Assembly: GCF_963506605.1 (NCBI RefSeq)
Contig: NC_083280.1
Span: forward strand, 42,284,001 to 42,348,000
Length of the DNA: 64,000 nt
Source of the DNA: Zootoca vivipara
Taxonomy: Eukaryota
Direction: 5' to 3'
A program made the position numbers and the translations under genes. Positions within the stretch are counted from its first letter, which is position 1. Every line of letters starts with the position of its first letter. Positions 1 to 64,000 of the stretch are shown here, one piece after another. Under the pieces are notes generated by a model that was not told the DNA's origin, searched no databases, and saw only the letters and a program-made list of their open reading frames with translations.

Positions 1-1032
1 TATACTTCCCAGTACTGTGAAATCTGGGACAACCTTCCCTACCACCCGAACCATTAACGTACCATAAATGCAACCATCGTGGTGTCATGAAAATTGCATA
101 TAAAGCTCACCGAAGCACATTGCAGTAAAGTTAACATTCCCTATGCTGGCAGAACAGGGTGTCTGCGTGGATGACCTTGGGGCTTAAATGAGGGGATAAG
201 AATGGGCAAGAGAGCCCTTAGAGATCTCCTGGCCTTGCAGGGAAAGGGTTGGAACAACATCCCCTCAGTTGCCCTCTCCCCCCCCCTCCCAAAAAAAAAT
301 GCAGATGGGAAAAACTGGCAGGGGAACAGGTCTATGCATTCATACTGCGCCACAATTACCAGCAGCATGCGCGTGGGAGCAGTTAGCTAGCTGGGATTTG
401 GAGCTAGGCATGTCCTGTTTTTCATGTCTGTAGCCCCTAATCCCACCCCCTACCTCAGCCAGGATCCCATCAACAGGGAAGGGGACTCTCCCATTCCAGC
501 TGAAGAGATCCTAGTGGTAGTTGGGGGGCAAGGAGGAATGGAATTGGGCTCTGAGGCTGCATGTTCTTTGAGCCCAGGACCTTAAGCCTGTGACCCTCCA
601 GGTGTTGGGATACAGATGAATGGCTGTGCTGACTGGGGCTGATGGGGAGTAGAAGTCCAAGGACACCTGGAAGGCCACAGGTTTCCTCGCCTCTGCTTTA
701 AAGTAGGTGGGGCGCTGTCCTGCTTTGGCTTGAAGGATGGTGGGGGGTGGTGAGGTGGGGTGGGTGAACTAACTTGACTCTGGAGGCCTCCTTTCCTCTG
801 AGCTCTGTTTCCCTCCCCACTTCCTTTGCCTGTGGAATTGAGTCACTCTGCTTGTTTCCTAGAATTGGCACTAGATGGAGCTATTGCTTCACTTTCCTGT
901 TCAAGGAGCAGCCGTTTAGTTCCCAAAATTGTGGAGAAACTGGAGTCCTTGAGACACTTCACCCAAGAATGCTCTACGTCCGGTCAGACAGTTCCCAGTT
1001 CCGTGACAACGGCATGCTAATCTTTTCCCCAG

Positions 1033-1200
1033 ATGGCTGAGGATTCGCTGCAGTTTCTGGCGCCTCCGGCGTCGGAGGGTACCAATCCGCGGAGAATTTT
1101 CCTAGACGCCAACTTGAAGGAAGGCTACTGCCCCATGATGCCCCACATGATGTACTGCCTGCCTCTCTGGCCAGGAATCTCGCTGGTGCTCCTCACTAAG
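1033..1200 (+). CDS. HPS1: HPS1 exon (human exon 12 equivalent)
   Basis: ttttccccAG|ATGGCT..ACTAAG|GTgagc; MAEDSLQ..LVLLTK. Confidence 0.95.
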
Positions 1201-2010
1201 GTGAGCCAGCTCTCCTGAGCAGCGTTTATGATGCCCAGCCTGCCAGGATCTCACTGAATGTCCCCTCTGACTTGCAGAGCCCCAGTTCCCACGTGGCACA
1301 TTCCATCTACCAGCTGCTGGATGGATTTATGGTGCTGGAGAAGAAGCTGAAAGACGGGCAGGAGATCAAGCCTCAGCTGCGCTCTCAGCCGGTTCTTGTG
1401 GAACTCCGGCATCGGATGGACAACTTTGTCAGGAGGTTGGGTGGGCAAGAGCCACAGGTGAGGTTTGGCTGATTTACACAGGAGCTGCCCAGGCACAAGG
1501 GTGCTGGAGTGAGCACCCTTTCTGAGAACACACTGCTAAGAGAGCCAGTGTGGTGTAGTGGTTAAGAGCGGTAGACTTAATCTGGTGAACCAGGTTCGTG
1601 TCTCCGCTCCTCCACATGCAGCTGCTGGTTGACCTTGGGCTAGTTGCACTTCTTTGAAGTCTCTCAGCCCCACTCACCTCACAGAGTGTTTGTTGTGGGG
1701 GAGGAAGGGAAAAGGAGATTGTTAGCCACTTTGAGACTCCTTTGGGAAGGGATAAAGCGGGATATCAAATCCAAACTCCTCCTCCGCCTCTTCTTCTTCT
1801 TCTTCTTCTTCTTCTTCTTCTTCTTCTTCTTCTTCTTCTTCTTCTTCTTCTTCTTCTTCGTGATGTAGTGTCTAGTGGGGCAGAGCTGGGCAGGCATGAA
1901 CAGGCCTGAGCTATGGGTGAGCTCCCATTTACAGGGGTAGGAAGGGCAATAGAACCGCTGGGTAAGAGCAGACCCTGCAAAGAGATGAAATGATGCTGGA
2001 CTTAGGAGCA

Positions 2011-2084
<74 letters not shown>

Positions 2085-5000
2085 GCAGAATACCTGGCTG
2101 GAATTCAAGAACAGAGCTTTCTCTCGGAACGAGACTGGGAGTTCCTGCGAGTGAGTTACTACTGGTTGGGCTGGGCTGGAGTGGGGGAGATTAGAAAACA
2201 GAGTTGGGATAAGAATTTGGGGGTAGCATCCTGGGGGCTGCTGAAGCTTAGGAAATCGGGTACCCTTCCCCAGCCATGCACTGGCGTAGCGATGCCCAAT
2301 GACCAGGGAGAGCTAGGTTTAGAGTCCCCACACAGCTGCAATCTCACTGGGTGGCCTTGGCCTAATCTGAGAATAAAATTGAAAGGTGATGGTTCAGCCA
2401 TGACGAAAGGCAGGATGCAAATGTAGTAGTGATGAACAGAATGAATGGAGGTCTATGAAGCTTAAGGGCCCTTTGTCCTGTGAGTTTTGTGGTCCTGGGA
2501 CAAGGAAGCAGCTGGCTGGACCTGTTGTGAGGAAAGGAGAATGTTCCTGGTATTGCTGGATCTGAGCAGGGAACAGACTCCTTTGCTGTCAAATTTTGAT
2601 TTGTGGTGTGTGTGTGTGTGTGCGTGCGCCGCAGCAATTCTCTTTCAACAGCTATGAGACATGGTTGCAGACAAATCTGGAAGAGCAAAAAATATGAGGT
2701 AAAACTGGGAACCAATTTACAGAACTAGCCCATTGTATAGCCCTCCTGGGACAGTACCACGTACGAATGTGTGTTTGAAAGCTCCCCTGTGTGTACACAA
2801 TCAAACAAAGCTTCCTCTGCACATAGCGAAGAGCACATGAGGGAGAAGGCTTGGCTTCAAACCCTCCTCCTCCTTCCAGACATGCAGTAGACAACCATGT
2901 GCTGAGTTTGAACTTTGGCAGGGGCCAAAGGAGGCCTGGCTGGTAGCTGACGGGGGAAGATTTGGCGTGCATTTGGGAAAGGGGCTTGAGGGACAGGGGA
3001 AGAGAAAAAGATTCCGATTGAATAGAGTGGGGGAGAAAAGGACCAGTCTGGTCTTTTCACCTATTGATTTGTACTTGGGACACTAATGGAGTTACCAGTT
3101 GAATGGATTTAACAGTTCTTGCAGCTTGGGGACAATGTTAACAATACCAAGTTAACCTCTATAAGTTAACCAAGATGATGTATTGACAGAGACTGTGTAC
3201 AAATGAAACACGGTTTGAACTCTGGGGCCATTCCTACTGCTTTCTGCTTAAAATAATCCATTTTCTCTGCGACTGCTGCAGATATTCCCTTTAGACAGGT
3301 GTTTTGTGGCGGGTGTGTCCTGCAACATGTTCTTGACAGTAGTCTTAGTGTACTAGTGGTGAGTTTGTTCTCCAATGCTTCCCTAATGCTACAACGTTAT
3401 TGCTGTCCAGAGCAGCTGTAGCACAACAAGGGGGGGGGGGGTAACCGAACTCCAGAACATCTGTGGTATGAAATGTTGCAGGATTTCAGCAAGAATCTGT
3501 GGAATCTGCGCTGATTGGAAATGAAGCTATGTGACACACACACACCAATAGCACCATGTGCACAAATAATCATGAACGCACAAAAAAAGGGACATTGGGG
3601 AGGGATCCTGAATGCCCTTCGTAGGTGACAAAATTCAGATAATGCTTCTGGCTTGCCTGGATGGGGGACAGAGGTGGGCGTGAAAACTAGTGTTTCTGTA
3701 CAGAGGTAAATTTTGCATTTGTTGCTCTGACCTCTTTTGCCTCTGGCCCCACCGTCGCTCCTGCCATGTGGCCCCTGGGAAGTTGCCCAGAAGGGAATGT
3801 GGCCCTCAATCTGAAACAAGTCCCACCGCTGCTTCATCGGCACACTGATCTCTCTTTGGCGCAGGCTTCTGCAGGCCTTCTGCCGCATCCGGAGGCAGCT
3901 GTGTGCCGTGTATCGGCAGCTCTTTCTCGGATCCTCTGGGACGCAGGGCCTGCCGCAGAACTTGCTGGACCAGGTGCAGCAGCTGACGCGGTGAGTGGGA
4001 TGGAGCGCAATGGCAAAACCACACGGGAAAGGGTGGCGGTGGCAGATTTCAACTTGTACCCATTTGAGAGTTTGCACCTCATGCTGGATATCCCGTAAGG
4101 CAGTGTTGGTCAGTTGTTGGTGGACTACAGCTCCCATCATCCTTGGCCAGCTTAGCCATGGATGGTGGGAGTTGTAGTCCAAGAACATTTGGGGACCCAA
4201 CATTGAGGAACGCTGCCGGAAGGTCACCCTGAAGTTCCCTTGTGCACAGCTCTCTTCCCCTCTTATATCTGTTCAGTGCTGTCCAGGAGAAGCTGGTACA
4301 CCCCAGTCACGCTCCACTCCTTGTGGCGGCTGCTGAGAGGCTTCTCGGACCCTCCACCTGAATGCCCATCTCTTCCTACCCCTATGCACTTTCAGGGCTA
4401 GTGCCTGCTTCTCCCCATATAGTGGCCAACAAAGGAAGGAACACTGGGGAATTGAAAGGCTTGCTGTCTTTTCCCCCCCAAGGTGGGGCTGGAAACTCCG
4501 GCTCCGAAACCAAGCACCACTTGCTGCGAGGGCAGGAAGGCAATATGTGCACCGAGCTCTTGGCCCTTGTAGCTTATTCCTGCTTCCTTTTTGTTGGCAG
4601 GGACAAGCTGCAAGACTGGAGAGATTTCCTGCTGGTGAAGAGCAAGCGCAATGTTACCATAGTGTCATATCCTTCCATGCTTTTCCCCGGTCCCATTCAC
4701 TTCTTTTCTCCCAGAGGACTTTTGAGCATCCCCAACCAATACCAGGAGGTGTTGCTTAGCTGGTAGAGCCTGAGACGCTTAATCTCAGGGTCATAGGTTT
4801 GAGCAGCACCAAAAAAATTTTTTGTAGGGGGTTGGACTAGATGACCCCTCCACGATCCCATCCGATTCTAGGATTCTGTTTCTTGGTCACAGAGCTGGAG
4901 TGGGTGAATGTTGAGGTTAGTTCTCTTTCATGGGTTCTACAGGTGCTGGGAACAGGCTGGCAAAAGTTCTCAGGTTGTACCAGGAAAGTACACTGTCCTT

Positions 5001-6888
5001 GGACAAACGTTAAGATCTGGGGGAAGGAGGGACGTTGATAGATTTCCATCACTCACTTGAGTCAAGAACCCCATCCCTGCATTATCCAAGTTCCTTGGGA
5101 GGTTTTTGTGGGGAGGATCCTAGTGGGGCAGGCACCCAAGTTGCGAGGGGGCAGCTGCTTTCTCCCCAGCCACAGGCCCTTAACTGGCTGCCATCCACAT
5201 ATCTGGAGGACTTCCCAGGGCTGGTGCACTTCATCCACGTGGACCGCACAGTGGGGCAGATGGTGGCTCCATCCCTTGGTGCCGCAGAGGACTCTGCTTC
5301 AGAGCTAGGCAAGGGGCCTTTGCCTGCCTTCATCAAGCAGAAGGTAAGTGCTCCCTAGCCTATGCAAGAGCCCCAGCTGCTGCTTCTTTCTTGCCTGCAA
5401 AGTTTTCGCTGCAGCGAGAGACAGGCGGTCTCCCAGTAACGTGAGCATGTGATGGGAGTTGGAGGAGAGACCAAGAATCTTGGAGTGGTGATTCAGGGCT
5501 CAGAAAGGGAGGTCTTGGGCTGCTGGGTGCGTGTTTCTCTTTGTCTTCCCTGTCTCTTCCTCTCCAGGTGTGGTCCTTGGTGGCGCTAGCGAGAAGCTAC
5601 TTGCAGAAGGGCTATACCACGGTGACAGTCCGGGACGGAGACTACTATTGCACCTACTTTCTTTGGTTTGAGAATGAGATGGTAGGTGCAGAAGCTTTGG
5701 GGGAGAGGGTGGGCGGGCTTGAAATGCAGAGATCTCCTGCAACTTCCTAAGCGCTTACTCTGGATGTAAGAATCCCATCATCAAATGGTCATTCAACTGC
5801 AGTCAGTCATCTTAACTTGTTCAGAGTTGACTTGAGGCTACAAATGATGCTTTCAGGAGGAAGGATAGGATATTGACATGGTGCATAAACAGTGTCCTCT
5901 GCTACGGTGTGGATAGTATGGGCTGGAGACATTTGCCTCTACATAGCCTAAGAAAGCCTGCAGTGGTCCCTAAGCCACTGTCCTGTCCCGTCCCTGACCT
6001 CTCCTTTCTGCCGCCACGCCCCTGCAGGGTTACAGGCTGGAGGTTACGGAAGTGCCGGTGCTTTCGGATGATTCGGCCCCCATTGGGACATTGGCCGGCG
6101 ACTATTACAGGTGAGCAAGGATTCCAGTGCCCCAGATACTATTGGTTATATGAGGGGCTTGGGGGGAGAGATCCAGCCAGAAGATCCAGGTTGGCTGGAG
6201 GAGAAGGGCAATCCTTTTACAGCTTGACCATTACCCAGCCTCTTCCTCATCCTGGCACCTGTACACAGTTCTACAGAGTGCTGCCTACAACCTCATGGGA
6301 ATTTCTATAGCCTATAGTATAGTACAGTATATTTTTATGAACCGTCTTATTTCTGTGTCTGTAAGTTGTTTTTAATTGTTTTTAATGTTCTAACTTGCCC
6401 TGGGACGGGATAGAGTGGGTAATATTATTTATCATCATCATCCCATGTTTTGGGATTTCCAAACTGGCAGTGGAAAACCTGTGACTCTTCAGATGATGTT
6501 GGCACTACAAATCCCATCATCCCTTGACCAGGGAGGAGGAACACAAGCCTTCAACTTGCCTTGGATTACATGGGTGGGCTTTAGCCATTTCCCCCTCTCT
6601 AGTTTAGTGGTCTCTAGTTTAGTGGTGCATCCTCTGCTGACTGGGCTAGGAAAGCTTTTGGAATCCTCCTTGTCCCAGCAGCCCTGCCTCTTCCCCATTT
6701 CCTGACCACCGTCTCACCCCTTCAGGAAGCTGCTCCGTTACTGCAGCAGGACCCATGCGAACGAAGTGGTGAAGTGCTATGAACTCCTCACCATCCACCT
6801 GGGCGTTGTGCCAACTGAGTTTGTGATCCAGCAGGCGTGTGACTTGGCCCGGCGACTTTGGGAGCCAACCCGCATCCCCTTGCTCTAG
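1033..6888 (+). CDS. HPS1: HPS1 (BLOC-3 subunit), 3' part of gene, ~370 aa; exons 1033-1200, 1278-1457, 2083(or 2089)-2150, 3865-3990, 4601-4666, 5199-5343, 5568-5681, 6028-6110, 6726-6888
   Basis: Spliced translation ([86 protein letters not shown]) matches the recalled human HPS1 C-terminal half; phases consistent; synteny with PYROXD2 and LOXL4. The 5' exons lie outside the window. Confidence 0.97.
1278..1457 (+). CDS. HPS1: HPS1 exon (exon 13 equivalent)
   Basis: ttgcAG|AGCCCC..CCACAG|GTgagg; SPSSHV..GGQEPQ. Confidence 0.95.
1540..1859 (+). mobile_element. Squam3-type tRNA-derived SINE with (TTC)n tail
   Basis: tRNA-like head (GTGGTGTAGTGGTT..GGTTCG), MIR/CORE-like body (TGACCTTGGGC..CTCAGCCCCACTCACCTCACAG), (TTC)n tail ~1790-1859. 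Confidence 0.85.
2013..2080 (+). repeat. (TC)34 microsatellite serving as polypyrimidine tract
   Basis: Perfect dinucleotide run directly before the acceptor AG at 2081-2082. Confidence 0.97.
2083..2150 (+). CDS. HPS1: HPS1 exon (exon 14 equivalent; alternative in-frame start at 2089)
   Basis: (TC)n AG|TTGCAG|AATACCTGG..TGCGA|GTgagt; (LQ)[20 protein letters not shown]. Confidence 0.9.
3865..3990 (+). CDS. HPS1: HPS1 exon (exon 15 equivalent)
   Basis: gcgcAG|GCTTCTG..ACGCG|GTgagt; [24 protein letters not shown]. Confidence 0.93.
4101..4215. mobile_element. Palindromic hAT MITE (older copy)
   Basis: CAG..CTG termini, internal inverted repeat GGACTACAGCTCCCA/TGGGAGTTGTAGTCC, near-perfect 8-bp TSD CCGTAAGG/CCGGAAGG. 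Confidence 0.75.
4601..4666 (+). CDS. HPS1: HPS1 exon (exon 16 equivalent), ends at a U12 AT donor
   Basis: ggcAG|GGACAAG..GTGTC|ATATCCTT; [21 protein letters not shown]. Confidence 0.93.
4667..5198 (+). other. HPS1: U12-type (minor spliceosome) AT-AC intron of HPS1
   Basis: 5' site ATATCCTT at 4667, branch site CCCTTAAC 5177-5184, 3' end CCAC at 5198; joining gives the conserved ..IVS-YLEDFPG; same position as the known human HPS1 intron 16 AT-AC intron. Confidence 0.95.
4752..4877 (+). mobile_element. tRNA-Lys/CR1-tail SINE, degenerate, inside the U12 intron
   Basis: TGGTAGAGCC..CTTAATCTCAGGGTC head and GGGGTTGGACTAGATGACC..ATTCT tail. Confidence 0.8.
5199..5343 (+). CDS. HPS1: HPS1 exon (exon 17 equivalent)
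   Basis: ccAC|ATATCTG..CAGAAG|GTaagt; [31 protein letters not shown]. Confidence 0.95.
5568..5681 (+). CDS. HPS1: HPS1 exon (exon 18 equivalent)
   Basis: ctccAG|GTGTGG..GAGATG|GTaggt; [22 protein letters not shown]. Confidence 0.95.
6028..6110 (+). CDS. HPS1: HPS1 exon (exon 19 equivalent)
   Basis: ctgcAG|GGTTAC..TACAG|GTgagc; [27 protein letters not shown]. Confidence 0.95.
6726..6888 (+). CDS. HPS1: HPS1 last coding exon
   Basis: ttcAG|GAAGCTG..CTC TAG; [12 protein letters not shown]. Confidence 0.95.
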
Positions 6889-7872
6889 GGGTTTCATTAG
6901 TGGGGACTCTACTTTCTGGACTCTTCCGTGTGCGAGCCTCAGATCTCTAACATCTCTGCTTCTTTTGGGTTCTGTTCTGCCCGCCTGCCGTGCAGAATCC
7001 AACATCCTTGTCTCAAAGAAATGGTGGCTTTCCTCAGGGCACTGAAACTAATGGGAGCAAATTGCTTTCAAGGCAATGCTAGAGACATGTGGCACACTGA
7101 CACTGTGTGAAGTTTGACTCAAGGAGCTCCCATCTTCTCCTTGCACATGCAAGGATCTCTATCTGTGAGAGAGGTGCGTAAGCCAGAAAGGATGGTCAAC
7201 CTGTAGCATGAGATGCCCACAACCAATTTCCCCCTGAAGCAGCTAGGAATAATCGGGAGCAAAGCTTTTCTTGAGACTGTCACTTGTGAAAGGGTTTTTG
7301 AGAATGGACTCTCAAACCTGGTGCCTGGTACGTCATCAAACTTGCTCCGCTGTTGGAAGTTTGTTTTTGTTGCAATTGGGGAATCTTATCTTCCCATGGC
7401 GGAGAAGGAAAAGTGCGAGGAGAGCCAACTGCATTTAACCCCTCCCCATATTAAAAGTGACAGGTTTCAGCTGAACAATTCTGTAGGCTTGAGTGCCTTC
7501 AGAAATGTGTGGTTTAACAGAAAAGATGGAGAGTTACCAGCAATTTAAACCCTGCACTTGTACTTCTGAGATTGAAGTTGGTTTGGAGGATCTGAGATGT
7601 TTTCCCACAGCACAGATAAATGCAAAGTGCCTCTTTCAAGGAAGCAGTCCCTGGAAAGAGGGAGATGAATAAACACAAATAAACCTTTAACTGAAAGCAT
7701 CTTCCATACCAAAAAAAACATTGACTGTCTGCAGTGCAGGGTTATAGGATAGAAATATCTCTTGCAATTGGTGTGCAAGTTGGCTACAAACTCTAGTAGC
7801 ATTTTTAAATGTATGTTTAGGAAACTGGAGTAAGCTAAACATTTTGTAAATGAACAGTATTGGCTGTCTTAA

Positions 7873-7878
7873 AATAAA
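7873..7878 (+). terminator. Candidate HPS1 polyadenylation signal (alternatives at 7668 and 7678)
   Basis: AATAAA followed by T/GT-rich sequence about 1 kb after the stop. Confidence 0.45.
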
Positions 7879-9719
7879 TGTTACCCCCTAGGTCAATATT
7901 TCTCTCTTTTGTGATATTCATGTCCCAGATACAATACAAATTCACTGGCAAAAAGGAGAGCTTTTATGTCTGTGAAGATTTATGATTTCTTATAAAATGT
8001 TGCAAAGGAGAATAATGGGGTGGGGTATGAAAATACCCAATACTGTATAATCTACATTACAAAGCTTTATGAAAGAATGTGTCCTTATTGCAGTGCTTTC
8101 TGCATAGTGACCCAGGCTTATGAATAACTTCAGAACAAGCTCCGCTGTTAGGAAACAAAGAAACAGGAGGTTGGACTAGGTCAGGGAAGGGGAACTTGCT
8201 GCTCTCCAAACATTTTTGGGCTCTATCAGATTCGGCCAACTGCCAGAGATGGTGGACAGTCGTAGCCCAGCAATTTCTGGGGGGCCACAGATACCCCTTC
8301 ACTAGATTGGGGTTGTTGATCAGTTGCCATAAAGCTGTTGTTTGATACAGTATTTATACTGCTGAACTCCCAGCTGAGGTTGCCACCTTTTCCTCTAAGC
8401 AAGCTCCGTATTCTTAACAGCTAAATGATGGACAGATTTTCCAAATGGAATAGCTTTGCCTAGTGTGGAGATGATAATAAAAGGGAGAGGGAGGGTTGTG
8501 CTTGCTGAATTTCTGCTTGCTGTGCAACTGTTTATTCATTTTATCTACTATTTATATCCTCCTCCTCTTGAGGATAGCTTTCAGCGGAATAAAGCATTTG
8601 TCAGGAAAAGGTTGGCGGCTGTTCTTCCAAGGATGATGGGCATAGAGCAACGAGAACCTAGGCGTCAGACTTTTATTAAAGGTTCTATATATACTAATAC
8701 TGGACTCCTTATCCGAGTGTGGGTGTTTGTTTAGCAAAAAAGATACCACCCATGTGCCAGGAGGCTCTGAGAAACTCCAAGCATTGAATGAAATACTAAG
8801 AAGTCTTTAGAAACAAAAACTGTTAAAGCGAGCAGGCGAGACGAAGAACAGCCTAATAAGAACTGAGCATTCTCGGTGACCGTACAGTGCTGCTATTTTG
8901 TCACAAGGTGGGGGTTAAAAGTGTAAAGTGGGAAAGAGGGAAGGCAGAATGGTGTATCATGGAAGGGAGGCAATGGCTGGCTGCTTGGAACCCTGAATCA
9001 GGCACAATGTTTTGCTGCAGGTCCCACTTGTGAAATAATCTAAAGTATGCTTCCATTTCTTCAAAGATTGGTTTTCTAGGCTGAAAAGAGTGACAAACAG
9101 TATAAAGCTGTGTCTTTCTACATTGCCATTTCCTTCTTCAGTTAGAAACCAATCTGTTTTTTTTTTAAAATTAAGTCACATGGTCACATTCTCATTAAAA
9201 TGCTAAGCAGAAATATTATTTAATCTCTGAGAGATCCCTATTTGCAAAGGGATGGTTTGGTACCAAAAACATTGTATAAGATAGTGGATATATCAGCCTA
9301 GTGTGGTATATAATTATACCAATAGATATCAGAGGTTAATTATTTCTTTAAACGCTTGACTGGAAGCCCTTCTCATCTCAGCTGCCTGCCTGCGTTGGCA
9401 TTCAGTAAGGGGGAAATACTCTCTGCAGTGCTCTGAGCACAGTTCTTTGATTTGGTTTAAAGTCCTGCGTCACTTTTCCAATATCATACTTGAGCTCCAA
9501 AGTGCACCATAACATTTTAAAAGTAAAATATGTCAATCTATATCCACATTGGCATAATATCCAAACACAATAGATGAAAACTGCAAAACAATAAACAGTT
9601 CAATACACAATATAGTTCCATATGTTTCAGTTCCTCTGGGTGCTTTTATTTAGAAGGTGGAGTATAAAATAATTCAAAACTAATGTATCAGAAAAAATAC
9701 ATTTATATTATTTGTATTA

Positions 9720-9860
9720 CATTTATATCTCGCTTTTTCTACAAGGTGGACAAAGTGGTATGCAGGATTTTCCTCCATTTTATCCTCAAGACAAGGGCAC
9801 CCAGCAAGCTACATGGCTGAATAGGGATTTGTACCTTAGTCTCCCAGGTCCTAGCCCAAC
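9720..9860 (-). mobile_element. Squam3/MIR-like SINE remnant
   Basis: Reverse-complement similarity to the Squam3-type copies at 1540 and 11130. Confidence 0.55.
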
Positions 9861-10079
9861 ACACCAATAAGTAAGCCTGACTGATGACAGTGGTTTACAG
9901 CTGCGTAAACATGCATAGAATTTCACTGCCTGCTGCTCCCTACTGGAAATACAGTAAGAAATCTAACAACACAAAACACTCTGGCCAAGCTAAGGAAGCC
10001 CTGATGTCCTCTTTGTAGGTGGATTTAACGCACATCTTTTTTAACCGAGGGTCCTTTTGAGTCGCCTCTTGCAGCCCCC

Positions 10080-10810
10080 ACCTAGATTTGCTTCCTCGGT
10101 GAGCGCCAGGTTAGCCTTCCACATGCTTCAAGCTGATCATTGACGCTGACAAGTTCTAAGGCTGACTCTTGATCAAGACAAATAGGCAGCTCGCCTGGTG
10201 CCGCATTAGCGAGGCTTTGCTTGTCTCGTCCCCGACTGAGGAGCTGCTTTGCGTGTTCACGTCGCAGCTCGGGCCCTCTAGTACTCCCCACAACTCTTTC
10301 CATATGTCTTTTTGGCCAAATAAGGGGCCCCTTCGTGCATCGGATGAAGGCAGCTGCAACTTGCAACCCAGGAAAGCAGATGTGTTCCCCAATAAACTTA
10401 ACCCGTACCTTCTCTTCGCTCCTTCCTCACTTTCCCTGCGGACCTTTGCATTTGGGGCGGTTCACTCGCCCGCTCCGTCTGCCCTCCCGCTTCCTCTCGG
10501 CCCCTCCTTCCTTGCAAGCTCCCCGCCCCACGCCCCTTCTCCCTGGGACTGGGCTGGAAGCGCGAGGCGAATAGCAAAGTCCTTCCAGGCGTCATGATGG
10601 CCGCGAGGCCCCGTCGGTGGCTGCGCGCCGCTGCTGCTGCTCTCCTGAGGATCCCGGGGGGCAGCAGAGGGTGCCACGTCGGGGCTGCAGGCTCCCTGAA
10701 GCGGGAGTACGACGCCGTCGTGATAGGGGCAGGTGGGTGGCTCAGGCAGAAAAAGCAAGGGCCCGGCGTCCAGGCGGGAAACATAAAAGTGGGGGGTCAC
10801 CCCGAGCAAG
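10080..10810 (+). promoter_or_regulatory. CpG-island TATA-less promoter of PYROXD2
   Basis: High CpG density; GC boxes GGGGCGG ~10454 and CCCCGCCCC ~10521; directly upstream of ATG 10594. Confidence 0.75.
10594..10732 (+). CDS. PYROXD2: PYROXD2 exon 1 (coding part)
   Basis: gtcATGATGG..GGGGCAG|GTgggt. Confidence 0.92.
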
Positions 10811-13800
10811 ATGCCCAGGTTGGTCTAGCAGGTGGCCTCGTGCTAATGAATGCTTCCCACGAGGAAGAGGAAGGCAAACTTTCCTGCAGGAGAAGTGGGG
10901 CGAGTAAGTGGCCAAAGCATGGTCTTCGGCTGGAAAAGAGCAGAAGTTTGGTTTTGAAAGACGATTGGCCAAATATATGGAGGAAAAGACTTATTCGAAG
11001 CATCTAGCTATGATTATGCTCATCCTCCACAGTCTGCTTCTGAATACCAGTTGCAGGAAACCTGTGATTGGATGGGCCACTGACCCGATGCCCCAGGGCT
11101 CTTATTATATTCTTTCTTTAAAAAGTGCCTTTATATCCCACCTTTTTCTCCAAGGAGCTCAAGGTGGCATACATGGTTCTCCCCATCCACAACAACCCTG
11201 GGAGGTAGGATAGGCTGAGAGGCAGTGAGCGACCCAAGGTGAGCTTCATGGCCGCCAAGTGGGGATTTGAACCTTGGTGCCTTAGGTCTGGGTCCAACAG
11301 GACATACTGGCTTACTGGGTTGGTGGTGCTATGCAAAGGGAGGACGCTTTAAACTGGAGGAAGGGTGGCTGGGATTGCCCATTTATTTGAGAGAAAGCTC
11401 CATTGAACTCATCGGGGTTGACTTCTGAGTAAACATGCTTCACTTCAGACTGTGGGGCACAGTTTTGGAAAAGAACAACTTTAAAGAAGCCTTTTTAAAA
11501 AAGTGCATTGTGGCTACGTGAATTGTGGGAGGAGGAGGTGGCCCAAATCAAAGCTGCTCCTCTTGTCTCTTTGCAGGACACAATGGACTGGTGGCTGTGA
11601 GTACTGAGAACTCCTGAGGGGACATGGCATCAGGCCTTTGGGCCCTCTGGAAAGAGATTGGCTCAGAGGGAGGGGGCTGCTGGTCCCTACCTGACTTGTC
11701 ATCTGGGGAAGACTATTTTCTTGTCTGGTGATTAAGTTCAGCAAAAGGAATGGGGTAAGCAGCTGGGACTTCTTCATGGCTAAGAGGATGCTCCTTGCAT
11801 CTTCAGGCTGCCTACCTGCAGAAAGGTGGTTTGAAGACAGCTGTGCTGGAGAGAAGACACCTCGTGGGGGGTGCAGCAGTCACTGAGGAGATTATCCCAG
11901 GTAAGAGCTGTGCTTCCCAGGTGCTGCCCTCCTGCTTCTCCAGGCAGCATCCTATCGCTGCTGCTCCTCAATGCACCTGACATGTACTGTTCTACAGGGT
12001 TTCGCTTCTCCAGAGCCTCCTACCTGCTCAGTCTGTTGAGACCCCAGATTTACTCAGAGCTGGAGTTAAAGGTATGGACTGTTTGCTTGTGCTGGTGGGG
12101 CAGGGTGAGCAGTGACAGTGGGAATTGCTGGGTTCCTGCCTGGTTTCTAGCCATTTCTGCTTGTCATTTTTTGGGCACCTCTGAAGCCAAACCCCTGCCA
12201 AATTCTCTTCCCTTCCTTCCAAAAATAAAAAAGTTCTGATTTGCTGAACAGACCTTGTATCTTCCCAATTATCCCAAGTTACCGTGTAACAAAGACCAGG
12301 GCAGTCTCTTTTCACTCTGCTTTTTTCTTCATTTTAATCTTTAGCCAGCAATTTTAATCCAGGAAGTCAGTCATAGTTCTACCATAGGCCCAGCCCTGTA
12401 GAATCCTCTGCCAGCAGAAATGCAGCAGGCCCCTTCTGTTTCAGCCTCTAAACTCGTACTGAAAATTACTCTATTCTGCTAGGCTTATGTAGACAATTAA
12501 AAATACATCTTTCCATAATAATTAATTCGATGATCTCTGGTTTTAAATTTTGTACGTGTTGTTATATATCGATACTGTGGCAAACCACTTTGGTATTTTA
12601 ATGATATAGTGGTATCTTTTAATAATTTTGTTTTTTTAAATTGATTAATTTTTTAAGTATTAACAAATAACAACAAAAACAATTCCAAATCCAAATATTG
12701 AGATTACTCTGAACCTCCTGACTTCCCCCCATCCCTTCCATGGGTCCTGATGATCATATTTACAACTGCATATCAATATCTATCCAAAAAAATTTCCTTC
12801 TAAATTATCCATACTTTCTGTTACTTTACAAGTGTGATTCAAATCCTGCTAATCTTTTAACTTGCTTACAGTGGTCTTGTAAATAAATTATAAACTTTTC
12901 CCATTCTTTTTTTAAAGCTCTCGTCTTCTTGATTTCTGAGCTTCCCAGTTAATTTTGCCATTTCGGCATAGTCCATCAACTTGGTTTGCCATGCTTCTTT
13001 GGTCAGGGTTGTCTCTGACATCTTTTAATAAATTAATATGCTTGGATGACTAAGCTACCAGGTTCCTACACATTCTGACTGGAGTACCCCTGCCACCCAA
13101 GTTGTACAGTCTGAAATAGCCATTCTCCATCCCTCTGTCTTGGTACCCCGTTTGTCACTGAGGTAGATAGAAACTTATAATCTAAAGGCTGTCAGTTACT
13201 AGGTTTAGGCTGAGAAGGTGATGTTTTTTATTCATTTAAGTTGGGAGATGACATGCAGTGCAAGCCTATCCATGTTTGTTCAGAAGTGAGTCCCACTATA
13301 TTCAGTGCTCACTTCTAGTTGGGTAGGTGCATGTGGGACTGCAGCCTTGGTTGGTGGATGACACAGTTCATAAAATTCTGAATGATATGACCAATGGGCA
13401 CAAATTCTAAGGCCAGTGTTCATAACATGGTCTTGCTTGAGGCCCGTAGGCCTGTGATAGTGAAACCTCCTAAAATCTGAGGACCCAGCGGTTTGTCTCA
13501 CCTCATGTGTGTGATAATTCAGCATGTTCTGTGCATTGCTGCCTTCTGTCTTCCAGAGACATGGTTTAAAAGTGCTTCCACGTGACCCTTATTCCTACAC
13601 ACCGCTACTGGAGGATGGTCGGGCCGGAAAAGCCCCCCGCTCACTGCTGCTGGGGAACAACATGGCTGACACACAGAGCCAGATTGCTCAGTTCTCTGTA
13701 AAGGATGCCCAGGTATTGTGGGGAAAACTTCCTCAGGCATGGAGGGGCAAGAAGCAGGCCCAGTCCAAGACATTTTGTTGCTGGAGGGGGGAATGGTCAA

Positions 13801-16800
13801 ACACAGCCTCCCGCCCAGCCAAGTAATTTTGGCCCCTGAGGGAAAATCGCCCAAAGCATCCCTCTGGCAGTAAAAAAATATAATAGCAATAATCATAGAA
13901 GCGGCTTGCTGGGTGGGCCAAAACCAATATGCTAGTTTCCCAGAAGGTGAGTTGCTGTAGCTTACCAATATGGGGAGCGGGGAGGTGGCAGGGAGCTCAG
14001 CACATTGCAAACACATTGGCAGGAGTGTTGGATTGGCTTCGCCATTGTGTTTGCACCACGACATCCTCCCTGCGACTTCTTGTAACCCACTTTCCACCGG
14101 GAGGCTATTGTAGCAGCTCCACCCCACTTGGTGAGTTGCTTCTGAATATCAAAGTAAATAATTTGCTTTCATGACAGCTAAAATTAGCTGCCTTAGGTAA
14201 CTTCCTCATTCTGCCTAATGGTAGCATTGGCCTGGGCAAAAGTGTTGAATGAGTCAGGGCCACAAGGCACAGGAAACTGGGCCCAAAGACCTGCAGGGAC
14301 TGACTAGGCCCCCAAACACTCATGACTGGCCTGTGGGAAAACATTCCCTTGGCAAATAATAATATAATAATAATTTATTATTTATACCCCGCCCATCTGG
14401 CTGGGTTTCCCCAGCCACTCTGACCGGCTTCCAACAGAAAAATGAAATAAAATAATCTATTAAACATTAAAAGCCTCCCTAAACAGGGCTGCCTTCAGAT
14501 GTCTTCTAAAAAATCTGGTAGCTGTTTTTCTCTTTGACATCTGATGGGAGGGCGTTCCACAGGGCGGGCGCCACCACCGAGAAGGCCCTCTGCCTGGTTC
14601 CCTGTAACCTCACTTCTCGCAATGAGGGAACCGCCAGAAGGCCCTCGGCGCTGGACCTCAGTGTCCAGGCAGAATGATGGGGGTGGAGACGCTCCTTCAG
14701 GTATACTGGACTGAGGCCATTTAGGGCTTTAAAGGTCAGCACCAACACTTTGAATTGTGCTCGGAAACGTACTGGGAGCAAATGGAAGTTGTTGTCTTGG
14801 GAGAATCTCTGTTTGACATGACTGATAGAAGAGCACACAGCAGTTTTCTTTTTCCTTTGTAGGCCTTTCCCAAGTATGAGGTGTTCATGAACCGCTTGGT
14901 GTCAGCCATAGACCCTCTTCTTGATACCTGCCCTTTGGATGTGGCTGGTTTCAGCCAGGGCTCCCTTCTTCAGAAGTTCAGAGCCTTACGAGGCCTACAG
15001 GCCCTGATCCGTGCAGGTAAAGGATAGATGGGCTAGACCAACATTCTTGGAATCAGGGGGGGGGGCTCAGGAATGTGTGCCCACTGGATTTCCCCTCAGT
15101 GGTCATTTTGTGTGTGTGACTGAACCTCTGACCTAACTACTTAAACCGGGATACCTAACCTTGTTGGTCCCAGAGCACATTTGGAAATCTAGGGAACTGT
15201 TGTGGGCACCACAAAATACCCATTTCACAGAAGGAAAATTGGCAATGCTCAACCTTCCCCTTCAAACAAAACAGATGGAAAACTTGCACTCCCCAAACAA
15301 CTAAATACGAGCCAGAACAGCAGGGCCCACCCCCTCAAAAGTAAACAGCCGATGAAAGCAACACTCAGTTGTTAAAAAATAAAAATTGGGTGGAGCAGGG
15401 AGATTGACAGGCATCAGGGGGTGTCTGTAACTCCTGTAGTGCTTGTGAGTGCCACATTAGAGACCCCAGATGTAGACGGTGTGTCAGAACCCCTTCAGAT
15501 GTTGTTGAACTTCAGCTGCCATAATCCCTGTCCATTAGTCATGGTGACTGGGCCTGATAGGAATTAGAGTTCAACGATGTCTGAAATTTAGCAGGTGTCT
15601 CAGCCCTACCCTTCATTTATCTCTCTTCCAGCCCCTTGTTGCTCCAAGCACAGGTTGTTTACAACCTGAAGAGCCCCCCAGGTGGTGTGCTTGGGGGGCA
15701 ACAGTGGGAGAGGGCTTCTGCCTTCATGGACTTCTCAGAGGCATCTGGTTGGCCACTGTGACAAAGGTGATGCTGAATTTGATAGACCATTTATTTGTTC
15801 CAGCAAGGCTCATCCTTTGACTTGGCTCAGCCTCTTGCCTGACCAGTGGGAGAAGCAATGCTCACCTGGTTAAAACTTTCCTTAGGGACTGTCTGAGGTT
15901 CAGGGATGCTCTTTCATCTCTAGCTCTGTATTTGAACTACACCAGACTCCTGTTTTCCTTTTTGCCAGGCTTTACTCTGGGGAAACAGCTTCCGCAATAT
16001 TATCAGGTTCTGACGGCCCCCATTTCCAAGGTAAAAACCACTGCATGACCCAGTCAGAATCCCTCCTGCTCATCAGAATGGTTTCTGCTCCTTCTATAAT
16101 CAATCGGCAGGTTCCTTTAGACCAGGGGTCCCCAAACTAAGGCCCAGGGGCCAGATGTGGCCCAATCGCCTTCTAAATCTGGCCCACAGATGGTCCGGGA
16201 ATCAGCATGTTTTTACATGAGTAGAATGTGTCCTTTTATTTAAAATGCATCTCTGGGTTATTTGTGGGGCATAGGAATTTGTTCATTTCCCCCCCCCAAA
16301 AAATATAGTTCGGCCCCCCACAAGGTCTGAGGGACAGTGGACCGGCCCCCTACTGAAAAAGTTTGCTGACCCCTGCTTTAGACGTTCCGTACTGAGCCTG
16401 TTCGTCTTTCGTCTTGTTGCAGATCTTGGATTTGTGGTTTGAGTCAGAGCCCCTGAAAGCAACACTGGCAACAGATGCAGTGATAGGTGCCATGGCTGGT
16501 CCCCACACACCAGGCAGTGGGTAAGGTTCTGTCCATGTGAACATAGCCTTTGGTTTTTGCCCGTCCTGCCTCTGTGACCCTTCCCACTCCCCATTTCAGG
16601 TTTGGCCCCAAACTCTGTTGCTTATGTGAATGCCCAGAGCAGAAGTGGGGAACCTGGGGCTCTCCAGATGTTGTTGGACTCCAGCGCCCATCAGTTCCAG
16701 CTGGTGTGGTCAGAGGTCAGGGATGAAGGGAGCTGTAGTCCAGCCACACCTGAAGAGCCTCAGGTTCCCCATCCCTTGTCCACCAGAGCCACCAGAGGTC

Positions 16801-19800
16801 TGAAGGTGGGCAACACTCAACACAAGCAGAGATGAGTTATTCCATACTTAAGAACTTTGTGGGCCAGGTTCAACTAACTAGTTGCACTAGCAGAAGGCAG
16901 CACAATGAGTCCCGCCAGCACAATGGGACTCCCCACCTTCTCAGTGCTGTTGTGCCCAGGTCTTGCTTGTAGGATTCCCAAAGGCATTGGCGATGCTGGA
17001 CTAGAGGGGCCAGTGGTCTGGTCTAGCAGGTGCTTCTTGCACTGTTACATTATGTCACTTCCCTGCCCCCCCCACTTCCCATCAGCTCTGGGTGATCAGG
17101 AGAACTCCCCCCCAAGGAGGAGAGAGGAGATTGTTCCCATCAGGCAAGCAGAAATGCTTGCGCCGACAGAGCGATCTCCTTAGCGCTGCTTTGAATTCCG
17201 CCCCATGCTTTTAATTTTTTTGTTGCTCCTTTGGGACTGAAAATGTAGGGCATTAAATATTGTAAAAAAGAAAGCCATTAATGATAACAACGTGCTCGAA
17301 GGGGAAAGTGCCGTGCATTGTAACAGAGTCCTGCTTAGATGAATGCAAGCAGGAGGTAAAGAAAGCTGAGATGGCGCCAAGCCTGCCTGGCCAGCTTCTG
17401 CCGGGGAGATGCTGTGTCTTTTGCCATGCTTTGGGAGCTCTGAGCCCCGCCCGTGGCAGCCCCTAACTCTTGGTGTTTCTCGTAGGTATGTGCTGCTGCA
17501 CCATGTGATGGGTGAGCTGGAGGGGCGCCAGGGGGCCTGGGGCTACGTGGCTGGGGGCATGGGAGCGCTTTCCCAGGCCCTGGCCAATGCTGCAACTGCA
17601 CTCGGGGCTCAGATCTTCACGGACAAGGTGGGTGGATCCAATGAAGGGCAGGCAGTGCAGTGCGAGGGATGCTGATACAGTGTGATGGCATAGGGCAGGC
17701 TTCCTCAACCTTGGCCCTCCAGATGTTTTGAGACTACAGTTCCCATCATCCCTGACCACTGGTCCTGCTAGCTAGGGATCATGGGAGTTGTAGGCCAAAA
17801 GCATCTGGAGGGTCAAGGTTGAGGAAGCGTGGCATAGGGGAAAGAAGTTATCCTGGGACAATTCCCAGAAGGGTAGCTGTGTTCATCTGTGTGGCAGCAA
17901 AAACAACCAAGAGTCTTGTAGCACCTTAAAGATGAACAAGTTTGGCAAAGGCTTTTCTGGACCAGAGTCCACTTTATCAGGTACACAAAGCCTAATCCTC
18001 AGTTGCAACGACATACATATTTACCAATGAAGGCGAGAGCCTTGAAAGCAGTGAGGCCAGAGGGAAATTAAAAGCAGAAAAAGTGCAGGCAGAAGCAATG
18101 CAATTATAGCCAGAATGCACACAGAGTCAGTGCAGTGCCCGTTTGCAACTGCAGTGAGAGGTGACAAAACTCGGCAACGCTGAGTTAATTAACATCTGTA
18201 GCGGGACAGGAAATCATTGTCTCTATTCAGACCCAAATGGGATACAGGCAAACCTCTCGGTGAATTCTGCTTCAGCAGACTCTGGTCCACAAAATGCCCT
18301 GGTGATTATCCTGGAGCAGTGAATGCAATCACTTGGTGCCAATGGGATGCCATGTTTGGCATGCACCAGAAGACAGAGGCAAAGTGACACCCTCCAAAAT
18401 GACAGTGATGTTGGCATCCCTGGAGATTTTTGTGGAGAGGATGAGAAGCTGAAACTGGTGTCCTTCCTACCCCTGCTGGTATCCTGTTGATATGGGGCAA
18501 GTGGCTTTCTCCAGGGACGTGTTTATACTCCCCTCTTCTCAACCCTGCAGACTGTTGCCCAGATTCTTCTGAGCTCAGATGGGAAGGTGCAAGGTGTTTG
18601 CCTCCAGGACGGAACAGAAGTGAAGAGCCGCCTTGTCCTGTCAAATGCATCTCCGCAGCTCACCTTTCTGGAATTGACCCCTCAGGTGAGTCCTCCTCCT
18701 TGGTATAGCATGGGAAGGCCTTGGGGTGTGTGTGTGTGGATTCTCTAGACTTTTCCACTATCCTTGCTTTTTCCTATCAAGCAGCAGGATGCCCAGAGCT
18801 TGCAAAGGATGTCAGGTAGGTCTATTTGCACTCTGGTCCTTGAGGGACAATACCGGTTTATTACAGATACCCTAGAAGAGTGGGGAGCAGAGGAGGCTAG
18901 AGACACCCCCTTTAAGAATTGCCAGTGGGCTGAGCCCTCACGTAGGAATGACTGAGCAAAATATACTGCTGTTCTGGTCCAGGCTGACTGAGAAAGGTGT
19001 GAGAGAGATGTAGCCCAGTTTCTACAACCCAGCAGCCAGTTGCCCCGTCTTGCTTTCTGTACCTGCAAACCAGAGTGTTGCTGTGAAGGGAGGAACTGAG
19101 CTGACTAGAGACTGAATGCATGGAGAGAGAGGGAGGCAGAGTTGAGGATAAGAGTGAAGAAGCTGAGTCCCAAATAGTGTGCTTCTGGTTTCGCCTACTC
19201 TTCCATAATATTCATGAACTATGTGTTTTCAGTACAGCTGGGAAACCCTCTCAGATTTAATGGTTAATCTAATATTGGACCACTGTGAGCCACCCTACCT
19301 TAAAAACACTTCTTTGGTCTGTTGTGTTCGGGGAGAAGGTACTGTCTGGGTGTGCTGCCTTCATAGGTAGATTATTAGCTTTTAATGTTTGATGTTTTGG
19401 TGTGCTCCTTTATACTTCATTGGAAGCCGCCCATAGTGGCTGGGGCAACCCAGTCAGATAGGAGGGGTACAAGAAATGTATTATTATTATTATTATTATT
19501 ATTGGTGGACTTAGGGTAAAAGAGTATTGGAAAATGATACATAATGAATTGAAAAAAATGTTCAAAAGTACTTTTTTTAAAAAAAACCAAAACACCCAGA
19601 GTCTTTTATGTTGGGGATAATTCAGACTGAAATTCCCAGGTGTCAAAAAAGGTTATTTATGTCTGCGACTACTGCGGCCCATGTTTTGTTAGCCAAAAAA
19701 TGGAAAATGAGTGAGGTCCCAACCAAAGAAGAAGGGCAACTTAAATTGACAGAATATGTGCAGCTTGCAGACTTAACATATAGAATAAGAGAACGAATAA

Positions 19801-20217
19801 CATACGTTTAGAGAAGATTGGAAAACATTTATTGAATATATGGGAAATAACTGTGTACAGCTGAAAACGCTGGCAGCATTAAGATAAATTCAACAGTGTA
19901 AATAAGTTTTGGTGGATGTAGTAATGGAATACTGAATGGTATAGTTTTTGTAAAATATGCAGGGATTTATGATATGCAAAATGAACCATGGAAAGAGAAT
20001 AAGTCATTGGTATCTTAAGGATGTAAAAATCAGTACTTTAAATTGTTAAACAGAAAATTGAATAAAAAATTATATAATGTGTGTGTGTGTGTGAAATGTT
20101 GAAATGTATTATTTATTATTAGCATTGCATTAGCATTGGAATCAGAGGCAATGAACTGGCTGCCCAGGATGCTAGGACAACAACACCCCTTTGGGGGACT
20201 GTGATTACCAGCTATTA

Positions 20218-20250
<33 letters not shown>

Positions 20251-23200
20251 GAGAAAGAAGTTCAAACTCCAGTTTTCTTCCAGATACCAAACTATATCCC
20301 AGGATCTCATTCTGTGTCTGGCTGTTCTCTCTAGGAGCAGCTGCCCCCAGAATTTGTCCAGAGAATCTCCCAGTTCGACTCACGCTCTCCAGTCACCAAG
20401 ATCAATGGTGAGTACCATGGAGGCAAAATGGACCAAATGCTTACATGCAAAGGTTCTGCACTTCCATGGTCCTGCAAACAGCAGACAGGAGAAGAGTTGC
20501 CCTGTGGATGAAGAACATGAACATTTTACACGTGGAAGAGAGCGGAAGTCTTTCAATGTCTTACCCAAGGGCAATAGATGCAAACATGGACCTTGTGCCA
20601 AGTGAGGCCAGCAGCACCATGTGTGGCCAGCAGAGGGAGCAGTAATACTACTAATGGGTGGTTTTTTCAAGAAGGTTTCAAGGAGCAGATTCATTCATTT
20701 GTATGCCTCTTCCCCCCGCCCAAAATCATGCTCAAAGTGGATAATAACAAAGAAAACAGGAATGCATTTCAAGCAAACACTGCAAAAACAATTTCATAAC
20801 AACAGAAAAACAATAGCAAATTCAAAAAATGCATTTCGATACAATAAATATAACAAGATTGCTTAAACAACATGCAGCATTCAATAGCAAACATAACAAG
20901 GGAGCATCAGTTTCACCTTAGTCCTAGAAACACCCCTTCCCCTGACATTGCTCAGGTTCCCTCCCCTGCAGCCCTCACAAGGCTTCCAAGGGCAAGAAGG
21001 GGGTGGTGGCTGGAAACAACCCCCCGCCCCAAAATGAGGTGGTCTATGTCTTCCCAATAAAATGCCCAGGCTGGCTGCTGGGAGAATAGAGGGAAGAATT
21101 GGGGAAGCAAGACTCCAGAGCTCCTATTTTCTCTTCCATAAGAGCCCTGGGTTCACCCTGCTCTCCCGTCCCCATGAATATTCATGCAGCTTTCTCCTAA
21201 AACTTCTTAATAATCAAAGACGTGGTTGGTAGCCATTCCCCCCCGCCCCTGCTGTTTCCTTGCTGATAGTGTGTTGGTGGCAGAAGGGCATGTATCCAGC
21301 CAGGACAGAGGGCCTGGATGCTTCCCTTCTCACAGATGACTGGCCTGCCTGCTCTTTCCCGCTTTCCTGCCGACGCTGTTAATAAATCCAAATACCACTT
21401 GGCTATAAAATAACAATGAGTTCATGCAGCTGCACCCGGACGCACCCTAATAAATTAGGTGCAATGGGCTAAAAAGTGCACCTCCCTCCTGCACCAAAAG
21501 GCAAGCCACTCTGACACCACAGGAGGTGTTTGTGCCTTATTTGGAAATGAGGACATTGCTTTTAGAACTTGGAAGCAGGTCCACCACGCAAATGCACATG
21601 GATGCAGAGCAGGGGTGGGGAATCGCAGGCCCTGAAGGCCTTCTATCAAGTGCCCTTGAGACTCTTCCCAGAACGCACCCTCAGCCTTACTTTACGTCCT
21701 TCTTGTTTTTGCCCAGCTGGAATAAAGATCATGAGTGGTTGGGGTCTCACTGGCACTGCACCTCGCAGAGTCCCGAAAGCAAAGTAATGATAATAATAAT
21801 TTATTATTTCTACCCCACCCATCTGGCTGGGTTTCCCCAGCCACTCTGGGCGGCTCCCAACAAAATATTAAAAACACGATAAAAGATCAAACATTAAAAA
21901 CTGCCCTAAACAGGGTTGCTTTCAGATGTCTTCTAAAAGTCAGATAGTTGTTTATTTCCTTGACATCGGATGGGAGGGTGTTCCACAGGGTGGGCACCAC
22001 TACTGAGAAGGCCCTCTGCCTGGTTCTCTTTAATCTCACTTCTCACAGTGAGGGAACCCCCAGAAGGCCCTCAGAGCTGGACCTCAGTGTCCGGGCTGAA
22101 CGATGGGGGTGGAAACACTCCTTCAGGTATACTGGGCCAAGACCGTTTAGGGCTTTGAAGGTCAGCACCAACACTTTGAATTGTGCTCGGAAATGTCCTG
22201 GGAGCCAATGTAGGTCTTTCAAGTCCAGTGTTATGTGGTCTTGGCGGCCACTCCCAGTCACCAGTCTAGCTGCCGCATTCTGGATTAATTGCAGTTTCCG
22301 GGTCACCTTCAAAGTTAGCCCCACACAGAGCACATTGCAGTAGTCCAAGTATTGAAAATGAGGTGGAAGAGGTGGGAGTTGTGGGGCTTAGCACAAAAGA
22401 CTTGGGCCTTGGGCCCCCTTTGCCCCTCCCCTGACACCCCCCTGTCCAGCCTCACCCTCCGTTCCTTCTGTCCACAGTGGCTGTGGACCGGTTGCCTGAT
22501 TTCCGAGCGGCCCCCAATGCCAGGGATGGCTGCCCCTTGCCCCATCACCAGTGCTCCATCCACCTCAACTGTGAAGACATGCAGCTCTTGCACCAGGCCT
22601 TTGAGGACGCCTGCCAGGGGAGACCGTCAAGCAGGTATGGGTGGGAATGCTAATCCCCGCAAGGACTGACTGGCACAGGAGGGGCAGGATGGGGAATCCT
22701 TTAGCTAAAATTGGCCCCATCCTAGCTAAGGAACAAGAACAGCTAAGGGAAAGAGTGTGCTTAAAACTGAGTTACAAGGGGCTCTTGTCTCGTGTCAAAC
22801 AGCTGTGAGTGGACCCTGGTTGCTGCTTTCTTCCATCTGTAAAGCCCTCTGCCAGGCAAGCCCCATAAGTGACCCAGAGCCTCATGTCCTGTTTCCTGGC
22901 ACTGCACTTGTTTGCGAATCAGAAGAGCCCAGATTTGTCTCCTTTGTTGTTGCCAAAGCCCAAACGGAGATCAGCTGTAAGAAGGGAGAGAAAATGTAAA
23001 AATTGCAGTGGAGAGCTGACCGCTGCAGAAACCCACATTGCTCACAGCGGCCTTGTTTTGGCATAGTTCCTAGTCTCAAGACCTTACCATGATATGATCC
23101 TGGTCTAATGAGATAAAACTCCTCTTCTCGAGAAACAAATGGATATTGTCAAGTTCTTCACCGGCATATTTATAGTCCTGTGTGTGCTTTGGGAAGCACT

Positions 23201-26200
23201 GTTTCCTACACACAAAATTAGCTGTTTTAGACGCTGGAGTGTCTGCCAGCCTTCTGCCCCAGGGACGAGTGCGGGGCAGACAATTTCATTTACATGCACC
23301 TCCTGCATCACCGGCTTTTGGCAACCGTTCTGCTTCGCCTTCCATTGCGAGCTCCCTGAAACAGCAAGAGGCTCTGCTAGGTGTCTGCACCACCAATCTG
23401 TGTCGCTCTGGTTGTTATCATTTGTTCAGCCCTTTAAGGGCAGAATATAAATTACATTCCCTCTTGCAGTTCACCTTGGAGTTCAACCTCTTATAGTGTC
23501 CATTGTACAGAAAACAAACATGCATGCATGTTTACCTAGAGGTCAGTTCCACTGAGGTTAATTTTACTTGCTTCCAGATATATGTGCATAGAATTGCATC
23601 CTTGGGCTTTAAGCATCGTGTTCTTAACAACACGTTAGATTAAGCTAGAAAATGGAAAGCTGCATCTTTCAGATTCAACACTCCCAAGCACTGGGCCACC
23701 TCTGCCACAAATACAGTACATGATTCCCTCCTCAATGTTTACCGTATTAGTTTATGGGAATAACCAATGCTCAATAACTTTTTTTATTTTTGCAAGATCA
23801 ACACCAAGCAAGTAGGAAGTATTCAGCATTGAATCCTGCATTGTTATCACTCTACATACTACAGGTCTTTTCAACGAGTTATTTCCAGTTATATGTGTCC
23901 CCCTTACGTGCCCTTCTACTCCAACAGTGATGGTGGACCTCCAGAAATTGCTGGACTCCCAACTCCCATTATCTCCAGCCAGCAGGGCCAGTAGTCAGGG
24001 ATGGTGGGAGAGTCCAGCAACACCCACAAGTTCCCCAGCCCTGCATTATGCGATACCTGCAGGTCAACAGTCAGAGTAGAGTCACTGCTCGAAGCCTTGC
24101 TGGTGCCAGATGAAAAGTTCAGTAGGCCTGAAGCAGCTGCACTGAGGTTCTTCTGGACTTGATGCTGAGGGTTCCTGCTTGGCCTCTCTCTGCCGTTCCA
24201 GGCCCATGATTGAACTGTGCGTCCCGTCTGCCCTGGACCCCACACTGGCTCCACCGGGCTGCCACGTGGTCTCTCTCTTCACTCAGTACACCCCCTACAC
24301 ACTGTCCGGAGGGAAGCAATGGGATGACCGTGAGCGTGAGGACTATGCTGACCGAGGTACAGCCATTGCACGGAGGACTGGCAGGAGCAATGGCGGTTTT
24401 GGGAAAGGGGAGAATTTTCCATTCTCAGGAAGGCCTTACCACCACCCCAAACCTTACTCCATTGGGCCGTGTCTCCCATTTCCCATTTGCAAACCCTTCT
24501 ATCCTATGCTTCCCACACGTCTGTTTCCCTTTTCTTTTGGGAAAGAACCCTCCTGCCTAAAACTGTGTAGCACAATCTTCTCTGGGTCTAGATGTTGCCC
24601 ACTAGCCCACAAACTGGTCTTCCGTGAGTGTCAGGGGTGGCTGGAGACCAATGCCCAGGGTCAGCTGAGAAGGGATTTCTCCATGGTGCCTAAGTGTGAT
24701 TATCTAGTCTTAGTGGCTCTTGGGTGCTGAAATTCCAGTTGAATCCCTGTCAGCAAACCAGGTGTTGTTTTTTTTTGGGGGGGGGGTTCTGGGTGACTAA
24801 TACTTAGCCTTCCTTGAGGCAACTCTCAGTCTTTCCCATGTGGCATCTCTTCCCCTTGTAGTCTTTGATTGTGTTGAAGCCTACGCCCCTGGGTTCAAGG
24901 CCTCTGTCGTTGGCAGGGATGTCCTGACACCTCCAGACCTTGAGCGGATCTTTGGCCTACCTGGTGGGGTATGTATCTGCCCATAGACTCTCCTGCCCAG
25001 CTTTGCCTTGCCATGCCCTTCCAGGGCAACCTCCCCAAATGGACTGATATGGCTTAGATGAGTTTTAACACCTACACAGACCGCTGCCCCAGCTGCCCCC
25101 CATCTCCCAGCCTCCACTTCTCGACTCCCTTTGTACTGGGAAGCAGAGACAGGGCGCTGCTGATTCCCAGCTACCTTGTCTGATGCTGCCTCTGGTTTTC
25201 AGAACATATTCCATGGAGCAATGTCTCTGGACCAGCTGTATTTTGCCCGGCCAGTGCCTTCCTATTCCAGCTACCGATCTCCAGTGGAAGGCCTCTACCT
25301 CTGTGGAAGTGGCGCTCATCCTGGTGCGTATCTGTCAGGGGCAGCGCAAGGCCAGACGAGGCGTGTCTGTGCTGCTGCAACAACGAGGGGGAGAGCCTGG
25401 CCTCGGTGGTAAGGGGGTGGCTAGAGAGGACCAGGGAGAAGGGTGGGGTGAAGGCTTTCTTTGCCCAAGGACAAGAGAGAGAGGGCACTCCGTGGGTGCC
25501 CCACCCTGGAGTGGGTGGAAATGCTGGGGTTTTTTTTTTACTCTTAAAGATCCTGACTGTGTATGTAAGCCTGCTTGTTTAATTTTTCAATGTATTTCTT
25601 TACCTTTCGGTTTTGCCTTTTGCCCCGCCCACTTGAGCTTTTTGCTCCGCCCACCCTTGGAATGTGACCCTCCTCAGAAGGTTGGGCTCAAAGAGGTTTC
25701 CCACCCCTGCTGTAAAGAACAGACACTTGTGTGCGCTGACCTTTTCCCCTGTGCTGCAAATCCCAATGAAGCCTCTTCTCTCTTTTACTTCACCTCACTG
25801 TGACAGGAGAAAGGGTTAACACCACTGACCCTCTCCCCCATAGCTTCTATTTAAAACAGAACAAACAAAATTGAACGTGTACATCAAATGCAAGCACACA
25901 TTTTGTGCTCTGTGTCAGTGGCTTTGACTTGTTTTCTGCCTGGGATAGGGAGAGCTTTTGGTGTCTGAAGGATAAACGGAGACATTCCCTGCCTTGTCTT
26001 CAGCCTCCTCCCTCCTGGCTAATGCTGGCTTGGGACTGGATTATGAATCTTCTCTGTGGGGCATTGTTAGGTTGTTTGAATGCTTTCTTACGATGCTGCT
26101 AAGAAGGGGAATGAAAGGAGGTGCTCTCCCTTCTCTGTGTTCCTGCTATGGGGAATTTTAGTCCCTTCCCATTCCTGCCCTGCTAGGGGGTGAGTGAACT

Positions 26201-26387
26201 GGGTTCAAGGATTCCCAGTGGCAAATACCCACAAGAGTTCTACCATTTGGCTTGCTGGCTGTGGACCTGGTTAAGCTGCCCACCCTATTCTTGCAACGTC
26301 TCCCTTTTCTTCCCAGGAGGAGGTGTCATGGGAGCGGCAGGGCGCAATGCGGCTAGAATGGCTCTGGAGGATTTTAAGAAGCCGTGA
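10594..26387 (+). CDS. PYROXD2: PYROXD2, FAD-dependent oxidoreductase of the carotenoid/retinoid oxidoreductase family; complete, 16 exons, 1758 nt, 585 aa
   Basis: Spliced ORF: [20 protein letters not shown] (Rossmann), [62 protein letters not shown]; Arg-rich, acid-free N-terminus resembling a mitochondrial presequence; all introns GT-AG with consistent phase. Confidence 0.97.
11130..11300 (-). mobile_element. Squam3-type SINE
   Basis: CACAACAACCCTGGGAGGTAGGATAGGCTGAGA..CCCAAGGT..GGGGATTTGAACC (antisense body and head). Confidence 0.75.
11577..11596 (+). CDS. PYROXD2: PYROXD2 exon 2 (20-nt microexon)
   Basis: ttgcAG|GACACAATGGACTGGTGGCT|GTgagt = (G)HNGLVA. Confidence 0.93.
11807..11900 (+). 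CDS. PYROXD2: PYROXD2 exon 3
   Basis: [19 protein letters not shown]; AG/GT flanks. Confidence 0.95.
11998..12071 (+). CDS. PYROXD2: PYROXD2 exon 4
   Basis: [25 protein letters not shown]; AG/GT flanks. Confidence 0.95.
12635..13012 (-). mobile_element. L1/Tx1-like LINE 3' fragment
   Basis: Minus strand reads [43 protein letters not shown], then a 3' UTR; homologous to the 19505 element. Confidence 0.7.
13557..13712 (+). CDS. PYROXD2: PYROXD2 exon 5
   Basis: [26 protein letters not shown]; AG/GT flanks. Confidence 0.95.
14354..14781 (-). mobile_element. L2 LINE 3' fragment
   Basis: [38 protein letters not shown] (L2 ORF2 C-terminus); (TTA)n tail. Confidence 0.9.
14863..15016 (+). CDS. PYROXD2: PYROXD2 exon 6
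   Basis: [25 protein letters not shown]; AG/GT flanks. Confidence 0.94.
15969..16030 (+). CDS. PYROXD2: PYROXD2 exon 7
   Basis: [20 protein letters not shown]; AG/GT flanks. Confidence 0.94.
16123..16375. mobile_element. hAT-Charlie non-autonomous element (OC1/OposCharlie-like ends)
   Basis: TIRs CAGGGGTCCCCAAACT / AGTTTGCTGACCCCTG; perfect 8-bp TSD CTTTAGAC (16115-16122, 16376-16383). Confidence 0.88.
16423..16520 (+). CDS. PYROXD2: PYROXD2 exon 8
   Basis: [32 protein letters not shown]; AG/GT flanks. Confidence 0.95.
17486..17627 (+). CDS. PYROXD2: PYROXD2 exon 9
   Basis: [26 protein letters not shown]; AG/GT flanks. Confidence 0.95.
17696..17831. mobile_element. Palindromic hAT MITE
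   Basis: Long TIRs; perfect TSD GCATAGGG (17688-17695, 17832-17839). Confidence 0.88.
17870..18330 (-). mobile_element. Penelope-like element remnant (older family)
   Basis: Minus strand [11 protein letters not shown]..(frameshift)[12 protein letters not shown] typical of the Penelope GIY-YIG C-terminus; shares the GTAGCACCTTAAAGA motif with the 37989 element; degenerate hammerhead. Confidence 0.75.
18551..18685 (+). CDS. PYROXD2: PYROXD2 exon 10
   Basis: [28 protein letters not shown]; AG/GT flanks. Confidence 0.95.
19505..20075 (+). mobile_element. L1/Tx1-like LINE 3' fragment (preceded by an L2 tail at ~19430-19503)
   Basis: [49 protein letters not shown]; 3' UTR ends AATAAAAA. Confidence 0.75.
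20335..20407 (+). CDS. PYROXD2: PYROXD2 exon 11
   Basis: [24 protein letters not shown]; AG/GT flanks. Confidence 0.93.
21785..22350 (-). mobile_element. L2 LINE 3' fragment
   Basis: [44 protein letters not shown]. Confidence 0.92.
22478..22634 (+). CDS. PYROXD2: PYROXD2 exon 12
   Basis: [26 protein letters not shown]..; AG/GT flanks. Confidence 0.95.
24202..24356 (+). CDS. PYROXD2: PYROXD2 exon 13
   Basis: [33 protein letters not shown]; AG/GT flanks. Confidence 0.95.
24862..24968 (+). CDS. PYROXD2: PYROXD2 exon 14
   Basis: [27 protein letters not shown]; AG/GT flanks. Confidence 0.95.
25203..25323 (+). CDS. PYROXD2: PYROXD2 exon 15
   Basis: [28 protein letters not shown]; AG/GT flanks. 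Confidence 0.95.
26317..26387 (+). CDS. PYROXD2: PYROXD2 exon 16 (to stop)
   Basis: [22 protein letters not shown]. Confidence 0.95.
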
Positions 26388-26896
26388 CCTCCCCAGGAGG
26401 ACCCTTGAGCTGCCCTGGCTCAGGAAAAGGGACTGATGGGAAGACACTCTGCTGCATTCTGTCTCTGGGCCCAGTGCTAGAGAGAGATCTCTGGTCTTTT
26501 GCTCTGGGCATTGCACAGCCATGGAGGAGGAGGTGGCCACTGCTCTTGCAGATAGATGGACACAAGTGTGCCACAAGCGTGTTTGCAAAATGCTCTTGCT
26601 ACCACTACCGCTCCCAGCTATATAAAGCAGCTAATGCGCTCCTCCTGAATGCTCCCTTTGTACCCGAGGCTGCAGTTTCTTGCAAAGGCTCCGGTTTCTG
26701 CTTCCTTCTTTCTTGGGCTGGTTGGGAGATGCATCCTGTGGTTCCTGCTACAGGAAAAGGGGAAAAGTTTAGAGTCCTGGGTGAGGCTGGCTCCTGAGTA
26801 GAGACTGGGTATTTTAGTAGAATAGGGACCCACTGGGTTAAAATGCCCTGCAGCACCAGCATTTCTTCTGAAAGCCCATCTATGCTGCCCAACTTA

Positions 26897-27090
26897 GGAT
26901 ATAGGAGTTTGTCTTTGAGAGTCTGACCATTGGGTCCATCTAACTCAGGAGTGTCTGCACCGATTGGCTATAGCTCTCCAGGGTTTCAGGCAGGGGTGCT
27001 CTCCATGCTCTACCTGGAGACGCCAGGGATTGATCCTGGAACCTTTTGCATGCAGGCAGATGTTCTGCCACTGAGCTTACATCCCTTCCA
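26897..27090 (-). mobile_element. tRNA(Ala-like)-derived SINE; further copies at ~36345-36490 and ~45310-45447 (-)
   Basis: Antisense of AGCTCAGTGGCAGAAC..TGCATGC..GGATCAATCCCTGGCGTCTCCA head with a CR1-like tail. Confidence 0.75.
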
Positions 27091-28983
27091 CCCCAACTTA
27101 CAAGACAGCATCTTAGCTTCTGTTCCTTAACGCACCAAAACACAGGCATTCTGCAAACGTGGCTCCAAACACTGAACAAACTGTCCTGAGAAACAGCTTA
27201 AAATTTACACATCTCTGGAAGCTCAGTGTTTCATGCCACCCCAATCTCAGGGTTTGTGTTTTCTTTGGAAATGAGGCACAGCAGAGACTGTGGTGTCTTT
27301 ATGATATATGGTTTATTTACACACATATACAACCTGAGCCTGCGATAGAGGGGTTCACAGCATCAACACCCCAAGAAGGTCTTGTTTTTTCCCTCATAGC
27401 CACAGCCTTGGCATCCAGCAGAAATCAATCATTGCTCTGCTTCTCTCCCTTTCCAGCTTGCTGCTTTGTTTCTGGCTCACATCACTACAACTCTCTGCCC
27501 TCCACTCTGCCTTTGTCCCCCTTAAGTACCCACGAGTTGGGGGAGGGGCACCACCCACTTGCCATCTTGCACAGAACCCCTTTCCTTTGTTCCCCATAAT
27601 GGCCCATTGCCCATGCTATCGTCTCAACAGGAAGCTAGCCTGGCTTATGTTTTAACACTTGCTGGGTCCAGGGGTTAGGAGTGTTCTAGCATACAGCCTA
27701 TTCCCCACCCCCAATTCATAACACAAGAAGCAAGGCCAAGTTGTTACAGTGCTGCCTTAGCTAAGGGGCAAGGAGAGTCGGCTGCTATCCGTGTCTGTTG
27801 ACCTTGTGCTCCCTATCCAAAGCCAGACATGCCTGGCTGAGCCCCAGTCCAAAAGAGCCATATTTCTCACTAGCAAAGAGCAGCTGCTTGCAAACACCTC
27901 TCTGCATTCGGACTGCAAATCCAGCTTAGGAAGTGGCCGGTAGCCAGCTGTCCTCTCTGGTAAGAGCCACTGTTGGGTTTTGTGCCCGAGGCAGCCTGAT
28001 GATCCCACGAATCAGTTGCACTGGCTTTGGTCCAGTTCCACCCCATTGAAATCAATGGGGATAAATCAGCTTAAATCTAAATACTCTGCTTTAATTGGCG
28101 GATGGAACTTAGCCAAAGTGTGTTGACACAATAAGGAAAAATCGATAGGTAACTTTCCTCCCTAGCTATGATGGATTGATTACATGTGAAGAAATGATTG
28201 TAAAATCATTGCCAACGGTACACTTAGAAAATATATGTCCAAAGATTAAAGAGGTTTTAAAAGACTGAGAATCCAATTTTCCTTTGTAATAATCTTTCTC
28301 ACTTTTTGGGGGGGTGGGGGAACTCTGCCACTGACCTCTGGGATGAGAAAGGCAGCCAGAATGCAACAGCTTTGCCGGTGAGGTTGCCAGCATTCACAAG
28401 GTGCCGTTTCCCCAGATATTCCTGCTGAGCACAATATCCATTCATTCCAATGCGGCACAAAACTCAATTGAAATAAATGGGTGTTGTGTGCAGCAGTTGA
28501 CGGACTTTCCCAAGGAGAAAAGTCTAGTGCTGATGGACGTCTTTGTGTTATGTAATGCTCTGCAACTGATGCCATTTAAGTTAAGCGTCTTACACAAAGA
28601 GGATGTCAGAAAGTTGCTTTGAAAAAACGGAGAGCACATTCTATACAATAAATAAATAAATGCCAAGAGCTATGAGCAGAGCTCTCTCCTCCAGCCCCCA
28701 CCCCCGCCCCACATGGGCTCCCTAAACATTGTCAACTCTAGAATATGCTGGCTCAGTCAAAATGCAACCCTCGAAGCTTCTCTTGCTGCACCACTGCCCT
28801 GCTGATTCATAATCTGGCATGTTCCCCCTTACAACCTCTCGATTCCTTTCTTTTTAGTGTTTGCTTTTCCAGTGTATGACAGTGACTGGAGTTATAAGGG
28901 CAAGAGCAATTAATTTTGCCTAATGGCAAATTATAAGCTGATAAATTCTCTGTGCCCTGGGCCTTGACTATGTAATGCTGCCC

Positions 28984-29121
28984 CAGCGTTGCCATATTTT
29001 GAAGAGAGAAAAAAAGAGGACACATTTGCCGACTTCTACATTTAACTATGGATCGCTTTGACGACTCTACCCATGAAAAAAGAGGACGTGTCCTGGAAAA
29101 AGAGGACATATGGCTACCCTA
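28984..29121. mobile_element. Putative hAT-type MITE
   Basis: Terminal inverted CAGCGTTGCCATAT / ATATGGCTACCCTA with internal AAAAAGAGGAC repeats; no clear TSD. Confidence 0.55.
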
Positions 29122-30387
29122 GTGGATGCTTCTGCAGACAGGACTTTCCCTCTCTGATGATAGCGACACAAAACCCACCTTAACTCCTTTGAACATCCGC
29201 TCCATGCCTGTTAGGCCAATAACTGCCGCTAGGTGGAAGCATTGCTCCTTTAGCATAATTTAGCAATGTTTAACAAGTGCAAAGCCAAATACAGCAGCGG
29301 TAACTACCTTGCTAAGGCAGTTCCATACTTCTCATTGTTTTATGTCATGCCGGCCTTGTGTACAGCTATTTTAGCATCACCAGCAGTAGCTGGCAAGCAC
29401 TGCGCCCGCTGCATCGAGGCTGACGGAAGGCCTTCCTGCTTGAGATATAGCGAAATGTGGCAGGGGATGATGAACAGGGAGCAGGGCCCTGCTAGGAGCT
29501 GAGAAACAGGCAGGTCTCCCATGGCCACTTAGAGCCACAACTCCCAAAAGCAGGAGCTGCTGATCCTGGTTAGTGCCTCTGACACCTCAGGTTCCTTCAG
29601 TTGGTGGAGCAGGTCACCCGAGGTAATAAGAATACTAACCTCAGCGCTCCCAAGAAGTGGAAACCCTTCTTCACTCAAGGTGTCCCTGCTTTTCCGACAC
29701 CAGAGAGCAGATGCATGCGTCATGATTTCCTGCATGGACTGACGGCCCTTTGTGGACGTTGTCTTCCCAGTCAGCTTACCCAGGAGGAGGAGAGGGCGGA
29801 AATGTCATACTGTATGCTGCAGTATTCAGACACACCCAAAGCACTGAGGCTTCTTCTCTTGCTCAGCTGTCCATGGCTCCCTGCCCCTCTGCCTCCTCCC
29901 TGGCCTCTGCTCACCCATCCTTTATTTGACTTTGGGTTAAGCATCTCTGCAGTCCCAGGGAGATGCCACTGCTCTTTTTGCTCTGCCATTGGCTCACTCC
30001 CCACCCCCTGGCTGCCTCTGGGCCAATGGGATTGCTAGAAAGCACAGCTTCTGAAATGTTTTTAACTCAACCCCTAAAGGATGAAGTACCTTGCTCAGTT
30101 GTTCTATACATTTTATATTTGAATTGTTCGCTATGTGCGATTGTTGAAACTGTTTTTCTATGTGTAGTAGTTTTATCATATGTTGACAGTATTGTAACTC
30201 GTTCTCAGATGCCTGATAGGAAGAGATTCATAAATGAGAATAATAATACTGGATACATAAATGAAATGATGATGTTCTTGAGGAGCATAGGAAGCTGTTG
30301 CGATAGTTACGCTGTTTTAAAAATACAGCATTAATATCAGTTGAAGCAATTTACAATCAGAAGAATGAGAAGGGTCCTAAGACGTCA

Positions 30388-30611
30388 CCTAGAAGGAGAT
30401 TCCGACTAAACATCAGGAAGAACTTTCTGACAGTAAGAGCTGTTTGACAGTGAAATGGTTTCCCTCAGGAGGTTGTGGACTCTCCTTCCTTGCAGGTTTT
30501 TTTTTATAGCAGAGGTTGGGTGTCTGTCATGAATGCTTTAGTTGAGATTCCTGCATTGCAGGGGGTTGGGCTAGATGATCTCTGGGGTACCTTCCAACGC
30601 TACAATTCTAT
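30388..30611 (+). mobile_element. CR1 LINE 3' fragment
   Basis: [17 protein letters not shown]-coding sequence plus GGGGGTTGGGCTAGATGATC..ATTCTAT tail. Confidence 0.85.
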
Positions 30612-31554
30612 GTACTTATCTCAGCTGTAAAAAGCCAGGGTAAAGAAATGCTCCTGTAGCATATGTTGAAAACTTTGCTAGGTGTACCTCTATGTGGAGG
30701 GAATAACATAGTTTAGGGGCTGCTACAGAGAATAATCCCTCCCATATGGCCACCCCCCAAAAAAAATTTCCACTAGCAACCCCCCTCCAAAAGAAGCATT
30801 GTATGAAGAACTTCATAGACCTGGCTTGGCGCTGACTTCAGGCTTGGCACTCTGGGCAGGGTATGGCTCATAACACGGGCTTCCCTGAAATACCCGACAA
30901 CTTTAAATGTTAATCCAAACCAGGCTACAGGGTGCTTTCTGAAGAGGAGATGGCAGCCTCCTATCACACAGCCTCTTGCCCTGAGTCTCCCTCCTCGCTG
31001 CCAACTTCTCCTTGTCTGCCTTTGTGGAAAGAGGAGAAGCAGGGAGTGTTTGTGTGGCCTAAGGGTGTCCGCCCCATCCCTGCCAGCTCTCGCCGTCAGC
31101 CCCCGCGGGGAAGCTGAATGCTCTTCTATCCGCTGGCTCGGCCTCCGAAACCTCTTCCTCCTGCTGACGCTTCTCCCAATTGAACTCTGTGCCCTGCCTC
31201 CCACCGGCCCCTAAATAAAACATCCCTGGAACGAGGTGCTGCACCTGAGACGGCTATATAAATATTGACGGGATGAGAATAGCTCCAGGCGGAGCTGTTT
31301 TTAGTGCTGCCTCAACTGCTCCCTTGGCCTTAACCACAGAACCTCCCGGGCCAAGGGCCTGACACGTGCTGAGGCGGCAGCTGACAGGGAGGACCAGCTC
31401 GCCTCCTCCGCTCCGCCCTGTGCCACGTTGGACTGGCAGACGGGAGTGCCCAGCCCAGGCAGTCAATGACACAACAGCTTCCCAGCCTTGAGCTGCGATG
31501 GCAGAGGAGGAAGAGGAAACACAAGCAGGTGCAGGGGGAAAGGAGGCTCTTATT

Positions 31555-31690
31555 CAGGCATCCCCAAACTTCGGCCCTCCAGATGTTTTGGACTACAATT
31601 CCCATCATCCCTGACTACTGGTCCTCTTAGCTAGGGATCATGGGAGTTGTAGGCCAAAACATCTGGAGGGCCGCAGTTTGGGGAAGCCTG
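31555..31690. mobile_element. Palindromic hAT MITE (young copy)
   Basis: ~50-bp TIRs; perfect TSD CTCTTATT (31547-31554, 31691-31698). Confidence 0.9.
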
Positions 31691-33649
31691 CTCTTATTGC
31701 CACAGGGGAAAGGCCTGCAAGGGATCCAGGGGAGGAAACTCTGCAGCTTAGTAGGAAATGGTGGGGTTTTTTATTTTATTCATTATGTATACAGTCCTGG
31801 GTTTAATTTCCCATTGAAGATATCAAGTATTGGGGCTGGGAGGGTATTTTCCCCCCAAGAGACCCACAAAGAGATGCAGCCAGTCAGCCCTGTGCTTGAT
31901 GGGTCTTTGGGAAAGTAATAGGTAAACACAAGAGGGATTAATTCCTGCCTGCCCAAGGTGGGCCATTTGACAAATATGGATGAGGGTAAAGCAGGCGGCA
32001 TTCCTTTCTACTTTCCAGATTCCCCAATCATTCGCCCTGCTTGGTGTACCATGTCTGAAGTGAGCTGCGCTAAATCAGTGGGGTGACAGGGTCCCATTAG
32101 AAGCCATGTGGGGCCCCGAGATATTTCCTTTGCACATGCATCTGCTCAGGCAGATCTGGCTCTTGATGGACGAGTCAGAAGGAAGCGGCCCAGCTGGACT
32201 GGGGTGGAGGAAATGGATCTATGCTTCTCTGCAATCCTTTGGAGAGTCTTCTGGAGCAAAGCAGAGCCATTTTCAAACTGGCCAGCCTGCTATATTTGTG
32301 GACTAAGCTGTGAATCAGCTTGTTTTCCTTTTCTTATGCAGGTTGTATAGGTTACACATATATTTACTGATGTATTAACCACTTTCCATTGAACAACGGG
32401 TTTCTTGCCTTGCTGTCTTATTCGCTGACAGTGTTTGGTTTGCTTTGAATCATAACCAGCATCCATTCTGTTCTTGGCTAAACCACGCAGGTTTGTGGTT
32501 CCACCAGATTCTCTGTCTCAGGTCCAAATCAGATGTGATGTGAGCCGCCCGTTATCAACCACCCAACACCCTTTTCGTGGGTTAAAAGCACCTGTGAGAG
32601 AAGCAGTCATTTGAAAACAGGCCATGATGACACTTGAGGGGGGGGTTAACATTTCCTCCCCACACCACAACCCCAGTCAAAAACCCCTTCCGTGCAATTG
32701 CAGTTGGCTGTGAGCAGCAGGTGGGGGGCAGAAAAACTGATAGCCATATATTTCCTATCTCTCCTTCTCCCACCCCCATGGCTAACAGCAGGTTGGGGGG
32801 GGGGCTGAGATCAGAGGTACTATATGGGGGGAAGTAGTTAAGCCCCTTCCCTTGCACCATGGCTCTGCCACCCTTTCAGCTGTGTTTAATAAATGGGATG
32901 CCTGATCAAGAATCTCCCAAATCATGTTTAAATTGATCCTCGGTGCATGTAGGTTTGTGTAGTATTTTTGTTGTAATACTCTTGGATGACATTCGGCTAA
33001 GTTTTAGTCAGAGTAGACCTTTTGAAATTAATGGACATAACTTAGTCGTCTTCATAATATTCAGTTAATGATTGAATATGTCGATTAAAGATGACATACT
33101 GCAAAAAATTTTTTGAAAAAATTAATATCAGTGAGTGGGTCTATTCTGAGCAAAACACAGCAGAAAACCACCCATTATGTACTGTTTTTATGTTGCATGC
33201 TGCCTAGAGATCTTTTAAAAACATTAAGCTTGTGAGTTTATAAATGTTTTAAATAAATAAAACAACAGCAAATCTATTTTGCATTAAAAAAGTGCTACCT
33301 TTTGACCTCAGTGTGTACCTCTGAATTGCATTACTGTGGCAATGAGGCATGCGTGTAAAGCTGGAGCAAAAAAAGAAAAGAAAAAAGGGGAAGTTAATGC
33401 CTATCTGCATTCATAAATTTATTATACCTTCTTGTAACTCAGAGCATGAGTATCAGCCCATATTATTCTGGCATGTTCTTTTGTCTCTGAAACTAATTTG
33501 ATGCATAGCTAAGCTAGAATGTGTTTTTAATGCTTCCTTCATCTTATATACATGGTTTTATGTTCTCTTCTGTTGTTCCTAAATAACCATTTTTGTTTCG
33601 TTTGTGTGATTTGCCTTGGTTATACAAAAGCTCCGTCTTCCCACGCAGC

Positions 33650-33820
33650 CCTGGATTTAGACCTGAGGCTGGGGAGACGTGGATTCAGATCCCCAGTTAG
33701 CCCCAAAACTTTTCTGAGTGACCTTGGGCCAGTCACTGTCTCTCAGCTTACCCTACCTCACAGGGGCGGTGTGGGGATGAAAGAGGAACTAAACTCCTTT
33801 AGAGCAAAGGCAAGATAGAA
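33650..33820 (+). mobile_element. Squam3-type SINE remnant
   Basis: GTGACCTTGGGCCAGTCACTGTCTCTCAGCTTACCCTACCTCACAGGG core. Confidence 0.7.
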
Positions 33821-34986
33821 ATGCTACAGAAACAATAGCATTAGGAGTAAGTATGAAAGTTGAGCTTGGAATCTCCCGTGTTGCAAAGAAATAGATGCTG
33901 CTGTGTGATTGAGTTTACCAGATTTACCTGTGTTGAGTTAAAATGGATGGTAAAGTGGTGGCAGCTCAATTAGGATGCCATTGAGGAATTGGTTCAGCTC
34001 ACTCCTGTTTTTCTATGCTATTACAAGTCACTCAGGAGAGTGGATCCGACTGTAAGAAATGCGCAAAGCATCTGAGCTGGATCAAGACAAGCATCCCTGA
34101 TATTTGCAGATACTTGGCCAATGACGTGTCCTGGCAAATCTTCCCAGAGCTGGCAAGATGGGCAGGAAAACAAATTACTGTCAGCCCACGTGGCAGGAAG
34201 AGTGCCCTTTTCTGGTTCAATGATGCTTCTCCTTGACTCACCCCAGCCATCCTTCCAGAGGTCATCCATCTTGCCTATTCTCCTCATGTTTTGCACAGAG
34301 CAGCTGCCCTGCTGCTGACAGCTCTGGGTCAAAGGCAGTCATTTTTGGAAGGATCTGTTACTTTGGCAGTTGCTCTTGCCTTGATGTCATATAGCCAGAA
34401 GCCACGTGCTGGGCAGAGATGCAGAAAAGTGTGCCACTGCCAGCCTCTTGGTTGACCAAGCTGGGCACAAGTGGGTAGCCACAGGACTCTGCCAATAGAC
34501 ATGGCAGGATGCTCCCCTGTGCCCTTCTCATAAGGAATAGGGGCATGAATATTTCTTCCGTGGTCCCGGTCTTTCCCTGCAAAGGATTGCCAGAATGGTG
34601 AGCTCACAGGGGTATTTGGGGCCATGCTTTTTCTGGCTCCTTGTGCCAGGAACCTGCTCCTTAAACTCTAAACAAACAGCCTGTAGCCACTGGCACATTC
34701 CTGCCTGGGATGTGGACTACGGCATGGGCAACGCTACTTCCTGTTTATTTCCAGCCTTGTAACGGGGCTAGTTGCTGCTAGGCGGAGGCCGCAGACCGTG
34801 ATGGGGAGGGACAGGATGAGTCCCAAGGAAGTGTTGCACGGGGAAGGCAGCAGCCCAAGGAGACACCTCACAGGAGTACAGCTGTGGATCGTGGTTAAGG
34901 TGCCTTGGCAGAGCTGTCAGAAGAATCCCAGGAGTGAGAAGTGCACAGCTCAATTAAAGCCGGCTGCAACTGATGAGTCGTGCATC

Positions 34987-35318
34987 TGTTGGTGGCATCC
35001 ATCTGTCTTGGGAGACAATGGAGGAGTGTACCTTTGCGGGGGGGGGGGTGAGGTCAAGCTGTTGGACAGTTGCAGCTTCTGCTGTGGTTGTAGAGACCAA
35101 TGCAGGAGAGACATGTTTTGTTGCAGCTGGGGCAGACAAAGGCATCCAGTTGTGCTGCTGCAGATGCAACATGGTGTTTCTTCTCTCTGTGCTCCACCCA
35201 GCAGTCGTTTCTCCTCTGGCCACTGCTATTGATACAAGACCTGACTGTCTGTTTCCAGGCACAGCAAGGGATTCCCACAGGGCGGAGTTGATGTTTCCAG
35301 TCTTCATGTCACGTTTGC
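34987..35318 (-). mobile_element. RTE-clade LINE 3' fragment
   Basis: KRDMKTGNINSALWESLA..AWKQTV..FVCPSCNKTCLSCIGLYNHSRSC terminal zinc-finger motif typical of RTE elements. Confidence 0.8.
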
Positions 35319-36625
35319 TTCATGTCTTTGTAACACAGAGTTGGCCTGCCAACTGGCCTGGGGCCAGAAGCCAGCTCCCCGTAGAGCACATCCTTACTCT
35401 ACATGGAGTTCAGAAGCGATCACGAATCAGGGAAACGGGGTCTGCCTTCTGCTCCCATGTTTCTTTCTGTTTTGGAGTGGTACCTGTGCCTGTGTGACCC
35501 TTAAAAGAGCCTATTTTAATCCATTTGTGCACACATCGTACACCCACAGCCATGACCTGCAAATATCCTCACATGTTGCACAAGTCCTCCTAGGCTCACT
35601 TTTTTTAAGCCCATAAAATTGATGCACACATTGAAAACTAAGCATGCATCTTTTTTCAAGCAGCGAGCCATTAATCTTCGCGGCTTGCAGCTAGAGGGCC
35701 AACATTCCTAGACACGGTTAAAAGACATGACTTGGCAAAACGAGGAGGAAATGGGAATAGCGGTGGCTATGATTAAGCAAGACAGATGGGAGAGAGTTGC
35801 CCCCGTTGATGGTGTCCCCAGTCAATCAGCTTCTTGAAGGTGGAAATGATTGACAGAGAGCAGAGCTCTCTATTAGTATCTTGAGCTGTTATCCTCTAAA
35901 AGCCTTTGCTGGAGAGAGCAAGGAATACTCCGAAGGGACAAATGGTCTCAACCTGTAAAGATGAAAGTTTACCCTGAAGCATCTTTGCAAGAAGAGGAGG
36001 TCTTCTCTCCCCCCCCCCCAGTCTAATACCGGTAGCACTTTAATAGTTGCTACTAGGGAATTTGGGGAGCAGATTTATACTGAGACAGATCATTGGCTCG
36101 TCTAGTTGAGCATTTTTTACATCAGGGCTGGGGAACCTTTTCTCTGTCAAGAGTTGCATTGCCACAGGCAATGTCAGAGTAGGATCATCTGTCATGGCCC
36201 ACATGCCAGTGGGTGGGGCTGGAGCCAGTGTTAGGTGGGGCTGGAGTCAAAAGGTGGTGGATCTCCCACTCTTGCCCTCCTTTTCTTGCCATCAGCATGA
36301 TATTAGGTCAAGGGCTGCATGTGGCCCTCAAGCTGTAGGTTGCTGACCCTTGGTCTACACAAGCCGGTAAATGGTTCTCCAGGATTTTGGTCCGGAATCT
36401 CTCCCAGTCTTTCCTGGAGATGCCAGGAATTGAATCTAGGACCTTTCTGCAGCCAAAGCCTGCACTTTGCCACTGAGCCACAGCCCCTCCTCTGGCACTT
36501 CATAAGTGCATTCCTCTGTCAAGTGGAAGCACGTCCATAAGAGCAGAGGGGGCTCTGCCCCACCAGCCTCAGCCTACCTCCTTCCAACCAAGCAGGGGCA
36601 TCTCTGCCTGTCACTGGCTCTGGCT

Positions 36626-36715
36626 CATAGCTGCCAAGTTATCCCTTTTTAAAAGGGATTTTCCCTTATGATGAATAGGCTTCCTCGCGAGAAAAGGGAA
36701 AACTTGGCAGCTATG
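36626..36715. mobile_element. 90-bp hAT MITE (Blackjack-like TIR)
   Basis: TIR CATAGCTGCCAAGTT / AACTTGGCAGCTATG; perfect TSD CTCTGGCT (36618-36625, 36716-36723). Confidence 0.88.
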
Positions 36716-37988
36716 CTCTGGCTCCACCTACTGTTGGTCTCATGACACCTGCTCCACCAATCGCAATGGGCACTGTACCAGCCACCGCAGCCTTTCTGGA
36801 CATAGTGGAAGAGGGCAGAACTAACCCTGTTGCTAAGGAATTACATGCTGTGGATGGGGTATCCTTTAAAAAAAAAATGCACCAGAGAAGTAGAATTCTG
36901 AATCTCCAGTGGAACAATAACAGCAAGAAAAACGGGAAGAAAGGAGTTTACTATATTGGCACAGCATTCACAATGTCTTGGGGACCATTTTCTCTCTCTC
37001 CCCGACCCCAACAACAAGCTGTTTCAAAGATGGGAAATGAACCTAGCTTGGGGAGAAGGCCTGGGGGAAAGGTTACAAAAGAAATACTGCTGGATTGAAC
37101 CTATTGATTCTTGCCAATGCCTCCACATTATAATTAGACAACAAACACATTTGCTGAAGTAATGCACAGTTCCTCCCTGTGGTGGATAATGTGAAAAATA
37201 AGTATGTTTAAGATTAGTCACAAAGCAAACATTCCTCACAAGCAATGGAATTATTCCTTGAATGAGCATCATTGCAGGTTTTTTTTGTCTGCATAAATGC
37301 CATTGGATCTCTCAGTTCTACAATTGGGCTCATCTTCTATCAGGTCTTCCTGGAAAAATGAAACAGAATCATCACCTCGGTTCCTCTTTTTCCTCTAATC
37401 AGCCTGAATGCACCTGTGATTTTCTTGACTATCCAAAAAGGAGAGGCGTATAGTCTGTGTACTGATGAATTTCTCTTGGTAACACCAGTTCTGTTATTAT
37501 AGAGGAAGTTCATGGGAGAATTACATTTTGCAATCAAAGGGCATATCTAGACTGTTGCTATTTTGGGGTGGGATTCCGTCACACACCTGCAAATTCAGGC
37601 TGTACAATTAAAGTTGATTGGGAGGTCTTGTGTGACAAACCCACTTCCTCAAACAGTCAAACTTTTTGTGATAAAGGGAAGTGCTAGGAAATACTCTGGA
37701 AAGTGTGGAATAACACTTGCTTTGATGCAGCAGCATCTAACCGCCCTGAAAACAAATAAGAGTGAATGCTCATTAAATAGCTAATACTGTCTAATAATAT
37801 CCCCACAAACAAATCAGGATGGTAGGGTTTTTTTTTTAAAGGTCTGAAAGTGCCCTTAGAAGATTCTTGGTCCTGCGATCTTTTGAAGGGAAGGGTTGTG
37901 TAAATAACCAGCAGCAAGTGTGAATTTGGAGATTTGCAGTTTTGTTGTGCAGACAACTGTTGTAGGTGAGAATAATTATGCAGATGAG

Positions 37989-38316
37989 TTACAGGTAGGT
38001 AGCCGTGTTGGTCTGAGTTGAAACAAAATAAAAAAATTCCTTCAGTAGCACCTTAAAGACCAACTAAGTTTTTATTTTGGTATGAGCTTTCGTGTGCATG
38101 CACACTTCGTCAGATACACTGAAACAGAAGTAGCCAGACCCTTATGTATATTCAGAGGGTGGGGTGTGTGTGTGTGATGGGCTGATAGGAGTGGTAAACC
38201 TGTTGATGACTGTTAACGACTGTTAATGACTTCAATTGGTTTTGCGGGGGGGGGGTGCTAAGGAAAGCTTGATCATGTGTAATGAGATAAGAATCCTTTG
38301 TCTTTGTTCATTCCAG
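37989..38316 (-). mobile_element. Penelope-like retroelement, 5'-truncated young insertion
   Basis: Minus strand ORF end GMNKDKGFLSHYT*; pLTR-like 3' region with hammerhead; perfect 12-bp TSD TATGCAGATGAG (37977-37988, 38317-38328). Confidence 0.88.
38080..38117 (-). ncRNA. Minimal type I hammerhead ribozyme motif
   Basis: GUAU CUGACGA A GUGUGCAUGCACAC GAAA GC UC^AUAC: complete catalytic core, stems I and II, palindromic AGCU helix III. Confidence 0.82.
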
Positions 38317-38733
38317 TATGCAGATGAGGACACTGTGTTGAGATGTAATTTGTTGCCGACCCTACCATTAGGCAGAGTCAGGCAGATGCTCAGGAGTGTG
38401 GAACAGACAGAGGTGTGCAGAAGACCACATGACCAGCCCTGCACCCCACCCTCAAGTTAGCCTGGTACCCTCAGATTCAGTTGAGGGCATTGCCATATTG
38501 CCAGTGTGGAAGAGTCAACTCCCAATGTAGCTGGTTCTCCATACAAGGAGAATCTTGTCTTTCCTCAGGCAGGAGAATGTCTTGGGCAGGCTTTGATGTA
38601 AACTGACTCCACATCCAAGGCCTGAGCATTTGAACCCTGCATTTCATTCTTTTCACAGCCTTGGCTTTCTTGTGATTAGACAGGCTCTCGTATGAAAGGG
38701 AGCTGAGAGGCAAAGATCCTCTTCCTTTGTTGG

Positions 38734-38736
<3 letters not shown>

Positions 38737-38792
<56 letters not shown>
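38737..38792. repeat. (GA)n microsatellite
   Basis: Perfect dinucleotide run. Confidence 0.97.
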
Positions 38793-38794
<2 letters not shown>

Positions 38795-39779
38795 CAGAAC
38801 TGCTACCTCTGAAACCTAATGTGAGATACATCATCCGTAGCCTTTGAAACACAGGCTTCTTATTTCATTTGGAGAACAACCTTGGGAAAACAACTGCCTA
38901 CCAGGAATCTTGCTTGGTTTTGTCTGAAATCTAAAGATTTCAAAACTTGAGATGGCAGAGCCTTCAACCTTCTGCTTAGTGAAGTTAAGGAAGATGGTGA
39001 GACTTGGCTGTGGCCACATGGGCATTCTGGGACAGAGCTAATGTTTTCCATCCCAGGGATGTTGATGGGATCAATGGAGGAAAAGTTTACTCAGATTCCA
39101 ATCCTGCTCCAGAAGCGATGCCAACTTTAGGGTGTATCAGGATTAAGTTTGCATTGCTGCTGCTTTAGATTCCTCTACCCTTCAAAAAAGAAACCTTTCA
39201 CACACACACACAATAGGCCAGAGAGCCTCCTGGGTTTTCCCTTAAATATGTGGTTTAGCTTCTCTCTCCAGCCTTGATCATCCAACAGGGTCAAAAGGAT
39301 GCCCATGCACTTTGGGCCAACTCAATCCTGGACATGTAGGGTTGGGAGAGGCACAAATATAAGCGTTCAACTGACAGCATCCTGGCAGGGACTTCCCCAT
39401 CCTCCCTGCAAATCACATTGCCCTTTTCTCTGCCCAGATGCCCTTTCAGGAGGAAATCCAACAGGTGAAGGCTACCCCAAATGCACCAATACTTCAGCCG
39501 TTGACTTCCTCTCTCGGCAGCTTTTAAGACTGGGCTGAGGAACCTGTGACCCTCCATACGTTTGTAGAATCGTAGAATTGGATGAGACCCCCATGGGTAA
39601 TCTAGTCCAACCCCTGGGCAAGCAGGAATCTTCTTATTGGACTCTGGCTCCCAAAAACCAGAGTCAGCAAGAACGATGGTCAGGAATGATGGAAAGAGCC
39701 CTCCAACTGGAAGACCACCAGTTCTCCAGCCCTGATTTAAAGGTAAAGGTAAAGGGACCTGCCAAAAGTGCCCCTCCTA

Positions 39780-40191
39780 AGGTGGAGAAAGCAGCGGCAG
39801 GCTGCGGCCACCCTATTCGTGGGCTCTTTCTGGAGGCTCCCCCTCCCTCTTGAGCATCCAGGCAGTCGAGGCTCCGGCCTGCCCTGCCCCTCCTCGGATC
39901 TGTCCGAGAGCCAGAGGGGGCGGCCGCCACGATAAAAAGGCTGGACGGGACGGGCTGCGGACGGAGCGGACGAGAGGCGGCAGGCTTGGCTCACCTCTCG
40001 CTCTCTGCCCTGCGTGGACATCCTGGTCGGGATCGACGCCTTCTGAGCGCCCGCAGCTCCTGCGCTTCTCCTCTCCGGCTCTGTCGCTCGTGGCCGCCTG
40101 CATCGCTCACTTGTTGCCTGAAGCCCCGTCTCTCCTTCTCCATCCCTGGCAGACCTTTCCTGTTCCCGGACTGGCTGAGCCGCGCGCGCAC
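39780..40191 (+). promoter_or_regulatory. LOXL4: LOXL4 CpG-island promoter and non-coding exon 1 (donor after 40191)
   Basis: CpG-dense; TATA-like GATAAAAAGG 39931-39940; ATG-free leader ending CAC|GTGAGT; the next exon (acceptor ~41432) carries the ATG. Confidence 0.75.
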
Positions 40192-41458
40192 GTGAGTATT
40201 GAGACGGAAAGTCTCTCTAGGTTTCTGGGGGAAACTTTATTATTTTGGGGTGGGGTGGGGGAGAGGGGGTGTCCCCCTAACTCTTCTCCAAAGAAATTGG
40301 GCGCGTTAGTTATTTTGCAAGACAGAACCCCCCCCCAAAAAAAACCAGGTGGTAGAAAGAAATGGAACATGGATCCCAACAGCAAGTGCATTTTGTTGAT
40401 TTCGAGAGGGGGTGTGTATTGGGAAAATAGAGATAAAAGGGGTGGGTGTCCAGCAATGTTTCCCTTTCTCTCCCATGAGGGGGTTGAACTAGATGACCCT
40501 TGGGGTCCCTTCCGATTCTATGAGCTCTGCATGCTCAGGTGAAAATACTGACACCCGTCCCCCTCCCCACCCACCCCAAAAAAAAACCACCCAAGGCAGC
40601 GTCTAAATAAAGGAAAAGCAGACAAACAAACATCTCAGCTCTCTGAATTGGAGGTAGTCAGCAGAAGATTATAAGTCACCATCCCGCGCGTGTGGGTGGC
40701 TGGAATGTTCTTGCCTCAACCTGTTCACATCTGTCTCTCCGTCCCTCCTTCCCTCCGCATCTGTCTGTCGGCCATCCATTCATCCTGGAGGAACGGGCTG
40801 TGCGTTTTTTGTTTTGTTTTAACCCTGTACACAGTATCAGTGTTAGGTGCTTCGCGCGGGATAACTATCATCATTTCCTGGTCCTGAAATTTTTGTTTTG
40901 GCTGTTTTCACACACACTTTCCCAAACGAGTGTTAGTTTTAAAATACTGTGTTACAAGCTACCTTGAAAGTCTCCAATGGAAAAGCAGGATATAAATGTT
41001 TTTTTAAAAAAAATCAGTCGCAGTAATTAACATTAGAAACCATTTAACCGCATAGTTTTATTATGTCTTCATTTGTCCCTAGCATGACAGTGCTCAGAAG
41101 ATGCCTGTTTTAATAGGACCTGTTTTAATAGGATGGGAAAAACTAACGTGATGACTCTGGACTCCCATCATCCCTGGCCATTGGCTATGCTGACCAGGGC
41201 TGATGGGAAATGGAGTCCAACAGCAACTGGAGGACCCTGCTGTAGTACAATATTCAGTCTTTTGGGAAGGACCAACCCTGTTAGACTTGCCCAGCGGCTT
41301 TCCTTCTCACCCTGTAACTTTGTGATGTCTGTAATGATACCTGATCAAACATTGTAGCAGGGAGTTCCACCGACCTTGTTCCTTACCCAGAAAACTAATG
41401 TTTCCATTAATCAGGTTTCTCATATCTCCCAGGTCTCACAGTCATTCTTGGACCCACG

Positions 41459-52894
<11,436 letters not shown>

Positions 52895-53604
52895 GGCAAA
52901 GGAAATCAGGTTCTCAACTGTTCCTGGGAGCAGAACCTGCTCAAAACTCAGAGCAAACAGCAGATACCAGCTGGCACAAAAATGATAGCTGAAAGGATTG
53001 TCTCCACGCCTCCCTGCCTCACCACCAGCCTTGAGGTGACATGCAGCAGCAGCAACAACAACAACAACTATCCTTGCAATGCCTGTTGCCCCTTGGCCTG
53101 CTTATCACAGCCCAGTCTGCATGGTCTGCTTCCTATTTTTACTGAGGTTGGCAGCTACGGACAAAGATGGGGCTGAAATGAGCTGGGAGGCTATAGAGTC
53201 TTCTCTCTCCACCCCCATCCCTACCCCACCCAGGCCAAGAAAGTAGCATTGCTAAGAAGAGGCCCTTTCCTCTTGCCTCTCTGGCAGATGGGCATGGGAG
53301 CCCAGAGCGACTACCTCAACCAGCTCCACCCACTGAAGAGTTCTGCCTCAGGAGCCCATGTATTTGCTGGCTAGTCCCACAGGCACCCCCCACCTCTACC
53401 ACTGGCATGGAGGAGCCACCTTCCTGCCCACGGGCACAGAACGCTGTGACATATCTCTGAGTCGGAGGGAATGGATGCAGAGGGATGCAGCAGGCGTCTG
53501 GGTCCTTGCCTGCTACACACTCCAGCCGGGACATTCCTAAGGCTTAAACTTTTAAGGGATTGGGGAAGAGGGTCTGGTGCTATCTGTGGAGTTATTTAAT
53601 GTGC

Positions 53605-53759
53605 AATAAACTGTGATGGCCAACAGCATGGAGGGCAAAGGCCCTGTGAAGGGGGTCAATTGGTCACCTCAGGGAAGAGTCTTCGACCCCACTCCACCAG
53701 ACCAAGCGCCAAAGGGCTCTCCGTCTCCACATTTCATAGAGCTTGTTCCTGCCAATAAA
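53605..53759 (+). terminator. Candidate LOXL4 polyadenylation signals (AATAAA 53605-53610 and 53754-53759)
   Basis: Canonical hexamers 0.7-0.9 kb after the stop; the second is followed by a GT/T-rich tract. Confidence 0.55.
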
Positions 53760-54265
53760 GGTTGTTGTGTGTTTTTTTTATAAAAAAACTACGCAATGGT
53801 GTTTGTGTGACTGAGTCATAGAGCGGGGTAAAAACACAGAGGTATGCAATGCCTCCGTTGGGGTTTTTGGGGGTTGCTGCTTCCTCCCTCCTCCTGCAGG
53901 ACCACAGGGGCAAGCAGAGAAACAACAGAGGAAGGCAGAGGGGTGGGAGGGACCCTGAGGGCCACATTCCCTTCTGAGGAATCTTCCAGGGGGGCCACAT
54001 GCCCAGAAGTGGGTGGGGCCAGAGGTAAAAGTGGATGGGGCAATGAATGTAAACATCACCTATGCACAGTAGGCTGGCATCCCTCTCCTCCATCGAGACA
54101 AGCAACAGCCTCTGAGTTCCAGGACACATGCCAGCCACTGAAAAGCTCAAGGAGCAAAGTGAGAGAAGGCTGTGGCCTGAGAGTCCAGAGGGCCAAACAG
54201 AGAGGGCTGGGGGCTGCAATTGACGGCTGGGCCTAACATTCCCCATGCCTGGAGAAGCACTACTT

Positions 54266-54394
54266 CAGGGTTTCCCAAATTCCAGCTGTTTTTGGACTAC
54301 AATTCCCATCATCCCTGACCACTGGCCCTGGTATCTAGGGATGATGGGAGCTGTAGTCCAAAAACAGTTAAAGACTCAAGCTTGGGAAACCCTG
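54266..54394. mobile_element. Palindromic hAT MITE
   Basis: TIR CAGGGTTTCCCAA/TTGGGAAACCCTG; degenerate TSD CACTACTT/CCCTACTC. Confidence 0.82.
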
Positions 54395-54631
54395 CCCTAC
54401 TCCACGAGCCACAGCATTTATAGGACAATCCCTGAGAAGGCTCTTTCTCTCCGTGAGTGCGGCAGAGGGTGGGAACAGCTGGTGACTATGAAGCCAGATG
54501 GAGCACACACCTTGCAGGAGGAGTGAGGCTGCTGTCCTATGATCAAGGACACAATGTAGATAGCTATCGATGTGTGGTCTCAAGTGGAGCCTTCATGCAA
54601 TGTTTAAAGAAGTCGGGCTGAAAGTCCAGGT

Positions 54632-54769
54632 CAGACATCCCCAAACTGCAGCCCTCCAGATGTTTTGGCCTACAACTCCCATGATCCCTAGCTAACAGGA
54701 CCAGTTGGGGTTGGAGAAGATGGGAATTGTAGTCCAAAACATATGGAGGGCCAAAGTTTGGGGTGCCTG
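54632..54769. mobile_element. Palindromic hAT MITE
   Basis: Perfect TSD GTCCAGGT (54624-54631, 54770-54777). Confidence 0.88.
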
Positions 54770-57041
54770 GTCCAGGTCATAGCAAAGTGGTATCTCTCCG
54801 CTGACTCCATTGCAGTGCTCCCCCTCCCCAGGCAATGAGCAAAGCCTAGAGAAATGGCAGATGGACAGCAGCTGCTTGCAATCCATCAGGTCTTGTGGGT
54901 TGGGGAGGGGGGTAGCCCTCAGGCCTGTGTCAAGGCAAGAAGAGGAATGGGTGAGAGTGATTTATGCCTGCCTGCAGCAAAGGCAAGACCCTGCGGCCTT
55001 ATTGATTTCCCCAGCACCGCAGTGGAGTCATATACCAAGACCAACAGCTTCACTCTTACCTCTTGTCCTTCCTTACCTTGCTACTGAACTTGAATAAAAG
55101 GGCCTGTCCCTGTTCCTAATCCTGTCCTCCAAGAGATCCTCTGAGGTTCTGCTAGCATTCCAAAGCCCTTCTGGCAGTCAGCCCCCCCCCCCCATTTCAG
55201 GGTGCATCTTGACCTAAGAGAGGAAGGGTGGAGGGCACAGAACCACTCCACAAATATATGCCTCTGTTCCACCTCCAAAGCAGAGCGAAGGGAGCAGAAG
55301 GGGGAAGGCGGGCAGAGGTCAGCTTGACCAAGGCACTCCTGAAGCATTTGGCTAGACCGGCACTAAAGGCAGACAGGAAATTACAGAAAAAGCAAAGGCT
55401 TAAAAAGGGCCAAGCCGAAGAGATGCACCCCCCCCCCAAGTTAAGCAGCGCCTGCTACATTCCTTCTAGCCAGCATTCAAAGTGTGAGCCAACATTTGGG
55501 GTTAAACTCCAGGGGAATTTAAAAATCTTCCATGCCCCTTTTGTCCAACAGATGTTAGGATAATTTGGAAGGGCTCCATGCTTTGACAGATCTGGACGTC
55601 CTGCTCCGTGGCTTGATCAGAAGAGCCAATGGCAACCAGGGACACCTTGCGAGGTCTTGTTCATGTCTGGCTAAAGGCAGATAGTATTAAATGGGTTCTG
55701 AAGAGAGCCTCTTCATAGTATGAAGCCCCAGGAGGGTAAGAAAGCAGAAGGTAATCACTCCTGGAGCATGGGTGGGACAGAGAGAGCACGGAGGAGTGTT
55801 CAAAACAGGAAGACTTTGTGATGTAATAAAGCCCTTGTGTGGAATTTAGCATCATTTTCAGTTCCCAAGGTGTTCTTGTGAAGAGTGGTTTTTCGCCCCT
55901 TCTTGCTCCTTTTTCACATTTGGCCGCCTGCCTCTCCTCCATTTCTTCCACTTCCAAAGTTTGCACATTCTTATGAATTACACTTCCTTTGGCACCCCGT
56001 CCTCTGCTCCCTCCTCACTTGGGTGGGGTTCCTTGTTTTTAGCTGCTGCTTCCTGAACTTTCAGTGCCACAACATTGCTTTGAAGATCTGCCCGGTTCCT
56101 CCGTTCCCAATAGCTCTCATGCTCTTGCTTTGACTACAACCTCCTCTCTGATCTTGCATTAAACCATTTCCACCTGTTTACCACCCTCTTTTTACGCTAT
56201 ACTAAGATTAGCCAGCTCACCTTCCACACAGCACTTCAAGTGAGGGAGAGAAAAGGGAAGTGGGATTGAAGCTTTCATTTCAAAATAGACCAGACTCGAT
56301 TTAGCCTGTGGTCCATTCACTTCAATGATGGGATTAAAAGGATGTGGGGCACCTTCATGTTCCTCCCTCCCCATCCTGAGCATTACTGCTGTCCAATATC
56401 CACTAATTTCCTTTGGAGACCAATACAAAGCGAGTGTTGTTGCCTTCCTTCCCTGGGCACACTTGCATCCTGCCCAGTTTCATCTCCTGCTCTCCATGGC
56501 CTTGTGTTCTGTCCCAGGACATCCCTATCTGAGATTTCTGCTCCTCCAAGCTCAGTCATCTGTTCTCTCAAAAGAAGGGCAAGGGAACCTCTTCATTCTC
56601 AGGGCTGTATCTCCTCATCGGCAACTTTCTTGGTGCCACGTGTCGATGGTGGACAGGGCTGGAGACAAAAGCAGGCGTAACCACAGACAGGACACACACT
56701 TTGTGTTGTAGGCTACATTCCAGCCACAAGGTTTCTACGTAGACAAGCACCTCTTCGCTGTCACCCAAGCAAGCAAGAGGTGCTCACGATTGAACGACAC
56801 ATTCCAGCCTGGCAAAAGCACCCAGAGAGGGTGCAGAGCAGGGCTGGTGGGGTGTGTGGGCTGGAGAGAGTGCAAGAGCCAAGTAGAGAGGCCTAGAGAG
56901 CTGCGTTTGCCAGGCCCTGGACCCGAGAAACCTCAGTTCCTTCATTTTTGTCTCATACACTAATTCACAACCTTGAAAGGCTGCTTCGAAGATCAGGAAA
57001 GCTGTCCGATCCAAATTAGACATTGAAGCTACTACTATAAG

Positions 57042-57076
<35 letters not shown>

Positions 57077-57897
57077 GACAGGTACTGAAACTGTACTTGT
57101 CATCTTCTTTTCCTTTGTAATGTTGCAGAGATAGTAGCGAGTTTAGGAGGCTGGGGAAATTAGATTGGTAAAACAAGGGCAGGAAGAATTAAAGGCACTC
57201 TCCTAGACTGCCACTTCCTCCATCTCTGAAGCAACCATATGGAGTTGCTAATTAGTAATAATACTTTTTTTTAAGCATAGTTCTCCAGCATCCTATATAG
57301 CTTGGCAGTGTAAGGCAGCCAATTCAGAGGGCATGTGAAAGGTAAACATTAAACTAGCTTGATGGTTCAGTTCTGCTCTCTTAAAATTCTCTTTCAAGTT
57401 GAAACCCACTCAGTCCAGGCTCCGGGCAATTTCTGATGTTGGGAAGCCAGGAGATACACATTGGGACCTGGTCTCTGGCTTCTGGAGCTGCTTCAGCTGC
57501 TTCCCTGGATATTAAATCGGTCTTCAAAGTCTTGGTCTCAGCCCCAGTGGGCCTGGGTTCAGAGTTCAGGCAAAACATTCCTTCCTGCAGAAGACAGCCT
57601 CTACCATGAACTTGAATTCCCAGTGATACGCATCCATGGTCACAATATACGTCGATGTTTTCAGGCTCATCGCACAGGGAGCTGTTTTTAAAAACTCTTT
57701 AAGTGAAAACCATCTATATTGCCATAACCAGAGTTTGCCTGACCACGATCTTCCAAGCGCTTGTCATTACCAACAAGTCCTATCCTACAGTTGTTTGCTG
57801 CTATCAAGGCTTGTCTGGTAACACACTATGCTGTCCTTTTGCAGAGTGCACATTTTACAAGAGGATGGTGGCCTTTAAAAAAAACACAAAGCCCACA

Positions 57898-58409
57898 TCA
57901 GACCTCACCTGGAGTACTGTGTCCAGTTCTGGGCACCACAGTTCAAGAAGGATACTGACAAGCTGGAACGTGTCCAGAAGAGGGCAACCAAAATGGTCAA
58001 AGGCCTGGAAACAATGCCTTATGAGGAACGGCTTAGGGAGCTGGGTATGTTTAGCCTGGAGAAGAGAAGGTTAAGGGCTGATATGATAGCCATGTTCAAA
58101 TATATAAAAGGATGTCATATAGAGGAGGGTGAAAGGTTGTTTTCTGCTGCTCCAGAGAAGCGGACACGGAGCAATGGATTCAAACTACAAGAAAGAAGAT
58201 TCCACCTAAACATTAGGAAGAACTTCCTGACAGTAAGAGCTGTTCGACAGTGGAATTTGCTGCCAAGGAGTGTGGTGGAGTCTCCTTCTTTGGAGGTCTT
58301 TAAGCAGGGGCTTGACAGCCATATGTCAAGAATGCTTTGATGGTGTTTCCTGCTTGGCGGGGGGTTGGACTGGATGGCCCTTGTGGTCTCTTCCAACTCT
58401 ATGATTCTA
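57898..58409 (+). mobile_element. CR1 LINE 3' fragment
   Basis: [69 protein letters not shown]; ATTCT tail. Confidence 0.95.
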
Positions 58410-59009
58410 CGTATTATCCTTCTGTACAATATGGGCCATTGTGTACTAATGTGCTTCTTTCCCCTCTCCCCGAGGTGTGATACAGAATCAAAACATGGTT
58501 GCCAACTATCAGAGCCAAAGAGGAATAAAGCAGCTGTTGCCACAGCTATAGGTCTGGGCTTCTGAGCCTCTCAAAGGGGGAAGGGCATTTCAAAAGAATC
58601 AGAAGCCAAAGTTGGGGTTTGATAAAAGGTTGTTTAGCCAGACCCAGAGGATGCAAGACAAGGTCATTTGTACTTTTATGTTGTGAATTGCCCTGTGATC
58701 TTCGGATGAAAGGCAGTATACAATTTTAATACATAACAAAATAATAATAAATAAGGTGGCTGGCCCCCCAGCCCACATCCGTGACTCCACTGCCCCTCCT
58801 CTGCTGCCTTGCCTGCCTGCACATGTGTGTGTGTGTGTGTGGGGGGGTGCCCACACGTATGCCATGCTTGTGGACCTCAGGCTGAGTAAGGTTAGCCACC
58901 CCAACACAAAACTTTTCATGGAGGCTGGACTAACCATCTGGAGCAATGGACAGCGGAGAAGACAGTGAACTCCCCAGTGCTGTAGCCTTTTGGGGTCAAG
59001 TCCAGCAGG

Positions 59010-59490
59010 CTAGGAAAACGCAAGGACCGCCTCTCTCCATATGAACCTACCAGGACCCTGAGATCATTCTCCGAGGTCCTTCTTTGTGTGCCTCCTCCAT
59101 GAGAGATCCAGAGGGTGGCAAGACGAGCATGGGCCTTTTCTGCAGTGGCTCTCCTTTTGTGGAATGGTCTCCCCAGGAAGATTTGGCTGGTTCCTTCATT
59201 ATACACCTTTTCTTCTTCTTCTTTGGCGATCACTCGTAGCCGAGTAAGATTGTCTTCCATAAACACGGTTTTAATGATGAGTCCATAAGTGACTGTGCCA
59301 GACAAAAACGTTCTTCTTCTACCAGGCCTTTGGCTGATTGACATCCGGTGCCCTTTCAAATGTGTTTTGTGTGTGTGTGTTTTATTGGTTTGTTGTTATT
59401 TTTACTATGTATTTTGTGGTTTTTATATTGTAATTTTATGTAGTGAACCACCCTGAGTTCTACAGGTGTAGGGAGGTATACTAACTAACT
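59010..59490 (+). mobile_element. L2 LINE 3' fragment (older family)
   Basis: KDRLSPYEPTRTLRS..AFSAVA..LWNGLP-coding sequence and T-rich 3' UTR. Confidence 0.7.
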
Positions 59491-59547
59491 GAATGAATGT
59501 ATGCTTGTATATATGTATTGTTTTGGGGTGTGTGTGTGTGATACACA

Positions 59548-59729
59548 CAGTGCTTTTTTCGGGGGGGGGGGGGCGACGCAGGGGTATGAATACCCCTAAA
59601 CATTTTGTGAATCTTTGTACTTATGTCCATTTACGGTATTTATTTCCCCCAATTTGAACTATAAAATGGTGATTTTCTTGAGTCAAAATGAGAGTACCCT
59701 AAAGATATATTTTTTAGAAAAAAACACTG
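59548..59729. mobile_element. hAT MITE (same family as 46599)
   Basis: CAGTGCTTTTTT..AAAAAACACTG termini; body is the reverse complement of the 46599 copy. Confidence 0.8.
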
Positions 59730-59736
59730 TACACAC

Positions 59737-59741
<5 letters not shown>

Positions 59742-59777
<36 letters not shown>

Positions 59778-59802
59778 CAGACACAGAGACAGAGAGAGAC
59801 AG
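59742..59802. repeat. (GA)n/(GAGACA)n microsatellite
   Basis: Direct read. Confidence 0.95.
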
Positions 59803-59823
59803 ATAGCCCCTACCTTTTATTCT

Positions 59824-59918
59824 GAACAAAATAAAAAAAAAATCCTTCCAGTAGCACCTTAGAGACCAACTAAGTTTGTCATTGGTATGAGCTTTTGTGT
59901 GCATGCACACTTCTTCAA
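59824..59918 (-). mobile_element. Penelope pLTR fragment with inactivated hammerhead
   Basis: Close match to 38022-38113. Confidence 0.8.
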
Positions 59919-62136
59919 TTTTATTCTGAAGGCCTTCAAAATGATGTGTGTGTGGCATGTGTGTGTGGCATGTGTGGCAAAATTCTGTCAATCTAACACA
60001 AAGGGAACGAGAAGGAGTGAGGAGAAGAGAGAGTGAACCAAGCTCCATCAGGACGGGGGTGCAGAAACAGCCACCCAACACAGGACTGAGGCACAACTTC
60101 ATGAGGAACGCTCTGCATTGTGGCATTAAGGCGGCACTGACTAGAGAGGAAGTCCCACTGAACTTTTACTTCTTAGCGACATGCCTGCATGAAGTCTCCT
60201 GATCAAGGAACAAAAGAAACAAGCCAAGCATTTCTGAGGGAAAGAGTAGCCACAGCAGAGACATTTCCAGCCCTCGTGCTGATGGAAACTCCCTCTCAAG
60301 TTGCTTGCAAGACACAGATGGCTCATGGCTGCTGGCCTTTCATGTTGGCAGCCTCCGCAGGCCGCCAGAAGCTATAAACAGAGGTGGGACAGTTTAGCCG
60401 CTGCGCTGTATCAGTATTTAGAATATTTAATTGGCCCAAATAGACGGGGCTTGTTTTCGGGGAGCAGCTGGCAGGCCAGAGCAAGCCAAGCCTCACCAGG
60501 GGGTTACAGACTACTGGAGCTGCCAGGAAAAGCAGTGAGCACCCACCCGCCTCCCCTTCCAGAATGCTGCCCACATCAGAGCCCTGGACTCCACCCTGCC
60601 CAAGAGGAGACACAAGAGAGAGCTGTTCCAGGCAGGGAGATGCCTGTGAGCTTGGCTGGCCAGTAAACACTCGGCCTGCCAGCACATTCCAGGCTTGAGA
60701 GCTGTCTTGGCCTACCTTGACCTGACCCCAGGCAAAGCTAAACAGGGCTGGATGCTTCTGAGACAATATTTCCCATGCATCGTCTCCCCAGGCTCTGACA
60801 AGGAGGCTCCAGTCTCCCTTTCCCCTCTCTGACCGGAAATCAGGCCATGTGGTGCCACAGACACCCTTTCAAATGGGCTGGGAACGTTTTGCAGCCTGGG
60901 GGCCACACGTCCTCTTTGGCAGCCTTCTGGGGCCACATACCAAAGGCCCAGAAGCAAAAGGGACTGGAGCAGCAAATGCCAATTTGCTCATCTCTCTGTA
61001 TTTGCCATCTAGGCAGTGCAAGGATACAGGCTGGGCAGGCAAAAAACACTCAAGGAGGCTGCAATGCAGGGCCAGCGAGGGGCGTGGCCAGTGGAAGAGG
61101 GGTGTGGCTTGGGGAGAGTTCCAAGGGCCAAGCAGAGAGTCCCGGAGGGCCACATTTGCTCCCCCCCACCCCTGCCTTGAAGCATCAGCCAAGAGGACTC
61201 TGCCTCCCCACTCCCATTTAGTCCTCCCAAGCTTCACTCCCGTTCTTACGGCCCGCTGCTGGGCCTGGGACATGTTGTGCTGCATTTGGGCTGCAGTCGT
61301 GCCTGCTCCCGCTGTGCTGTTGTCCTTTGGGGCAATCAAGGCAGCGGCAGCCACTACTCAGGGAGCCAAGTTGCTCCCAGGGTGTTGACCCCAAACACAG
61401 CTGGGAGAGTCTGACCACAGGAATCTCCGGCACGGCCTAGCAGGGGCGTGTTGTCAATGTCAGTTTACAAGGAAGTGGCCGATCTGCCTGCAGCTCGGGC
61501 GTTTGTAATCAAGCTACGTACCTGGAACAGAGAGGACTCTGTCTGCTACCCCTGGGGAGGCATTCCTGAGGGGGGTCAGTGCCCGTAAAGCGAAATCCAA
61601 CCTTTCCTGCAAGCTGGCCAGAGCAAGCATGTTTGTGCTGTGACCTGGGTCCGGCAGCTATTACAAGCCCTATATTCACAAGGTGGGAGTGACATGCTGC
61701 AGGGGCCTCTGCCAAAGCAATCCTGCTATGAGGAGGGGAATCCCAGAAGCAGCAGCAGCAGCAGCAGCAGCAATATCCTGGTAGGGCCAGCGATCTTGCA
61801 TACAGTTTGGGTGGCAAAGGGCTCCTGTAAACACGCCAGCTTCCCAGCACGCACAAGGGAAAAGAGCACCTCAACACCAGCTCTTTACTGGAACTTAGCT
61901 CTATCAGGATTCTGCTAACGTACAACGGTTGCTGTTTTCTGTGCATCTGATGCTGATTTCCGGTCAGCAATTGGACATCCTGAGGAGGCCTGGAGGAAGT
62001 CTGGTCCAGCCGTTGGCGACTCATTGGCTGCCACCACTGGCTGTTGCTGAATCCACAAGGTTGCATAGGTTGATCCAAGAGCCACTTGGAAGTAGCACAC
62101 TGCACCATGTGAATATTTTTTTAAAATAAAAAAGCC

Positions 62137-62142
62137 TTTAAT
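62137..62142 (-). terminator. Candidate R3HCC1L polyadenylation signal (ATTAAA)
   Basis: About 500 nt after the stop on the minus strand, followed by a T-rich tract. Confidence 0.5.
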
Positions 62143-62638
62143 AAGAAACTCAGTGGCGGGCACTTGATCATCCTAGAGGGCCCATTGTAAAAGCTGCCAC
62201 AGCTCAGTCCAGTCCCACAGAACCCAAGGGGGGCACCACACGGCTCAGTGGTCTGCCTGCTGCCCACAGTGGAGGAAGGCACCACTTCCAAGCCAACATC
62301 ATCTGGATATTGAGGATTATGTTTCTAGGCACAACAAGTGGAACAGTGCCCAGTCTTTGGGCCGGATGCCCAGTGGCAGCTGTTGCAGAGGCGCTGCCAA
62401 CTCCAGCTCCACTGTTTCAGGGTCTCAGGTGTATCCCAGGGCAAGGCTTGCTGCGGCTCATTTGAGCACGTTTCTGCCGCTCAGGAGGGCCCATGTTCTT
62501 GGTGCTCAGCCCAAAGGGAGCGGCAGAACTTCCCCCAGCGCTGCCGAGCACAACCTGCCCGCCTGCGTCCAAGCCCCGGTCCTGCTCAGGTGAGGTCTCA
62601 AAGGCATCTCTCCCCTTTCTCCTTGAGATGGTGTGGCC

Positions 62639-62694
62639 TCACTCCCGTCCTTCCCAGGCATCTTCTCGTTGTTTCATCTCCAAGCGCTTCCGCT
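62639..62694 (-). CDS. R3HCC1L: R3HCC1L last coding exon
   Basis: ccttttctcctcgcAG|AG CGG AAG..GAG TGA = (E)RKRLEMKQREDAWEGRE*, matching the recalled human R3HCC1L tail ERKRLEAKQREDIWEGRD; convergent with LOXL4 as in mammals. Confidence 0.9.
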
Positions 62695-64000
62695 CTGCGA
62701 GGAGAAAAGGGGCAGGTGAAGCCATGGGGGATGCACTCTGCCAGCGTAGGAAAGTGCCACACTTGGAAGGCGCAGCCTTGGCACTTCCTCTCCCTCCTTC
62801 CTCCATCACCTCCCGCCCTTCCCAGCGCACAAGGCTCTGCTCCCGTGACACAGCCCAACCACTTTCCTCAGCAAACTGTGGCTGCCTACCCTGCTGGCAC
62901 TCAGAAAGGGTGTGCCCTGTGCTGACCTTGCTTCACGTTGCCGTGTCCTTTCTCCCAGCTCAGCCGCACTGTGCCTGCCCCTTGACCAGCCTCTACAGGC
63001 AGCAGTGCCGTGCTATGTTCCAATGGGCTGTGTCTCACCTGCGCTAGGATCAGAAAGCCTGCCTGGCGACCCGAGGGAAAGGCTAGCGAGCGGAGAAGAG
63101 CAGGGAGACTGCGGAGTTGGCAGCTTCAATTAAAATAAATCACCTATTCCTATGCATGACTTACACTGCCTCCTGCAGCTGGCACTGGCTCCCAGTTCCG
63201 CATCCTGGAGCAGTAATCAGGATTGGAGCACCACCTAGTGCCCAAACCTGAGGATCACAGACCTGATGCCCCCTCATTTTACCATATAGCATTTTCGGAG
63301 AGCAACGGGGCCAAGTATATGGGAGCGCCACTGCTGGTGCCTCCTGTCTCATAAGCATCTGGCCGAAGCTGTAAGCTAATCTTCCAGCTTTTGTCCCTCG
63401 CAGCGCCATGGCAGAAAAATGGGCCAAAAAGAAAAAGAACCACTCCTCTAATGTGGCCACAAAGAGGACATCTGCAAGGACGACAGAAGCCTAAAGTACA
63501 GTAGAAATATGAGAGCAGGGGGAGGCCTGGGCTGAACGAGGCTACAGTAACCTGGACATCAGATGCATACAATGAGAAATCTGTTGCAGGAATTAGTCCA
63601 AAATGCTGTGTTCACAGGGCACCTGCCATTATTGGCAGGGGTAATAGCGCTGGAAACGCTGCAGTGATTATTGGATTCAGATCCTATTCAAAATGCTAAA
63701 GTGAAAGCTATGGAGAAAAACAATTTTTAACAGCTTCTGATTATGCTGGGAATGTCAGAGAGACCCAGAGTAATCCATGCTCATACTCCAGTTTCAAAAA
63801 GAATGACAGAAGGTAATAGAGTCATTGTATGAGAGAAGCTTCCTCAGAAAACTCCATAGGAAGGGGCCAGGCTGTGCGGTGCGTGTGTGTGTGGAGTGGG
63901 GGCTGGAGAGGAGCAGGTGTAGGGGGGAAAGAGGCTATATTGGAAACAGGAAAATCACGGGGAAATTTATCACCTGAACAACTATCAACACTTTTTTAAA

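Follow-up and report, generated by a model that had tools for sequence, protein, structure and literature searches.

Genomic Context

The analysed window, a stretch of 64,000 nucleotides from Zootoca vivipara (NC_083280.1, positions 42,284,001 to 42,348,000 of the forward strand), harbors on its plus strand the coding exons of a four-SRCR lysyl-oxidase-like gene, which profile matches place between 41459 and 51908. SRCR was matched eight times and Lysyl_oxidase four times among 115 plus-strand open reading frames (ORFs) scanned from 41411 on, out of 142 listed from 37000 on. A CpG island at about 39800-40300 (plus strand, GC 0.60-0.69, CpG observed/expected 0.73-0.79) is the likely promoter or first exon of this gene and is accompanied by a TATA-like hexamer at 39931. 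Further upstream, a weak HPS1-type match was obtained near 6885 in one of 144 scanned ORFs (of 175), and near 11867 there is a PYROXD2-like motif; the gene order would presumably be HPS1, PYROXD2, LOXL4. Based on this synteny with HPS1-like and PYROXD2-like neighbours, the LOXL gene is likely LOXL4.

About 1.8 kb from the TATA-like hexamer, a minimal hammerhead ribozyme motif is found on the minus strand at 38117-38080. Both its distance from the CpG promoter and its orientation, which would be sense for divergent transcription from this promoter, are as given in a preliminary description of the locus, which had proposed that such transcription reads the motif and that the resulting RNA is cut.

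A Truncated Penelope-Like Insertion

The motif is embedded in a 5'-truncated Penelope-like insertion of 328 bp (37989-38316, minus strand) that comprises the end of an ORF and one 3' pseudo-LTR (pLTR). It is flanked by a perfect 12-bp target-site duplication (TSD; left copy 37977-37988, right copy 38317-38328, plus strand), in whose left copy two element-adjacent bases also match the usual 3' end of the family. All that the window holds of the reverse transcriptase (RT)-endonuclease ORF are its last 13 codons and the stop (38314-38273, minus strand), which read GMNKDKGFLSHYT before the stop, with DK in place of the DI of relatives. These relatives share a common 3' end point, while their upstream extent is variable and runs into a GIY-YIG ORF. 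The previously noted 328-bp element with its Penelope ORF end and perfect TSD is confirmed. A fixed-length element of 328 bp was also considered and is ruled out by the variable upstream extension. In full-length copies, the repeats on both sides match the insertion, which places the motif in the pLTR of a Penelope-like element (PLE).

Seven nucleotides past the predicted cut lies an AATAAA hexamer (38071-38076, minus strand), a predicted poly(A) signal and the only canonical one in the 39950-37900 interval of that strand. A 39-nt stretch (38013-38051, minus strand), located between the ribozyme and the 3' end of the element, resembles a very short intron in its GT...polypyrimidine...AG layout; none of the RNA joints listed supports an intron at 38051-38013. 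In the DNA runs X6 and X8, no joint that skips the insertion, as expected for an empty site, was seen among the 15 of 35 joints listed. One X6 contig bridges the junction at 38316, and the remaining junction contigs come under the 31-letter rule. At 37824-37927, the contig depth of X8 is almost nil while X6 is covered, which could reflect allelic divergence, a deletion or a gap left by filtering.

Two further traces of Penelope sequence occur in the window. Another pLTR stub of this family (59827-59918, minus strand) is shorter than the first, has two changes in its core (C3 and G12) and is flanked by a short direct repeat that is probably a TSD. An older Penelope 3'-end fragment at 17872-17943 (minus strand) is 75% identical, and its core is not recognisable.

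The Hammerhead Motif

Read directly from the minus strand, the motif has every part of a minimal type I hammerhead. It consists of the 5' arm of stem I (GUAU, 38117-38114), the core CUGACGA (38113-38107), an extra A between positions 9 and 10.1 (38106), a self-complementary 14-mer forming stem II (38105-38092), GAA followed by the AGCU that replaces helix III (AGCU at 38088-38085), a C before the predicted cut (38084) and the 3' arm of stem I (AUAC, 38083-38080). Sequence and fold agree on a stem I of 4 bp and a stem II composed of a 5-bp hairpin with a 4-nt loop. All positions of the core C3 U4 G5 A6 N7 G8 A9 ... G12 A13 A14 A15.1 ... U16.1 H17 are present, as are the traits of minimal PLE hammerheads, i.e. 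a short helix I, an extra base before the G10.1-C11.1 pair, palindromic 15.2-16.2 and the lack of loop 3. The intact core, the GUAU/AUAC stem, the 14-nt palindrome and the palindromic AGCU had all been read correctly in the preliminary description, and its cleavage position between 38084 and 38083 agrees with the cut predicted here.

Since shuffled versions of the window are expected to yield 0.00 matches and a reversed-core control found 0 matches in the genome, the motif is a genuine minimal hammerhead sequence rather than a chance occurrence. General structure tools contribute little to this assignment: thermodynamic folding of the motif alone is not better than that of its shuffles (z -0.12), folding z-scores being uninformative for this motif, and the probability of stem I pairing is predicted at 0.003-0.40 across five context windows. 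The covariance-model check against Rfam gave no support either, as no hammerhead family such as RF00163 is present among the six matches at E<=10, nor is any hammerhead among ten matches to a tandem copy of the family. The motif is free of substitutions although its copy is 4% diverged, which is expected by chance in about 1 of 5 cases (0.96^37).

Copy Number and Age

A genome-wide search returned 19,097 occurrences of the exact 34-nt core, or about one per 75 kb, and 558 occurrences of a 54-nt string identical to the window copy. When G5, G12 and position 17 were left free, 22,084 otherwise perfect cores were obtained, 86% of which keep G5, G12 and C17; the window copy is thus not singled out by its intactness. 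An intact core is likewise retained in 25 of its 29 closest relatives.

Of 3759 candidates, 40 were scored, and the best match apart from the window copy itself is 92% identical to it. Divergence from the majority of 29 relatives is 4.0% for the window copy and 0.3-4.1% for the relatives themselves, a contrast that is exaggerated because the relatives were chosen as best matches and hence favour consensus-like copies. The window copy carries two short deletions and seven private substitutions (four of them within a CA run), the most among the 30 aligned copies. From five pLTRs at long-ORF loci, which are 0-1.5% apart, it is separated by 13.6-14.6%. Taken together, the divergence values suggest that the window copy is neither ancient nor among the newest. 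Its earlier characterization as a young insertion therefore holds insofar as it is not ancient, being 4% from its subfamily majority, and fails insofar as it is 14% from the youngest copies and has the most private substitutions.

Parent Elements and Their Biology

An open frame of 925 codons was found in five of 128 scored protein matches, i.e. at the five full-length loci L040-L044 (901 amino acids from the first Met in L040), and the pLTRs at these loci are near-identical in most cases. Judging from these intact ORFs and near-identical pLTRs, the family appears to have been recently active. One such ORF matches RVT_1 (E 2.4e-11) and GIY-YIG (E 4.6e-5) and would thus encode an RT with a C-terminal endonuclease; a CX5CXXC linker is present once in the protein of a full-length relative, between the two domains. 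In three of eight fetched loci, exact cores flank the ORF at a distance of 3002-3030 bp, giving partial tandems. Based on these flanking cores, the domain matches and the linker, the window copy can be assigned as a solo 3' pLTR of a Neptune-like element. The linker falls within the CX2-5CXXC pattern of Neptune elements given in the available part of PMC8557442 and is common to Nematis, so that the placement is one by linker motif.

TSDs of at least 11 bp occur in 14 of 30 loci, the window copy included, compared with 4 of 870 swapped controls. In an independent set, the first 30 loci of a 3'-end search with 3704 matches, they occur in 23 loci (8 of 870 swapped controls). A TSD of about 12 bp is therefore the norm for the family, bearing in mind that the measured lengths include a few bases common to the element end.

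The ends of 30 other insertions are informative with respect to both the cut and the start of the RNA. The sense arm spans an intact cut site in 29 of them, none begins within 3 nt of the cut, and the outermost 5' end lies at -34 to -38 from the cut in ten. An adjacent inverted arm is seen in 20, in most cases stopping about 35 nt before the long end. Many of these inverted-arm insertions are fold-back stubs, roughly 200-230 bp long. In these, the two arms join within the hammerhead and the outer 5' end lies at -34 to -38 from the cut. In the window copy, a TATA-like box (38150-38141, minus strand) is followed 30 nt later by an initiator (Inr)-like A at 38120, which is 3 nt before stem I and at -37 from the cut. 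As TATA/Inr-like promoter motifs in pLTRs are described for PLEs (PMC3846280 and PMC8557442, available parts) and the 5' ends of ten of the 30 insertions coincide with the Inr-like A, this pair is likely the core promoter of the element itself. The family RNA would then start near the equivalent of 38120, carry the hammerhead at its extreme 5' end and be copied uncut.

At one locus (L031, about 1800-4250, corresponding to G000:C1:2777.3-2779.7 kb), four exact cores with 598-bp spacing form a retrozyme-like array of near-identical units, each composed of pLTR, ORF start and ORF end. Dimers in cis are possible in principle in this array.

Can a Single Copy Cut?

According to the available text of PMC4209133, a single minimal hammerhead does not cleave and dimers show low cleavage, while roles other than cleavage are left open. 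The architecture of the window motif agrees with this dimer-dependent type, as noted in the preliminary description. A single copy is unable to form helix III. A two-strand double hammerhead is predicted at -11.1 kcal/mol and thus weaker than two monomers (-13.6 kcal/mol), whereas a dimer through the stem II palindrome reaches -30.6 kcal/mol and lacks helix III. The palindrome is hence predicted to favour a dead-end duplex over an active dimer, even though these energies take no account of tertiary contacts or protein. The suggestion that the palindromes enable pairing and cutting in trans thus finds no support, and the related notion that the stem II palindrome drives active dimers was dismissed on the grounds of predicted topology and energy.

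For a motif from an anole element, the part of PMC11167929 at hand reports cleavage only with the protein of the element, a response to core mutations, uncut RNA as the main template and RNA-seq ends that are not found at the cut.

RNA Evidence

Two RNA runs (X9 and X10) were consulted, of which about 6% each was read; the tissue is not given, and the species label is that of the DNA runs. Libraries of this type miss exosome-degraded RNA and true ends, and expression of LOXL4 in them is not established. Depth was 0 in all 23 unique-flank bins of both runs, which at about 6% of each is weak evidence with respect to unstable antisense RNA, and the downstream unique flank at 37200-37979 was likewise devoid of reads. 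Repeat-matching reads numbered 3802 in X9 and 1519 in X10, and most of them bear the letters and flanks of other copies. RNA of the Penelope-like family is thus abundant, so that partners in trans exist. No pile of read ends at the cut is listed in X9 or X10, a weak test in such libraries; the sole end pile listed comprises 11 molecules at 38129.

Function of the Window Copy

With a probability of roughly 0.88, the motif is a silent passenger in a truncated Penelope-like stub, which would cut only together with a second copy in a tandem transcript and which does not control LOXL4. Its origin may be pictured as follows. Full-length pLTR-ORF-pLTR elements would be transcribed from the TATA/Inr site shortly before the first hammerhead, and the GIY-YIG endonuclease would nick the target with a stagger of about 12 bp. 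Reverse transcription may then take uncut RNA as template, begin about 97 nt past the ribozyme and usually end early, so that most of the resulting 3' stubs keep an intact hammerhead. The ribozyme would have its job in the parent element: there, two copies at a distance of 3.0 kb could supply each other's helix III, probably with the help of the element's protein.

Among the alternatives, it is unlikely that the solo pLTR acts as a weak promoter which, from about 38120, generates a short minus-strand RNA with a 5' hammerhead and may influence nearby chromatin irrespective of cutting. The spacing of 30 nt between the TATA-like and Inr-like motifs, the clustering of insertion ends at the Inr-like site and the published pLTR promoter motifs (PMC3846280 and PMC8557442, as far as available) are compatible with this idea; against it stand the readless 37200-37979 flank in both RNA runs and the sharing of the motif by thousands of copies, among which nothing marks the one in the window.

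A broader proposal, to which we attach even less probability, views the roughly 19,000 intact hammerheads as a genome-wide set of conditional RNA cut sites that are silent alone and are switched on in nascent host RNAs when the protein and RNA of the element are expressed. That host introns, UTRs and upstream antisense RNAs such as that of LOXL4 are the places where this happens is just as doubtful. If solo copies were activated in host RNA in this manner, a retrotransposon would be placing cut sites throughout the transcriptome.

The regulatory link to LOXL4 that had been put forward for the locus is very improbable. It holds that divergent transcription from the LOXL4 promoter reads the copy in sense and that a cut in trans or with the aid of protein shortens the antisense RNA, thereby affecting LOXL4. 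The sense orientation and the distance of 1.8 kb would suit this, as PROMPTs span -2500 to -500 bp in the available part of PMC5960741, and the minus strand from the promoter to the motif is free of AATAAA and ATTAAA. The intact core, the abundance of family RNA and the protein-assisted cleavage of the anole element (PMC11167929, in part) are also in its favour. Yet, with 19,097 exact cores, a uniform model places a sense copy within 2 kb of 1.3% of promoters, i.e. about 260 of an assumed 20,000, so that the same arrangement is expected by chance at many genes and the location near the likely LOXL4 gene is probably fortuitous. Reads are moreover nil in the flanks in X9 and X10 (about 6% of each), and the double hammerhead in trans is predicted to be less stable than the free monomers. 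Finally, as AATAAA follows 7 nt past the cut, a divergent RNA would likely end at nearly the same place without the ribozyme. A limited literature search yielded no paper on a promoter-linked upstream antisense role for Penelope hammerheads.

It is equally hard to credit that the motif is non-catalytic even in the parent and persists as a 5' RNA structure or protein-binding site. This view is favoured by the lack of read ends piling up at the cut in family-wide RNA, by insertions that keep the site uncut and by the available text of PMC4209133, which leaves such roles open. Against it, the aligned core is constant between subfamilies 14% apart in their pLTRs, except for the free position 7, and the related motif of the anole cleaves in the presence of protein and responds to core mutations (PMC11167929, in part).

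As one stub among about 19,000, the locus itself is of little consequence. Its family, in turn, would be suited for tests of the function of Penelope hammerheads, in view of its intact ORFs, its regular TSDs of about 12 bp and its insertion ends, from which the start site can probably be read.

Comparison with Known Systems

The comparisons below refer to the available portions of the cited sources. Non-LTR retrozymes of animals (bioRxiv 10.64898/2026.07.22.740005) share with the present family an origin from pLTRs, and the four-unit 598-bp tandem with family cores elsewhere in the genome resembles them. Unlike these retrozymes, the window copy lacks a second consecutive unit: it is a single unit, and the window contains just one further core, at a distance of 21.8 kb and with two core changes.

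The lizard element Poseidon PAc from Anolis carolinensis (PMC11167929) likewise has a hammerhead in its pLTR and a 3' end at either of two points about 35 nt from each other (tail), as well as uncut RNA as template and RNA-seq ends that are absent at the cut. The PAc ORF starts at stem II, whereas here the first Met is found about 105 nt after the cut, and the CX5CXXC linker marks Neptune/Nematis rather than Poseidon (PMC8557442). With Neptune PLEs, the family has in common the RT, the Cys-rich linker and the C-terminal GIY-YIG domain, along with partial tandems, inverted 5'-truncated arms and a tail of 30-40 bp (PMC8557442). Its regular TSD of about 12 bp compares with 8-10 bp in rotifer PLE examples (PMC3846280).

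The closest agreement is with the minimal hammerheads described in PMC4209133, which include those already published from reptile PLEs, among them turtle and snakes. Shared features are the 4-bp helix I, the extra nucleotide between 9 and 10.1, the G10.1-C11.1 pair, the palindromic 15.2-16.2 without loop 3, the location in pLTRs and the predominance of solo copies genome-wide. Helix II has 5 bp and a 4-nt loop here versus 7-8 bp in the Schistosoma motif, and the 19,097 exact cores outnumber the about 9,000 motifs in Xenopus tropicalis, which were counted by another method (PMC4209133). The window motif is thus an ordinary addition to the published minimal hammerheads of PLEs.
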